64,000 nt of DNA, taken from assembly GCA_038244655.1 (NCBI GenBank), contig JBBRTG010000010.1:12303-76302 (forward strand), in the 5' to 3' direction. Shown piece after piece: positions 1 to 64,000 of the stretch. How positions within the stretch are numbered: the first letter of the stretch is position 1; each line of letters begins with the position of its first letter. The notes under the pieces were generated by a model, which was not told the DNA's origin, did not search any database, and worked only from the letters and a program-made list of their open reading frames with translations. The translations under genes and the position numbers were made by a program. This DNA comes from Chitinophagales bacterium (GTDB lineage Bacteria > Bacteroidota > Bacteroidia > Chitinophagales > Chitinophagaceae).

Positions 1-314
1 TTTAATAAATAGGCAAGAAATAATGATACCACCAACTGAAGCGGAATGTGCAATAACAAAAATTTCAATGTATTGCCGATGGCTTTCCAAAAAAGGCGGT
101 CATGAAAAAGCCGGGAATAATTATCAACGCCTATAAATTTCATAGGAGAAATAATATTCCATTTATTGAATGTGAGAAAGAAACAAAATAAGACAGGGAA
201 CACAACGAACACTACCACAAAAATAAGATAGGGCGATACCAGAAGGTATGGCAACCATTTTTTCTTTTGTGAACGCTTTATTTTTTTATCCGGTATGTCT
301 ATGCTTAAGCTCAT
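1..314 (-). CDS. carbohydrate ABC transporter permease, N-terminal part (gene runs off the left edge)
   Basis: Absent from the ORF track because it is truncated. My translation of the minus strand from the ATG at 312-314 gives MSLSIDIPDKKIKRSQKKKWLPYLLVSPYLIFVVVFVVFPVLFCFFLTFNKWNIISPMKFIGVDNYSRLFHDRLFWKAIGNTLKF... This is the typical MalF/UgpA-type N-terminus: WxPYLLxSP, TM1, a loop, then FWxAxxNT. Confidence 0.75.
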   Translation of the reverse strand, partial: MSLSIDIPDKKIKRSQKKKWLPYLLVSPYLIFVVVFVVFPVLFCFFLTFNKWNIISPMKFIGVDNYSRLFHDRLFWKAIGNTLKFLLLHIPLQLVVSLFLAYLL

Positions 315-322
315 AATGGCAA

Positions 323-1378
323 TTAAAACTTTGAGGGCATCTTATTTTTATTTTTCAAAATTTCCTGCTGCAACTTCTTCTTTAATGCTGATGCTCCCGG
401 CAACTCACCTTTTAAATTTGCGGGCAATTGTTTACGATATGTATATTCAGCAACACCAATAGGATTCGACATTCCGCTTAATGCATACTCTACTTCTATT
501 GAATTCTTTTCTGCACAAAGTATAATACCGATTGAAGTATTTTCATCCGGCAGTTTTACCTGTTCGTTTAGTAAGTTTAAATAGAAATTCATTTTACCGG
601 CAAACTCCGGCTCAAATGTTCCAATCTTTAAATCAATAGCTACAAGACATTTCAACTTTCGTTGAAAAAATAACAGATCAACAAAATATTCTTTATCATT
701 TAAATGTAAGCGATATTGATTGCCAATGTATGAAAAGCCATAACCCAATTCAAGAATGAAGTCTTTTATATTTTCAACCAGGCGGTTTTCCAATTGTCTT
801 TCCAATAGGGGTTCTGCAATACCTAAGAACTCAAGATTATAATCGCTTTTTAATATTTCAGTTGCCTGTTCTGTAAGATGAGCAGGTAATGTGTTCTTAA
901 AGTTATGCTGTTTTTGAATTAAGTTTTGCCTTGTATGAGCTTCTGCTTTAATCTGATTGAGCAATGTATTACGGCTCCATGCTGCTTCTATAGTTTTTGA
1001 CAAATAGTAATGTCGCTGTTGTTCGTCTTTTATTTTTGTAAGTATAAGAATATTTTGGCCCCAGGGAAGGTGGAAAGCCAATTGCTGCAGTGTTTTATTG
1101 GATTGATACTCCAAAAAGAATTGTCGCATGAACCAAAGGTTTTGTGCAGAAAAACCTTTATTGCTTCCGGTTATTTTGTTAAGATCAGTAGCAAGTTGTT
1201 GAACCACTGATTTTCCCCAACCTTCTGCTTTCTGTTTTTTAACTATTGTACCACCTATGTTAAAATATAAATGCATTTGAGTTGTATTGAGTTCATGTGC
1301 AGCCTTTATGCGATGCTGCTCAATCTCTTTTAAAATCTCATTCAGAAGCAATTGATATGCTGATATTGCTGTTGCCAT
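323..1378 (-). CDS. PDDEXK nuclease domain protein, YhcG/DUF1016 family
   Basis: 351 aa. Family-typical helical N-terminal half, and a C-terminal PD-(D/E)XK core FVDLLFFQRKLKCLVAIDLKIG. Only 8 nt separate it from the downstream permease start. Confidence 0.8.
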   Translation of the reverse strand: MATAISAYQLLLNEILKEIEQHRIKAAHELNTTQMHLYFNIGGTIVKKQKAEGWGKSVVQQLATDLNKITGSNKGFSAQNLWFMRQFFLEYQSNKTLQQLAFHLPWGQNILILTKIKDEQQRHYYLSKTIEAAWSRNTLLNQIKAEAHTRQNLIQKQHNFKNTLPAHLTEQATEILKSDYNLEFLGIAEPLLERQLENRLVENIKDFILELGYGFSYIGNQYRLHLNDKEYFVDLLFFQRKLKCLVAIDLKIGTFEPEFAGKMNFYLNLLNEQVKLPDENTSIGIILCAEKNSIEVEYALSGMSNPIGVAEYTYRKQLPANLKGELPGASALKKKLQQEILKNKNKMPSKF

Positions 1379-1389
1379 TACTATGGTTT

Positions 1390-1512
1390 AAATCTCTAAC
1401 AGTTGTTGGAGATTTATTATTGACTATTTTTTAAATTCTCTAACAGCTGTTAGAGAATTATACTTGTTCATTTTTTTTTAAATATATTTCTGAAACAATT
1501 GTTTCAGAAATA
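1390..1512. promoter_or_regulatory. three long palindromes in the spacer upstream of the YhcG-like gene
   Basis: P1 at 1390-1415, aaatctctaacagttgttggagattt, is near-perfect. P2 at 1434-1459, aattctctaacagctgttagagaatt, is a perfect 26 bp palindrome. P3 at 1485-1512, tatttctgaaacaattgtttcagaaata, is a perfect 28 bp palindrome. P1 and P2 share the core tctctaacagYtgttRgaga. Confidence 0.6.
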
Positions 1513-1607
1513 AACATCCTATAAATTTTCAGAAGTTGCTCAAAATTTGTTTTTAGTAAAACTTGAAGTTTTTATATTCCATAGTTAAATTCATGCCTGC
1601 ACCCATT

Positions 1608-2816
1608 TTAATATTTCTTTCCGATTTTAGTAACCTGCTCTGCTATTCTTAATGATTCAACCGCATTATTGTCATCTATAATTCTTATATGGTTTTTATT
1701 TTTGATCCAGCTCCATTGATCGGCTAACATATTCGTAAGCATTTGCTGGTAGCGGCTTTGCTTCTCAGCACTGCTTCCATATTCAATCGTTACATGATCA
1801 TCAAAGCTTATCTCAGAAAATTTTCCCCGCACTTTCTTATTCGTTTGATTTGTATCATGTTTAACTATTGCAAATAGCCCAATCAATTCATGAAGCGTTT
1901 TCAATTCTTCTTTTTTTAAAAGCCCATGCAATTTCATTTTAACCGGAATCCATTCATACAAAGTGATGTCACCTCTTTCAAATTGCAACCGCATTTCCTG
2001 CCTGTCTAAAATTTTCGGCTGATCAAATCCATGATAAAAATTTACTATTCCATCTTTATATAACAGTGTAGCCTGAACGCGGTCATACATTTTTGTATTT
2101 ACATTTTCACGATGCAATTGAATAGCGTTTATAACCTTACCGTTACCTAGCCAACCTGAAAACATGTCAAAAAAATGAACACCATGCTCAATAAATATTC
2201 CACCACTTTTTTCTTCATTCCAAAACCAATGTTGCTCATTTAAATTTTCATCACTTGCATAATTTTCAAAAAAGCCATGAAGAAAATTGCCCATTATTTT
2301 TTGATCAATTATTTTTTTAACTGTTGTATACAATGGATTGTAACGTTGGATTAAATTAACCACATACAATAAATTTCGCTCTTTCGCCAACGATTGTAAT
2401 TCTTCTGCTTCACTGGTTTTTAATGCTGCAGGCTTTTCACAAATAACATGCTTTCCAGCTTGCAGTCCCGCTTTCGAGATTTCGTAATGGAGAAATGGTG
2501 GCGTTGCAATATAAATGAGATCAACATTTTTATCTTCCAAAAGCTTTCCGTATTGCAGATAAAATTTTGCATTTAATTCCTGAGCAAGCAAATTTCCATT
2601 TCCTTTATTTATATCTGAAACAGCAACAATTTTTATTCCCTTTATTTTTAAAAATGCTTTGGCTGCGAAAGATGCAAAGTTACCGGCGCCAATTATTCCG
2701 ATGGGTAAGGCCTCACCTCTCCATAGAAATCCTTTGGACAACCCCTCTTCCGAGGGAGAGGGAACTATCTTACCAAATGCTCTTTCAACAGATTTATTTT
2801 GATTAATTATATTCAA
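1608..2816 (-). CDS. Gfo/Idh/MocA family oxidoreductase
   Basis: Rossmann motif IGIIGAGNFASFAAKAF followed by family-typical EKP (HVICEKPAA). The first ~35 codons are encoded by a REP-like repeat, so the true start may be the in-frame TTG at 2739-2741. Confidence 0.85.
   Translation of the reverse strand: MNIINQNKSVERAFGKIVPSPSEEGLSKGFLWRGEALPIGIIGAGNFASFAAKAFLKIKGIKIVAVSDINKGNGNLLAQELNAKFYLQYGKLLEDKNVDLIYIATPPFLHYEISKAGLQAGKHVICEKPAALKTSEAEELQSLAKERNLLYVVNLIQRYNPLYTTVKKIIDQKIMGNFLHGFFENYASDENLNEQHWFWNEEKSGGIFIEHGVHFFDMFSGWLGNGKVINAIQLHRENVNTKMYDRVQATLLYKDGIVNFYHGFDQPKILDRQEMRLQFERGDITLYEWIPVKMKLHGLLKKEELKTLHELIGLFAIVKHDTNQTNKKVRGKFSEISFDDHVTIEYGSSAEKQSRYQQMLTNMLADQWSWIKNKNHIRIIDDNNAVESLRIAEQVTKIGKKY
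2709..2762. repeat. REP-like hairpin repeat, copy R1
   Basis: ggcctcacctctcc...cccctcttccgagggagaggg. Contains the GCCTCACC box plus a CCCTCT/AGAGGG hairpin. Related to the copies at 6899, 20826, 32781, 43627 and 43781. Confidence 0.7.
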
Positions 2817-2840
2817 TGAAATAATTTTGAATTTTCATTT

Positions 2841-4136
2841 TTATTTATTTTCATTTCTTAATAGTACATTCACTGCCGATTCTGCATCTGCTATTGCCTT
2901 TTCCGGCGTTTTCTTTCCATAGATAACACATGCTTCATATTCCTGCGAAATAATATCGAGCACTTCAACAATTACTTCGCAATTATCAATTCCTTTTACA
3001 TAAGGAATTTCTTTTGCAAAAGGCATCATCATCGGATTCTTTTTAAAATAATCTGCGTAATAATTATCTGTATCCAAATTTTTTCTTCGTGGTAACTGGC
3101 CGGTCACTTCAAGCAATTGAAGGTCCCCGTTTTTATCTACCAGTGTTTTTATAAACTCCCATGCCGCCTGCGGATTAGAACAAGTATTAAACATTACAAT
3201 ATTTTTTGGATCTGCATAAGTATAAACAGGGCCGGTATGATCATCGGGTACTATTGGCGTGAAATAATCAAAGTCAAAATCTCTTGATGGAATGTTATTC
3301 AAATATGAAATTTCCCAGGGGCCAGTCCACTTTGTAGCGATTGTTTGTATAACAAAAGGATCACTTGAAGCAGCAGTATTTTCCCTCGAAAAATAATCAT
3401 TGGTATATAAGCTTTGCAAAAAACGAAAAACTTCTATGGCATATTTATTATTAAACGCTGCTTTATTGTTTACAACTAACGGTGCGCCATTAGACGCTGC
3501 CAGGTATAATGTATAAAAATTAAATAATCGTTCATACCAGATAACCTTTACTGCGGTATAGCCAAAGCGTTTTGTTAAGGATGAATTACTATTATTTATT
3601 TTAAAAGTTTCGGCGGCTTGTAAATAAGCGCTGTACGTTTTTGGCAGAGACTGAATATTATTTTCTGCAAAAAGTTTTTTGTTGTAGATTGTCATTATCG
3701 GGTTTGCCTTCCATGGTACCTGGTAAATATGACCATCTGACGAAGTGATTTCTTTTATTGTATTGCTATCGCAACGCTCTTTAACAAAATCCATAAATCC
3801 TTTTAAAGTATCTAAAGGAATTAATACACCTGCATGAGCATACATCTCCACATTTCCCTGCCACATATTTGCATAAATATCGGGGGCTGATTTACCAACC
3901 ACTGCTGCAAGAATAACTTCTTCACTTGATTGCCCTTCGGGTATGGGCTGCATGTGTACCGGTGTAGCAACATGATCGTGATTCCATGTATCTTTTATTG
4001 CGGTACATAATTTTATTTCCTGGTTATTATTGGAACACCAGAATAATAATTCTTTATGTTGAACTGCATTATTTCTGCAGGATGTAGCACAAAAAACTAA
4101 AATTAAAACATACCAATATCGCTTAGTGAAATTCAT
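2841..4136 (-). CDS. extracellular solute-binding protein (sugar ABC transporter), lipoprotein
   Basis: 431 aa. Signal plus lipobox-like LVFCATSC. Family-1 SBP-like sequence (APDIYANMWQGNVEMYAHAGVLIPLD, WKANPIMTIYNKKLF). Confidence 0.8.
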   Translation of the reverse strand: MNFTKRYWYVLILVFCATSCRNNAVQHKELLFWCSNNNQEIKLCTAIKDTWNHDHVATPVHMQPIPEGQSSEEVILAAVVGKSAPDIYANMWQGNVEMYAHAGVLIPLDTLKGFMDFVKERCDSNTIKEITSSDGHIYQVPWKANPIMTIYNKKLFAENNIQSLPKTYSAYLQAAETFKINNSNSSLTKRFGYTAVKVIWYERLFNFYTLYLAASNGAPLVVNNKAAFNNKYAIEVFRFLQSLYTNDYFSRENTAASSDPFVIQTIATKWTGPWEISYLNNIPSRDFDFDYFTPIVPDDHTGPVYTYADPKNIVMFNTCSNPQAAWEFIKTLVDKNGDLQLLEVTGQLPRRKNLDTDNYYADYFKKNPMMMPFAKEIPYVKGIDNCEVIVEVLDIISQEYEACVIYGKKTPEKAIADAESAVNVLLRNENK

Positions 4137-4187
4137 TAGAAAAATTAAGAAAAAAAGTTTTTGAAACTTAACTTAAAAAATAATTCT

Positions 4188-4227
4188 AAAAAAAAACCCC
4201 CACAGGTTTTTGAATTTACTGCAGGGG
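4188..4227 (-). terminator. rho-independent terminator downstream of the LamG gene
   Basis: Minus-strand reading: cccctgcag-N13-ctgtggggg (9-bp stem with 2 G-U pairs), followed directly by T9. Confidence 0.7.
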
Positions 4228-4254
4228 TTTGTAAATAATTAACCCAATTTATAT

Positions 4255-5349
4255 TTAAAGGTCTTTTTGATTAACATAAATTGAATGTACCTGTGGCCCG
4301 TCAAGAGCAACATTATAAAGCATTACGTCATCAAGGTCTCCGGTCCAAAATCCACCCCATGCAACCTGGAAATCTCCATCTACAGTAAGATATTTATTGG
4401 TGGGTAGATCTTGCCCAATTACAAAATCAATTGGATTAGCAAGTGTAAGTGCGTTGCCAGGAACCGGGCCTGAAGAAGCTGCATCCCATGTTTTAACTGG
4501 ATCTCCATCAATATAAAAAACTTCAGTACCAGATGTAAATGTTACCACTAAATGATGCCATGCATTTTCAGCTATTGCGGTACCCGCATCATCACGATCA
4601 TAAATGGTTGTATCTCCAACTGCTTTTACAACTTTTACAGTATAGAAAGGTAAATGTCCTGATTGCAACTGGAATTTGTAACCATTCCAACGGTTCATAG
4701 CAACCATTGTATAGGTATCTGCATTGATTGTTCTGCCTGTTGATGACCATTTTGCCCAAAGACTTATTGACATTTGAGCAGGGTTAAGCGAAGCGTTGTA
4801 AGGCACATCAATATTAGCGCCATGATCAAAATGATAGGCCATGCCTGCACGTCCAAATCGATCGGCCGCAGGTGCAAGAACGCCTGCTCCAAAATAAGCA
4901 TGTCCCACTGTTATCACTCCGTTATTGCCATTACCGGATGAGTCATTAGCATTACCATTCATTTTCCAGAAACCAATTAAATTGACTGCTGCAATTTCTT
5001 TAATAAGATGTCCCTGGTAAGCTGCAATTGCCGCATCTAATTGTGCTTTTGTATTGTTTACTGATGTTTGGGTTGCACTTGAACTTGCTAAAACAGCTTT
5101 TGATGCAGTTAATGCTGTTGTTAAAGCGGCCTTGGTTCCTACTTCATACTGGCCCGGTTTTGTTCCTTCCACGGTATTATCATTAAGCCCCTGGGCTACT
5201 GTAACTGAGGCCTGCAACTGGGTTTTATCAGCAGGTGGCGGGGGCGGCGTAGAACTCTTTTTACTACAGGAAGTAATGACAACTCCTAAAAGGAAAGCCC
5301 AGATGAGCGTGGTTTTGAGAAATTTGAATTTCTGAATTGATGATTTCAT
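4255..5349 (-). CDS. LamG / concanavalin-A-like lectin domain lipoprotein
   Basis: 364 aa. Lipoprotein signal (VVITSCSKK), a poly-Pro linker, a helical Ala/Thr-rich segment, then a LamG-like C-terminal half (GNGNNGV...LDDVMLYNVAL). Confidence 0.7.
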   Translation of the reverse strand: MKSSIQKFKFLKTTLIWAFLLGVVITSCSKKSSTPPPPPADKTQLQASVTVAQGLNDNTVEGTKPGQYEVGTKAALTTALTASKAVLASSSATQTSVNNTKAQLDAAIAAYQGHLIKEIAAVNLIGFWKMNGNANDSSGNGNNGVITVGHAYFGAGVLAPAADRFGRAGMAYHFDHGANIDVPYNASLNPAQMSISLWAKWSSTGRTINADTYTMVAMNRWNGYKFQLQSGHLPFYTVKVVKAVGDTTIYDRDDAGTAIAENAWHHLVVTFTSGTEVFYIDGDPVKTWDAASSGPVPGNALTLANPIDFVIGQDLPTNKYLTVDGDFQVAWGGFWTGDLDDVMLYNVALDGPQVHSIYVNQKDL

Positions 5350-5393
5350 AATAAGAAAATTTTAAATTGTTTAATAATGTTTAAAAAATTGAA

Positions 5394-6893
5394 TTAATGC
5401 AAAGCCTTGTTTCTATCCCTTTCAATTTGAGGAATAGGAAAATGTTTATTTAAATCGTAATTAAAATTTGGTTTATCACTCAAAGCATGGGTTGCATAAT
5501 CTTTACCCCAGCGAATGAGATCGAAATAGCGGTGAAATTCAAAACCCAATTCAACACGCCTTTCATGCTGTATTGCCGTCCGTACATCAGACTGGCTCGT
5601 TGAAGTTATATCGGGCAAAAGTCCTGCCGGTATATTTGGATAGCCTGCCTGCAAAGAATCGTACTTGTAACTTTCCCTTGCTCTTTTTCTTACACGGTTA
5701 AGGGGAATTAAGGCATCGGCAGTATGGCCCGATTCATTCAAAGCTTCTGCATACCAAAGTAAAACATCCGCGTATCTTATAGCTATGTAATTAAGATTAC
5801 CATCGCTTTTATTTTGAACTTCCGATAGGGGCTGCTGATGTTTTCGTGTAAGATAACCGGTGCCTGGTGACCATGCTTTATCAAATATGCGGTTATTAAA
5901 CCAGGGCATAGAGTCGCGGCCAACTGTATAATCTAATCGCGGATCAACAATATTTGTCCCTGTTTTTTCAAATTCATCTACAAAATTTTGAGTAGGTGCA
6001 TTAAAGAAATATCCGTTGTCAATTTGCGGAGCGAAGTATTGATTTAATTCACTGCCAAGTTTTGGATCCTGGCCGGTTAAATGTTGTATTTCAAAAACTG
6101 ATTCTTTATTATTTTTAAATTTTTGATTAAAATTTTCGGTATAGAGTGGCATTAAATCATACACATTGCTGCTTACAATTTTTGCTGCTGTAATGGCAGC
6201 CTTATCCCATTTGCTTTCAAATAAATACGCTTTTGCCAACAATGCAGTAGCAGCGCCAGACGTAACCCTGCCAACATCCGGCCCGGTGTAACCTGGAGGA
6301 AGATTAGTTATTGCATCTGTGAGATCTGGTTCAATAACGGTTTCAAAAATTTGTTGTACGGGAGATTGTGGTATTTGTAATTGATCAGGAGGCAAGGGCG
6401 TTAAAATAACAGGCACATCTCCAAAAATATTGGTAAGCTCAAAATAATACCATGAACGTAAAAATTTTGCTTCACCAAGAATTCTTGCCTGTAATTCTTT
6501 ATCCATTTGTATTGGTGGCACTTTGCTTAATACGATATTGCAGCGTGTAATTCCATCATATAAAAGTGTCCATATACTCGCCAGATTTCCATTGGTGGAA
6601 TTAACGTTGAACTGATCTATAAATTCTATATCTGCCTGGTCGCCGGGATTACCTCCTTTTGCAGCATCATCAGATGCAACATCGCCAAACACCCATAACC
6701 TGTTATTATTAGAAGTTGTAAATGCGAGAGGCACGTAAGCTGCATTAATGGCCAATACTGCCTGGGCCTGTGTTTTATAAAATTCACTTTCTGGATATTG
6801 CCCCACTACATCTTTTGTAATGTATTTTTTGCATCCTGCTATGCTTAGCAGTAAGAATAGAATTAAAAATGTATTGATGATATTTTTTTTCAT
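5394..6893 (-). CDS. RagB/SusD family nutrient-uptake outer membrane lipoprotein
   Basis: SusD-like sequence throughout. I place the start at the ATG at 6891-6893 (MKKNIINTFLILFLLLSIAGCKKY, a lipoprotein signal). The 30-aa extension in the ORF track is read-through of a REP-like repeat. Confidence 0.9.
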   Translation of the reverse strand: MKKNIINTFLILFLLLSIAGCKKYITKDVVGQYPESEFYKTQAQAVLAINAAYVPLAFTTSNNNRLWVFGDVASDDAAKGGNPGDQADIEFIDQFNVNSTNGNLASIWTLLYDGITRCNIVLSKVPPIQMDKELQARILGEAKFLRSWYYFELTNIFGDVPVILTPLPPDQLQIPQSPVQQIFETVIEPDLTDAITNLPPGYTGPDVGRVTSGAATALLAKAYLFESKWDKAAITAAKIVSSNVYDLMPLYTENFNQKFKNNKESVFEIQHLTGQDPKLGSELNQYFAPQIDNGYFFNAPTQNFVDEFEKTGTNIVDPRLDYTVGRDSMPWFNNRIFDKAWSPGTGYLTRKHQQPLSEVQNKSDGNLNYIAIRYADVLLWYAEALNESGHTADALIPLNRVRKRARESYKYDSLQAGYPNIPAGLLPDITSTSQSDVRTAIQHERRVELGFEFHRYFDLIRWGKDYATHALSDKPNFNYDLNKHFPIPQIERDRNKALH

Positions 6894-6898
6894 ACGCA

Positions 6899-6955
6899 GC
6901 CTCACCCCAACCCCTCTTCTCCAAAGGAGTCCTTTCGGACAAAAGGAGAGAGACT
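6899..6955. repeat. REP-like hairpin repeat, copy R2 (long variant)
   Basis: gcctcaccccaacccctcttctccaaaggagtcctttcggacaaaaggagagag. Shares the aaggagtcctYtcgRac core with copy R3. Confidence 0.7.
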
Positions 6956-7001
6956 TGAAAGTCTTTGCAGATAAGTATTTCATAATAGTTTTAATTTTTT
7001 A

Positions 7002-7064
7002 ATAACACGAATTTGATGCACTAACCTGCCTGTCGGCAGGTTCGTATTTTATAATTCGTGTTAT
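7002..7064. promoter_or_regulatory. nested stem-loop in the SusC-SusD spacer
   Basis: Outer perfect 12-bp arms ataacacgaatt (7002-7013) and aattcgtgttat (7053-7064). They enclose a perfect 8-bp hairpin aacctgcc-tgtc-ggcaggtt (7023-7042). Confidence 0.65.
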
Positions 7065-7091
7065 ACTTTTCATTCAATCGTGTTTTATAAT

Positions 7092-10000
7092 TTAAAAATT
7101 CAAATTCAAACCTACTATATAACTCCTGGCACTTGGGTAAGTACCCCAATCAATTCCTGCACCTACATCTCCGCCATAGGTATCTCTTTTTACATTATCA
7201 CTTATGTGCATTTCAGGATCAAGACCGGTATAATTGGTTAGTGTCCATAAGTTTTGCCCGGTTACATACAATCTCAGGCTTTTTATCCGAAACCTGCTCA
7301 CAATTTTTCCCGGAATGGTATATCCTATCTGAAGATTTTTTAAACGCACATAAGATCCATCTTCAAGAAAGCGGCTGGATGGATATTTATTATTGGAAGC
7401 GCCATTGAAAGAAACCCTCGGCATCGTATTGCTTGTTCCCTCACCATGCCAGCGTTGATCATACACACGTTGTGTAACATTGAATGCACGATAGAACCCT
7501 TCAATATCCATATTCACCTGTGAATAAATTTTATTACCATATTGCCCCTGGAAGAAAACAGATAAATCAAAATTTCTGTATTCTAAATTGGCTGTTGCGC
7601 CGAAAGTATATTTTGGAATAGCGCTGCCGAGGAAAGTTCTGTCGTCTTCATTAATTACTCCGTCACCATTTTGATCTTTGAATTTTACATCACCGGGTTG
7701 TATATTTTTACCCTGATAAGCGCTGGCGAATACATCCGCCGCACTCTGAAAAATTCCTTCCTGTTCATAGAGATAAAATGATCCTATCGGATGGCCAACT
7801 GTAGTTAAGGTTGCATTATAGTTATTATCAATTCTTCCCCCGGCTATTGGCTGTCCATTACTTAAAGAAAGGACTTTATTTTGAAGGGTAGAAAAATTTA
7901 CACCAACATCATACTTAAACAAGTGAGCATTATTTTTATAATTAAGATCCACTTCGAGGCCTTGATTCTGCACTTTGCCTGCATTTAAATAAGGAGGTTT
8001 TGCACTTCCGCCTATCAATGGAAACGGTATAGGAATCAGCATGTCTGAAGTAGTTTTAATAAAATAATCTACTGTCAGGTTTAATTTATCTTCCCAAATA
8101 CCTACATCAATACCTCCATCTGCCTGGGTAGAAGATTCCCATTTTACTTTTGGATTACCAAGAGTTGCAATGGTTGATCCGGGATTGCTTATCGGGGTTT
8201 GGCCAAAAGGATAATTATAAAGATTTCCAATAATTGAAACGAATCCATAATCAGGAATTTCCTGATTACCCAACTGTCCGTAACTGGCTCTTAATTTTAA
8301 TTTAGAAATGGCAGGCAAATGATTCTGCACCCATTTTTCATTATGTGCATTCCAGCCTGCTGAACCTGAAAAGAATGTACCATATTGATTATCGGGACCA
8401 AACCTTGAAGATCCATCTCTGCGTACATTTGCCGATAGCAGGTACAAATTACGATATGAATAATTTGCATTACCAAAAAGGGAAAACAGTGCAGATTCAT
8501 TTTGGCTTTCAAAAGAAGTAGTAGAACCTATTAATCCATTTCCATTACCTAAATACCGAAAGCTTGAAGTTTGATTAGCAAAATCCCTGTCAGCGCCTCC
8601 ATGCAAATTATTTTTATTGCTGATTGCTTCAGTGCCGGCAAGAACAGATACATTGTGAACAGCATTAAATGTTTTATTATAACTAAGTGTATTATTCCAA
8701 ACAATATTCATGTTCGTGGATGTACTAACGGTTAGCCTGCTTGGATTATTTATACGCAGGTTGGTTCCATAATTTTCATCGAAACGTTTATCGTTAGTTA
8801 TAATTGCATCAAGACCTATATCAGATTTGAATTTTAAATTTTTAAGAATTTTATACTCTGCATATAAATTTGAAAACACGCGGTACTGAATTTCTTTATT
8901 ATCTGTTTTATTTGCCAAAGCAACAGGATTATACCCATCACCAAAAAAAGCAGGATATGCAGGAAGATCAGAATAAACACCGGCGCTGTCATAAACCGGT
9001 ATAGCAGGCGTACGAAATAATGCATAGCGAACAACGCTTCCACCGTTTCCTCCGTATCCATCGCCGGAGCTGCCTATTGCATTTTTTTTGGAATATGAAA
9101 GATTAATATTATTGGCAATGCTTAACTTATCATTGAGATCAATATTCAACTTAGATAATATTGAATATCGCTCGTACGATGAATTAAGAATAATGCCATC
9201 CTGTTTAAAATAATTTCCTGAAATGTAATAGAGCGTTTTATCATTCCCACCCCTTACAGATAACTGATGACTTTGAATTTGACCGTTTTGAAAAATTGCT
9301 TTTAACCAATCGGTATTTGCAATAGGCAAAGTGGAAGGAATTTTAGGCCGTATCAATGCAGGATTAGTAACACCCGCATTATCATTATCAGCAGCTTCAT
9401 TATACAATTCTACATACTCGGCTGTATTGGCCATCTTGGGTAAGTCTCCATGCGATTGAAAACCACCATACCCGGAATAATTAAATTGTGCCTTGCCTCT
9501 TTTGCCAGCTTTAGTTGTTATCAACACCACCCCATTAGCCGCACGTGAACCATATATCGCCGCTGAAGAGGCATCTTTTAAAACAACTATAGATTCAATA
9601 TCATTAGCAGAAAGAAAATTTATTCCATCCTTTGTTGGTATGCCATCTACAATAAAAAGAGGATTGTTATCATTTATAGTTCCTACGCCTCTTATCCTTA
9701 CTACAACCCCATCGCCCGGCTGGCCTGTGTTCTGTGTTATTCTTACGCCGGGCACTTTCCCTTCTAATGCCTGGTCAACACTAAGCACTGGTAATTTAGA
9801 AATGCCCCCAACGTTTACAACAGATACCGAACCTGAAAGATCACCACGCCTGCGGCTTTGATACCCAACTACCACTACCTCACTTAATTCCTTATTGGTA
9901 GATTCCATTTGTACATTTAATGATGTTTCACCTTTTACTGATACTTCAATAGTTTTATAACCAACTGTACTAAATACCAATACACCATTATCTGGTACAT

Positions 10001-10505
10001 CTATAGAGAATTTACCATCTGTATCTGTTTGCACTGCAGTTCTGCTTCCTTTTACTGTTACTGTAACACCTGCAAGAGGAGCGCCGGCAACATCATTTAC
10101 TACACCTGTTATTGGAGTTGCTGTTATTTTAAATACAGCATTTTTAATATTCTCTGGCTCAGCTTTTACAAGAATAATATTTTGCTTTTCTGTGAAGTGA
10201 AGCCCTGCTTGTTTTGAAATATTGCTGAGCACATCTTTTAACCGTTGCTTACCCGTAGTGAGCTTTATCTCTTTTGAAAGGTTAATATCATTTTCATCAT
10301 ATACAAATGAAAAGGGAGTTTGCTTTTCTATAATTGTGAATACTTGCTGCAACTTTGCGCTGCTGCTATTTATCACCACATACACATCTTTTATAAAAGG
10401 CGTTTTAAAATCATGTGCCTTCAAAGAAAGCACACTCAATACAATAAAAAATGCACTTAATATAATTCTTAAAAGAAAGTAAGTTTTAGAATTGGCTTTT
10501 CCCAT
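7092..10505 (-). CDS. SusC/RagA family TonB-dependent transducer (STN + carboxypeptidase-regulatory-like + plug + barrel)
   Basis: 1137 aa. An N-terminal STN signalling domain follows the signal peptide, then ITGVVNDVAGAPLAGVTVTVKG, a plug, and the terminal barrel strand ending in F. Confidence 0.93.
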   Translation of the reverse strand: MGKANSKTYFLLRIILSAFFIVLSVLSLKAHDFKTPFIKDVYVVINSSSAKLQQVFTIIEKQTPFSFVYDENDINLSKEIKLTTGKQRLKDVLSNISKQAGLHFTEKQNIILVKAEPENIKNAVFKITATPITGVVNDVAGAPLAGVTVTVKGSRTAVQTDTDGKFSIDVPDNGVLVFSTVGYKTIEVSVKGETSLNVQMESTNKELSEVVVVGYQSRRRGDLSGSVSVVNVGGISKLPVLSVDQALEGKVPGVRITQNTGQPGDGVVVRIRGVGTINDNNPLFIVDGIPTKDGINFLSANDIESIVVLKDASSAAIYGSRAANGVVLITTKAGKRGKAQFNYSGYGGFQSHGDLPKMANTAEYVELYNEAADNDNAGVTNPALIRPKIPSTLPIANTDWLKAIFQNGQIQSHQLSVRGGNDKTLYYISGNYFKQDGIILNSSYERYSILSKLNIDLNDKLSIANNINLSYSKKNAIGSSGDGYGGNGGSVVRYALFRTPAIPVYDSAGVYSDLPAYPAFFGDGYNPVALANKTDNKEIQYRVFSNLYAEYKILKNLKFKSDIGLDAIITNDKRFDENYGTNLRINNPSRLTVSTSTNMNIVWNNTLSYNKTFNAVHNVSVLAGTEAISNKNNLHGGADRDFANQTSSFRYLGNGNGLIGSTTSFESQNESALFSLFGNANYSYRNLYLLSANVRRDGSSRFGPDNQYGTFFSGSAGWNAHNEKWVQNHLPAISKLKLRASYGQLGNQEIPDYGFVSIIGNLYNYPFGQTPISNPGSTIATLGNPKVKWESSTQADGGIDVGIWEDKLNLTVDYFIKTTSDMLIPIPFPLIGGSAKPPYLNAGKVQNQGLEVDLNYKNNAHLFKYDVGVNFSTLQNKVLSLSNGQPIAGGRIDNNYNATLTTVGHPIGSFYLYEQEGIFQSAADVFASAYQGKNIQPGDVKFKDQNGDGVINEDDRTFLGSAIPKYTFGATANLEYRNFDLSVFFQGQYGNKIYSQVNMDIEGFYRAFNVTQRVYDQRWHGEGTSNTMPRVSFNGASNNKYPSSRFLEDGSYVRLKNLQIGYTIPGKIVSRFRIKSLRLYVTGQNLWTLTNYTGLDPEMHISDNVKRDTYGGDVGAGIDWGTYPSARSYIVGLNLNF

Positions 10506-10522
10506 AACAGAACTATTTTTTC

Positions 10523-11548
10523 TTAATTATTAATAAAAATTGTATCTCCTGCCGCTGTATTATGTAAATTTTTTATAAGGCAAATATTTTCTATAATTTC
10601 CTTTGCATTTGTGTTTTTAAATTCACCGGTAAACCGCCAGTTTTTCTTATCACTATTATTTATAACGGTTATACGATAAACGCTTTTTAGCCGGGCAGCA
10701 ATTTCTTCAAAACTGTTTTGGCGAAAGCTGACAACCGATTCTGCAGAACTGGAATTCTTATAAAAATGCTTATCATGAAAAACATAGGTAGCCTTTTCAT
10801 CAGAGTTCAGCAATATTGGTGATGTTGCTGCAGGATCTTCAATTTCTACTTTTAATTTGCCTTTTAATAATTCAACAACTATAGCAGAATCACCTGGCTT
10901 TTTTATATTGAATATTGTACCCAATACCGTCGTAACAATATTTTTGGTATGAACTTTAAAAGGAAAATTCTCATTTCTTTTTACATTAAAACCCGCTTCT
11001 CCCTGCAAATAAACCTGCCTGTTTTCCCCTTGAAAAGATGACGGATATTGCAGTGTACTATTAGGAGCAAGAGTTACAATGGTGCTATCGCTTAGAGTAA
11101 AAGTTAAAGCCCTATATCCGCTATTAACTGTTTGATTCAATTGAGATATTTTATTTACAGAATGATGAGTAAATAAAAAATAAGTTGCTGCTGCTGCGAT
11201 GATGAAGAAGCCCAGTATTATGTATGGTATTGATCTTTTTTTGCGGCGACCTGCCTGCGAACTTTTATTCAAGCTTAATAAACGAAATGAAGAACGAGGC
11301 TTTTCTTTATTGATCGCAATTTTTATTCTTTCAAATTCGTCCTGGTATTCTTTTTCATTTAAGGTCAATGAAAGGGACTGAATTATCTCACTTGCATCCG
11401 TTACCATAAATCTTTTAGATGGATTTTTTTTTAGCCATTCCTCCCAAAAAATTCTATCTTTTTCATTTAATTTAAAATGATAATTAATAAAAGATTCATC
11501 TGTTACAAAATCTTCAACTCTATAAATTTCAATAGATTTCCTTTCCAT
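10523..11548 (-). CDS. FecR family anti-sigma factor / transmembrane sensor
   Basis: 341 aa. Cytoplasmic N-terminal region, a single TM (IPYIILGFFIIAAAATYFLF), and a periplasmic FecR domain. Sits between the ECF sigma and the STN-SusC. Confidence 0.85.
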   Translation of the reverse strand: MERKSIEIYRVEDFVTDESFINYHFKLNEKDRIFWEEWLKKNPSKRFMVTDASEIIQSLSLTLNEKEYQDEFERIKIAINKEKPRSSFRLLSLNKSSQAGRRKKRSIPYIILGFFIIAAAATYFLFTHHSVNKISQLNQTVNSGYRALTFTLSDSTIVTLAPNSTLQYPSSFQGENRQVYLQGEAGFNVKRNENFPFKVHTKNIVTTVLGTIFNIKKPGDSAIVVELLKGKLKVEIEDPAATSPILLNSDEKATYVFHDKHFYKNSSSAESVVSFRQNSFEEIAARLKSVYRITVINNSDKKNWRFTGEFKNTNAKEIIENICLIKNLHNTAAGDTIFINN

Positions 11549-11684
11549 AACTTATTAATTCGGGAGTGTAAAAGATTTTTGGTAACAGTATTATAATATA
11601 GTGGAGCAAGAATCTTTTTTTTACCGGGTATTTACAAATTTCTTTTATACATATTTATAATTACTGTAGGATAAATTGAAAAAA

Positions 11685-12242
11685 TTAAGCATGTTGAGCC
11701 ATGCTGATATCTTCACGAAGCCTTTGTATAGAAAGATAAATGGTATTATAAACGGTACGTGTAGTTAAAGTAGTTTTAGCAGCTATTTCAGCATAGCTCA
11801 GGTTTTCAAAGAATTTCAACCTGATTATTTCCAATTGTTTTTTGGTAAGATTATTTAAAGCTCTCGTTAGCTTTTCTTTTTTTTCTTCAGTCTCCTGGAA
11901 TGCAATCAGCAATTCTTCGTAGGAGGTTTCATTGTTTTCACAATCATCCAAAAATTGTTCGGTATATCTTTCTTTTATAATCCTTGCTTGAATACGGCTG
12001 ATTTTTCTTCTAAGCCACGTACAAAGATATGAGCATATATTTTGCACATCATTGTTGATAGAATCTCTCGTATTCCATATTTCAAGAAACATTTCCTGGA
12101 TACAATCTTTAGTAAGTTCTTTGTCACGCGTTAAGCTAAAACCATAAGAAAAAAGAATATTATAGTTTTCCTGGTAAATATTCAGGAAGGCATTTTTGTT
12201 GCCTTCTTTCATGCATATCCAATTATTTTCATTTGCAAGCAT
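11685..12242 (-). CDS. ECF-type RNA polymerase sigma-70 family factor
   Basis: 185 aa. Region 2 (FLEIWNTRD...) and a region 4 HTH (LSYAEIAAKTTLTTRTVYNTIYLSIQRLR). Confidence 0.85.
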   Translation of the reverse strand: MLANENNWICMKEGNKNAFLNIYQENYNILFSYGFSLTRDKELTKDCIQEMFLEIWNTRDSINNDVQNICSYLCTWLRRKISRIQARIIKERYTEQFLDDCENNETSYEELLIAFQETEEKKEKLTRALNNLTKKQLEIIRLKFFENLSYAEIAAKTTLTTRTVYNTIYLSIQRLREDISMAQHA

Positions 12243-12808
12243 CGTTTGTCGTTCGGTAAAGAAATGAAGTTAATTATAATCACCCGACACAAGTTAAAGA
12301 AATTATGACAGTAATGAATATATGTTTTTCTGTAATTTTTATTCAGCATACTTCTGTATAATTTACAGAAAGCACTGCATTCAAAATGATTACAATTCAC
12401 TAAACAAGGCTTAATTATTCCCACATGTAATTTATCAATGACACAAAATACGTTTACAGAACTACTAAAAATTGTTATTTCTACGTTCTTCTATTCGTAT
12501 AAATACTATAAAAACAGTAAATACAATACATGCAAAACAGAGCAGTAACGCTCTTGTGCAGGGTGTGCAGGCCGTGTATCTTTGTTCCAGAAGTTGATTG
12601 ATGTTCAACAAACATTAATCAAAATATCCAAATCCGTTGAAAGAACCATTTCCCTATCCAGGAAAAACCAAACAAAATCCGATATCAGTCAACTTCTTTT
12701 TTTTTAAGTCCAATACCTGTAAATAACAAATTATCTAAAGGAAAACCAGCCGTTAAAATGGCTAATCATTATCCTGAAAAATCGCAAACCCTCCGGAACT
12801 AAATTATT

Positions 12809-12840
12809 AAAGCTTCTGCATTGAATGCAGAAGCTTTTTT
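12809..12840. terminator. strong hairpin terminator (possibly bidirectional)
   Basis: aaagcttctgcatt-g-aatgcagaagcttt, with 14-bp perfect arms, followed by T-rich sequence on the plus strand. Lies 74 nt downstream of the minus-strand TPM gene. Confidence 0.6.
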
Positions 12841-12913
12841 GCGTTTAGCCAACGCCGTTATAAATACTTTTTTATATAGTCGGTTTTATGCGGCCAGACG
12901 GAGACCATCATAT

Positions 12914-13687
12914 CTACCATCCGCCACTTGCCCCTCCTCCTCCTCCTCCGCCGCCGCCGAATCCGCCAAAACCTCCGCCTCCACCGCCAAATCCACCACC
13001 ACTTCCCCGGCCACCACCGCCACCCAGCATATTGCCAAGTATAAACCATGGCAAGCCTCCTAAGCCTCTAGATCCTTTTCTGCTCATATAAGAACCGCCA
13101 CCACCACCGCCACCAAGAAAAGAAATAATAACGAAGAATATAATTGCAAGAAGTATTATAGTTTTAAAAGATAAGCCACCGCTTTTTTTATTAGATGTAT
13201 CTGCTTTGTATTCTCCAGCCGCCGCCTGGATTACTGCATCCACTGCATTATCAAACCCTCTGTAATAATCATTTTCCTTAAAATAAGGAACCATTCTTTC
13301 ATCAATTATTTGTTTGGCAAGTATATCAGGAAGCACACCTTCCATGCCACTGCCTGTTTCAATGCGTGCTTTTCTCTCAGCTTTTGACACAAGAATTAAT
13401 ACGCCATTATTTTTTTCTTTTGTCCCGATACCCCAATCACGCAAATATTTCAATGATAGCTCTGCAATATCATAACCCTGAAGTTCAGGTACTGTAATAA
13501 TTACAATGGCAGATGATGTACTATCATTATAATTTCTAAGTTTTTGTTCTAAGGCTTGTACCTGGAAAGGCTCCAGGAAATGCCCAAAATCATTTACAGC
13601 CTGCGGAGGATTTGGCTTATCAAATATTTTTTGAGCAACAACATGTTTGGCAAATAGCAGCAGAAATATTAAGAGAATTTTCTTCAT
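12914..13687 (-). CDS. TPM domain protein (YgcG-like) with TM segment and Gly-rich C-terminal tail
   Basis: 257 aa. Signal peptide, a TPM phosphatase-like domain (VNDFGHFLEPFQVQALEQKL...IVIITVPELQG), a TM, then ~60 residues dominated by Gly. Confidence 0.8.
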   Translation of the reverse strand: MKKILLIFLLLFAKHVVAQKIFDKPNPPQAVNDFGHFLEPFQVQALEQKLRNYNDSTSSAIVIITVPELQGYDIAELSLKYLRDWGIGTKEKNNGVLILVSKAERKARIETGSGMEGVLPDILAKQIIDERMVPYFKENDYYRGFDNAVDAVIQAAAGEYKADTSNKKSGGLSFKTIILLAIIFFVIISFLGGGGGGGSYMSRKGSRGLGGLPWFILGNMLGGGGGRGSGGGFGGGGGGFGGFGGGGGGGGGASGGW

Positions 13688-13690
13688 GAT

Positions 13691-14146
13691 TTATTTTCCA
13701 AAAATTATTTCATCGGGAAGTTCATTTTTATCAATTGTGGGATCGTATGGAAAATGATTTGCAAGCGCTTCACCTATTTTTAAAACACCTTCTTTAATAC
13801 CAATGGCATAATTCTCTTTATTAAAATGAAAAAGGATTTGCTCTACAACTTCTTTCCAATATTGTTCCCTGGTAGCAGTGTGTATGCCACTATCAGCAAA
13901 GATTGCCAGTTGCCTGTCTTTTAAAGCTACATAAAATAATACCCCGTTACGATGTTCAGTATTTTGCATTATAAGCTGCGAAAAAATTTCTTTCGCCCTG
14001 TCAAGTGCATCTATAAAGCGGCATTTGCTTTCAACAAATACCCGCACTTCGCCGCTTGTTTGTTTTTCGGCATCGCGTATTGCCTGAACAATCATTTCAT
14101 TTTCTTCTTTGGAAAAAAATTCTTTCTTTTTAGATAACGGCCACAT
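13691..14146 (-). CDS. TPM domain protein (cytoplasmic type)
   Basis: 151 aa. FSKEENEMIVQAIRDAEKQTSGEVRVFVE...RNGVLFYVALKDRQLAIFAD is typical of TPM/DUF477 partners of LemA. Confidence 0.75.
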   Translation of the reverse strand: MWPLSKKKEFFSKEENEMIVQAIRDAEKQTSGEVRVFVESKCRFIDALDRAKEIFSQLIMQNTEHRNGVLFYVALKDRQLAIFADSGIHTATREQYWKEVVEQILFHFNKENYAIGIKEGVLKIGEALANHFPYDPTIDKNELPDEIIFGK

Positions 14147-14157
14147 GTAAACGCAGT

Positions 14158-14748
14158 TTATTTTATGTTGAACTGAACATCAGGAGCTTTTTCACTTCCG
14201 GGATCTGATTTATAAAAAGCTTTTTCATGATAGCCAAATATTCCGGCAAAAATGTTATTAGGGAAAGTCTTTACTTTAAGATTGTAGCTCTGAACAGCAG
14301 CATTATAATCTTGTCGTGCAACATTAATCCTGTTTTCCGTTCCTTCAATTTGTGTTTGAAAGCCCTGGAATGCAGCGGTAGTTTTCAAATCAGGATAGGC
14401 TTCAGCAACAGCCATTAACCTTGCAAATGAACTTTGTAAACCTGCCTGTGCAGCCTGGTACCTGCCAAGACTTGCAGAGTCGTTAATGTCAACATTTATT
14501 GAGGTGGCTCTTGCCCTTGCTGCTATTACTTCTTTAAGAGTACTTTTTTCAAAATTAGCAGATCCTTCAATTGTTTTTATAACACTGTTGTAAAGATCTG
14601 TTCTTCGCTGGTAGTTTGTTTCCACGTTGCCCCATTTGGTTTTCACCTGCTGGTCAACACCTATTAAATTATTATAAGCTCCACAGCCCCAAAATAAAAG
14701 GAGCACAATAATTCCAAGTATAACAAATAAGCCAGTTCTTGATTTCAT
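14158..14748 (-). CDS. lemA: LemA family protein
   Basis: 196 aa. N-terminal TM and the LemA signature (YNNLIGVDQQVKTKWGNVETNYQRRTDLYNSV...AYPDLK). Confidence 0.9.
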   Translation of the reverse strand: MKSRTGLFVILGIIVLLLFWGCGAYNNLIGVDQQVKTKWGNVETNYQRRTDLYNSVIKTIEGSANFEKSTLKEVIAARARATSINVDINDSASLGRYQAAQAGLQSSFARLMAVAEAYPDLKTTAAFQGFQTQIEGTENRINVARQDYNAAVQSYNLKVKTFPNNIFAGIFGYHEKAFYKSDPGSEKAPDVQFNIK

Positions 14749-14854
14749 GATTTTGTTTTTTTAGTAAAAAATTAAAGATATATATTTCAATTTTAAAGAA
14801 GGAAGTTTTTCTTTTTTTTATTACACGAATTTTTTTGATACTGAATATCTGCTT

Positions 14855-14910
14855 CCTGATACTTGCATCTTGATACCTGATACTTGATACTTGAAGCTTA
14901 CTTCTTTAAT
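14855..14910. repeat. degenerate heptamer tandem array (cYtgata-like, about 8 units)
   Basis: cctgata cttgcat cttgata cctgata cttgata cttgaag cttactt ctttaat. It ends a few nt from the pgk stop codon. Confidence 0.65.
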
Positions 14911-14916
14911 TATTTC

Positions 14917-16116
14917 TTATTCCTCATTAATGGCTTTAATACCCGGCAATTCTTTTCCTTCAAAATATTCAAGCAATGCGCCACCGCCGGTTGATACAAA
15001 ACTTACTTGATCTGCAAGGCCAAACTGGTTTACTGCCGCAACACTATCACCACCACCCACTAAACTAAATGCACCATTTTTTGTAGCATCGGCAATTGCC
15101 ATAGCAATAGCTTTTGTACCGTGCTGAAAATTTTTCATTTCAAAAACTCCCATTGGCCCGTTCCATAAAATTGTTTTAGAATCATGAATAACCTTGCTAA
15201 AAGTTTCACACGCAATTTCTCCAATATCAAGCCCCATCCAGCCATCAGGTATATTGTTGCTTAACGCCCCGGATATTTCTGCATTAGCATCGAATTTATT
15301 TGCAATTATAGAATCCTGCGGAAGATGCAGGCAAACATTTTTTTCTTTTGCTTTCTCCATTAATTCACGTGCAGTTTCGAGCCTGTCATCTTCGCATAAC
15401 GACTTTCCTATTTTACCACCTTGTGCTTTGTAAAAAGTATAGGCCATGCCGCCACCAATAATAATATCAGTAGCCCTCTCAAGCAGGTTTTCTATAATCA
15501 ATATTTTGTCTGAAACTTTAGCGCCGCCAATAATAGCAAGGAATGGTTTTTCATTGCTATGCAAAACCTTTTCAGCACTTGCTACTTCTTTTTCCATCAG
15601 CAGCCCAAACATTTTTTTATCTGCAGAAAAATATTTTGCAATAACTGCTGTTGATGCATGTGCACGGTGGGCTGTACCAAATGCATCATTAACATAAACA
15701 TCACCCAGCTTGCTTAATTTTTCTGCAAATGCCTCATCGCCTTTTTCTTCTTCTTTATAAAAACGAAGGTTTTCAAGAAGCAATACCTGCCCGGGTTGCA
15801 GGTCTTTTGCTTTTTGTTTTGCATCTTCTCCAATGCAATCATTGGCAAATAAAATTTTAGTATTACCTAAAAGTTCCTGCAAATGTTTTAAAAGATGCTT
15901 CAAAGAATATTTATCTTCATGTCCAGTTTTTGGCCGCCCGAAATGCGACATTAAAATCACACTTCCGCCATCAGAAAGAATTTTTTTAATGGTAGGGACT
16001 GAGGCTTTCATTCTTGTATCATCTGTAATATTAAAATATTCATCAAGCGGTACATTAAAGTCCACACGGATTAAGGCTTTTTTGTTTTTAAAATTGTGAT
16101 CTGAAAATTTGCTCAT
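14917..16116 (-). CDS. pgk: phosphoglycerate kinase
   Basis: 399 aa, full-length PGK sequence (RVDFNVPL..., GGGDS..., STGGGA). Confidence 0.97.
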
Positions 16117-16478
16117 AGTTCATTTTTTATTTCTACCAATGATTGATTTACCTGCCTTAAAATTGTAATTGCATTTAAAAAATATAAATCAAAGATTTGT
16201 CTCAAAGTTTTATTGGTAACATTACCAATATTAAGATAGAGAATTTTCGGTTTCCCACCTTTTTGATTTTTAATAGTAACAAAATCATAATCTTTAGTTG
16301 TAATAACAATTACATTAGGATTATTAGAAGCTTTCTTAAATACTTCTATGTCGGGAGTTGTTTGGAACCCTAATTCAACAAAAGGTTTTGCAGGAAAGTT
16401 AAATTCTATTTCAATCCAATAAGCTAAACACGAGGGAAGATTCATATCAATCCAAAACTCTAATTTATCAGGCAGCAT
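16113..16478 (-). CDS. DUF5615 family PIN-like (Mut7-C-like) protein, putative toxin
   Basis: 121 aa. WIDMNLP...[11 protein letters not shown] pattern. Overlaps the DUF433 gene by 11 nt and the pgk start by 4 nt (ATGA). Confidence 0.65.
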
Positions 16479-16725
16479 TGAGTTCGATCTTAATAATTGG
16501 ATGATCTATTTTTTCTGATGCATATAATAAAGATGCCTTAATATCATCAGGTTCTAAAAAAGGGAAGTCGGTAAGCAATTCTTCAGTGGTCATACCTGCA
16601 GCAAGATAGCCCAAAACATCAGCTACCTTAAAACGCATATTTCTGATAATTGGTTTCCCATTAAATATTCCCGGGTTAACGGTGATTCTTTTTAATAGCT
16701 CAGTTTCCATAACTATTTTTTTCAA
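16468..16725 (-). CDS. DUF433 domain protein, putative antitoxin
   Basis: 85 aa. GKPIIRNMRFKVADVLGYLAAGMTTEELLTDFPFLEPDDIKASLLYA is the DUF433 signature. Confidence 0.75.
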   Translation of the reverse strand: MKKIVMETELLKRITVNPGIFNGKPIIRNMRFKVADVLGYLAAGMTTEELLTDFPFLEPDDIKASLLYASEKIDHPIIKIELNAA

Positions 16726-17036
16726 ATTTAAGATTAAAACGGTATTTTAAAATAAAAGAATTGCCTTATTCATCAACTGGGATAAAAGAACTTTCTTAGT
16801 TTATTTTCTTCGTTAAAAAAATCTAAAAAAAATATATTTGCAAAAAAGATTTGATAATATAAATGAATCCCTACTATATTTGTGGGCTATTAAGATGAGG
16901 CATTCAAAAACCATAATTCAGCAATTTTTCATTACCATGATTATTGTTATGTGCAGCCGTTGTATGCCGTAAGGCATTTATATTTAAAACTACCCGTTAA
17001 GGCTTTGCCTTTTTTCCTCAAGGAAATAATTTTTAA

Positions 17037-18383
<1,347 letters not shown>

Positions 18384-18407
18384 ATTTGTGTTACTAAATT
18401 AATTTTT

Positions 18408-18462
18408 ATGACATCACTTGTGACGAAAATCTATCGCAGGTGATGTCATTGTCTTTATTTTT
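18408..18462 (+). terminator. hairpin plus T-rich tract between metY and metX (terminator or attenuator)
   Basis: atgacatcac-N22-gtgatgtcat (10-bp perfect arms), followed by tgtctttattttt. Confidence 0.45.
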
Positions 18463-18485
18463 ACTAATTATTTGAATATATAAAT

Positions 18486-19541
18486 TTGGCTTACAGCATT
18501 TACAAATCCGGTGAATCCTTAACGCTTGAATCCGGATATACATTTCCGGATTATCATCTTGCTTATACAACTTATGGCTCACTTAATAATGCAAAAGATA
18601 ATGCAGTATGGATATTTCATGCACTTACTGCGAATAGTGAAGCAGCCGATTGGTGGCCCGGGCTTGTAGGTGAAGGAAAATTATTTGACCCGGAAAAATA
18701 TTTTATCGTATGTGTAAACATGCCGGGAAGTTGTTATGGAAGCATTGGCCCGCTTGATGAAAATCCCGAAACAGGAGAAGCTTATTATCATGATTTTCCT
18801 TTTTTTACTCCCCGGGATATGATACGCTCCTATCAGCCATTAAAAAATTATTTAGGAATTGAAAAAATAAAAATCGGCATCGGCGGCTCCATGGGCGGAC
18901 AACAATTATTGGAATGGGCAATTGAAGAACCAGACTTGTTTGAATATATTTTTCCTGTGGGGACCAATGCTCAGCACTCATCATGGGGCATAGCTTTTAA
19001 TGCATCACAACGGATGTGCATAGACGCAGATAGAACATGGAAAGAAAAAAATCCTTATGCTGGTATGGAAGGAATGAAAGCAGCCAGAAGCATTGCATTA
19101 ATTTCTTACAGGCATTACGATACCTATCATGCAAGCCAGAGTGAACACAATATTGAGAAGATTGAAAATTATAAAAGTGAGTCGTATCAAAAATACCAGG
19201 GCGAAAAATTAGCAAGAAGATTTAATGCATTCAGTTATTATTTTTTAAGCAAAGGAATGGATTCGCACAATGTTGGCCGCGGCAGAATAAGTGTTGAAAA
19301 TGCTTTGCAAAAAATTAAAGCAAAAACATTGGCGATAGGAATTGTTACAGACATTCTTTTTCCTATAAGTGAGCAAAAATTTATTGCCGATAATATTCCC
19401 GGTGCAAAATTTACAGCCATTGATTCTTTGTACGGGCACGATGGGTTTCTTTTAGAGTTCGACCAGATTCAACATATCATTAATCAATTTTTGACAACAA
19501 AAAAAAAATCTAAAAACCTATCAGCAATTGGCAGGTTGTGA
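18486..19541 (+). CDS. metX: homoserine O-acetyltransferase
   Basis: 351 aa. Alpha/beta-hydrolase MetX sequence (HALTANSEAADWWPGLVG, GGSMGGQQ). TTG start as in the ORF track. Confidence 0.9.
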   Translation: MAYSIYKSGESLTLESGYTFPDYHLAYTTYGSLNNAKDNAVWIFHALTANSEAADWWPGLVGEGKLFDPEKYFIVCVNMPGSCYGSIGPLDENPETGEAYYHDFPFFTPRDMIRSYQPLKNYLGIEKIKIGIGGSMGGQQLLEWAIEEPDLFEYIFPVGTNAQHSSWGIAFNASQRMCIDADRTWKEKNPYAGMEGMKAARSIALISYRHYDTYHASQSEHNIEKIENYKSESYQKYQGEKLARRFNAFSYYFLSKGMDSHNVGRGRISVENALQKIKAKTLAIGIVTDILFPISEQKFIADNIPGAKFTAIDSLYGHDGFLLEFDQIQHIINQFLTTKKKSKNLSAIGRL

Positions 19542-19558
19542 ATTAAATTCAATTTAAA

Positions 19559-20815
19559 ATGACAGCACATAAACGGTTAACAATAGGCCTCTTTGGTTTT
19601 GGTGTAGTAGGCGAAGGCTTATATAAAGTATTACAACAAACTTCTTCTTTAAATGCAACGATTAAAAAAGTTTGTATAAAAGATGCGCACAAAAAAAGAA
19701 ATGCGCCTGCAGAATTATTTACAACAAATAGAGATGAATTATTAGATGATGAAACGATAAATGTAATCGTTGAAGTTATTAATGAATCTGAACCTGCCTT
19801 TGAAATTGTTTCAAAAGCTTTAATAAATGGAAAGGCTGTAGTAAGCGCCAGTAAAAAAATGATTGCAGAACATTTGCCTCAAATATTACAACTGCAACTG
19901 GATACCGGCATGCCTTTTCTTTGTGAATCCTCCGCATGTGCCTCCATACCTGTTATCAGGAACCTTGAAGAATATTATGATAATGATCTTTTGCATTCAT
20001 TGCGTGCCATTGTGAATGGATCTACCAATTATATTCTTACCAAAATGTTTGAAGACAAGCTTGATTTTAAAAAAGCATTGCTGCAGGCACAACAGCTTGG
20101 TTTTGCCGAAGCCAATCCCACACTGGATGTTGACGGTTGGGATGCGGTTAACAAATGGGTAATATTACTTTGCCATGCTTATGGAATTGTTACTTCCACT
20201 GATAATATTTTATTTACCGGAATACAAAACATTAATGAAAATGATGCCAATGTAGGAAGAGAAAAAAATTATGAAATACGATTGATAGCACAGGCAAAAA
20301 AATTAGTAAATGGAAAAATTGCTGCATTTGTTTTACCGCAATTTGTAACACACGACGATCATCTTTCTTTTGTAAAAAATGAATACAATGGTGTAGTAAT
20401 TGAAAGTTCATTTGCTGATAAGCAATTTTTTTATGGTAAGGGCGCAGGCAGTTTTCCTACCGCTTCTGCAGTGCTGAGTGATATTTCAGCCTTGCGTTAT
20501 GATTATAAATATGAATACAAAAAATTATACCATCATACACCCAATCAAATCAGCAATGATTTTTATGTAAGAGTATATGTAAGCTTTGATGATTGGGATT
20601 TAATCCCGCGTGAAAAATTTGAGTGGATTGAAGAATGGCATGCACAGGAAGGAAGAAAATATTTAATTGCTGTTATTCATTTTGATCATCTGGCAAAAGA
20701 TGATTGGTGGAAAAAAAATAATACATCGATCATTCTTACTCCTAATGCTATAATAGAAGATATGGAATTAAGAAAACTAAAAAAGAAAAGCTTGGAATTG
20801 GCGGGAATAAGCTGA
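19559..20815 (+). CDS. hom: homoserine dehydrogenase
   Basis: 418 aa. NAD-binding GLFGFGVVGEG and a homoserine-DH catalytic region (VNGSTNYILTKM, GKGAGSFPTASAVLSD). Confidence 0.85.
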   Translation: MTAHKRLTIGLFGFGVVGEGLYKVLQQTSSLNATIKKVCIKDAHKKRNAPAELFTTNRDELLDDETINVIVEVINESEPAFEIVSKALINGKAVVSASKKMIAEHLPQILQLQLDTGMPFLCESSACASIPVIRNLEEYYDNDLLHSLRAIVNGSTNYILTKMFEDKLDFKKALLQAQQLGFAEANPTLDVDGWDAVNKWVILLCHAYGIVTSTDNILFTGIQNINENDANVGREKNYEIRLIAQAKKLVNGKIAAFVLPQFVTHDDHLSFVKNEYNGVVIESSFADKQFFYGKGAGSFPTASAVLSDISALRYDYKYEYKKLYHHTPNQISNDFYVRVYVSFDDWDLIPREKFEWIEEWHAQEGRKYLIAVIHFDHLAKDDWWKKNNTSIILTPNAIIEDMELRKLKKKSLELAGIS

Positions 20816-20825
20816 AAGCGTGAAA

Positions 20826-20871
20826 GCCCCCCTCTCCCTCCGAAGGAGTCCTCTCGACAAAGGAGAGGGGC
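20826..20871. repeat. REP-like hairpin repeat, copy R3 (long variant) between convergent genes
   Basis: cccctctcc-ctccgaaggagtcctctcgacaaa-ggagagggg. 9-bp outer stem. Lies between the hom stop and the T9SS gene stop. Confidence 0.7.
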
Positions 20872-20879
20872 TAAGACAT

Positions 20880-23800
20880 CTATTTTAAAATTATTTTTTG
20901 AGAAAATTCTTCATTGTTGGTTATATCAACAATTCGTACAATATACATACCGGGGCTCATTGCTTTTGTTCTTGCAATTTGTAATGTATTACTAAAGCCG
21001 CTTGTAAAAGTTGCGTCTTTTATAAGCTGGTTTATTGTATTGAGCAATGATATTTTATAAACATGATTTTGTGAATTTTTGAAATCAATATTTATTATAT
21101 CGGTAACCGGGTTTGGATAAACATGTATGCCGGTTTTCGTTTCATTATTCGTAAGCAAAATAGTATTACTGTAGGTAAAAGTATTATTATCATAAAAGAT
21201 TTTCAGCCTGTAAAAATTATTACCAGGATCAGGTTTTGTATCTAAAAAATTATACTGTTGCTCTGCAGCAGAATTACCCCCAGCATCTTTTCTTCCCATT
21301 TCTGTAAAGTTGCTGTAATTGTTTTTGCGTTCTATAACATAATTTTTAATGTTATGCTCGCTGGTGGTTTTCCAGTTTAATAAAATTTTATCATTAATAA
21401 ATTTACCCCCAAATGCAGTTAAGGATACCGGCAGAATTACAAAACATTCTCCATTAAGATTATAGTTGTACGTTCTTTTTACACAACCGCTGTTCACTTC
21501 AATATGGCAAATATATATTCCTGTATCTGATGGTAAAACATCAGGTATGAAATAGCTGGATCCTGATCCAATGAAAGTACTATCTGTGTCGCCTGCATTT
21601 GTTTTTTTGTACCATGCATAAGTTGAGTTATAAATACTGTCGACCCTTAATGTAGTAGGATTGAGAAGGCAATTGGAGCTGGAAATAATTTCATCATCAG
21701 ACAAGGGCAAAATACTTGCATCGCCCAAAGTGGCGTTACCACAGGCATCCAAAGCCCTTAACCTTATTAATGAATAAGTGGTACCGTTATTAATATTAAA
21801 TATGGGAGTGGATTGCGGCACAGTAACTATGGAAGGAACCGAAGGATTGCTTCCGATAATTGAATAACTAAAAGGCCCTACGCCATCAGAGGCTACTGCC
21901 CCCACACTAAACCCGTTTACATCGCATTGGTATGCAGATGACCGGTTTAAATTTGGAAACTGGTAAGGCGGCACCGTTACGGTATCATACAAATAAATGT
22001 TACAGGGATCATTTGCTTTATAACTAACAATATAAGTTGCTGGCCCCAGGTCACTAAAAGTATATACACTATCCAAAACAGAACTGGGATTTAATTTTGG
22101 CGATAATGTGACGTTATCTTTTTTAACAATCCTAACGGTTAGTGAACCCATGTTAGACGCAGCAGTAGTTTTAATATCACCCGAACCATTAGCCCATGTG
22201 CCGCCCGGGCACTTGGCAATTACTGACGGACTGTGAGTAAGATATCCTACAATAGTTCCTACCGTAACTGAATCTTTATTTCCGCATTTATCAGTCGCTA
22301 CAATTTTATATGTTCGCCCTGCAATAACCCCAGGTATGCTATCTATATAAATACTGCTGCTATTATAACTGCTGTTATAAAACAAACTACCATTTGGATC
22401 ATACACTTTAATATTCACCGGCAAAGATTCTCCAATCACTGTAATAGTAAATTTAGAATATCCGTAAGCACAGGATTTATTTGAAGTGACAGTTATGTTT
22501 AATGAGTTAGGTAATTGGGTAAAACATCTTGTTATAGTAGTATCATAACAACTATTAATAATTTTTATACAATAAGATCCATACAGCAAACTATCAAATA
22601 TCCCTGTTGCATTGCAACTTATTTGAACGTTATTACTATCATAGATGCAAAATTGCGGATTGGTAAGATTAAACTGATTAATAATTTTTGCAGTAAAAGT
22701 GGCGCAATCATAATTACTGGTAATTACACTGCTGTTTACAGAAGGAACAGGGCGTATAGCCGTAAAGCAATTTGTAAATGTCGTATCGGGGCAATTATTT
22801 TTTGATTTTATACAATAAGAACCATACGAAAGATTATCAAATCTGCCGGTGCTATCGCAACTAATTAATGAATCAGCATTATTATACAAACAATAATAAG
22901 CGTTTTTTAAAATAGCGCTGCTTGCTGTCGCTGTAAAAGTGGTGCAGGTTTTATTGATCATTGCAATAGCAATATCATTTATAATTATAGGCGGTCCCGC
23001 ATCAAAGCACCTGATAATTGTACTATCAAAACATGAGTCATGAATATGTACACAATAATGCGCTAATGCAAGACTGTCAAATACACCAGTGTAATTACAA
23101 CCTATCAATCCACCAATGCTATCATATAAGCAATACCTTGGATTAGTAAGACTATCTCCGCCAACAATAATTTTAAAATGTGAGCAGTCGAGATACGAAG
23201 GAATGATTGAATCAACAATGGGTGCAGGACGTTTAGCATTAAAACATCTTGTAATAGTTGTATCAATACAACCATCCTTGGTTCGGATGCAATAATTTCC
23301 ATAGGCCAGGCTATCAAATACGCCTGTTGTATTACAGGTTATTAATGTATTTGCAGAATCATATAAACAATAATTCGGATTGGTTAAACCATTTTGCCCA
23401 GTGATACCGGCGGTGAAAGACTGGCAAATTTTATTACTTATAACAACATTATCTCCAACAGATACAGATGGTGTTGCAATAAAACATCTTTGTATTGAAG
23501 TATCCGTACATTCATCAAATGCATGTATGCAATAACTGCCATAAGGAAGATTATTAAAAATTCCCGTTGAATTACATCTTAATAAAACATTATTGTTATC
23601 ATATAGGCAGAAAGCCGGGTTGAAAAAATTTACAATGTTGGTTAATGATGCTGAAAATGAGTTACAGGTTTTATTAAAAATATTTACAATGGCGCCTACA
23701 GAAGGAATTAAATTAACGGAAGCTGTAGTTTTTTTAATTATACCACATGCATCCTTCGCAATAATATCGAAAGTAGAAACTCCTGCAAGGTTAAATGTAA

Positions 23801-24548
23801 AGAAGGGGCTTGCAGACCAGATAGTATCGCCGGGCTGCCTTACAATACCATAAGTAAAACCCGGGATTCCTCCTGCTATACTTATATTGCCGCGGCTATC
23901 AGCAACTTTTATATAACCCGTTGCAGAATCACAATTTATTTTATTGAACACCTCCGAATCAATCCGCCAGGTATAATCATTTATAGTGATTTGCCTTGTT
24001 TGAATTCCCCCACATGAGTCGGTTAATTGTATGCTGTAATTACCTGCAATTAAATTATTAAAAGAACCGGTGCTGTTTGATGTGCCTACGCCCATTGGTG
24101 ACGGAGCAACTATAGTATATACAAATGGTGATCTGCCGTTTTGCTGATCATTCATTGCAATACTTCCATTACTACCTTGATCACAGCTTACATCAATATG
24201 CGTTAATGTAAATCTTGGATCTTCATACGTTCCTGAAACTATTACGCCGGTTTTAGTGTAGGTACAGTTGGTAACAATATCGTTAATAACAATAGTATAG
24301 GTTCCTGCTGATAAACCGGTAATAGAATCGAGTGTAGTAAAATTGGAATTTACGGGGCCAATTGTTTTGTATTTGTAAGAACCTGAGCCGCCTGTAGCAA
24401 ACACTTTTATAGAACCTGTAGCAGCACAACGTGATTCATAGGTAGTAAATGTTGCGCTCAACTGCGAACAACTTTGGCTTTGAGAAGTTTTCGGGAAGAT
24501 GCTGCAGAAACAAAATGAAAGTAAAATAAATAAGTAAAATTTTTGCAT
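20880..24548 (-). CDS. T9SS type A sorting domain-containing repetitive surface protein
   Basis: 1222 aa. Signal peptide, SprB-like Ig-type repeats (GGSGSYKYK..., GVGPFSYSI...), five Cys-rich 80-aa repeats, and a C-terminal Por/T9SS sorting domain (VYPNPVTDIINIDF...GMYIVRIVD...). Confidence 0.88.
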   Translation of the reverse strand: MQKFYLFILLSFCFCSIFPKTSQSQSCSQLSATFTTYESRCAATGSIKVFATGGSGSYKYKTIGPVNSNFTTLDSITGLSAGTYTIVINDIVTNCTYTKTGVIVSGTYEDPRFTLTHIDVSCDQGSNGSIAMNDQQNGRSPFVYTIVAPSPMGVGTSNSTGSFNNLIAGNYSIQLTDSCGGIQTRQITINDYTWRIDSEVFNKINCDSATGYIKVADSRGNISIAGGIPGFTYGIVRQPGDTIWSASPFFTFNLAGVSTFDIIAKDACGIIKKTTASVNLIPSVGAIVNIFNKTCNSFSASLTNIVNFFNPAFCLYDNNNVLLRCNSTGIFNNLPYGSYCIHAFDECTDTSIQRCFIATPSVSVGDNVVISNKICQSFTAGITGQNGLTNPNYCLYDSANTLITCNTTGVFDSLAYGNYCIRTKDGCIDTTITRCFNAKRPAPIVDSIIPSYLDCSHFKIIVGGDSLTNPRYCLYDSIGGLIGCNYTGVFDSLALAHYCVHIHDSCFDSTIIRCFDAGPPIIINDIAIAMINKTCTTFTATASSAILKNAYYCLYNNADSLISCDSTGRFDNLSYGSYCIKSKNNCPDTTFTNCFTAIRPVPSVNSSVITSNYDCATFTAKIINQFNLTNPQFCIYDSNNVQISCNATGIFDSLLYGSYCIKIINSCYDTTITRCFTQLPNSLNITVTSNKSCAYGYSKFTITVIGESLPVNIKVYDPNGSLFYNSSYNSSSIYIDSIPGVIAGRTYKIVATDKCGNKDSVTVGTIVGYLTHSPSVIAKCPGGTWANGSGDIKTTAASNMGSLTVRIVKKDNVTLSPKLNPSSVLDSVYTFSDLGPATYIVSYKANDPCNIYLYDTVTVPPYQFPNLNRSSAYQCDVNGFSVGAVASDGVGPFSYSIIGSNPSVPSIVTVPQSTPIFNINNGTTYSLIRLRALDACGNATLGDASILPLSDDEIISSSNCLLNPTTLRVDSIYNSTYAWYKKTNAGDTDSTFIGSGSSYFIPDVLPSDTGIYICHIEVNSGCVKRTYNYNLNGECFVILPVSLTAFGGKFINDKILLNWKTTSEHNIKNYVIERKNNYSNFTEMGRKDAGGNSAAEQQYNFLDTKPDPGNNFYRLKIFYDNNTFTYSNTILLTNNETKTGIHVYPNPVTDIINIDFKNSQNHVYKISLLNTINQLIKDATFTSGFSNTLQIARTKAMSPGMYIVRIVDITNNEEFSQKIILK
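22521..23705 (-). repeat. five tandem 80-residue (240-nt) six-cysteine repeats inside the T9SS protein
   Basis: The first Cys of each unit falls at residues 295, 375, 455, 535 and 615. Each unit follows C-x18/19-CLYD-x7-C-x2-TG-x-FD-x-L-x-YG-x-YC-x6-C-x-DT-x4-CF. Confidence 0.85.
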
Positions 24549-24963
24549 ACTCGGTGTTTTAAAAGGCTTAGCTTCATTCAGGGATCAATTCATATGCTAC
24601 ATATAAACGGATTGGAAGTATGCATTATTGGGGCAGAAAATATTAGGGTAAAATCACTTAGCAGTAAATTTCCTGCTTAACGAGTAGAAACACTTTACAA
24701 AATGGAATTTGACAAAACCCTTTGCTGTATTGAGCTGCAGCAATAAAAAAATCAGGTAGCAAATTCATCTGCGTTTAGCAGTGAGCGTTAGTTTAATTGA
24801 ATTAATGAAAAAAATTTACTGTCCGATTTTTTGGGGCATTTCATTTTCTTTGGTTTTTATTTTTAAATAATGTATGCTGTTCATAATGTTAGTTAGTTAG
24901 TTACAAAATGTAACAGACCCATTCCTATTTCAGTTGTCCGATTTTTGAGGACAACTCACTTCC

Positions 24964-25125
24964 TTAAGTTTTAAGTTTTCTTTTCAAATCATCCCAGTAC
25001 TTTCTGGGGCGCTCACTATCTGTGAGTATTTGAATTACGTCCACTACAGAGAAATACCATTTCTCCTGTTCTGCATCCCAATGGCTACGGATTTTTTTGC
25101 TTTCAAAAAGTTTGATATTGGGCAT
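24964..25125 (-). pseudogene. truncated BRO-N / antirepressor-like gene fragment (53 codons)
   Basis: My translation: MPNIKLFESKKIRSHWDAEQEKWYFSVVDVIQILTDSERPRKYWDDLKRKLKT*. It matches only the N-terminal module of the ~200-270-aa Bacteroidota BRO-N-type proteins as I remember them. Confidence 0.5.
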
Positions 25126-25213
25126 GATTCAAAGATAACTTATGAGATATGAAGGGATAAGCTTGTTGAAAAATAAAGGCATTAGTAATTTTAGAATAAA
25201 TTTTTTACTTCAT

Positions 25214-25306
25214 TTAATTCATGCCTGCTTCTTTATTTACTGCTTTGATGGTGAGAAAGATGTTTACGATTAAGAGAATTGTAAGGATGATTTGAATGGA
25301 GAGCAT
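25214..25306 (-). CDS. 30-aa hydrophobic mini-protein (paralog 1)
   Basis: My translation: MLSIQIILTILLIVNIFLTIKAVNKEAGMN*. About 80 percent nt identity to 25537-25635, and the differences preserve the reading frame. Confidence 0.4.
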   Translation of the reverse strand: MLSIQIILTILLIVNIFLTIKAVNKEAGMN

Positions 25307-25375
25307 TGATATGAATTATAGATTGTTATTGCTGTAATTAATTGTAGTAAAATCAAAAGATACTAAACCTAAAGT

Positions 25376-25447
25376 TAGTTTACATCTTAATGCTGAATGT
25401 AAACTAAAATCGTATTTGGTTTACATTAAAGAGAGGGATGTAAACTA
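25376..25447. promoter_or_regulatory. twin palindromes (10-bp arms, 11-nt spacers) repeated with a 41-bp period
   Basis: tagtttacat-N11-atgtaaacta at 25376-25406 and tggtttacat-N11-atgtaaacta at 25417-25447. Each is followed by aaat. Confidence 0.6.
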
Positions 25448-25512
25448 AAATTAAACCCCGTTTATATTAAATGTTTCTTTAGAATATACTTTGTCTTTCG
25501 GCTTCTAACTTT

Positions 25513-25635
25513 TTATGTTTCCGCTGTTTTATTTAGTTCATTGCCTGCTTCTTTATTCCCTGCTTTGAGCGTGAGAAAGATGTTTAGGATTAAAAAAATC
25601 GTGAGGATGAGGAGGATGATTTGAATGGAGAGCAT
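25513..25635 (-). CDS. 40-aa hydrophobic mini-protein (paralog 2)
   Basis: My translation: MLSIQIILLILTIFLILNIFLTLKAGNKEAGNELNKTAET*. It starts 30 nt after the stop of the PD-(D/E)XK gene, on the same strand. Confidence 0.4.
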   Translation of the reverse strand: MLSIQIILLILTIFLILNIFLTLKAGNKEAGNELNKTAET

Positions 25636-25665
25636 TAAGAGATTTTAGTTTTTAAGAATACGGTT

Positions 25666-26667
25666 TTATTTTTGAAACTTTGGATATATGCTTCTGAATA
25701 AAATTCCATTCGCTTCTAATGTCGTGATGTCTATTGATTTGACTTCTGATAAATCAGATTTGTATCTCACTTCAGCAACTTCTGACGGAATATAAATTTC
25801 TTCAATCTTCTTTATGTCTTGATGCTTGTAAAACTGCAATGAATCTTTTGAAATCTGATAATCAAATTTAATTTTGATTGATTGCTCTAAAGAATTTCCA
25901 AGCGTTCTACAAACAATGTTATTCAACTTGTCAGTAAGTTCAAAGTCGTCTTGAACTTTTGCAGTTATGCTGTCAATGATTTGTTGAATATTTTTTCCTG
26001 TATTGTTTTGCCTGATAAAAACAGATGCAATCAAAACCTGTGTGTCTGTCGGTGGATTTAATTGCTCGGCTGAAAATGTGTGTATGCGTTCAAAGTTTGA
26101 ATTGCTTTTCACTTCAATTTTTTCTGCTCCAGAATTGAAATCAAATTTTTCCTCTGGTATGCTGTGCCAATAGTTCAATAGAGTTTTTGGATTTGTTGAA
26201 CTCTCAATTAAGAAAAGTTCTGTCCAAAGTCCGTGAACTGTATTTGTTGGAGTGTCATTAAGAGAACGAAAAACTTCAACGAACTTGTTTATCGTCTCAA
26301 CAACTTGCTCTTGTGTCGGTTTAATGTTCAATGCTTTCACGAATGATTCTGCAACACGAAGAAAATATTCTCGCAAGTGTCTGTCCGCACTTGTGAATGT
26401 AACAACTGTGAAAGTTTGAAAACTTTCTTTTCCGTCCTCTGAAATTTTGCATTCAATGTTTTGCAGAAGTTGTAAATACTTCAAGCGAAAATTTTTGAGA
26501 GAAATATTTCTCAACCGATTTGCAACTGATAAAAGCAAAACAGGATTTCCTTCAATGTCAATCGCAACTCTGAAATTTGGAAAGTCAGGAATAGGAATAG
26601 CATTGAAAACTTTTTGGTTGTCTTCGTCAGGAATTACAAGCGTATCATATAGCTCAACTAAGTTCAT
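25666..26667 (-). CDS. PD-(D/E)XK motif protein (putative nuclease subunit of the defence operon)
   Basis: 333 aa. E150 (GLWTELFLIE), D176 and E185-V-K187 (FDFNSGAEKIEVKS, nt 26107-26142) form a classical E...D-xn-ExK pattern. Overlaps the Z1 gene by 4 nt. Confidence 0.7.
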   Translation of the reverse strand: MNLVELYDTLVIPDEDNQKVFNAIPIPDFPNFRVAIDIEGNPVLLLSVANRLRNISLKNFRLKYLQLLQNIECKISEDGKESFQTFTVVTFTSADRHLREYFLRVAESFVKALNIKPTQEQVVETINKFVEVFRSLNDTPTNTVHGLWTELFLIESSTNPKTLLNYWHSIPEEKFDFNSGAEKIEVKSNSNFERIHTFSAEQLNPPTDTQVLIASVFIRQNNTGKNIQQIIDSITAKVQDDFELTDKLNNIVCRTLGNSLEQSIKIKFDYQISKDSLQFYKHQDIKKIEEIYIPSEVAEVRYKSDLSEVKSIDITTLEANGILFRSIYPKFQK

Positions 26668-28931
26668 GCTCTGTTTTCAGGTTGGCGAATAATGTCTGTG
26701 CCAATGTGTTCGGGAATCCATATTGCAAGTGTGGGAACACTTGTGTAATCTGTATCACGCAAATTCAAAAGATGAACCTGAATTGAAACAAGATTTGCAT
26801 TTTTAATTTCCGAATCGCCAGGATAAACATCTCCGATTCTGAACTGTGATGTGTCTTTGGTTGGTTGCTTACCTTGAAAGAGTTGTTGAATTTCATCGTT
26901 ACGAGTTAATCTACGAGTTCTTCTTGTCCAGTCGTTCAAACTTCTTGCACTCATCAAGTAGATTAAACATTCTTCGTTTGGATGTTCAGCTAAATATCTT
27001 CTAAAAATTCCTCTTAAACTTGAATACGAAGCGGAATCACTTTCTCTTGTGAATTTTAATTTGTTCAGCAAGTTGCTCAAACAGTCCTGCAAACGAACTC
27101 TTGCAACAAAATGTCTTTGGTCTTGTGTTCTGTTGTTGTGTCCTTCATCAACTGCAAAACTGTTTTGAATTGGAGTTAAGAACTCAAACAGGTTTGTTCT
27201 GTTTGTGTCAATAAATCCTTCTGTGTCATGCGGTGCATTTATCCTGAACCATTCATCAAAGGTATCTCGGTCTAAGTTGTCATAAAGAATATTTGCTCTT
27301 GTCAAATTCAGCATCATATCCAACACTGCTTCTCTGTTCCAATTATCCAAAGGTTTGTTGTTGATGTCAAATTCTTCCAACTGCTCACGAACATTTTCTT
27401 CGTGGTCAATTATTGCGTTGTAAGAATCAATTGTAACTTGGTCAAGAAACACTCTGCAATAACCTAAGAACCCTCTCTTGTAACCAAAAAATCTTGCTCG
27501 CTGTTGTATCGTGTCAACATTTCCAACTCCTACATTTCTCGGCATGTATGTTACAGTTAATCCTTCAACTGTAAATCCTCTGTCCATTGATTGCCCTCCA
27601 ACAAGAATCCATGAATACGAATCTTGCCAATTGATTTGTGGTGTTGAACCTCGTCTTGAATTTACTTCAACGATTGGAGTGTATTGAATTGCATGAACCA
27701 ATTTGAAATCGGTTAATCTTTCAAAAGGTAAAATGTTTGGAACTGTTCTTCTCAAATCATCATACGCCTCTCTGAAATCAGCTATCAAAATATTTTTTTC
27801 TGCATCATCATTTCCTGTCAAGATTCTTCTCCAACTGTTACAAATTCCTCTTACCCATTCTGTGAATTGATTGTGGTCGCCTTGCAGTCGTGAAGGATGC
27901 ACAAGCATTGAACGGTTTCTTTGGTCTTGTAAAATTTCTCCCGCAACAACTCCCAAAAAGAAAACTCTCATTGCAGCAATCAAACTTTCTGGCGGTTCGT
28001 GTAACGGATGATTCGGTGCAGGTAAATCAGTCAAAGGAATTTCTTCAACAAGATGTGCTTCTTGTCGGAAAAAATCCATTCCTCCTGTGTATTCTGTTCC
28101 AGGTGTAAGCAACTTGATAAAGTTTGGAGAAAGCCGGTCAACTATGTTGATGAATAAATTCGCTTGCGGTGTTGCTGTGTATTGAACGAAAGTGTGATGT
28201 GTGAAAAGTCCTTTCAATCTTGTTATCCGTCTGTAAATTGTTGAAACATCACTCTCGGTCAAATCTTCAATGTCAATTCCTTGTCGTGCTGCTCTCCTCG
28301 CAAGTGTGTTCAAACTTGCTTGGTCTCCCTCGTCATCAATTATTAGTGTTGGCACTCCATTCAAATTAAGTCCGTCAAAAATTTCTGCAATGTTGAACAA
28401 GTGGTCTTTCTGCTTCATTACAGTTAGTAACAAAGTTCTGCATCTTTCATTTTGAAAATTTGGGTCAGCCCATTGTGCTAAAACTGTTTGAATTGTTTCT
28501 TGATGTTCTATCTCACTCGGATTTGGAATCAAAGTCCACTTGCGGTCAAATCGTGTGTCCAACCTTAGTTCTCGTCTCAACCGATTTGTTGACTGATTAA
28601 AAAGTGAAGTTGAAGTTCCTGCAATTACAATTACAATTTGATAATTGTTGTCCCGTGCTAACGCTGCAAGCGTTGTGAACGAAAGCGTTTTTCCGCTTTG
28701 CACATAACCAATTACAATTCCTGTTTCGCTGTGGGTTGGATTGTCAGGATTCCCACACACTTGCATGATGCGATATGTTTCATCCAAAACTCGTTGCCCA
28801 GCTTCATACAGATTTCTATTTCCGTCAATAAGATTTGAATTGCTGCGAAGCAATTCGTTTGTTTCATCACCAACAAAAGGATTCCATTGTTCGTTGGCAT
28901 CGTTGTCTTGAATTTCTATTACCTCTGGCAT
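26664..28931 (-). CDS. Z1 domain-containing helicase-like NTPase
   Basis: 755 aa. Walker A GYVQSGKT (28686-28709), Walker B/DExD-like LIIDDEGDQAS (28323-28337), and a Z1-type C-terminal core GGQSMDRGFTVEGLTVTYM...TIQQRARFFGYK. Confidence 0.85.
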   Translation of the reverse strand: MPEVIEIQDNDANEQWNPFVGDETNELLRSNSNLIDGNRNLYEAGQRVLDETYRIMQVCGNPDNPTHSETGIVIGYVQSGKTLSFTTLAALARDNNYQIVIVIAGTSTSLFNQSTNRLRRELRLDTRFDRKWTLIPNPSEIEHQETIQTVLAQWADPNFQNERCRTLLLTVMKQKDHLFNIAEIFDGLNLNGVPTLIIDDEGDQASLNTLARRAARQGIDIEDLTESDVSTIYRRITRLKGLFTHHTFVQYTATPQANLFINIVDRLSPNFIKLLTPGTEYTGGMDFFRQEAHLVEEIPLTDLPAPNHPLHEPPESLIAAMRVFFLGVVAGEILQDQRNRSMLVHPSRLQGDHNQFTEWVRGICNSWRRILTGNDDAEKNILIADFREAYDDLRRTVPNILPFERLTDFKLVHAIQYTPIVEVNSRRGSTPQINWQDSYSWILVGGQSMDRGFTVEGLTVTYMPRNVGVGNVDTIQQRARFFGYKRGFLGYCRVFLDQVTIDSYNAIIDHEENVREQLEEFDINNKPLDNWNREAVLDMMLNLTRANILYDNLDRDTFDEWFRINAPHDTEGFIDTNRTNLFEFLTPIQNSFAVDEGHNNRTQDQRHFVARVRLQDCLSNLLNKLKFTRESDSASYSSLRGIFRRYLAEHPNEECLIYLMSARSLNDWTRRTRRLTRNDEIQQLFQGKQPTKDTSQFRIGDVYPGDSEIKNANLVSIQVHLLNLRDTDYTSVPTLAIWIPEHIGTDIIRQPENRA

Positions 28932-28933
28932 AT

Positions 28934-30472
28934 CTATTCGGGATTACTTAAATAATTTATTAGCTCATTAAAATTTCTTCTGACTTCCAATTGTGTTTTT
29001 GCTCCGCTTTCTCTTGCAAGAACTTCTGAAAGTCCGAATGCTGCTGCAATGCGAAGTATCGGTTCAATCTTATTGCTGTCAACTCCTGTAAACTCTACCA
29101 TGAACGGATGAGTTAATGATAAACGAATTCCTACTTGCCGAATAGAAGTATTATTTGATTTCTCTTTTATCAAGTGGTCGCCAACTTCAATCAATTCTTT
29201 TAGTGAGGGATCATACGAAAGCTCAATTGAAATATTCCATGTCATTTTGTTGAAACGAACTTCAAACTCACGATGAATTGTTTTTTCTGTTTTGCTTAAC
29301 TCTTGTTTTTCTTCTGCTACTACTGGATTCTCTCGCAACTCTGTCAATGCTTCAGGAACTTTCTTTTCTAATTCATCAACGGTCTCATCCAATGCTTTTT
29401 TTGCTGCCTTGTATTCTTTCTCGGTTGCTCTCACTCTGTATTTCTCTGCTTGTTGTAGCAATGGAAAATCCTTGTGTTCTAATTCGTCTCTCAAACATTG
29501 CAGAAATACTTCTAAGTTTTCATCCCATTTAATTCCCTTCTTGGTGAAGATTACTTCAAAACCCTCAAGGTGTAATTCGCCAAATACTCTTTGATACCGA
29601 AAGCTATTTGGGTTTCCGAAAATATATTCAGGCCTAAAACCATTATCAAAACTTCCTTCTATTACTCTGCCTCTACGAAATAATGCAAAGCCCGCTTCTG
29701 ATGTTGACGCTTTCTCTCTGATTGCAACAAATCCATTAACACTCAAACCGTCATGGACTGGAAAATTTATTTCTTTTCTCCATACGATTGCTTCTCCCTT
29801 CGGCTCACTATATTTCGGTGCTTTCAGAATTTTTGGCTCTTGATAATTCAATTCTTCATTGTCAACTTTCAGAATCAAAATTCCATTGCGAATAAATTCT
29901 CTATAAATACTTTTCAAGTGATCTTTCACTTTACCAAGTCCTCTTCGTCTCGGCATCTTATTTACATTACTTAATTCAATGATTGTATAGTGATGATTTT
30001 TGATTGCAATTTTTGTTTCAACTTCTAATTCTTCAATTTTCTTTTCAAAGATTTTTTTCATGTTGAAATGAACTGACTTCTCTACTGTTTCTCCCAATGC
30101 TTTTGTTCTTACTGTCCATTCATCGGAAAACCAACATGCCGCTGATTTCATTCCCATTCCAAATTCTGATAAACCACTGGTATCCGGTGGCGCCTCTGCT
30201 GCTTGAAATGCTCTCTCATAATCGGTATCACTGATTCCTGCGGCATTATCTCTAATTGTAATTTTATTTTCAACATCGTTAATTTCAATCTTTACTTCAA
30301 GTTTAAAATCTTTTCCATTTACAGCTTTTAACTCTTTTTCATTTAAAAGATAACTGGAAATGGCATTGTCAACGAATTCAGCTAAAGCAAACCATGTTTC
30401 ATATTCCAAAAATTTTAGAACAGAAAGTATAGTAGTTTGTGGACGTATGTTAATTTTATTATACAACTTCAT
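28934..30472 (-). CDS. GHKL-superfamily ATPase (HATPase_c_3 / MutL-MORC-like)
   Basis: 512 aa. Bergerat-fold motifs: N-box EFVDN (30365-30379), G1 IRDNAAGI, G2 SEFGMGMKSA. The C-terminal ~300 aa has no motif I recognise, apart from a coiled-coil-like stretch. Confidence 0.85.
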   Translation of the reverse strand: MKLYNKINIRPQTTILSVLKFLEYETWFALAEFVDNAISSYLLNEKELKAVNGKDFKLEVKIEINDVENKITIRDNAAGISDTDYERAFQAAEAPPDTSGLSEFGMGMKSAACWFSDEWTVRTKALGETVEKSVHFNMKKIFEKKIEELEVETKIAIKNHHYTIIELSNVNKMPRRRGLGKVKDHLKSIYREFIRNGILILKVDNEELNYQEPKILKAPKYSEPKGEAIVWRKEINFPVHDGLSVNGFVAIREKASTSEAGFALFRRGRVIEGSFDNGFRPEYIFGNPNSFRYQRVFGELHLEGFEVIFTKKGIKWDENLEVFLQCLRDELEHKDFPLLQQAEKYRVRATEKEYKAAKKALDETVDELEKKVPEALTELRENPVVAEEKQELSKTEKTIHREFEVRFNKMTWNISIELSYDPSLKELIEVGDHLIKEKSNNTSIRQVGIRLSLTHPFMVEFTGVDSNKIEPILRIAAAFGLSEVLARESGAKTQLEVRRNFNELINYLSNPE

Positions 30473-31814
30473 GCTGATACATTATTAAATCATTCTGATG
30501 TTTCTTAACTAAATTGTTATTTGCTTTTTTATTGATAATTAATTTTTCAGCAATCAACTTAACAATTTTTGCATTTACAGCATTTCCTAATGCTTTAAAA
30601 GATTCATTTTCATTATCAAATAATTTCAATCCTTCCAAAGATTGTAGCCTTAATGCTTCTTCCTTTGTAATATACCTGTCTTCCCAACCAATAATAGGAA
30701 TTTGTGTAGAAGGAACAACTAATGAAGGAAAGCAATCAGCTTTCTTTATTCTTATCCCAGATGCTCTAAATTGTAAAATATAATTTGTAATTACTCTTTC
30801 CGCAGCTCCTACATTCCATTCAAGTTTTTGCCAGCTTTGTGAAGGTAATTTTGAAATTTCTTGAACTACTGATTCAACATGCTTTTTATTTTCATCATAA
30901 AATTTTCTGTTTTGATTAATCCATTTTTTTTTCCATTCAGGAAATTTCTTTTTCGTTCTTGCATAGCTTGGTAATGATTTTAGTTGCTCCCTTTTTATCA
31001 AACCTTTCAAACTAATTCCAAAGTTTCCTTTTTGCTCTCCTAATTCACCTACTTTCATGTGATATGGAACTATATCATCAAATGTATAGGTAGCTCCGAA
31101 CTCCATACCCCATATAGGAAATCCTGGTATACTAATTTCTTGTGGTATATTATTAATAAATTCCTGCCAGAGTTTTATGCAATCCATATATCGCTTGGGG
31201 ACCTTCTTTGCTCCTTGTGGATTTTCCTCTATAAATTGTTTAATGTCGAAAGAGTTTACTTTAAATCTATCTACCTCATCGAAGCTAAAATGATCTAACC
31301 CCTCAAGGCTTCCGGCTATAAAGATTCTTTTTCTGTGTTGTGGAATTCCAAATTGATGAGGAGAATATTCTTTATGTGCAATTTTATAGCGTAACCCATT
31401 GGATAATTTTGTTTCCAGTTTTTTTACAATATATTCCCAAGTGCTTTTATTATTATGATATTGAATGAAAGGAACATTTTCTAAAATAAAGTATTTAGGA
31501 CGATGCCACTTAATAATCTTTAATATTTCATCAAACAAAGTTCCTCTTTCAATATCCATCATACCTTCTTGCTTTCCAGCATGAGAAAAGGGCTGACATG
31601 GAAAACCGGCACAGAGTATATCGTGCGTAGGAATTGAATAAATTTTTTCCTCTACAATTCCTCTAATATCACCGACTGGCTCTATACCCCAATTTTCCTT
31701 ATAAAGCTTTCGTAATTGCGAATTGATTTCACTTGCAAAAACACACTCATGTCCTAATTCATGTAGGGCTTTGTGAAAGCCGCCCAATCCAGCAAATAAA
31801 TCAATAAATTTCAT
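30459..31814 (-). CDS. dcm: DNA (cytosine-5)-methyltransferase
   Basis: 451 aa. Motif I FAGLGG, motif IV GFPCQPFS, motif VI ENV, motif VIII QHRKRIFI, a long variable region, and motif X GNAV. Confidence 0.93.
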   Translation of the reverse strand: MKFIDLFAGLGGFHKALHELGHECVFASEINSQLRKLYKENWGIEPVGDIRGIVEEKIYSIPTHDILCAGFPCQPFSHAGKQEGMMDIERGTLFDEILKIIKWHRPKYFILENVPFIQYHNNKSTWEYIVKKLETKLSNGLRYKIAHKEYSPHQFGIPQHRKRIFIAGSLEGLDHFSFDEVDRFKVNSFDIKQFIEENPQGAKKVPKRYMDCIKLWQEFINNIPQEISIPGFPIWGMEFGATYTFDDIVPYHMKVGELGEQKGNFGISLKGLIKREQLKSLPSYARTKKKFPEWKKKWINQNRKFYDENKKHVESVVQEISKLPSQSWQKLEWNVGAAERVITNYILQFRASGIRIKKADCFPSLVVPSTQIPIIGWEDRYITKEEALRLQSLEGLKLFDNENESFKALGNAVNAKIVKLIAEKLIINKKANNNLVKKHQNDLIMYQHEVV

Positions 31815-32245
31815 TTATGGTCTATTATTATTTTGTTAAGTAGCTTGCCCAAAGTATTTTCTTGTTTTGTTTTTTCAAGTTCACATTCCCAAACTGTAAG
31901 AACTTTCCAATCCAATTTGCTTAATAGTTTTTCATTTATTTTATCCCTTTCAACATTCCTTAAAATTTTTGGTATCCAGTAGTTTGTATTGCTCTTTGGC
32001 ATTTTATTGTATTTGCAATTTTTATGAGCATGCCAAAAACAACCATTTACAAAAACTACAGTTTTATATTTTGGAAGAACAATATCAGGATTACCTGATA
32101 AATTTTTTTTGTGAATTTTAAATCTTAGACCATTCTTAAATAAAAAACTGCGAACAAGTAATTCAGGTTTTGTGTTTGTCTTCCTGATTTTACTCATTAC
32201 TTCGCTTCTTTTCTCTTTTGTAAATACATCCTTCATTGTGTTCAA
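31811..32245 (-). CDS. vsr: very short patch repair endonuclease
   Basis: 144 aa. RSEVMSKIRKTNTKPELLVRSFLFKNGLRF...PDIVLPKYKTVVFVNGCFWHAH is the Vsr signature. 4-nt overlap with dcm. Confidence 0.92.
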   Translation of the reverse strand: MNTMKDVFTKEKRSEVMSKIRKTNTKPELLVRSFLFKNGLRFKIHKKNLSGNPDIVLPKYKTVVFVNGCFWHAHKNCKYNKMPKSNTNYWIPKILRNVERDKINEKLLSKLDWKVLTVWECELEKTKQENTLGKLLNKIIIDHK

Positions 32246-32364
32246 AGATATTGAAATAGAGAGTGCAAGATTGGTTCTTTTTACTTTTATATTGTATTAA
32301 TTATGCGTTCTTCACCAACAACTTTTTGATCATTCATTTTGCAAGTGAAAATAACTGAAGGCAA

Positions 32365-32395
32365 TAAAAAAAACCATTCAATCTCCTGAATGGTT
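32365..32395 (-). terminator. rho-independent terminator after tRNA-Pro
   Basis: Minus-strand reading: aaccattca-ggagat-tgaatggtt followed by T9, a few nt downstream of the tRNA-Pro 3' end. Confidence 0.75.
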
Positions 32396-32402
32396 CTTCT
32401 TG

Positions 32403-32477
32403 TCGGGGCGGCAAGATTCGAACTTGCGACCTCCACATCCCAAATGTGGCGCGATGACCGGGCTACGCTACGCCCCG
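32403..32477 (-). tRNA. tRNA-Pro (anticodon UGG)
   Basis: 75 nt, folded by hand. Acceptor CGGGGCG/CGCCCCG, anticodon stem CCACA/TGTGG with loop TTTGGGA, T-arm GCAAG-TTCGAAT-CTTGC. CCA is not encoded. Confidence 0.9.
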
Positions 32478-32512
32478 AAATTTATTCCTTATACAAATCA
32501 GGCCAAGGTTTG

Positions 32513-32601
32513 CGGAGAGGGTGGGAGTCGAACCCACGGTACAGTTTAACCCGTACGACGATTTAGCAAACCGTTCCTTTCGGCCACTCAGGCACCTCTC
32601 C
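32513..32601 (-). tRNA. tRNA-Ser (anticodon GCU)
   Basis: 89 nt. Acceptor GGAGAGG/CCTCTCC, anticodon loop TTGCTAA, long variable arm with a GTAC/GTAC stem, T-arm GTGGG-TTCGACT-CCCAC. Confidence 0.9.
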
Positions 32602-32780
32602 TAATTAATTTATTAAGGGGTGGCAAAAGTAAGATTACAAATTGAAAATTAAAAATTAATAATTAAGAAAGAGGCCCTTGGAAATTACAACTCAAGAAGA
32701 TTACAAAATGATAAAAATGAAAATGAATTCACAATGCTAAAATGTAAAGTACAAATGCTGATTTTTTGTGAATTGTTTAC

Positions 32781-32808
32781 CTCCCTCTCCTTCGGAGAAG
32801 GTGAGGTT
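32781..32808. repeat. REP-like hairpin repeat, copy R4 (short, inverted orientation)
   Basis: ctccctctccttcggagaaggtgaggtt, ending 1 nt before the dnaA stop codon. Confidence 0.65.
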
Positions 32809-32809
32809 C

Positions 32810-34243
32810 TTACATAGCAGCTAACTGCACCTTTTGCTGAAGCTCAATTACGCTTTCTTTAAACAAGGTATCGGTGTCCATAAGATCTTTAACCGTTTGG
32901 CAACTATGAATAACTGTAGTATGGTCGCGGCCGCCAAAATGCTCACCGATTGTTTTTAATGAATTTTTTGTAAATGCTTTTGCAAGGAACATAGAGATTT
33001 GCCTTGCCTGTACTATTTCGCGTTTGCGTGTTTTTTGTAACAGCTTTTCATAAGGCACGTCAAAATAATCGCATACCATTTTTTGAATAGTATCTATGGT
33101 TATTTCTTTTGATGATGATTTAATAAAATTTCTCAAAACTTTTTTTGCTAATTCAAGATCTATTTCCCGTTTATTTAGCGAAGATTGTGCCAACAGGGAA
33201 ATCAAAGCGCCTTCAAGTTCGCGAATATTATTCTGAATATTATATGCAATGTATTTCACCACTTCTTTAGGCATCTCCAGCCCGTCGTTCTTCATTTTCT
33301 TTTCAAGAATTTCAATCTTGGTATCATAATCAGGTATCTGCAAATCGGCGCTAAGTCCCCAGCGAAAACGGCTGAGCAATCTTTCCTGCACACCTTCCAA
33401 ATCTTTTGGCGGCTTATCTGAAGTAAGAATTAATTGCTTGCCGCTTTGGTGCAAATGATTAAAGATAGCAAAGAATGCATCCTGTGATTTTTCTGCACGG
33501 TTAAAAAACTGAACATCATCAATTATCAATACATCTATCAATTGATAAAAATGTATAAAATCATTTATAGCATTGTTGCGGCCGTGATCAACAAACTGGT
33601 TAATGAATTTCTCGGAGCTTACATACAATACCACTTTATTATTGTGAAGCCTTTTTACTTCATTGCCTATTGCTTGTGCAAGATGCGTTTTTCCAAGCCC
33701 AACGCCGCCATATATTACCAATGGATTGAATGAAGTAGAACCAGGTTTTTCTGCTACAGTTTTTCCTGCACGCCTTGCAACACGGTTACAATCGCCTTCA
33801 ACAAAAACATCAAATACATACACAGGATTTAACTGCGAATCTATCTGCATTTTTTTAAGCCCCGGAATTACAAAAGGATTTTTAACAGGATTATTTATAA
33901 CCAATGGGAAATCCATTTCATTATTTGAATATGATTTATATCCCTGCCCTGGAATGTCCATCATCAAAGGTTTATTATTGCTGTTGCCGCTGTCTACCAT
34001 AATGCGATATTCAAGTCGTGCCTCTTTACCCAATTCTCTTTTTAATGTTTTTGCAATCAGGTTTACATAATGCTCCTCAATATACTCATAAAAAAACTGG
34101 CTGGGTACCTGTATGGTTAATTTTTTTTCTTTTAATAAAACAGGAGAGATAGGCTCGAACCAGGTTTTGTAATGTTGCCATTCCACTATATCCTTTATAA
34201 TATTAAGACAATTATGCCAAACTGTTTCGCAAGCTTTATCCAT
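32810..34243 (-). CDS. dnaA: chromosomal replication initiator protein DnaA
   Basis: 477 aa. AAA+ Walker A GGVGLGKTHL, Walker B LIIDDVQF, and a C-terminal DNA-binding domain (GGRDHTTVIHSCQ). Confidence 0.98.
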   Translation of the reverse strand: MDKACETVWHNCLNIIKDIVEWQHYKTWFEPISPVLLKEKKLTIQVPSQFFYEYIEEHYVNLIAKTLKRELGKEARLEYRIMVDSGNSNNKPLMMDIPGQGYKSYSNNEMDFPLVINNPVKNPFVIPGLKKMQIDSQLNPVYVFDVFVEGDCNRVARRAGKTVAEKPGSTSFNPLVIYGGVGLGKTHLAQAIGNEVKRLHNNKVVLYVSSEKFINQFVDHGRNNAINDFIHFYQLIDVLIIDDVQFFNRAEKSQDAFFAIFNHLHQSGKQLILTSDKPPKDLEGVQERLLSRFRWGLSADLQIPDYDTKIEILEKKMKNDGLEMPKEVVKYIAYNIQNNIRELEGALISLLAQSSLNKREIDLELAKKVLRNFIKSSSKEITIDTIQKMVCDYFDVPYEKLLQKTRKREIVQARQISMFLAKAFTKNSLKTIGEHFGGRDHTTVIHSCQTVKDLMDTDTLFKESVIELQQKVQLAAM

Positions 34244-34663
34244 TTTTCTGCAAGCCTTTATTTGATTTTTAGATACATCCGCTTCCTGGAGGTTACTTAA
34301 AAAATTGATACAAAAATTATTTGTAAGTATTTTATAAGTAAGACAGCGAATATCAAAATAATTTGTTGAAAAAAAAATTTTTTATTCTTTGTTTTTATCA
34401 CGATAAAAACAGTATAGTACTTTTAAAAAAAAAAACAATTTTGTTACTTATTTCAAAAGAATTTTTAATAAGTACGTCCACATTGGCTTACAGGAAAATT
34501 GCGTAATTTTTTGCATAATCTTTTAAGCATTTGCAAAAAAAATTGAACTTAAAAACTTAATTTAAAATAAAATTAAATGTGCAAAACATTTTTTGGGGTT
34601 ACAGGCTAATGAAGTTGCTTTTAAAATAAATGACTATACCTTTAAAAAAATAAATTATAAAAC

Positions 34664-35053
34664 ATGAGTTATGAATTAACAGGAAAACTGTTGGAAAAAT
34701 TTGAACCCATTCAACGCACAGAAACTTTTAAGGTACGTGAATTCGTTGTTGAAAAATCTGAAGATATTAATGGTAAAACCATTACCAACTATATTAAATT
34801 TCAATGTGTGCAGGATCGTACCAATATTGTTGATCGCGTAAATAAGGGTGACGAGATAAAAGTGTATTTTAATATTAAAGGAAGCAAGTGGGATAAAGAT
34901 GGTAAAACTTCATATTTCAGCAATCTTGATGCATGGCGTATAGAACAAATTTTACAAGCCGGCAAAGAAGCATCGTCTGATGATGATCATCTTGAACCGC
35001 TTGATACGTTTACTTCTTCCTCACAGGATGCTATTGATGATCTCCCGTTTTAG
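34664..35053 (+). CDS. DUF3127 domain protein
   Basis: 129 aa. MSYELTGKLLEKFEPIQRTETFKVREFVVE...YIKFQCVQDR is typical of the Bacteroidota DUF3127 OB-fold-like family. Confidence 0.75.
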   Translation: MSYELTGKLLEKFEPIQRTETFKVREFVVEKSEDINGKTITNYIKFQCVQDRTNIVDRVNKGDEIKVYFNIKGSKWDKDGKTSYFSNLDAWRIEQILQAGKEASSDDDHLEPLDTFTSSSQDAIDDLPF

Positions 35054-35096
35054 AATCCCACTAACTTAAAAAGTTTCAGGATAAAAACCTGGCACT

Positions 35097-36698
35097 ATGC
35101 AGCAAAAAATTTCTCTTACACTTCTTCCTCATGAAGCAGCAAACCATGTTTCTGTTATAGAAAATATAGCGAAAGCAACCGGAAAAAAAATCAATGAAAT
35201 TACCGGATATTATATACTCAAAAAATCAATGGATGCCCGAAGCAAAATCATTTGGATAAATCTTAATATACATGTATTTATTAATGAGCCATTTCAACAA
35301 CGTGCATTACAAAAATTTAATTTTAAAGATGTAAGTACCTCTCAAAAAAAAGTTGTTATAATTGGTGCCGGCCCTGCTGGTTTATTTGCAACTTTACAAC
35401 TTATTGAGCTTGGCATAAAACCTGTAATTCTTGAAAGAGGAAAAGATGTAAGATCACGCCGAAGAGATCTTGCCTTATTAAATAAAAAAGGAATTATAAA
35501 CCCTGAAAGTAATTATTGTTTTGGTGAAGGCGGTGCAGGTACTTACAGTGATGGAAAATTATACACCCGCAGCACCAAGCGTGGAAATGTTGATCGCATT
35601 TTAAATTTGTTTGTTCATTTTGGCGCAGATGAAAACATATTGTATGAAGCACACCCGCACATAGGAACCAATAAATTACCAGCCATCATAACGGCTATGC
35701 GTAAACGAATTCTTGATTGCGGCGGGGAGATTCATTTCAATAAAAAAGTTATTGATTTAATAATAAAAAATAATACACTTAATGCTATTGCCACTGCAGA
35801 TGGCGATGTATTCACAGCAGATTCATTTATACTTGCTACCGGCCATTCTGCACGCGACATTTATATTTTACTGAATGAAAAGCAATTGTCAATTATTGCA
35901 AAGCCATTTGCTTTAGGTGTAAGAATTGAACATCCTCAATCATTAATAAATAATATTCAATATAGAAAAGGAGTTGAAACAGAACTTCCGCCTGCTACTT
36001 ACAGTCTTGTTGACCAGGTTGACAATCGTGGTGTATTTTCTTTTTGCATGTGCCCCGGAGGTATTATTGCCCCGGCAGCAACCAATGCAGGTGAAATTGT
36101 AGTAAACGGATGGAGCCCCTCAAAAAGAAATAATCCTTTTGCCAACAGCGGCATGGTGGTACAAACAGAAATTGAGGATGTAATTAAAACAATAAACAAC
36201 TGGCAATTGGCAATAGACAAAGATTCGCCTTTGTTGATGATGTATTTTCAAAAAGAAATTGAAGAAAAATCTTTTATTGCCGGTGGCGGAAATTTTGTTG
36301 CACCTGCACAACGCATGATTGATTTTGTTGAAAATAAAATTTCATCTTCGTTACCTAAATGCTCTTACATACCCGGCGTTCAATCATCATCGCTAAAAGA
36401 AATATTACCACCTTTTATAAATATTCGTTTGCAAACAGCATTGAAATTTTTTAACAAAAAAATGCCTGCAAGAAATGGCCATTGCGGTTATTATACTAAC
36501 GAAGCTGTGCTGGTAGCCACTGAAAGCCGTACCTCTTCGCCGGTAAGAATACCGCGTGACAGTGAATTGCTTCATCATCCGCAATTAAAAAATTTTTTTC
36601 CATGTGGTGAAGGTGCAGGCTACGCAGGTGGCATTGTGAGCGCTGCTATTGACGGAGAAAGAGTAGCGAAAAAATTAGCTAATTCGATAATGTGCTAA
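35097..36698 (+). CDS. NAD(P)/FAD-dependent oxidoreductase (uncharacterised FAD-dependent dehydrogenase family)
   Basis: 533 aa. Dinucleotide-binding motif VVIIGAGPAGLFA...LERG at residue ~85. Confidence 0.75.
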   Translation: MQQKISLTLLPHEAANHVSVIENIAKATGKKINEITGYYILKKSMDARSKIIWINLNIHVFINEPFQQRALQKFNFKDVSTSQKKVVIIGAGPAGLFATLQLIELGIKPVILERGKDVRSRRRDLALLNKKGIINPESNYCFGEGGAGTYSDGKLYTRSTKRGNVDRILNLFVHFGADENILYEAHPHIGTNKLPAIITAMRKRILDCGGEIHFNKKVIDLIIKNNTLNAIATADGDVFTADSFILATGHSARDIYILLNEKQLSIIAKPFALGVRIEHPQSLINNIQYRKGVETELPPATYSLVDQVDNRGVFSFCMCPGGIIAPAATNAGEIVVNGWSPSKRNNPFANSGMVVQTEIEDVIKTINNWQLAIDKDSPLLMMYFQKEIEEKSFIAGGGNFVAPAQRMIDFVENKISSSLPKCSYIPGVQSSSLKEILPPFINIRLQTALKFFNKKMPARNGHCGYYTNEAVLVATESRTSSPVRIPRDSELLHHPQLKNFFPCGEGAGYAGGIVSAAIDGERVAKKLANSIMC

Positions 36699-36722
36699 TG
36701 TGCCAATTGACTAAATCAATAT
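36675..36722. repeat. degenerate octamer tandem array (nnnnnTAA, 6 units)
   Basis: ttagctaa ttcgataa tgtgctaa tgtgccaa ttgactaa atcaatat. It overlaps the last codons and the stop of the FAD-oxidoreductase gene. Confidence 0.6.
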
Positions 36723-36770
36723 CTTTTATTGAACATTTCCTTGATATTTGCAATTATCAATTGCTAATAC

Positions 36771-36810
36771 ATTAGCAAATTAGCATATTATCAAATCAGC
36801 ACATTAAATT
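36771..36810. repeat. degenerate octamer tandem array (attagcaa-like, 5 units)
   Basis: attagcaa attagcat attatcaa atcagcac attaaatt. It ends 2 nt before the ABC ATPase start codon. Confidence 0.6.
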
Positions 36811-36812
36811 TT

Positions 36813-37742
36813 ATGAACATACTCGAATTACAGGATCTTAAAAAATATTATGCCACGCAAAAGGCTGTGGATGATGTAAGCTTCTCTATCCCGCAAGGAA
36901 GCATCTTTGGGTTACTGGGACCTAACGGTGCCGGCAAGACGACATTACTAAGAATGATAACAGGAATATTTTATCCTGATAGCGGTAACATTTTATTTGA
37001 AGGAAAAAAATTTGATCCTGTTAATGATATTTCTAAAATTGGTTACATGCCTGAAGAAAGAGGATTGTATAAAAAAATGAAAATCGGTGAGCAGGCTTTA
37101 TACCTTGCCATGCTGAAGGGAATGAACCGCCAGGATGCTATGAAAAAAATAAAAGAGTGGTTTGTAAAATTTGAAATGCAAAGCTGGTGGAATAAAAAAG
37201 TAGATGACTTAAGTAAAGGCATGAGCCAAAAGCTGCAGTTTGTAATAACTGTTTTGCATGAGCCGCAGCTTTTGATTCTTGATGAGCCTTTTAGCGGGCT
37301 CGATCCGGTAAATAGTAATTTAATTAAAGATGAAATTTTTAAACTTTCGCAAAAGGGTACGACCATTATTTTTAGCACACACAGGATGGAACAGGTAGAA
37401 GAAATTTGTAACAATATTGTATTGATAAATAAGGGTAAAAAAATTTTAGATGGAAGTGTAAAACAAATAAAGTACAACTGCAAAGAAAATATTTTTAAAG
37501 TTGGGTTCGATGAAATTCCGCAACCATTCGACAATAACATTTTTGAAATAGTTCATTCAAAAGATAGTTTTCTAACCGTAAAAATTAATGATAATTATAA
37601 ACCCGCTGATGTATTGCAGCAATTTTTATCGCAACGGGCCAGCATTATTTCTTTCAACGAAATATTACCATCACTTAATGATATTTTTATAAAGAAGGTT
37701 GAGGATACAAAGCTCGCAAGGCAATTTGAAACGGTACAATAA
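36813..37742 (+). CDS. ABC transporter ATP-binding protein (ABC-2/NatA-like)
   Basis: 309 aa. Walker A GPNGAGKTT, signature LSKGMSQK, Walker B LLILDEPFSGLD. Confidence 0.92.
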   Translation: MNILELQDLKKYYATQKAVDDVSFSIPQGSIFGLLGPNGAGKTTLLRMITGIFYPDSGNILFEGKKFDPVNDISKIGYMPEERGLYKKMKIGEQALYLAMLKGMNRQDAMKKIKEWFVKFEMQSWWNKKVDDLSKGMSQKLQFVITVLHEPQLLILDEPFSGLDPVNSNLIKDEIFKLSQKGTTIIFSTHRMEQVEEICNNIVLINKGKKILDGSVKQIKYNCKENIFKVGFDEIPQPFDNNIFEIVHSKDSFLTVKINDNYKPADVLQQFLSQRASIISFNEILPSLNDIFIKKVEDTKLARQFETVQ

Positions 37743-37819
37743 AGTGTCAGACCACTGCAGTGGCCAGACACCTGTAATCCAGTTTACAACTAAACTAATA
37801 AACGAATTACCCATTTACA

Positions 37820-39133
37820 ATGAATAAAATTTGGCTGGTTATTAAAAGAGAATATTTAACAAGAGTAAGAAACAAAACTTTTATACTTTCTACTATTTTA
37901 TTGCCCTTATTCTTTATCGGGTTTATTGCAGCATCAGCCTATTTCTCCATTAAGAGTGTTGACATGCAAAAGATAGCAGTTGAAGATAACAATGGTATTT
38001 TCAAAAGCAATTTTCAAAGTGATAAAGTAATTGCTTATGAATTTCCTTCTGACGTAGATGCAAATAATTTTAAAGAAAAAGGTTATTCAGCTTTTTTAAA
38101 AATTCCTGAAAATTATGATTCACAAAATGATTCTATTTCTTTAATATCTGATAAGCAATTAGGCATTACTTCAGAAGAAAAAATAAAAGATCAGATAAAT
38201 AATTCTATACGGAATAAAGCATTTCTTCAAAATAATATTAATAAAAAAATACTGGATTCTATTAATGGAATTGATGAAGAGCAATTGTACAAATTCAGCC
38301 CCGTAATAAAACAAGGAAATAAAACGGCGCAATCTAATTCAGGATTATCTTATGGTATTGGCTTTGGCAGCGGCATATTAATTTATATAACCTTATTTAT
38401 TTATGGTGCTGCGGTTATGCGTGGTGTTATGGAAGAAAAAATGAATCGCATTGCTGAAGTAATTATCAGTTCGGTAAAACCTTTTCAGTTGATGATGGGT
38501 AAAATTATAGGCATAGCTGCTGTTGGTATTACACAGCTTCTTATATGGATAGTGCTGATTGTAGGATTGTCTTCTGTTGCCTCTTCATTAATATCGCATG
38601 ATGTTTTGCAACATGCACAATCAATAAATTCTTCAATGATACCAGGCGCTACCAGCAGTGCTGCGCTTAATTTTATGAATACAAAAAATATGGTGCTTCA
38701 AGCCAATTGGGGACTTATTATTCCATGTTTTCTTTTTTATTTTCTTGCAGGCTATTTATTTTATGCTTCTTTATTTGCTGCGGTTGGCAGTGTGGTAAAT
38801 GAAGATCCGCAGGAAGCACAATCATTGATGTTGCCGATAACAATGCCAATCGTTTTATCTTTTGTCATTATGACTACAGCAGCAGGAAAACCCGATGCGC
38901 CTATTTCTGTGTGGGGAAGCATGATACCATTTTCTTCACCAATTGTTATGATGGCAAGAATACCTTCGGGCAGTGTGCCGCCATGGCAAATATTCGTTTC
39001 CATGATTTCATTAGTTGCAGGTTTTATTTTAACTACCATGCTTGCAGCAAAAATTTATCGCACTGGCATTTTATTATACGGAAAAAAAGTAACCTTTAAA
39101 GAAATGGGAAAATGGTTATTCAGAAAATCATAA
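37820..39133 (+). CDS. ABC-2 family transporter permease (NatB-like)
   Basis: 437 aa. N-terminal TM, a large extracytoplasmic loop, and a C-terminal cluster of 5 TM segments. Directly follows the ATPase gene. Confidence 0.8.
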   Translation: MNKIWLVIKREYLTRVRNKTFILSTILLPLFFIGFIAASAYFSIKSVDMQKIAVEDNNGIFKSNFQSDKVIAYEFPSDVDANNFKEKGYSAFLKIPENYDSQNDSISLISDKQLGITSEEKIKDQINNSIRNKAFLQNNINKKILDSINGIDEEQLYKFSPVIKQGNKTAQSNSGLSYGIGFGSGILIYITLFIYGAAVMRGVMEEKMNRIAEVIISSVKPFQLMMGKIIGIAAVGITQLLIWIVLIVGLSSVASSLISHDVLQHAQSINSSMIPGATSSAALNFMNTKNMVLQANWGLIIPCFLFYFLAGYLFYASLFAAVGSVVNEDPQEAQSLMLPITMPIVLSFVIMTTAAGKPDAPISVWGSMIPFSSPIVMMARIPSGSVPPWQIFVSMISLVAGFILTTMLAAKIYRTGILLYGKKVTFKEMGKWLFRKS

Positions 39134-40171
39134 AGCAGATGCGGTAGAAGTTGTTGTTGTATTTTTTGAATTGCTTCCAAAGATTGCCTTATTAATTTCT
39201 TCTTTAAGAAATTTTAAAATGATTCCACTTACAAATATTAAAGCAGTTATAACTATTCCTGCAAAGAATCCAATTAATCCAAATAAGACAGCAGATTTAT
39301 TTTGTACATCATAAGGTGGTTCTGGTTTATCAAGCACTTTAATAAGCGGAGTAGCTTTTTGTAATTTATAGGCAGCATTTTGTTGGTTAGCGACTGCCTG
39401 TGCATATTGTTGCCGTATCATTTGTTTATCGGCCAGCAAGTTTTCTGTAGGCACACGAAACTCAAGCTTCAATGTATTGGTAAATAAAGTTCTTTTATCA
39501 ATTGCTATTAACTGGTTGTCTTTTGAATTCATTACATCTCTTAAAGAATCTACTTTACTGGTGGCAAATTCAAAATCTCTTCTTGCTTTTTCCTGCTTAA
39601 GCTGAATATAAAACAAGGAGATTTTATTAATGAATCCATAACTGATAACTCTTACCAAATCGGGACTGCGCCCGGTATATGAAAGAATGAGCATGTTATT
39701 TTTATTTACAGATGCATTCAATCCATCTTTTAAAACCTCACCAGCCCATGTTATAAGTGCATATTGATTCGGGGGCATTTGTACTTTATCTTCAAACCAT
39801 CCGCGATGATTGTTTATATCATCTACTAACAATTCAGCGATGGTTTTGTTTCTCATTGATGAATCACGAATAGAAGCTACTTCTTCCCTGGTGGTACGGC
39901 TTTGAGCAAGCTCAATAATATTTATAGAGGCATCATCACTAAAACTTTTAGTGGTTTCTGTACCAAGCAATGCGCTTAGTGTTGATGAAGTTGCGCTGTT
40001 ATCATTTCCGCTCGTTAAAGGAAAAACAGAAGACCTGGATGTATAAGTAACAGGTTTTTGCTTTGCATAAAAAACAAGCGCCAAGGCTGCTACAATGCCA
40101 ACTATTATTATAATGACACTAACTTTCCTTAACCTTTGATAAATAGCTCTTGTTAATTCCTGTGTTGTCAT
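39128..40171 (-). CDS. polysaccharide chain-length determinant (Wzz/GumC-like) protein
   Basis: 347 aa. TM at both ends, with a long coiled periplasmic region between them. Directly downstream of a Wza-like gene. Confidence 0.65.
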   Translation of the reverse strand: MTTQELTRAIYQRLRKVSVIIIIVGIVAALALVFYAKQKPVTYTSRSSVFPLTSGNDNSATSSTLSALLGTETTKSFSDDASINIIELAQSRTTREEVASIRDSSMRNKTIAELLVDDINNHRGWFEDKVQMPPNQYALITWAGEVLKDGLNASVNKNNMLILSYTGRSPDLVRVISYGFINKISLFYIQLKQEKARRDFEFATSKVDSLRDVMNSKDNQLIAIDKRTLFTNTLKLEFRVPTENLLADKQMIRQQYAQAVANQQNAAYKLQKATPLIKVLDKPEPPYDVQNKSAVLFGLIGFFAGIVITALIFVSGIILKFLKEEINKAIFGSNSKNTTTTSTASAL

Positions 40172-40179
40172 AAAACGCT

Positions 40180-42606
40180 TTATAATCTTGTAAGAATATA
40201 TGCCATGAAAAGTGGTAAAGAAGTTACCAAAACCTGGGTTGCAAACTCTCCAAACTTCTTACCTTCTGGTTTTGCAGGCACTACTATAATGCTTCCTGCT
40301 CCTACCTTTGGATAAAAATGGAAAAATCCAAAATTATGCGTTCGCTGGCTTCGTCCATTGGCATAAGTAACGTAGATTCTTTTTCGCCAAGGCCTTACGC
40401 CGAGGCCTCCTGCTTTATCTATATAATACCCAAGTCTTGTATGTTCTTTATCAAAGAAAATTTTTAATTGGGTCTGCACTTCACCTTTTACTGAAACAAT
40501 AGAATTGACTTCCGGAACATAAATAATATCTCCTTCCTGCAGCACCATATCATACTTTGAATCTTTATTCTTTAAAGCTTTGTCAAGATCAATACTTACA
40601 GGTTCAGAAGGATCAAAAATAACACTGTCAACTATTTTACCAAGGGTATCTCTTATATATTTTGTACGGTTTCTTTTCAGCAATGGATTTTCCCTGTTTA
40701 CTGTATCACGTATCCTGTATAAAATTGCGCCCTGCGCATTTGCGTTTTCTTTAAGGCCGCCTGCCCTTTCTATAAATGATGAAATCCGTTCATAATTATT
40801 AAGCTTAGGATATGTTCCTGGATATTTTACTTCTCCATCTAATTTAATATTTTCCTGCAAATGAAATGTTGGATTTTTTCTCACATACACTTCATCATAA
40901 GGTTTTAGTTTAATATTTTCTGTAACAGAATCTAATTCTAAATTGGTTTTTATAGAATAAGTATTGATAACAGTTTTGGTAGGCTTCAAACCTTTCTGAG
41001 CAGAGTCAATATCTACAATGCTGGATACATCAATTTTCCCAAATTCGGCAGAAGGCTTTAACCCATTAGCAAAATACAATAGGTCTTTCAGCGTCATACC
41101 ACCAAACCGTTGAAATTTCCCGGTCTTACGAACTTCTCCTTCTATACTTACATACTGCTTATCAGCAAACTGGTTCCTGTTGAATACTTCTATTACATCG
41201 TTGGGTTCTATTGGAATATTATAATTGCTGTTTACATTTTTATTAAAGTCTGCAAGACTAACTTCAATTTTATCAGATTTTAAATTAGTGGAATCACCGG
41301 CGCCTTTGTAAACATAAGCTCTGTCAACATAAGAGTTTGGAGTAATACCACCTGCCCTGTTAATAACATCAAATAAACGATCTCCTTTCCTTATTTCATA
41401 TACATTGGGATATGCAACTTCTCCTTTTACAATTACCTTATTACTAAGTCCCGGGTTTATAGGATTCACTACAACCACATCACCTTCATATAAAGGTTCA
41501 TCAGTAATTTCTCCATTAGCTCTTAACCCTATTGCATTGAAGTTTACATTTTTTATTGTCTGCTTTTCATTTACATTTCTAATAATCGCACCCCCGGATT
41601 TGTAAGCTTCTGTTGTAAATCCCCCGGTATATTTAATAAGATCCTTCATGCCTTCATCTCTTTTAAGCTGGTAATACATGGGTCTTTTAAACTGCCCGGA
41701 TGCAAGCACTTTTTTATCATAAAAAGGCACTATTACAAAATCATTATTTTCAAGATAAAGATGCTTTCCGAAATCGCCTGTGGTAAGATATTTATAAACA
41801 TCAATTGAATCAATTATTCTTCCTTCACGTGAAATAAGAATATTGCGCATATTTCCAAACCTGGTAATACCTCCTGCAAGCGCAACCACATTTAAAGCAT
41901 TAGTAAATGCTGAAACTACCATCGGCCCTGGCTTTTCAACTTCCCCGGTTGCCTGAATCACAATGCTTCGCGGTGCCCCGAGCGTTACAGCTATATTTGT
42001 TGCAGGTGGCACTACTTGCCTGAAACGCGCATAAATAATTTTTCTCGCATTTTCAAAGGTTAATCCCTGAACAGTAATCTTGCCAAGTCCCTGTGGAAAA
42101 ATTGAACCATCGCGGGCAACTTCATAACTCCATTCAAAATCGGCGCCACCCCATAAAGAAACTACTATGTGATCGCCAACCCCTATCGGGTAATCAGGCG
42201 GAGGAGTTGATAATTGAGAAAGCTCCATAATCTGCCTGTCCTGAAAAAGATCTGCACCGTAAACACTATCGGGGTTAGAAACTTTTCTCCTAAAATCATC
42301 CTTTTGCAAACTATCTTTTGCGATTACGTTTTTGCTGTTAATATCTGAAATGTTTTTATGTAAATCTTCTCCTGCTTTCCTTTGCTGTTGATTATTATCT
42401 CTCAAATAATTTTGCAGATCTGATGGAGAGGCATTTTTTAATGCATTGGGATCAATGGGCAAGTCAGGCAACTCCGAAGGTACCTGGGCATATACATTGC
42501 TATTTGAAATACATAATAAAAAAGCGGAAAACAATATCAGTAAAATATATTTTTTACAGGCAAACTCTCCTTTGGAAAAAAACATTTGAAATGGGTTGAT
42601 GTACAA
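40180..42606 (-). CDS. polysaccharide export protein (Wza-like Poly_export + multiple SLBB domains)
   Basis: 808 aa. YPIGVGDHIVVSLWG export motif, then repeated SLBB-like units (GEV..PG.Y.....RL.D.I..AGG). The start could also be the second Met (MFFSKGE...). Confidence 0.85.
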   Translation of the reverse strand: MYINPFQMFFSKGEFACKKYILLILFSAFLLCISNSNVYAQVPSELPDLPIDPNALKNASPSDLQNYLRDNNQQQRKAGEDLHKNISDINSKNVIAKDSLQKDDFRRKVSNPDSVYGADLFQDRQIMELSQLSTPPPDYPIGVGDHIVVSLWGGADFEWSYEVARDGSIFPQGLGKITVQGLTFENARKIIYARFRQVVPPATNIAVTLGAPRSIVIQATGEVEKPGPMVVSAFTNALNVVALAGGITRFGNMRNILISREGRIIDSIDVYKYLTTGDFGKHLYLENNDFVIVPFYDKKVLASGQFKRPMYYQLKRDEGMKDLIKYTGGFTTEAYKSGGAIIRNVNEKQTIKNVNFNAIGLRANGEITDEPLYEGDVVVVNPINPGLSNKVIVKGEVAYPNVYEIRKGDRLFDVINRAGGITPNSYVDRAYVYKGAGDSTNLKSDKIEVSLADFNKNVNSNYNIPIEPNDVIEVFNRNQFADKQYVSIEGEVRKTGKFQRFGGMTLKDLLYFANGLKPSAEFGKIDVSSIVDIDSAQKGLKPTKTVINTYSIKTNLELDSVTENIKLKPYDEVYVRKNPTFHLQENIKLDGEVKYPGTYPKLNNYERISSFIERAGGLKENANAQGAILYRIRDTVNRENPLLKRNRTKYIRDTLGKIVDSVIFDPSEPVSIDLDKALKNKDSKYDMVLQEGDIIYVPEVNSIVSVKGEVQTQLKIFFDKEHTRLGYYIDKAGGLGVRPWRKRIYVTYANGRSQRTHNFGFFHFYPKVGAGSIIVVPAKPEGKKFGEFATQVLVTSLPLFMAYILTRL

Positions 42607-42636
42607 TATCTTTTAAAAACGAGCAAATATAAGATT

Positions 42637-43578
42637 TTATTTCAGTGGCTTGCTCAATGCCTCATTGAATTCCAGCCAAACATCTTTAACAATTTCAGCG
42701 GCCGGCTTTATATTATTTATTAAGGCACTTACCTGGCCAATTTCAAGTTCACCTTCATTCATATCTCCTTCAAACATTCCTTTCTTTGCCCTGCCTTTGC
42801 CCAACAGTTCCTGCAATTGCATAATTGTTGAATCATTTTTATAAGCATTAATTATTTGTTCATAAAAATTATTTTTCATCATACGAACCGGTGTAAGTTC
42901 TTTTAAAGTAAGCATGGTATCACCTTCTTTTGAATGTACCAACGCATTCTTAAAACTGCTATGCGATGAAGCTTCTTCACTGGCAACAAAACGACTTCCC
43001 ATTTGTACAGCTTCAGCACCCAATACCATACAGGCAAGCATTTGCCTGCCCGTTGCAATACCGCCTGCAGCAATTACCGGAACAGAAACTGAAGAACAAA
43101 CTAACGGCACTAAAATCATGGTAGTAGTTTCTTCTCTTCCATTATGGCCTCCTGCTTCAAAGCCCTCGGCAATTACTGCATCACAACCGGCAATCGCTGC
43201 TTTTTTTGCAAAACGGCTGCTGCTTATAACATGTATCACTTTAATTTTATGTTGTTTTAAATATGCTGTAAAAGTTTCAGGATTGCCTGCGGAAGTAACA
43301 ACAATGGATACTTTATTGCGGATTATTATTTCAATTTGCTTATCAATTCCATGATAAAGCAAGGGAAGATTTACACCAAAAGATTTATCAGTAGCAGCTT
43401 TACATTTTTGTATATGCTCTTCAAGCACATCAGCATTCATGCTTCCGGCGCCAATCATTCCAAGACCGCCGGCATTACTAACGGCGCTGGCTAAACGCCA
43501 TCCGCTTGCCCATATCATTCCGGCCTGGATTATTGGATATTCAATGTTTAGGAGTTTCGTAATTCTATTATGTTGCAA
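42637..43578 (-). CDS. NAD(P)H-dependent flavin oxidoreductase (nitronate monooxygenase / FabK-like family)
   Basis: 313 aa. YPIIQAGMIWAS...GGLGMIG...AEGFEAGGH...VIAAGGIATG...GAEAVQMGSRF. Confidence 0.85.
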   Translation of the reverse strand: MQHNRITKLLNIEYPIIQAGMIWASGWRLASAVSNAGGLGMIGAGSMNADVLEEHIQKCKAATDKSFGVNLPLLYHGIDKQIEIIIRNKVSIVVTSAGNPETFTAYLKQHKIKVIHVISSSRFAKKAAIAGCDAVIAEGFEAGGHNGREETTTMILVPLVCSSVSVPVIAAGGIATGRQMLACMVLGAEAVQMGSRFVASEEASSHSSFKNALVHSKEGDTMLTLKELTPVRMMKNNFYEQIINAYKNDSTIMQLQELLGKGRAKKGMFEGDMNEGELEIGQVSALINNIKPAAEIVKDVWLEFNEALSKPLK

Positions 43579-43626
43579 TTATTAAATTATTACATTATTG
43601 AACAATATTATTGAATTATTTGAAAA

Positions 43627-43660
43627 GCCTCATCCCAACCCTTCTCCCAAGAGAGAAGGA
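43627..43660. repeat. REP-like hairpin repeat, copy R5
   Basis: gcctcatcccaacccttctcccaagagagaagga. It is inverted relative to copy R6, which lies 120 nt away. Confidence 0.7.
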
Positions 43661-43780
43661 TATCACTTGTTAATGTCGTTTTTAAAAAATTTGAAAAAAA
43701 GCTCGTTTGCCAAAATAGGTAAGAAGGTTTCAAAATATGATAGACGTCTTACAAAAAAAAATGTTTATAATAAGTTAGTT

Positions 43781-43813
43781 TCCTCTCCTTCGGAGAGGGG
43801 TTGGGGTGAGGCC
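43781..43813. repeat. REP-like hairpin repeat, copy R6
   Basis: tcctctccttcggagaggggttggggtgaggcc. It abuts the stop codon of the nucleotidyltransferase gene. Confidence 0.7.
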
Positions 43814-44806
43814 TTACCCAAAATCAATTTCTGTATTATCGCCAATATTCAGCGAGCGGGTTTCTCCTTTTACTTCGGTATCATTACCAATAAGAGAATC
43901 ATCAAGCATTACATCGTATAATTTTGAAAACGAACCAATGATAGACGCTTTTACAATAGAAGAATGTACGATAGTATTTTCTCCCATAGCAACATGAGGC
44001 CCAATGATAGAATTTTTAATATCACAACCTTCAGCAATACTTACCGGCGGAATAAAAATGGTATTCTCAAACTTATTAGATTCTGCAATAGTGCCCCCAA
44101 ACTTTTCCAATAAAATAGAATTGGATTGAAGCAAAGATTCTTTTCTTCCGCAATCAAACCAGTTTTCCACTTTAAAAGATTTGAATCGTGAGCCACCGGT
44201 AATCATACATTCCAATGCGTCTGTAAGATTAAATTCGTTATGGCTTTTAATATCATTCGTAAGAATATTTGAAACGCACTTAAATAATAACGAAGAATCT
44301 TTTATTTTATAAAGGCCCACTAATGCCATATTCGATTTCGGGATAAATGGTTTTTCCACAACTCTCGTAATAAATCCATCATCATCAATTTCTGCTACGC
44401 CAAAACTTCGGGGATCATCTACTTTCTTTACACCAAGCATTGAAAAAGGAGCATCAAGAATTTCTTTAATTTCATATTCACAAATCGTATCTCCTAATGC
44501 AATAAAAACTTCATCATCACCAATTATTTTCCTGGCAAGATCAATGGCATGAGCAGTTCCTTTTCTTTCATTTTGATAAATAAAATGACAGGTTAGCTGC
44601 GGATATTTTGCTTTTATATAATCCTGGATTTTTTCTCCGAGGTAACCAACAATAAATACAAATTCATTAATGCCTGCTTCATGCAGTTGATCCACGTTAA
44701 TGCTAAGGATGGTTTTTCCAGCTAACGGAATTAAAGCCTTTGGCTGTGTATATGTGTGGGGGCGCAGTTTAGTGCCTGCCCCTGCCACCGGAATTATAGC
44801 CTTCAT
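43814..44806 (-). CDS. sugar-phosphate nucleotidyltransferase with C-terminal left-handed beta-helix
   Basis: 330 aa. MKAIIPVAGAGTKLRPHTYTQPKALIPLAGK (a G-x-G-T-R-L-type motif), plus hexapeptide-repeat-like sequence in the C-terminal region. Confidence 0.85.
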   Translation of the reverse strand: MKAIIPVAGAGTKLRPHTYTQPKALIPLAGKTILSINVDQLHEAGINEFVFIVGYLGEKIQDYIKAKYPQLTCHFIYQNERKGTAHAIDLARKIIGDDEVFIALGDTICEYEIKEILDAPFSMLGVKKVDDPRSFGVAEIDDDGFITRVVEKPFIPKSNMALVGLYKIKDSSLLFKCVSNILTNDIKSHNEFNLTDALECMITGGSRFKSFKVENWFDCGRKESLLQSNSILLEKFGGTIAESNKFENTIFIPPVSIAEGCDIKNSIIGPHVAMGENTIVHSSIVKASIIGSFSKLYDVMLDDSLIGNDTEVKGETRSLNIGDNTEIDFG

Positions 44807-44971
44807 TTTTCTTAATTTATAATCTTACTCCTCAAAAAGGGAAGTGAATATAGTAAATTTTTGAATTCTCTTTTTTCATTCTTTCAGCTAATAGAATATG
44901 AGTTTGGACTTATAAACCAATTAACTTTTTAACTAATTAACTTTTTAAGTACGTTTGCGCAAAGTTCATTT

Positions 44972-46252
44972 ATGCAAAGAGATACATTGGTTTTTGATAT
45001 TATTAATAAAGAATTGAACAGGCAACGCGAAGGGATTGAATTGATCGCTTCTGAAAATTTTACATCGTTGCAGGTGATACAAGCGATGGGAACTGTGCTT
45101 ACCAACAAATATGCAGAAGGTTATCCGGGGCGAAGATATTATGGCGGCTGCGAATTTGTAGATGAATCGGAACAGTTGGCTATTGATCGTTTAAAACAAA
45201 TTTTTAATTGTGAATATGCCAATGTGCAACCACATAGCGGCGCACAGGGCAACGCAGCATTAATGCTTGCTATATTAAATGCAGGTGATACGGTTTTAGG
45301 CCTCGACCTAAGCATGGGTGGCCACCTTACACATGGATCTCCTGTAAATTTTTCGGGCAAATTATATAATGCACATTTTTATGGTGTAAAAAAAGAAACA
45401 GGATTGGTGGATTATGAAATGCTTGAGCAAAAAGCAAGGGAATTAAAACCAAAATTAATTATTTGCGGAGCATCTGCGTATAGCCGTGACTGGGAGTATG
45501 AGCGCATAAGAAAAGTGGCTGATGAAGTAGGCGCTTTTGTTTATTGCGATATGGCGCATCCGGCAGGCCTTATTGCAAAAGGTTTATTAAAATCTCCTTT
45601 TGATCATTGCCATTTTGTAACATCAACCACTCACAAAACTTTGCGTGGCCCGCGTGGCGGGATTATTTTAATGAAAAAAGATTTTGAAAATCCATTTGGA
45701 TTAAAAGATCCAAAAGGAAAAACAAGAATGATGAGCCATCTTTTAGATATGGGCGTTTTTCCCGGAACCCAAGGCGGCCCGCTGGAACATGTGATTGCCG
45801 CAAAAGCAATTTCATTTGGAGAAATATTAACGGAAGAATTTACTACTTACGCAAAACAGATACAGTTAAATGCACAGGCAATGGCAAAATCGTTTAATGC
45901 CAAGGGTTATGATCTTATAAGCAATGGTACAGACAATCACCTTATGTTAATTGACCTTCGTAATAAAAATATTACCGGCAAAAAAGCGCAGGAAACTTTG
46001 GACAAAGCAAGCATTACACTTAATAAAAATGCGGTTCCTTTTGATGATAAGAGCCCCTTTGTAACGTCAGGCATACGGGTAGGGGTACCCGCAGTTACCA
46101 CACGTGGAATGAAAGAAACTGATATGCAAACGGTAGTAGATTTCGTTGATAAAGTTTTAATGAATATTGATGATGAGAAAACAATTGAATCAGTAAAGAA
46201 TGATGTAAAAGAAGTCATGAAAAAGTTTCCGCTTTACCCTGAGTTGGGCTGA
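44972..46252 (+). CDS. glyA: serine hydroxymethyltransferase
   Basis: 426 aa. SHMT sequence with the PLP-lysine motif [15 protein letters not shown]. Confidence 0.97.
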
Positions 46253-46293
46253 TGATAAAAAGTTGATTTATTTTCGCAGTATAAATTTTTCTC

Positions 46294-46704
46294 ATGATAC
46301 AACGTGTACAAACTATATGGATGATATTGGCAGCCATTGCCGTTTTCCTTACCATAAAATTTGCTTTTTACAGTGGAACACTTATAACTGATAATAGCTA
46401 TCACCTTTTGATGGCTGCAGACAACTTTTTTGTATTAATTCTTACAAGCGCTTTGGGAACTGCTATTATTATTAATATTTTTTTATTCAGGCACAGGAGT
46501 GTTCAAAACAGAATTATATTGATCTCTCTTTTAGTTGAGTGTCTTATTATCTTTTTGTATGTAAGAGAAACTAAGAAATTTTCTGCAGGTAATTTTAATA
46601 TATGGTCAGCATTACATATTCTTATTATTCTATTTTTAATTTTAGCTGCAAAAGGAATTTATAATGATTCTAAATTAATTAAAGAGAGTAACAGGTTGAG
46701 GTAA
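46294..46704 (+). CDS. DUF4293 family membrane protein
   Basis: 136 aa. Four TM segments, with the MIQRVQTIWMILAAI N-terminus typical of this family. Confidence 0.7.
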   Translation: MIQRVQTIWMILAAIAVFLTIKFAFYSGTLITDNSYHLLMAADNFFVLILTSALGTAIIINIFLFRHRSVQNRIILISLLVECLIIFLYVRETKKFSAGNFNIWSALHILIILFLILAAKGIYNDSKLIKESNRLR

Positions 46705-46709
46705 ACGGC

Positions 46710-49556
46710 CTAAATATATTTTCCTGTATAACTTTCTTTTACTTTTTTTAGCCCTGAAGGAACACCGGCATATACAAGATTTCCACCACCGTCTCCTGCT
46801 TCGGGGCCAAGATCAATTATCCAATCGGCAGATTTTATAACATCAGTATTGTGTTCAATAACAATAATTGAATGCCCCTGTTCTAATAGTGCATTGAAAG
46901 AAGCAAGTAATTTTTTTATATCATGAAAATGAAGGCCGGTGGTGGGCTCATCAAAAATAAAAAGCAGATGCCCCTGCCCTTTCCCCTTTCCTAAAAAAGA
47001 CGCCAACTTTACACGCTGTGCTTCGCCGCCAGAAAGTGTATCAGACGATTGCCCTAATTTAATATATCCTAAACCGACATCATGTAATGGCTGAATTTTT
47101 TTTGCAATTTCTTCACCGGTAGCTTCATTCTTTTTAGAAAAAGCTTTTTCTTTTCCAAAAAAAGAAATGGCTTCATCCACACTCATTTCGAGTACATCAA
47201 AAATATTTTTATCATTATATTTTACTTCTAAAACTTCTTCTTTAAATCTTTTACCTCCACATACATCACATACTAAATGCACATCTGCAAGAAACTGCAT
47301 TTCCACTACCTGCTCACCTTCTCCTTTACATGCATCGCAACGGCCGCCATCCACATTAAATGAAAAATGCTTTGGCAAGTAACCGCGTATTTTACTCAAG
47401 GGTTGCTTGCTGTAAAGCTCTCTTATTTCATCATACGCTTTTATGTAAGTTACAGGATTGCTTCGCGAAGATTTACCGATAGGATTCTGATCTATCATTT
47501 CTATTTGAGAAATATAATCAACATCACCCGTGAGTCCTTTGCTTAATCCAACTTTCTCTGCAAATTCTCCCTTCAGCTTTTTTAATGCAGGATATAAAAT
47601 TTGTTTCACCAAGGTAGTTTTACCACTGCCACTTACACCACTTATAACACACAATACATTTAAAGGAATAATTACATCAATATTTTGCAAATTATTTTGG
47701 CGTGCACCCTTCACCGTTATAGAGCGGTTCCATTTTCTAATATGTTTTGGCGGATCAATAGCCAGTTCGCCTTTCAAATATTTTCCGGTAAGGCTTTCAG
47801 GATTTTTAACGATGGCATTATAATTTCCTTCCGCAATTATTTCTCCTCCTAAATGACTTGCCAGCGGCCCCATGTCAATTATATGATCTGCTTCCCGCAT
47901 CATGGTTTCATCATGCTCTACCACAACAACGGTATTGCCAAGATCGCGCAGATTTTTCAGAACAACAATCAATCGTTCTGTATCTCTTGTATGAAGGCCG
48001 ATGGAAGGCTCATCTAATATATACAATGAGTTGGTTAGGTTGCTTCCAAGGCTACGGGTTAATTGTATCCGCTGGCTTTCACCACCGCTTAATGAATTGG
48101 CAAGCCTGTTTAAAGTAAGATAGCCAAGACCAACATCTAAAAGAGTTTGAAGGCGATTATTAATTTCAATTAAAATTCTTTTGGCAACAGATCGATCGTA
48201 TTCTGATAATTCTATTTCATTAAACCAGATAGCCAAATCTTTTACGGGCATCTCACACAACTCGCCAATATTTTTATGATTCACTTTTACATACAACGCT
48301 TCTTTTCTTAAACGATAACCATTGCATTCAGGGCAAAGCGTGCGGCCACGATACCTGCTTAGCAATACACGATACTGAACCTTATATAAATTCTGTTCTA
48401 CTTCTTTAAAAAATTCATCAATGCCGGAAAAATATTCATTGCCTGTCCATAAAAGATTGTATTGCGCTGTGGTAAGATCTATTATAGGTTTATGAACCGG
48501 AAAATCAAAACGATTAGCTACACGAATAAGCCTTTCTTTCCATTGCCCGAGCTTTTCACCACGCCATGGAGCAATGGCATTTTCATACACGCTCAATCTT
48601 TTATCAGGAATTACTAAATCAGGATCAATACCGAGCACCAAAGAAAATCCGCCGCAAACAGGACAGGCGCCATAAGGATTATTAAACGAAAATAAATTTG
48701 GAACAGGTTCCTCAAATTTAATTCCGTCCAATTCAAATTTGTTGGAGAAATGCAAAGTCTGTTTGCCATTAATTTCAAGAACTACTTCTCCTTCACCTTC
48801 ATAAAAAGCAGTAGTAACGGAGTCGGCTATACGATGTTTATCATCTTCATCAAAATCTTTTACAACCAGCCGGTCAATTAATACATAAGGTGTTTTGTGT
48901 GTAAAGATTCCGGAAAGATTTTTCTTCTCCTGCAAATCTTCAATTCTTATAATTTCTTTATCAGCATAAATTCTTGAAAAGCCTTTTTGCATTAAAATGT
49001 TCAACTCTTCTTTTAGATCCCTGTTGTGATGTTGCTTAAAAGCAACCAGTAATAAAACCTTATCTCCATTTTCAAAATTTACAATTGCATTTACAACATC
49101 ATCTACATCATCTTTTTTTACTTCCCGTCCGGAAACAGGAGAAATTGTTTTTCCGATTCTTGCAAATAAGAGTCGTAGGTAATCATATATTTCAGTCATA
49201 CTTCCTACCGTAGAACGGGGCGTTCTGGTAATTACTTTTTGCTCAATAGCAATTGCAGGGCAAAGGCCTTTTATATAATCCACATCAGGTTTATTCATTC
49301 GTGCCATGAACTGTCTTGCATAAGCACTGAGGCTTTCTGCATAACGGCGCTGGCCTTCTGCAAATAAAGTATCTATGGTAAGAGAAGATTTTCCGGAACC
49401 TGATACACCTGTAACAACAATAAATTTATTGCGTGGAATTTCAACACTTATATTCTTAAGATTATGAACCCTGGCTCCTTTTATTAATATATTATTGGTC
49501 TTAAAAATTTTTGATGCATCACCGGATTTTTTATCAGAAACTTTAATTGTATTCAT
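46710..49556 (-). CDS. uvrA: excinuclease ABC subunit A
   Basis: 948 aa. Two ABC ATPase modules ([18 protein letters not shown]) and zinc-finger Cys clusters. Confidence 0.98.
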
Positions 49557-49805
49557 TTGTAATTAGCAAAAATAACGAATCGTAATTTTACTCTCTGCTT
49601 ATTAAGAGTAGTATTCCTCTTTATTTAAATATTACAAAAAAAAAGTTAAAAAATATTTGGAAGTCTTATTTATTGTCATAATTTAGGTCTTCCAATTATC
49701 CTGAAAGAATTGAAGAACCTTCTGCGCTTCGCAATAGATTCCCACATTATTTTCTCTTTAATTGGTTGACTTGCACAATATCCTAAACCAAAAATCAAAC
49801 AGTTT

Positions 49806-50387
49806 ATGAAAATCATGAACACTTTATCTGACCAACAGTTGATCCACCTTTACCTTGATGGTGATGCTGAAGCCCTTTCAAGTCTTGTACACCGTTACAA
49901 AGACAAAATTTACACTTCTATTTATTTATTGGTAAAAGACAAATATCTCGCCGAAGATATTTTTCAGGACGCCTTCATTAAAGTAATTGATACAATTAAT
50001 GGTGGCCGTTATACTGATGAAGGAAAATTTTTACCATGGGTAATGCGTATTGCACATAATTTATGTGTTGATCATTTCAGAAAAATTAAACGCAGCCCTT
50101 CTATTAAAACAAGCGATGACCGCGACATTTTTGAAGTAATCAATTTTGCTGAGGCAGGCGCTGATGAGAAAATGATGCAAGCTCAAAGCCATGAAAGAGT
50201 AAGAAAATTACTTGACATGCTTCCGGAAGATCAAAGAGAAGTTATTGTTATGAGGCATTATGCAGATTTAAGTTTTAAGGAAATAGCCAAATTAACCGAT
50301 TGTAGCATCAACACTGCACTTGGGCGTATGCGCTATGGTCTTATTAATTTAAGAAAAATGATGACTGAAAAACAAATAGCTCTATAG
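49806..50387 (+). CDS. ECF-type RNA polymerase sigma-70 family factor
   Basis: 193 aa. Region 2 (AEDIFQDAFIKV...WVMRIAHNLCVDHFRK) and region 4 (LSFKEIAKLTDCSINTALGRMRYGL). Confidence 0.88.
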   Translation: MKIMNTLSDQQLIHLYLDGDAEALSSLVHRYKDKIYTSIYLLVKDKYLAEDIFQDAFIKVIDTINGGRYTDEGKFLPWVMRIAHNLCVDHFRKIKRSPSIKTSDDRDIFEVINFAEAGADEKMMQAQSHERVRKLLDMLPEDQREVIVMRHYADLSFKEIAKLTDCSINTALGRMRYGLINLRKMMTEKQIAL

Positions 50388-50414
50388 TAATTTTATACTT
50401 TATTAAGAAACAGC

Positions 50415-50447
50415 AATCCTCTTCAAAATTTTTGAAGAGGATTTTTT
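50415..50447 (+). terminator. rho-independent terminator after the sigma factor gene
   Basis: aatcctcttcaaaa-t-ttttgaagaggatt, followed by tttt. Confidence 0.8.
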
Positions 50448-50616
50448 ATTAGACTCGTCTTAATTTGTTTTGAATTTGCTTTTAAAAAGGTAGTAGTTAT
50501 ATTCGAATTTATTTATAGAATAATTCTTGTCAATATTATGATTCACTCTACATTTGCAGATATTTTAAAATAAAGATGTTTGTATAAAATTTCTTTTAAG
50601 AACTTAAATTTGTGCT

Positions 50617-52599
50617 GTGAGCAAAAATTTCAATAAAGTAACCGGAGCAGGGTTACTTATTGCATTAGGAATTATTTATGGAGACATTGGAACCTCACCA
50701 CTCTACGTTCTGAATGCCATTATCAGGGATAAAGTAATTTCACCGGAACTTATTTTGGGTGGCTTATCCTGTATCATCTGGACACTTACTTTGCAAACAA
50801 CAGTTAAGTATGTTACTCTTACTTTAAAAGCAGATAACAGAGGTGAAGGAGGTATTTTTTCTTTATATGCCCTGGTGAGAAGGCAAAGAAAATGGCTGGT
50901 ATTTCCTGCTATTATAGGTGGTGCTTCTTTGCTTGCTGATGGTATGATTACTCCTCCTATTTCTGTTACTGCAGCAATTGAAGGGTTAAAACAAATTCCT
51001 TTTTTTAGTGAGATTGGACATGCTACTATCGTTTATATTGTATTAGGTATATTGGCAGTTCTTTTTTTTGCACAACAATTTGGCACAGCTTCTATAGGTA
51101 AAATGTTTGGGCCAATTATGTTTACCTGGTTTTTAATGCTCGGGATATTGGGGTTTGTACACATCTTTGATGACTTATACATTTTCAAAGCCTTTAATCC
51201 TTACTATGGTATCAGGTTATTGATACATTATCCCGGCGGCTTCTGGTTATTAGGCGCAGTATTTTTATGTACCACGGGAGCCGAGGCTTTGTACAGTGAT
51301 CTCGGGCATTGCGGCCGCGGCAATATCCGCATTTCATGGATATATGTAAAGACGGCGTTAATCATTAATTATCTCGGCCAGGGTGCATGGCTTTTACACA
51401 GCCATACTGGTAAAATTTTTACAAAAGATTTTATTGATGATGGCTTTAATCCCTTTTATGGAATAATGCCTGAAAGCTTTAAAATAATAGGAATTGTAAT
51501 TGCAACGGTGGCCGCTATTATTGCCAGTCAGGCTTTGATAAGTGGTTCGTTTACGCTTATCAGTGAGAGCATGCGATTGAACCTTTGGCCCAAAATGAAA
51601 ATAAATTATCCTACTGAAGAAAGGGGACAGTTATTTATACCGGGCATTAATATGGTTTTGTTTTTGGGTTGCTGCGGCATCACAATATATTTCAGAACAT
51701 CATCTAATATGGAAGCCGCTTATGGGCTTGCTATTACGCTGTGCATGCTGGCCACTTCTATGCTTTTTGCAAATTTTCTTGTATCGCGGCGCACCCCTAA
51801 ATTTTTAATTTACCTGTATCTGGCTGTTTACCTTTGCATCGAACTAAGTTTTTTATTTGCTAATCTTAAAAAGTTTCCACATGGTGGTTTTGTAACATTG
51901 ATTGTAGGCGGCGCCCTTTTCAGCATTATGTATATTTGGTTCAGGGCAAGAAAAGTTAAGAACCGTTATATTGAATTTGTACGGATGGAGCAATACCTTC
52001 CAATGATCCAGGAACTTAGCAATGATTTAACCATTCCCAAATATGCAACACATTTGGTTTACTTAACCAGCGCTAACAATCCAAAAGAAATTGAACATAA
52101 AATCATTTATTCTATTTTAAACAGGAAGCCAAAGCGTGCAGATATTTATTGGTTTGTACATGTGGACACGCAGGATGATCCATATACCAGTGAGTTTAGT
52201 GTTGAAACTATTATTCCTAATGAAGTTATAAGGGTTGAATTACGTTTAGGATTTCGTATGGAACCAAGGATAAATCTCATGTTTAGAAAAGTGGTGGAAG
52301 AAATGGTAGCCAATAAAGAAGTAAATATTACCAGCCGGTACGAAAGCCTCCAAAGAAATAATGTTGTAGGAGATTTCCAGTTTATAGTATTGGAAAAATT
52401 TCTTTCGCAGGATAATGAATTACCTTTTTTTGAAAGGGTAATAATGAAATTATATTTCTGGTTAAAAGAATTGAGCCTTAGCGAAGAAAGAGGTTTCGGA
52501 TTGGAACAAAGCAATGTAACCGTTGAAAAATTTCCTCTTATAGTTGCCCCGGTAAGCAAGTTGAAACTTAAACGTATTTTTAATGAAGATGAGGTGTAG
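50617..52599 (+). CDS. kup: KUP/HAK/KT family potassium transporter
   Basis: 660 aa. GIIYGDIGTSPLYV signature, about 12 TM segments, and a cytoplasmic C-terminal domain. GTG start as in the ORF track. Confidence 0.95.
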   Translation: MSKNFNKVTGAGLLIALGIIYGDIGTSPLYVLNAIIRDKVISPELILGGLSCIIWTLTLQTTVKYVTLTLKADNRGEGGIFSLYALVRRQRKWLVFPAIIGGASLLADGMITPPISVTAAIEGLKQIPFFSEIGHATIVYIVLGILAVLFFAQQFGTASIGKMFGPIMFTWFLMLGILGFVHIFDDLYIFKAFNPYYGIRLLIHYPGGFWLLGAVFLCTTGAEALYSDLGHCGRGNIRISWIYVKTALIINYLGQGAWLLHSHTGKIFTKDFIDDGFNPFYGIMPESFKIIGIVIATVAAIIASQALISGSFTLISESMRLNLWPKMKINYPTEERGQLFIPGINMVLFLGCCGITIYFRTSSNMEAAYGLAITLCMLATSMLFANFLVSRRTPKFLIYLYLAVYLCIELSFLFANLKKFPHGGFVTLIVGGALFSIMYIWFRARKVKNRYIEFVRMEQYLPMIQELSNDLTIPKYATHLVYLTSANNPKEIEHKIIYSILNRKPKRADIYWFVHVDTQDDPYTSEFSVETIIPNEVIRVELRLGFRMEPRINLMFRKVVEEMVANKEVNITSRYESLQRNNVVGDFQFIVLEKFLSQDNELPFFERVIMKLYFWLKELSLSEERGFGLEQSNVTVEKFPLIVAPVSKLKLKRIFNEDEV

Positions 52600-52605
52600 G
52601 AAGAT

Positions 52606-52679
52606 GAATTTGAATTTAGGATTTAGGATTTGAGATTTAAGGAAGTCTATGATTGCCCATTGCCTATTGCCTATTGCCC
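52606..52679. repeat. two adjacent degenerate heptamer arrays
   Basis: gaattt gaattta ggattta ggatttg agattta at 52606-52639. attgccc attgcct attgcct attgccc at 52652-52679. Both lie directly after the kup stop codon. Confidence 0.7.
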
Positions 52680-52701
52680 CTTCCACTGCCAACTGAAATT
52701 A

Positions 52702-53490
52702 ATGTCTCCAACGCTGATTTATATTATTGCGGGTTATGCTTTCATCATTATTCTTGTTTATGTTATACAAGAGAAATTTATTTTTAAGCCGGAAAAATTA
52801 AAGCAGGATTTTCTTTATAAATATGATGTTCCTTTTAAAGAATTATTTATAGATATAGAACCGGGTGTAAGAATTAACGGGCTTCATTTTTATGTAAAAG
52901 AACCCAACGGCCTTATTCTTTATTTACATGGAAATACAAAAAGTATTAAGGGCTGGGCAAAATATGCCAAAGATTTTTACAGGTATCAATATGATGTGGT
53001 ACTCGTTGACTATCGTGGCTTTGGAAAAAGTACAGGAATGCGGGGAGAAAAAGCTATGTTTAATGATATGCAGGTTGTGTACGATTCACTTTCAGTGCAG
53101 TATAACGAAAACCATATAATTGTTTATGGCAGAAGCCTTGGCAGCGGGTTTGCGTCTAAGCTTGCCAGCGATAACTCTCCAAGATATTTAATATTAGATG
53201 CCCCATATTATAGTTTTAGGAAAGCAGTACAAAGATTTATTCCTATACTTCCCATGAAATATGTTTTGCGATACCAACTGCAAACAGATAAATGGATTAG
53301 AAAAGTGAATTGCCATACTTACATTCTTCATGGTACCAAAGATTGGCTTATACCCATAAAACAAAGTGAGCAGCTTCAACAATTAAATCCACATAAAATA
53401 ACGCTGATTCGCATTGATGGTGGCGGCCATAATAATCTTCCATCTTTTCCCGAATACCATAATTTCATCAGGGATATTTTAAAAAATTAA
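52702..53490 (+). CDS. alpha/beta hydrolase
   Basis: I place the start at the ATG at 52702 (MSPTLIYIIAGYAF, a TM anchor); the upstream extension lies in the heptamer arrays. HGN..., nucleophile elbow GRSLGSG, C-terminal GGGHNN. Confidence 0.8.
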   Translation: MSPTLIYIIAGYAFIIILVYVIQEKFIFKPEKLKQDFLYKYDVPFKELFIDIEPGVRINGLHFYVKEPNGLILYLHGNTKSIKGWAKYAKDFYRYQYDVVLVDYRGFGKSTGMRGEKAMFNDMQVVYDSLSVQYNENHIIVYGRSLGSGFASKLASDNSPRYLILDAPYYSFRKAVQRFIPILPMKYVLRYQLQTDKWIRKVNCHTYILHGTKDWLIPIKQSEQLQQLNPHKITLIRIDGGGHNNLPSFPEYHNFIRDILKN

Positions 53491-53498
53491 AAAGATTA

Positions 53499-54341
53499 AT
53501 GACAGATAAAGTAAAAATATCAGGTACAAAAAAAAAGAAAACAAAAATCATTCGTGGTATAAAAATTATTGCACTGGTATATTGTTCTGTTGGTATTGCA
53601 TTGTATTATTTGCAGGAAAAATTAATGTTTCATCCTGTAAAGCTACGACAGGATTATACATACAAATTTAATGTCCCATTTAAAGAAATCAATATTGCTG
53701 TTAATGCAAATGACAACCTTAATCTCGTTCAGTTTTTTCCCAAAGATTCAATTGCAAAAGGGGTTGTACTTTATTTTCATGGCAACCGTGAAAATATAAA
53801 TCGCTATGCTCAGTATGCTGATAATTTTACAAGAAACGGCTACGAAGTCTGGATGGTTGATTATCCTGGTTATGGAAAAACAACCGGCGAATTAACCGAG
53901 AAAAATTTATACCTGCAGGCAAGAGAGGTGTATAAGCTTGCTAATTCAAAATTTGGGAACGACAGTATTATCGTCTATGGTAAATCGTTAGGTTCTGGTA
54001 TCGCCGCATACATTGCCTCAAAAAAACAATGCAGGCGGCTTATTCTCGAAACACCTTATTACAGCATTCCGGATCTGCTTAGTACTTATGCGCCCATATA
54101 TCCTACTAATGCAATGTCGCACTTTAAACTTACTACCGGAGAGTATCTCAAGGAAGTAAAGGTCCCCGTAACAATTTTTCATGGCAGTTCCGACTGGATA
54201 ATTGCTTACAGTTGCGCAGAGAAATTAAAAAGAGTTTTAAAACCAGGCGACGAATTTAATACTATTGATAAAGGTTCTCACAATAACCTTAACGACTTTC
54301 CTTTATTTCATTCAAAGCTTGATTCTATTTTATCGTTGTAA
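53499..54341 (+). CDS. alpha/beta hydrolase (paralog of the preceding gene)
   Basis: 280 aa. Same architecture as the preceding gene: TM anchor, FHGN, GKSLGSG, GSHNN. Confidence 0.8.
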   Translation: MTDKVKISGTKKKKTKIIRGIKIIALVYCSVGIALYYLQEKLMFHPVKLRQDYTYKFNVPFKEINIAVNANDNLNLVQFFPKDSIAKGVVLYFHGNRENINRYAQYADNFTRNGYEVWMVDYPGYGKTTGELTEKNLYLQAREVYKLANSKFGNDSIIVYGKSLGSGIAAYIASKKQCRRLILETPYYSIPDLLSTYAPIYPTNAMSHFKLTTGEYLKEVKVPVTIFHGSSDWIIAYSCAEKLKRVLKPGDEFNTIDKGSHNNLNDFPLFHSKLDSILSL

Positions 54342-54343
54342 AA

Positions 54344-55057
54344 TTATTTCGCCTTAAAAGCAACAAAATAATAATTGTTGGCAGCGCCTATCAATTCCAA
54401 ATCAAAATAATAGGAATTTATGAAATGTTGGTATGCCATGAATTCGTGAGTGGGCACAACAAATTCATCAAAGAAAATAATATCATCTTTTTTAAGAAAT
54501 GGCGCAAGGCTTGTAAGTGTAAATAAAGTTGCAGAATATAAATCTGCATCAAGCATCACAATAGTTTTGTTGGTGTTTATAAAATTTTTTAAAAAGCCGG
54601 GCAATGTTTGTTGAAATAACCCCTGGAAAAATTTTCCTCTTTCATCTTTCACTACCGGCATATTATTGCTGTTGGCAAATGTTCCTTTTTTATATGGACC
54701 AAAATCTTCAGGTAAACCAGTGAATGTATCGAAGCCATAAAAGCGGGAAGCAGCATGGCTATTCTGCGTCATCCACCAATTGAACGAGTGCCCGTCGGCC
54801 ACGCCAAATTCAAGATAATTTATTGATGTATTCAATCCTTCTTTTTCAATAATGTATTTGTATAAATCAAAACGTTTATTATAATCCCACTTTGAAGGGA
54901 AATCATTGAAGGCAATTTTTTTATTATCGTTCGCCCATTTTGAGAGTTTTGTCATCCACGTCATCTGTTGCCATATTCCTATACACCACAAATACACAAC
55001 ATGAAGCCGCAGCCTGATAAAAGTTGTTTTAAGAAAACGAATGATGGTAAACTTCAT
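54344..55057 (-). CDS. TylF/MycF-family class I SAM-dependent methyltransferase
   Basis: 237 aa. EFGVADGHSFNWW...FDTFTGLPE...VMLDADLYSATL pattern. Confidence 0.7.
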   Translation of the reverse strand: MKFTIIRFLKTTFIRLRLHVVYLWCIGIWQQMTWMTKLSKWANDNKKIAFNDFPSKWDYNKRFDLYKYIIEKEGLNTSINYLEFGVADGHSFNWWMTQNSHAASRFYGFDTFTGLPEDFGPYKKGTFANSNNMPVVKDERGKFFQGLFQQTLPGFLKNFINTNKTIVMLDADLYSATLFTLTSLAPFLKKDDIIFFDEFVVPTHEFMAYQHFINSYYFDLELIGAANNYYFVAFKAK

Positions 55058-55074
55058 GAAGCAAATATAGTTGT

Positions 55075-55980
55075 CTATAATTCTTTTAATTCAACCAGAG
55101 TTGTTGAAACATTCAGTTTATATTTCACCCCAATTTTTAATGCATAATTCTCTTTATCATGGCTTACAGGAAAATTAAAACAAACAGGATAATCATATTC
55201 TTTAATAATTTCTTTTATCGCTTCTCCTGTTGTTTGCCCAAATGGAATAGTGGTATCTTTCATATCAGAAAATTTTCCTACAATTAATCCCTTTAAATTT
55301 TTCAATTTACCACTTCGTTTTAATTGGTACATCATCCTGTCTACGCCATAAATATATTCACCTACTTCTTCAATAAATAAAATTTTATTCTTTGTTTTTA
55401 TATCTGATGATGTTGCAATGATGTGCGTTAGCAATGATAAATTTCCACCAACTAAAATTCCGGATGTTTTTCCATTTTGATTCAAAATATTTCCTTCACA
55501 ACTATAATTGCATTTTCTTCCAATTATTGCATCATGCAGACTTTGCACATATTGATTAGTAAATTCACCATCATTAAAAGCTGCCGCCATTGGCGCATGT
55601 AAAGAAGCAATTTTGTAATTGGAAAATAAATGACTGTGCAATACAGTTATATCACTAAAACCAATAACCCATTTTGGATGCTTACAAAATTTTTTAAAAT
55701 TTAATTTTTCAATTATTCTTCCTGTTCCATAACCGCCTCTTGCGCAAAAAATTGCTTTAATACTTTCATCATCTATCATGTGCTGAAGATCGTGAAGACG
55801 TTCAACGTCCGTTCCTGAAAAATAATTATGTTGGTGCCCAAGTGTTTTCCCTGGCACCACACGAAATCCCCAATTGGTAAGCGTTTCAATACAAGTATTT
55901 ATTTTTTCAAGAGGCATATATCCTGCGGGGCAAAGCATGCCGATTGCATCTCCTGGTTGTAAATAAGGTGGTATTATCAA
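55075..55980 (-). CDS. LD-carboxypeptidase (peptidase S66), cytoplasmic type
   Basis: 301 aa. GDAIGMLCPAG, GFSDITVLH (nucleophile Ser), a FIEEVGE acidic motif, and PVSHDKEN (His). The start codon is TTG (caa on the plus strand at 55978-55980). Confidence 0.85.
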   Translation of the reverse strand: MIIPPYLQPGDAIGMLCPAGYMPLEKINTCIETLTNWGFRVVPGKTLGHQHNYFSGTDVERLHDLQHMIDDESIKAIFCARGGYGTGRIIEKLNFKKFCKHPKWVIGFSDITVLHSHLFSNYKIASLHAPMAAAFNDGEFTNQYVQSLHDAIIGRKCNYSCEGNILNQNGKTSGILVGGNLSLLTHIIATSSDIKTKNKILFIEEVGEYIYGVDRMMYQLKRSGKLKNLKGLIVGKFSDMKDTTIPFGQTTGEAIKEIIKEYDYPVCFNFPVSHDKENYALKIGVKYKLNVSTTLVELKEL

Positions 55981-56088
55981 ATTTTAGATTTAGATTTTAG
56001 ATTTTAGATTTACAAAACAACTCAGCAATTCAACAATATACAATTCTTCACAGGAGTCCTCGTCAATAATTTAATAATTTAATAATGT
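55981..56088. repeat. heptamer and octamer tandem arrays filling the spacer between the two LD-carboxypeptidase genes
   Basis: attttag atttag attttag attttag atttac at 55981-56013. caaaacaa ctcagcaa ttcaacaa tatacaat at 56013-56044. aataattt aataattt aataatgt at 56065-56088, overlapping the upstream gene's stop. Confidence 0.7.
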
Positions 56089-57093
56089 AGTCCCTTCTTC
56101 ACTCACAATCAGCTTATGCCTCACGCCGCATTTTAATGCATAATTTTCTTTTTGATGCCCCACGGGGAAATCAAAACATACTGGGTAATCGTATTCTTTT
56201 ACTTTTTCAATTATCATTTCATAAACTGTTTTACCAAATTCCTCCCCGGGATCATCAGGCTTAATTTTATTAAAGCCACCCACAATAAGCCCTTTCAATT
56301 TATCAAATTTTCCACTGCGTTTCAAATTCCATAACATCCTGTCAATGTTATAAAGATATTCTTCAACTTCTTCAATAAATAAAATTTTCCCTGCAGTATG
56401 CACATCAGAAATACTTCCGGCAAGGTTTTCTATAATTGATAAATTGCCCCCGATTAATTGCCCTGATGCTTCGCCACAGCGGTTTTTAGCATTTGAAGGA
56501 CAATTATATTTCATCACATCACCTATTAGGCATTGGCGTATTGAATCAATGGAATCAATTTGTGTTTGTTCAGCTTTTAAAAAATCATCAGGAAAACTAT
56601 TGCACATTTTAGAATGAATAGTGGCAATACCATAATTATGATTGATGTGTAAATGAAAAACGGTTGCATCGCTGAAACCAATGATCCACTTTGGCTTTTT
56701 TTCAAATGTTGTAAAATCAATTTTATCAATAATCCTCACTGCACCGTAACCGCCGCGACCTAACATAATCGCTTTAATAGAGGGGTCATCCAACATTTTT
56801 TGAAAGTCATTAATTCTTTCTTCATCTGTGCCTGCAAAAGTAAAATCTTTAGCTCCAACGGTGTCGCCTACACGAATTCCAAAACCCCATTCTTTCATTT
56901 TATTAATCGCAGGCTGAACATCTTCCAAAGTGATATAACCGGATGGACATGTTATTCCAACAATATCTCCTTTCTTTAAATAGGGCGCTATTTTATCAGA
57001 GAGTTCAGGATCCTCAATTTTTTTATCTGAACCAAAAGCAGTTACCACAATACCTATTGGAACTACTGCAGACAGAAAATCTTTTCGCTTCAT
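56071..57093 (-). CDS. LD-carboxypeptidase (peptidase S66) with N-terminal export signal
   Basis: 340 aa. MKRKDFLSAVVPIGIVVTAFG signal-like N-terminus, then the same S66 motifs (GFSDATVFH, FIEEVEE, PVGHQKEN). Confidence 0.85.
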   Translation of the reverse strand: MKRKDFLSAVVPIGIVVTAFGSDKKIEDPELSDKIAPYLKKGDIVGITCPSGYITLEDVQPAINKMKEWGFGIRVGDTVGAKDFTFAGTDEERINDFQKMLDDPSIKAIMLGRGGYGAVRIIDKIDFTTFEKKPKWIIGFSDATVFHLHINHNYGIATIHSKMCNSFPDDFLKAEQTQIDSIDSIRQCLIGDVMKYNCPSNAKNRCGEASGQLIGGNLSIIENLAGSISDVHTAGKILFIEEVEEYLYNIDRMLWNLKRSGKFDKLKGLIVGGFNKIKPDDPGEEFGKTVYEMIIEKVKEYDYPVCFDFPVGHQKENYALKCGVRHKLIVSEEGTTLLNY

Positions 57094-57110
57094 TAATTAT
57101 TTCTTCATGT

Positions 57111-57881
57111 TTAAAGATCAAAGCCCATTCCTGCTTTAAGCGCTTTTTGATATTTACGCAAGTCAAATTTATAATAATAAGGAGCTTTGTGTGCAACTCC
57201 TTTTTTTGTCTCATCTAATTTTTTTAAAATTCCTGTGCCCGCAATTTTTCGTTGAAAATTCCGCCTGTCTAATTTCCTGTTCAGAATAGTTTCATAAAGC
57301 TTTTGCAATTCAGGCATCGTAAACTTCAAAGAAAGTAAATTGTAACCTACCGGGTGAAAATTGAGCTGAGTCTGTAAATTCTCTAAAGCCTTTTTGAGAA
57401 TTTCGCGATGGTCAAGAATCATCTGCGGTATCTTATGAATATTGAACCATTCGCATGCCTCAGAAAATATATCGGCTACAGGCCTCACTTTTGTAAAATC
57501 TACTAAAGCGCTATACCCTACCGATATAAATCTTTCAAACATCCAGCTTCTATCAGCTTTTATTCCGATGTTTCTTAAAAAACCCTGGTTAATCTTTTTG
57601 GTAGATCTTTCAGGAGCGCTAAATACATGGAACTGCTGAAGATATATTTCATCGAGACCTGTCCTTTGTTTCAGGATGCGCTGTGCGGCATTGTCCATGT
57701 GTTCTTCTTTTAAAATAAAGCCGCCAGGCAATGCCCATTTGCCTGCATATTTTGCTTTGAGCAGCAATACTTTTAACTCATTTTCATAAAATCCGAATAT
57801 GATGCAGTCAACCGATATATGGCGAAGGTATTTCTGATGCCCTTTAAAATAATGTTCTCTTAATTCTTTATCAAATCCCAT
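57111..57881 (-). CDS. NUDIX hydrolase with C-terminal winged-helix domain (NrtR-like architecture)
   Basis: 256 aa. A Nudix fold region (WALPGGFILKEEHMDNAAQRILKQRTG), then about 90 aa that look wHTH-like (FTMPELQKLYETILNRKLDRRNFQRKI). Confidence 0.7.
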   Translation of the reverse strand: MGFDKELREHYFKGHQKYLRHISVDCIIFGFYENELKVLLLKAKYAGKWALPGGFILKEEHMDNAAQRILKQRTGLDEIYLQQFHVFSAPERSTKKINQGFLRNIGIKADRSWMFERFISVGYSALVDFTKVRPVADIFSEACEWFNIHKIPQMILDHREILKKALENLQTQLNFHPVGYNLLSLKFTMPELQKLYETILNRKLDRRNFQRKIAGTGILKKLDETKKGVAHKAPYYYKFDLRKYQKALKAGMGFDL

Positions 57882-57989
57882 ATATAAAAGTAATGTGTAT
57901 AATTAGATTTAAAATGTAATTATACCAAATCAAAAAAATTATTTATCATTGTGTCATAATAACACAAAGAAAAATAAAAATTTTTATCA

Positions 57990-60329
57990 ATGAAAAATGT
58001 AATTACCTATTTTCTTACGATGTTGATTAGCTATCATCTTTCAGCACAACCCAATAATTCGGCCAAATCAAAAGAATTAGTAAGTAAAATGACTTTAGAA
58101 GAAAAGGCAAAGCTCGTTGTTGGCAATGGTTTTAAATTACCTGGTATTCAGCCGCAGGGACCGGTTATTGGCCAAACACAGGATAAAGTTGCCGGCGCTT
58201 CAGGAACTACTTTTGCTATTCCACGTTTGGGTCTTCCTTCAATTGTTGTGTCTGATGGCCCTGCCGGTGTACGCATTGATCCGATACGTAACAAAGACAG
58301 TTCTAAAACATATTATGCAACGGCGTGGCCTGTTGCCACTTTACTTGCATCATCGTGGGATACGGCATTAGTAAAAAAAATAGGCGTTGCTTTTGGCAGG
58401 GAAGTACATGATTATGGTTTGGATATTATTCTTGGCCCTGGCATGAACATTCAGCGCAATCCTTTAGGCGGAAGAAACTTTGAATATTATTCTGAAGATC
58501 CTATTATGTCCGGAAACATTGCTGCAGCATTGGTAAAAGGTATTCAAAGCAACGGTGTTGGTGTATCTATAAAACATTTTGCAGCAAACAACCAGGAAAC
58601 TAACCGTAATACAGTTAACACAATTGTAAGTGAAAGAGCGCTGCGGGAAATTTATCTGAAAGGATTTGAAATCGCTGTAAAAAAATCTCAGCCATGGACC
58701 GTTATGAGTTCTTACAATAAAATAAACGGAACATATACCTCTGAAGAATATGATTTGCTCACAACCATCTTAAGAAAAGAATGGGGTTTCAAAGGGCTTG
58801 TAATGACTGACTGGTTTGGCGGTAAAGATCCGGTTGCACAAATGAAAGCAGGCAACGATTTGCTGATGCCAGGTACAGCGAAACAAACGGGTGCAATTAT
58901 TGAGGCAGTAAAAAACGGAACACTTGATGAAAAGGTTTTGAATGAAAATGCAGAAAGAGTTCTCAATCTTATATTCGAGTCTCCTTCATTTAAAAAATAT
59001 AAATTTTCTGATAAACCCGATCTAAAAAAAGATGCAGAAATTTCACGTGCCACTGCAGAAGAAGGAATGGTATTATTGAAAAATAATAACAATGCACTTC
59101 CTTTAAATAAAAGCACACATAACATTTCATTGTTTGGTGTTAATGGTTATGAATTGATTGCAGGCGGCACAGGCAGTGGTGATGTAAACAAAGCTTATAC
59201 AGTTTCATTAATGCAGGGGCTTTCCAATGCGGGTTATACTGCAGATGGTGAAGTAAAAAATATATACACAAATTATTTAAGTGATGAACATACAAAGCAT
59301 CCTAAGAAAAGTTTTTTCGAAGAGTTCATGCATCCCACTCCACCAGTAACTGAATACTTTTTTGAGAATGATTTAATAAATAAAAAAGCTTCAGAAACAG
59401 ATATTGCAATTATTGCAATTGGAAGAAATGCTGGAGAAGGCCGGGACAGGAAATTAGAAAATGATTTCAATTTATCTGATACTGAAAAAACATTAATTAA
59501 AAATGTGGCCAATGCATTTCATTCTCAAAATAAAAAAGTAATTGTTGTATTAAACATTGGCGGTGTAATAGAAGTAGCGAGCTGGCGGGATGATGTTGAT
59601 GCAATATTACTTGCATGGCAACCAGGACTTGAAGGCGGTAATGCCATTACAGATTTGTTAAGTGGCAAAGTAAATCCATCAGGTAAGCTGGCAACAACCT
59701 TTCCCATGAATTATAATGATGTGCCTTCAGCAAAAAGTTTTCCCGGCAAAGAATTTTCAGAGCAGGCAACCACTGGAACATTTGGAATGAAGTTGATACC
59801 CGCCGAAGTTACTTATGATGAAGGTATTTATGTTGGTTACAGGTATTATAATACTTACAAAATTAAAACTGCTTATGAATTTGGATATGGAATGAGTTAT
59901 ACTAATTTTTCATACAGCAATTTAAAATTAAGTTCTTCTAAGTTTAGCGGCCAGTTTGCAGTTTCTTTTGTAATTACCAATACAGGAAAAGTTGCAGGTA
60001 AAGAAGTAGCGCAACTTTATATAAGCGCTCCTTCAGGAAAATTAAACAAGCCTTCAGAAGAATTAAAGGCTTTTGCAAAAACAGCATTACTTAAACCCGG
60101 CCAAAGTGAAACTATACATATTAATCTAAGTGCATCAGACCTTGCATCCTTTGATACAAAGCGTGCTTCATGGGTTGCAGATGCAGGAAAGTACAGCATT
60201 AAAATTAGCGCTTCATCTGCTGATGTTAAGCAAAGTGCTGATTTCAATGTACCAAAAGAAATCGTTGTTGAGAAAGATCATAATGTTTTATCACCACAGG
60301 TAAGTATTACAGAATTAACAGGCAAGTAA
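57990..60329 (+). CDS. glycoside hydrolase family 3 beta-glucosidase, exported
   Basis: 779 aa. Signal peptide, GH3 N-terminal domain (KHFAANNQE, the VMTDW nucleophile motif), C-terminal domain and an Fn3-like domain. Confidence 0.92.
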   Translation: MKNVITYFLTMLISYHLSAQPNNSAKSKELVSKMTLEEKAKLVVGNGFKLPGIQPQGPVIGQTQDKVAGASGTTFAIPRLGLPSIVVSDGPAGVRIDPIRNKDSSKTYYATAWPVATLLASSWDTALVKKIGVAFGREVHDYGLDIILGPGMNIQRNPLGGRNFEYYSEDPIMSGNIAAALVKGIQSNGVGVSIKHFAANNQETNRNTVNTIVSERALREIYLKGFEIAVKKSQPWTVMSSYNKINGTYTSEEYDLLTTILRKEWGFKGLVMTDWFGGKDPVAQMKAGNDLLMPGTAKQTGAIIEAVKNGTLDEKVLNENAERVLNLIFESPSFKKYKFSDKPDLKKDAEISRATAEEGMVLLKNNNNALPLNKSTHNISLFGVNGYELIAGGTGSGDVNKAYTVSLMQGLSNAGYTADGEVKNIYTNYLSDEHTKHPKKSFFEEFMHPTPPVTEYFFENDLINKKASETDIAIIAIGRNAGEGRDRKLENDFNLSDTEKTLIKNVANAFHSQNKKVIVVLNIGGVIEVASWRDDVDAILLAWQPGLEGGNAITDLLSGKVNPSGKLATTFPMNYNDVPSAKSFPGKEFSEQATTGTFGMKLIPAEVTYDEGIYVGYRYYNTYKIKTAYEFGYGMSYTNFSYSNLKLSSSKFSGQFAVSFVITNTGKVAGKEVAQLYISAPSGKLNKPSEELKAFAKTALLKPGQSETIHINLSASDLASFDTKRASWVADAGKYSIKISASSADVKQSADFNVPKEIVVEKDHNVLSPQVSITELTGK

Positions 60330-60355
60330 TTTATAATCATCTTTTAAATAATTCA

Positions 60356-60390
60356 AAACTCTCCGGATCACGGGGAGTTTTGATTGTTTG
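60356..60390 (+). terminator. rho-independent terminator after the GH3 gene
   Basis: aaaactctccg-gatca-cggggagtttt, followed by gattgttt. Confidence 0.7.
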
Positions 60391-60449
60391 GGCAATGAAA
60401 TCCTTTGCGGTATTTTTGCAACCCGCAGAATTTTTGCGTGCTATGTAAT

Positions 60450-62573
60450 ATGAAAGAATTCAAGCGATATTTAATAACTGCAGCTTTACCTTATGCCAAC
60501 GGCCCCAGTCACATTGGCCATTTGGCAGGTTGTTATCTTCCTGCAGATATTTATGCCCGGTATTTAAGGGCAAAAAAAGCGGATGTAAAATTTGTGTGCG
60601 GCAGCGATGAGCATGGTGTGCCCATTACCATCCGTGCAATGAAGGAAAATATTACTCCGCAGCAGGTAGTTGATAAATTTCATACCATTATCAAAGACAG
60701 CTTTGAGCAAATGGGTATTTCATTTGATATTTATTCCCGCACTTCTAATCCTGTTCATCATAAAACCGCACAGGATTTTTTTTTGAATTTGTATAATAAA
60801 GGTTTGTTTGAAGAAAAGGAAACAGAACAATATTATGATGAAGAAAAAAATACATTTTTAGCAGACAGGTATATCATTGGCACTTGCCCCGTATGCAGCA
60901 ACCCGAATGCTTATGGCGATCAATGTGAAGTATGCGGGTCTTCATTAAGCCCGGAACTATTAATAAATCCGCACAGTGCGTTAAGTAATGCAGTTCCTGT
61001 AAAAAGAAAAACAAGGCATTGGTATTTTCCTTTGCAGGATTACGAGCCTTTCTTACGGCAATGGATACTCGAAGATCATAAAGAATGGAAAACAAATGTG
61101 TATGGCCAATGCAAAAGCTGGCTGGATAAGGGTTTACAGCCACGTGCCATGACGCGTGACAGCAACTGGGGCGTGCAGGTGCCATTACAAGGCGCAGAAG
61201 GAAAAGTATTGTATGTATGGTTCGATGCGCCTATTGGATATATTTCTGCAACTAAAGAACTTACCGATAAATGGGAAGATTATTGGTGCAAAGAAGACAC
61301 AAAGCTTGTTCATTTTATAGGAAAAGATAATATCGTTTTTCATTGCATCATTTTTCCTGCAATGCTAAAGGCGCATGGAAATTTTGTTTTGCCTGATAAT
61401 GTTCCTGCAAATGAATTTTTAAATATAGAAGGCCAAAAAGTTTCTACAAGTCGCCATTGGGGTGTATGGGTTGATGAATATCTAAAAGATTTTCCCAATC
61501 AGCAGGATGTGCTGCGCTACGTGCTATGCGCTAATGCGCCTGAAACCAAGGATAATGATTTTACATGGAAAGATTTCCAGGACAGAAACAATAGTGAGCT
61601 GGTTGCAATTTTCGGAAATTTTGTTAACCGAACTTTTGTTTTGATGCACAAGCTTTGCAAGGGAAAAGTTCCGCCATTGCATCCGGATATTCTTGATGAT
61701 GATGATAAAAAAATGACAAATGAATTTGGAGCGACTAAAATTAAAATTGAAAATTCATTAGACCAATATAAATTCCGCGATGCATTATTTGAAGTAATTG
61801 ACCTTGCAAGAAAAGGAAATAAATATATGCAGGATAAACAACCCTGGATAGTTGCCAAGCAAACTAACGGTAACGGACAGTTGACAACAGAAGCACAAAA
61901 CGAAGTTGACAATTGTCTTCATATTTGTTTACAGCTTTGTGCAAACCTTGCCATTTTTATAAATCCTTTTTTACCTTTTACAGCAAAAAAAATGATTTAT
62001 ATAATGAAGGTTGTTGATAAAATGCTGGATTGGGATAATGCCGGAAAACCAAAGCTGCTAAGCGTTGGATATAGTTTAAGAGCGCCGGAATTATTATTTA
62101 GAAAAATTGACGATGCTGAAATAGATTTACAAATTCAAAAGTTGAAAAGTGGACTTGTTACTTCAGCAACTGAACAATCAGCAGCTAAAATTAAAAAAGA
62201 AAATAAAAAAATGGAACCAGCTAAATTAGATAATGGTAAAATAAAATCTGAAATCGTTTACGATGATTTTGCAAAAATTAATCTTAAAGTAGGAACAATA
62301 ATTTCTGCAGAAAAAGTTGAAAAGGCAGATAAGTTATTAAAGCTTGAAATTGATCTGGGTTTTGAAAAAAGAATTATACTTTCAGGAATAGCACAACATT
62401 TTTCGCCTGAAGAAATAATTAAAAAGCAAGTTGTTGTTGTTGCAAACCTTGCTCCTAGAAAAATGAAAGGGATTGAAAGCAATGGAATGATTTTAATGGC
62501 AGAAGATAAAGAAGGTAAATTGTATTTTGTAAGTCCTGATAAAATTATTGAGAATGGAAGTGGAGTGAGTTAG
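60450..62573 (+). CDS. metG: methionine--tRNA ligase
   Basis: I place the start at the ATG at 60450 ([24 protein letters not shown], the HIGH motif). A KMSKS-like region (VSTSRHW) and a C-terminal tRNA-binding domain. The 15-codon extension in the ORF track is unlikely. Confidence 0.96.
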
Positions 62574-62577
62574 TGAG

Positions 62578-62605
62578 CAATTGGCAATTGACAATAGACA
62601 ATAAA
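62578..62605. repeat. degenerate heptamer array
   Basis: caattgg caattga caataga caataaa, directly after the metG stop codon. Confidence 0.6.
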
Positions 62606-62650
62606 AAAAACTCTTTAATTTTTTAAATAGTTGTTTAACTAATTTATACA

Positions 62651-64000
62651 ATGCAAAAAAGAAATATAAAAAAAGTTGCAGTTTTAGGAAGCGGGGTAAT
62701 GGGAAGCCGCATTGCATGCCACTTTGCAGGTATTGGCTTGCAGATTTTGTTGCTTGATATTCCACCAAAAGAATTAACTGATGCAGAAAAGAAAAAAGGT
62801 TTATCAATTGATAAAACAGTTGTAAAAAACCGGATTGTAAACGAAGCGTTAGCTGCGGCAATTAAGTCAAACCCTTCACCCGTTTTTACAAAAGATGTTA
62901 TCAAAAATATTACCACCGGGAATTTTGAAGATAATATGAAAGATATTGCCAATTGTGATTGGACAATTGAAGTAGTTGTTGAAAGGTTGGATATTAAAAA
63001 ACTTGTTTTTGATGAAGTAGAAAAATATAGAAAGCCCGGCACTTTAATTACCTCCAACACTTCCGGCATTCCCATTCATCTTATGGCAGAAGGGCGCAGC
63101 GATGATTTTAAAAAAAATTTTTGCGGAACACATTTTTTTAATCCGCCACGGTATTTACGCCTTCTTGAAATTATTCCAACACGTTATACTGATAAAGAAG
63201 TTGTTGATTTTTTAATGCACTATGGGGATCTGTATCTTGGTAAAACTACCGTGCTTTGTAAAGATACTCCTGCCTTCATAGCCAATCGTATCGGGGTTTT
63301 CAGCATTATGTCTGTCTTTCATTTAATGGATAAAATTGGTTTAACTATAGATGAGATAGATTCTTTGACAGGACCAATTATCGGCCGCCCAAAATCTGCA
63401 ACTTTTCGTACTGCCGATGTTGTAGGGATTGATACGCTGGTAAAAGTTGCTAAAGGTGTTGCAGAAAATTGCCAAGATGATGAAGCAAAAGAAACTTTTA
63501 AAATTCCTGCGTGGCTTAATAAAATAGTTGAGAATAACTGGCTGGGTGATAAAACAGGACAGGGATTTTTTGCTAAGAGAAAAGGAGATAAGGGAGAAAA
63601 AGAAATTTATGTTCTTGACCTGAAAACATTTGAATATAAACCAAGAAGCAAGCCAAAGTTTACAACCACAGACGCAGCTAAACCAATTGAGGATCTCAAA
63701 CAAAGATTAAAGTTATTAGCTGCAGGAAAAGACAAAGCCGGTGAATTTTATCGTGCTTTTCATTACAACCTCTTTTCTTATATATCTAATCGCATCCCTG
63801 AAATAAGTGATGAAATTTATCGTGTTGATGATGCTATGAAAGCCGGCTTTGGCTGGGAGATTGGCGCATTTGAATCATGGGATATTCTGGGAGTAAAAGA
63901 AACGACAGGAGCTATGAAAGCAGCAGGATATACTGTTGCAAAATGGGTTGATGATTTTATCAACGCAGGTAATACTTCATTTTATAAAATTGAAAATGGG
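62651..64000 (+). CDS. 3-hydroxyacyl-CoA dehydrogenase family protein (FadB/FadJ-like), runs off the right edge
   Basis: Absent from the ORF track because it is open-ended. My translation from the ATG at 62651 gives MQKRNIKKVAVLGSGVMGSRIACHFAGIGLQILLLDI...CGTHFFNPPRYLRLLEIIP...KDTPAFIANRIG. This covers the NAD-binding and 3HCDH motifs. Confidence 0.88.
   Translation, partial: MQKRNIKKVAVLGSGVMGSRIACHFAGIGLQILLLDIPPKELTDAEKKKGLSIDKTVVKNRIVNEALAAAIKSNPSPVFTKDVIKNITTGNFEDNMKDIANCDWTIEVVVERLDIKKLVFDEVEKYRKPGTLITSNTSGIPIHLMAEGRSDDFKKNFCGTHFFNPPRYLRLLEIIPTRYTDKEVVDFLMHYGDLYLGKTTVLCKDTPAFIANRIGVFSIMSVFHLMDKIGLTIDEIDSLTGPIIGRPKSATFRTADVVGIDTLVKVAKGVAENCQDDEAKETFKIPAWLNKIVENNWLGDKTGQGFFAKRKGDKGEKEIYVLDLKTFEYKPRSKPKFTTTDAAKPIEDLKQRLKLLAAGKDKAGEFYRAFHYNLFSYISNRIPEISDEIYRVDDAMKAGFGWEIGAFESWDILGVKETTGAMKAAGYTVAKWVDDFINAGNTSFYKIENG

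Follow-up and report, generated by a model that had tools for sequence, protein, structure and literature searches.

The window, the whole 64,000-nucleotide stretch of DNA analysed here, contains a widespread cassette of four genes, here intact and accompanied by an optional vsr gene. The core genes encode a C5-cytosine DNA methyltransferase (Dcm), a GHKL ATPase, a DEAD-Z1 protein and a DUF4420 protein, and we consider it likely (probability about 0.7) that they constitute a self-contained, horizontally mobile, ATP-dependent restriction-modification (R-M) cassette. The operon type itself has been known since 2008 from comparative-genomic prediction.

All five genes are on the minus strand. In order of transcription they are vsr (31811-32236; ORF as listed 31811-32245, 144 aa), for a T:G mismatch very-short-patch endonuclease; dcm (30459-31814, 451 aa); the GHKL gene (28934-30472, 512 aa), for a MORC/MutL-like ATPase; the Z1 gene (26664-28931, 755 aa), for a DEAD-Z1 SF2 helicase-like ATPase; and the nuclease gene (25666-26667, 333 aa), for a PD-(D/E)XK nuclease. 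Each ORF is intact with a single terminal stop, and successive junctions measure -4 (ATGA), -14, +2 and -4 (ATGA) nt. These coordinates and junctions are those given in the first-pass annotation, and every motif that it quoted for Dcm, GHKL, Z1 and the nuclease was found at the implied position in the translations. Profile HMM searches (Pfam, NCBIfam, PADLOC) agree with its five domain assignments, returning the HATPase_c_3, Z1 and DUF4420 families for the GHKL-Z1-nuclease trio. Its reading of the genes as a single unit is upheld by the junctions and by retention of the cassette across phyla.

The cassette directly follows a tRNA-Pro gene. A hairpin and T-run after this tRNA (32395-32364) suggest that transcription of the operon is independent of the tRNAs. 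A candidate operon promoter can be read from the sequence at 32243-32268 (minus strand), consisting of TTG at 32268-32266 and TATCTTTG at 32250-32243; it was assigned by the consensus TTG...TAnnTTTG, which we take to be of the Bacteroidetes type. The vsr ORF as listed begins at TTG 32245. Because this TTG falls within the TATCTTTG box, 6 nt upstream of ATG 32236, and the TIGR00632 match spans residues 4-122 of the listed ORF, vsr probably starts at ATG 32236 and encodes 141 aa. Among the window ORFs, no other candidate system genes were found between the tRNA-Pro gene and the secreted-protein gene.

The methyltransferase appears catalytically complete. Dcm matches Pfam DNA_methylase (4.7e-60), TIGR00675 (6.8e-56) and, over its full length, its best PADLOC model, DruM2 (5.4e-69). 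C5-methyltransferase motifs I, IV (PC), VI (ENV), VIII (QxRxR) and X (GNAV) are all present, with FAGLGG at residue 7, GFPCQPFS at 70, ENV at 112, QHRKR at 159 and GNAV at 410. In a structure-sequence search the catalytic half resembled M.HhaI (1e-38), and no solved structure matched the target-recognition domain (TRD). This region is unusually long (~200 aa, about residues 171-375) and conserved family-wide, and many of its residues do not vary across 52 sequences that represent at least 12 phyla; none of the other three core proteins is as well conserved as the methyltransferase. A k-mer avoidance analysis of the Dcm target sequence gave a generic pattern only, from which no site was inferred.

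The catalytic motifs of the trio are likewise intact. The GHKL protein (Pfam HATPase_c_3, 6.9e-17) carries EFVDN at residue 32, DNAAG at 75 and SEFGMGMKSA at 102. Among the residues that do not vary in 52 homologs are E32, D35, N36, D75, G79, G105, G107 and K109, as well as T163, R266, R267, R269, R295 and K311. Beyond the N-terminal ATPase, conservation extends through a middle part containing K311, lapses in a charged helical stretch (about 340-440) and returns at the C-terminal end; no Pfam family matched residues 199-512, and the nearest protein in a PDB sequence search, MutL, was not significant (E 0.09).

The Z1 protein is presumed to be a dsDNA translocase. Its Pfam Z1 match (7.3e-40) covers residues 316-525, and its best PADLOC match is a REBASE-derived 'Type II helicase domain protein' (1.7e-46, residues 67-549). 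The motifs GYVQSGKT (75), DDEGD (199) and QQRARFFGY (476) are retained, and the residues invariant in 52/52 homologs are Q78 and K81 of Walker A; D199, D200, E201 and D203; T252 and T254 of the TAT motif; H345; R451; and D473, Q477, R478, R480, G483 and Y484. H353 is kept in 47 of the 52. The best fold matches of the AF2 model are SF2 translocases (Mfd, 4.8e-5; RIG-I; RapA; EcoR124I HsdR), which weakly suggests a general SF2 resemblance. The C-terminal domain (about 530-755) is family-specific and had no PDB sequence match.

The DUF4420 protein (Pfam DUF4420, 1.8e-49, full length) is presumed to be the DNA-cleaving subunit. All 52 homologs have E150, D176 and K187; position 185, E185 in the window protein, is E in 43 and D in 9. 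Residues 1-140 form a beta-rich N-terminal domain. Neither a PDB sequence search nor a PDB fold search with the AF2 model returned a match. Fold-level inferences are weak because model confidence is only moderate to low (pLDDT 71 for the nuclease and 65 for Z1).

Searching with the Z1 protein alone gave related loci from at least 12 phyla, of which 61 with enough flanking sequence were counted. The first-pass annotation had proposed asking whether the trio co-occurs with a C5-methyltransferase: dcm, GHKL, Z1 and nuclease genes are all present in 55/61 loci, with order and strand unchanged in 50. Since the loci were found by one gene, recurrence of the order in 50 of them places the arrangement far above chance. 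GHKL and dcm genes adjoin one another in 60/61 loci, mostly overlapping or a few nucleotides apart, and do so co-directionally in 50/61; several loci (L048, L063, L083, L096) have dcm downstream or in opposite orientation. In IMG/VR, 20 of 21 contigs with a full-length Z1 relative (L091-L111) carry the cassette, 19 with order and strand kept; the exception, L108, has only Z1 and nuclease genes, the contig start lying just upstream. There are also related Z1-DUF4420 pairs with dcm at a distance of 2-3 kb or encoded on the other strand, often lacking a GHKL gene. Relatives number in the thousands, and Z1, DUF4420 and HATPase_c_3 each have their own Pfam entry.

Pairwise-identity matrices indicate tight co-evolution within the trio (r = 0.85-0.91). 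Correlations between the methyltransferase and the trio are lower (r = 0.64-0.69), and the tree of the methyltransferase agrees with that of the trio only in part, so the methyltransferase may occasionally be exchanged. TRD divergence gives its highest partial correlation (0.42) with the N-terminal half of GHKL. The cassette is mobile: its spread over the phyla is patchy and includes plasmids and proviral contigs, it neighbours integrases, IS elements and toxin-antitoxin genes, one plasmid copy lies beside HEPN, DUF262 and HNH genes, and further copies occur in metagenome contigs with unrelated flanks.

Vsr does not belong to this conserved core. The protein is a clear family member (Pfam Vsr, 3.4e-32; TIGR00632, 6e-43; PADLOC Vsr, 4.9e-30) with an F-V-N-G-C-F-W-H-A-H motif. 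Its gene is present in 13/61 loci, in variable position and strand, and absent from 48/61. We therefore treat vsr as an optional accessory gene rather than, as had been proposed, an integral part of the system. In the orphan dcm-vsr pair of E. coli, the genes overlap and are co-transcribed, and Vsr offsets m5C deamination. The vsr and dcm genes also overlap in the window, but here vsr precedes dcm and the pair is joined to a three-gene effector module.

The first-pass annotation had aptly cited Iyer, Abhiman and Aravind (Biol Direct 2008; PMC2292703), who describe exactly such a 'third type' of prokaryotic MORC/paraMORC restriction-modification operon. They proposed the R-M role from gene neighbourhoods, without biochemistry. 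The architecture of the window does not differ from theirs: both have a GHKL ATPase, an SFII helicase and an extra RE-fold protein (E-D-ExK), the helicase C-terminal motif DThhQXuRhFG corresponds to D473-TIQQRARFFG-483 of the window Z1 protein, and the cytosine methylase and Vsr genes often found in their operons are both present. Our literature searches returned no experimental study of any member of the dcm-linked subfamily, and neither these nor PDB sequence searches yielded a mechanistic description of the GHKL/Z1/PD-(D/E)XK architecture, as the first-pass annotation had also reported.

For the motor, the closest characterised relative is CglI, a translocating ATP-dependent restriction enzyme. 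The prototype DEAD-Z1 motor is the H subunit of CglI and NgoAVII (R2H2), and translocation has been shown for that of CglI. The window Z1 protein shares the hallmarks of this motor (Q replacing G in Walker A, motif VI QxxR, the Pfam Z1 domain, and two conserved His at a spacing of 8 residues, ahead of a helical insertion), and both systems are linked to a C5-methyltransferase. CglI pairs its motor with a single R subunit, which combines a PLD nuclease with a B3-like DNA-binding domain, and lacks a GHKL protein, whereas the window has a GHKL ATPase and a PD-(D/E)XK nuclease instead. [quoted passage not shown]

The trio also resembles MZA, a five-gene anti-phage system (PADLOC 'mza') with the same protein types in the same order and similar sizes (MzaB/MzaC/MzaD profiles, 480/806/326; window, 512/755/333 aa). 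The suggested resemblance stands as distant homology and not as membership: MzaB, MzaC and MzaD are the only NCBIfam matches of the trio, at 24.5/125.7/22.5 bits against equivalog cut-offs of 850/1500/420, the PADLOC MzaB match is 2e-3, and the nuclease matches no PADLOC model and hence no MzaD. The window has Dcm and Vsr in place of the further MZA genes. A system named mza-like by its authors (SDIC2) gives at least 1000-fold phage protection. An equivalence to BsuMI had also been raised, and we reject it; BsuMI is a McrBC-type enzyme in which R1 binds DNA, R2 (YdiS, 343 aa) is an AAA+ motor of the McrB kind and R3 is a nuclease resembling McrC. BsuMI/LlaI are alike by analogy only, as site-specific, NTP-driven enzymes with three restriction subunits and a paired C5-methyltransferase; their motor is a McrB-like AAA+ hexamer rather than SF2 DEAD-Z1, they lack a GHKL ATPase, and their subunits are of about 331 and 343 aa versus 512 and 755 aa in the window.

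How the trio would find its target bears on an alternative that we judge unlikely, a Type III-like holoenzyme in which the C5-methyltransferase is the DNA-recognition subunit, as Mod is for Res, and the trio has no specificity of its own. A Pfam search recognised no target-recognition domain in the trio, dcm opens the core and runs 14 nt into the GHKL gene, and the conservation of the TRD, the correlation of its divergence with the N-terminal half of GHKL and the usual co-directional adjacency would all fit. However, the CglI site is read by the R subunit, not the methyltransferase; dcm is displaced in the four loci named above; and its co-evolution with the trio is looser than that within the trio. 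To our knowledge, the methyltransferase-guided restriction complexes (Types I, III and IIG) employ N6A/N4C enzymes and not a C5-methyltransferase, and the same trio in MZA operates without any methyltransferase. For the latter reason the trio may sense something other than missing methylation, and a further reading, less probable still, is an MZA-like anti-phage effector with another trigger, Dcm serving in protection against other restriction systems or in epigenetic regulation. The exclusive NCBIfam relatedness to MzaB/C/D, the Z1-DUF4420 pairs with distant dcm and the partial tree congruence are in its favour. Against it is the tight linkage to one conserved methyltransferase family (60/61 loci), which is expected of a toxin/antidote-like R-M pair.

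Least probable, and in our view very doubtful, is a repair module in which GHKL, Z1 and DUF4420 correspond to MutL, UvrD and MutH and, with Vsr, fix T:G mismatches made by Dcm. The formal analogy to MutL-UvrD-MutH/Vsr and the presence of Vsr in the window speak for it, and recruitment of a few MORC/paraMORC systems to mismatch repair has been allowed for (PMC2292703). It is opposed by the many loci without Vsr and the inconstant placement of vsr, by the patchy, mobile distribution, by neighbours that are mobile-element, toxin-antitoxin and other defence genes, and by the nature of CglI and the MZA-like SDIC2, the nearest characterised relatives of the motor and of the trio respectively, as restriction or anti-phage systems.

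In the R-M reading that we favour, Dcm would mark self DNA by methylating a fixed host target sequence to m5C, and Vsr, if present, would mend T:G mismatches arising from m5C deamination, thereby helping the methyltransferase and not the effector. The GHKL, Z1 and DUF4420 proteins would form one effector complex. On meeting an unmethylated target, the DEAD-Z1 subunit would hydrolyse ATP and translocate on dsDNA, as the CglI H subunit does, while a GHKL dimer could act as an ATP-gated clamp or licensing switch that holds or loops DNA, coupling motor and nuclease; the DUF4420 PD-(D/E)XK subunit would then cleave. Our best guess for the DNA-reading module is the Z1 C-terminal domain, with the nuclease N-terminal domain less likely. 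Overall, we infer that this cassette is most likely an ATP-dependent, m5C-based R-M system that cuts DNA lacking the host's cytosine methylation.

Five minus-strand genes make up the cassette, and all were found where the first-pass annotation had placed them, each as an open reading frame with a single terminal stop: vsr (31811–32245 as listed), dcm (30459–31814), the GHKL ATPase gene (28934–30472), the Z1 gene (26664–28931) and the DUF4420 nuclease gene (25666–26667). The junctions claimed for them proved correct at -4 (ATGA), -14, +2 and -4 (ATGA) nt, and every motif quoted from the translations occurs at the implied residues. The location of vsr also holds, but its listed TTG start at 32245 probably does not. 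Because this TTG lies, on our reading of the sequence, within a TATCTTTG box at 32250–32243 and the Vsr profile match begins at residue 4 of the listed ORF, the ATG at 32236 is the likelier start.

Profile-HMM searches bore out the proposed protein families, with Pfam matches to DUF4420 (1.8e-49), Z1 (7.3e-40), HATPase_c_3 (6.9e-17), DNA_methylase (4.7e-60) and Vsr (3.4e-32) for the five window proteins; scanning the unassigned regions with Pfam at E ≤ 5 returned only noise. Against PADLOC, the Z1 protein best matched a 'Type II helicase domain protein' (1.7e-46, residues 67–549) and then MzaC (5.1e-30), the GHKL protein matched MzaB at 2e-3 only, and the nuclease matched no model. Several close Z1 homologs (P0043, P0069 and P0088) carry the name 'alpha-1,4 polygalactosaminidase' in NCBI/UniRef, which looks like a propagated misannotation.

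Neither single-sequence searches of PDB sequences nor profiles built from diverse homologs gave a significant match to the GHKL, Z1 or nuclease proteins (the best, MutL, had an E value of 0.09), and profile searches for the Z1 C-terminal domain, run with the whole protein and with residues 528–755, were empty even at E ≤ 10. Both AF2 models were of mediocre quality. That of the nuclease (pLDDT 71) had no match among PDB folds; its top hits, influenza PA chains, were not significant (E 0.07). The closest folds to the Z1 model (pLDDT 65, pTM 0.39) were the SF2 translocases Mfd, RIG-I, RapA and EcoR124I HsdR, and this model suggests only a general resemblance to SF2 helicases.

The cassette turned out to be widespread. 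In a 50%-identity library, the Z1 protein matches 5373 representative clusters when the cut-off is E ≤ 1e-3 and 885 when it is 1e-30, and nearly all of the best 150 align over almost the whole length at 36–59% identity. We sampled one genome per species, scanning with patterns from the Z1 protein alone, which gave 80 loci (33–69% identity) from Bacteroidota, Acidobacteriota, Ignavibacteriae, Nitrospirota, Poribacteria, Cyanobacteria, Chloroflexota, Proteobacteria, Planctomycetota, Verrucomicrobiota, Armatimonadota and a CPR lineage, among others. Their ORFs were searched with HMMs iteratively grown from the five window proteins, and genes were counted at the 61 loci with enough flank. The first-pass annotation had asked whether the GHKL, Z1 and nuclease genes co-occur, and with a C5-methyltransferase, and at most loci they do: all four genes were present together at 55/61 loci, 50 of which have them on one strand in the order dcm-GHKL-Z1-nuclease, and both GHKL and dcm adjoin Z1 at 60/61. 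The vsr gene was found at only 13/61 loci, in varying positions and on either strand. The core thus comprises four of the five genes proposed, and vsr, on these counts, accompanies the methyltransferase as an accessory gene. The extreme stability of the four-gene cassette across phyla adds to the earlier annotation.

The same arrangement recurs in IMG/VR, where 20 of the 21 contigs with a full-length Z1 relative (L091–L111) carry all four genes, 19 of them in the same order and on the same strand. The remaining contig, L108, shows Z1 and the nuclease only because it starts just upstream of the Z1 gene. On metagenome contigs, too, the cassette occurs between unrelated flanks, and genes close by include those of integrases, IS elements and toxin-antitoxin systems. 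A second Z1 subfamily of ~900–950 aa (IMG/VR contigs L112–L153 and a Priestia plasmid, L090) is likewise paired with a DUF4420 nuclease and linked to Dcm, often also to Vsr, with 2–3 kb of other gene(s) between and mostly without a GHKL gene. At some related loci the GHKL ORF reaches ~1000 aa (L069, 2201–5401; L038, 6833–9940; L072), and the added N-terminal part of the L069 ORF matches Pfam MTaX1 (methylase-associated X1).

Residue conservation was assessed on 52 sequences that span at least 12 phyla. In the nuclease, E150, D176 and K187 are present in 52/52, and residue 185 is Glu in 43 sequences and Asp in the other 9. Invariant or nearly invariant Z1 residues comprise Q78 and K81 of Walker A, D199, D200, E201, D203, both threonines of the TAT motif (T252 and T254), H345, R451, D473, Q477, R478, R480, G483 and Y484; H345 is kept in 52/52 and H353 in 47/52. 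The corresponding GHKL residues are E32, N36, D75, G79, G105, G107, T163 and K311.

These features agree on every point with an operon type predicted in 2008, as the first-pass annotation had recognized in citing that work, and all of its components are in the window. In their 'third type' of prokaryotic MORC operon, Iyer, Abhiman and Aravind (Biol Direct 2008, PMC2292703) described a GHKL ATPase together with an SFII helicase, marked by DThhQXuRhFG in its C-terminal domain, and an additional RE-fold protein with an E-D-ExK signature; genes for a cytosine methylase and Vsr were frequent neighbours. The window GHKL protein is a HATPase_c_3 member with intact ATP-binding motifs, its residues E32, N36, D75, G79, G105, G107 and T163 being invariant among the 52 homologs. 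Residues 473–483 of the Z1 protein read DTIQQRARFFG, with D473, Q477, R480 and G483 invariant, and the DUF4420 protein keeps E150, D176, E/D185 and K187 throughout. Methylase and Vsr linkage is likewise seen, with dcm at 60/61 loci, vsr at 13/61 and both genes in the window.

Comparison with better-studied enzymes points to a motor of the CglI type joined to a different nuclease. In CglI, an ATP-dependent restriction enzyme, the Z1 domain was shown to form the second RecA-like core of the motor, termed 'DEAD-Z1', which combines a Gln-containing Walker A with a motif VI of the QxxR type and an H/H motif, and which drives the ATP-dependent movement along DNA required for cleavage. The window Z1 protein has Gln in place of Gly in Walker A (GYVQSGKT, Q78 in 52/52) and the QxxR motif at Q477-R478-A479-R480, where Q477 and R480 are invariant. 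Its H345 and H353 lie 8 residues apart, the spacing of H282/H290 in the published description of H.CglI, and helices 353–372 and 376–394 follow them in the AF2 model. Whereas the R subunit of CglI and NgoAVII combines a PLD nuclease with a B3-like DNA-binding domain, the window cassette has no such protein, and its sole nuclease is the DUF4420 PD-(D/E)XK protein. The C-terminal DNA-binding domain of the CglI H subunit (6F1S) was absent from the top 50 fold matches of the low-confidence window Z1 model.

A suggested equivalence with BsuMI was not borne out. A 2026 preprint describes BsuMI as a non-canonical McrBC system with a DNA-binding R1, an McrB-like AAA+ R2 (YdiS, 343 aa) and an McrC-like R3. 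Compared by description, BsuMI and LlaI thus have an McrBC-type motor and nuclease where the window has an SF2 DEAD-Z1 protein and DUF4420, and the likeness is functional only. The suggested resemblance to the five-gene anti-phage system MZA (MzaA–E) fared better. Because the sole NCBIfam matches of the three effector proteins are MzaB, MzaC and MzaD, the trio is homologous to the MZA core at all three positions, but very distantly, with scores (24.5, 125.7 and 22.5 bits) far below the equivalog cut-offs (850, 1500 and 420 bits). The five-gene composition is not reproduced either: neither MzaA nor MzaE appeared among the PADLOC matches of the five cassette proteins (for Dcm, the best 25 of 62, all methyltransferase families). 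A system that its authors named mza-like protects at least 1000-fold against phages.

Judged by mean column identity, the methyltransferase is the best conserved of the four core proteins (0.49), ahead of GHKL (0.46), Z1 (0.41) and the nuclease (0.29). Its value takes in the ~200-aa recognition region, which is rich in invariant residues, and this points to one target common to the family or to a structural role for the methyltransferase. The region (residues ~171–375) is unusually long, and its many invariant residues recur in at least 12 phyla. In PADLOC the protein as a whole best matches DruM2, the Druantia methylase model, in a colinear alignment over the full length. Avoidance of k-mers in the window and the 80 related loci did not reveal a methylation target; palindromes were avoided in a generic way, with CTCGAG depleted no more strongly than GGATCC or ACATGT. 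Within the window CTAG is nearly absent (3 sites where a Markov model predicts ~52, O/E 0.06), and CATATG, GTATAC, CAGCTG and GATATC are also strongly depleted; no link between these depletions and the cassette was found. A search for a DNA-reading region by co-variation with the methyltransferase TRD gave weak partial correlations (0.42 at best). Conserved polar and aromatic residues are most numerous in the Z1 C-terminal domain (R533, R545, W561, N577, R673 and Y703), and the nuclease N-terminal domain has almost none.

Upstream of the cassette, on the minus strand, lie dnaA (32810–34243), tRNA-Ser (gct, 32512–32601) and tRNA-Pro (tgg, 32402–32477), the last directly followed by a hairpin and T-run terminator (32395–32364); the cassette is therefore directly 3' of a tRNA gene. 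The 3' side of tRNA genes is a typical insertion site of islands. A search for island boundaries around the cassette found neither a repeat of the tRNA-Pro 3' end nor an integrase. Downstream, 1.1 kb is devoid of any ORF of at least 100 aa, up to a gene (20880–24548) for a 1222-aa protein that we read as secreted from its Por_Secre_tail (type IX secretion) sorting domain; this protein, which is unrelated to the cassette, also shows a weak SprB-repeat match and many Cys-containing repeats. No additional gene of at least 100 aa was found within the cassette or between tRNA-Pro and the secreted-protein gene. Just downstream of the nuclease gene is a 103-nt direct repeat (25222–25324 and 25542–25644, 76% identity), each copy of which holds a small hydrophobic minus-strand ORF (MLSIQIIL..., 30 and 40 aa). 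A 53-aa minus-strand ORF (MPNIKLFESKKIRSHWDAEQEKWYFSVVDVIQIL..., 24964–25125) in the same gene-poor stretch has no Pfam match and may be the remnant of a longer gene.

The best-supported reading of the locus is an ATP-dependent, m5C-based restriction-modification cassette. The first-pass annotation, which had proposed a methylation-linked defence system, was accurate in its gene assignments and reasonable in its main inference; the link to BsuMI is wrong and that to MZA distant. The data directly show no more than the gene content, the intactness of the motifs, co-inheritance and mobility; the remaining mechanism leans on the analogy with CglI, general knowledge of GHKL ATPases and the relationship to MZA. 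According to this mechanism, Dcm would mark the host's own DNA, and Vsr, if present, would mend deamination damage at methylated sites. The GHKL, Z1 and DUF4420 proteins would assemble into one complex, in which Z1 would translocate on dsDNA, a GHKL dimer would provide an ATP-gated clamp or switch, and the DUF4420 protein would cut the DNA.

Other arrangements of the same proteins must be weighed. Dcm could serve as the recognition subunit of a Type III-like holoenzyme. The conservation of its recognition region leaves room for such a role; the co-evolution of the trio is tight (r = 0.85–0.91) and that of the methyltransferase with it looser (r = 0.64–0.69), and we regard this arrangement as unlikely. 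An MZA-like effector without methylation sensing would suit the homology at all three trio positions; set beside the near-constant presence of dcm next to Z1, it seems a long shot. That the trio is a repair module and not a defence system was considered and rejected as highly improbable: a formal analogy with MutL-UvrD-MutH/Vsr and the vsr gene in the window bring repair to mind, and vsr is absent from most loci. More tentatively, at a probability of roughly one in three, the cassette family may represent a mechanistically separate class of ATP-dependent restriction enzymes, in which a MORC-like GHKL clamp works with a DEAD-Z1 translocase on DNA marked by one strongly conserved C5-methyltransferase, whose long recognition region is itself conserved throughout the family; in such a class the methyltransferase could even act as the subunit that recognizes the target.

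Comparative genomics had already brought this architecture to light in 2008, and its members run into the thousands. We found no experimental paper on a dcm-linked GHKL/Z1/DUF4420 cassette, nor a solved structure or biochemical work on any of the GHKL, Z1 and DUF4420 families, and a large 2025 review of restriction-modification mentions none of GHKL, MORC and CglI. Any intact member would be a reasonable start for reconstitution, the window copy included, which is not special. Since 2008, prokaryotic MORC-like GHKL ATPases have been predicted to play a part in restriction systems. If the cassette family is indeed a separate class, its mechanism would be unlike those of the Type I, Type III, Type ISP, CglI and McrBC enzymes, and it would be the prokaryotic prototype of the connection that ties MORC ATPases to cytosine methylation in eukaryotic genome defence.
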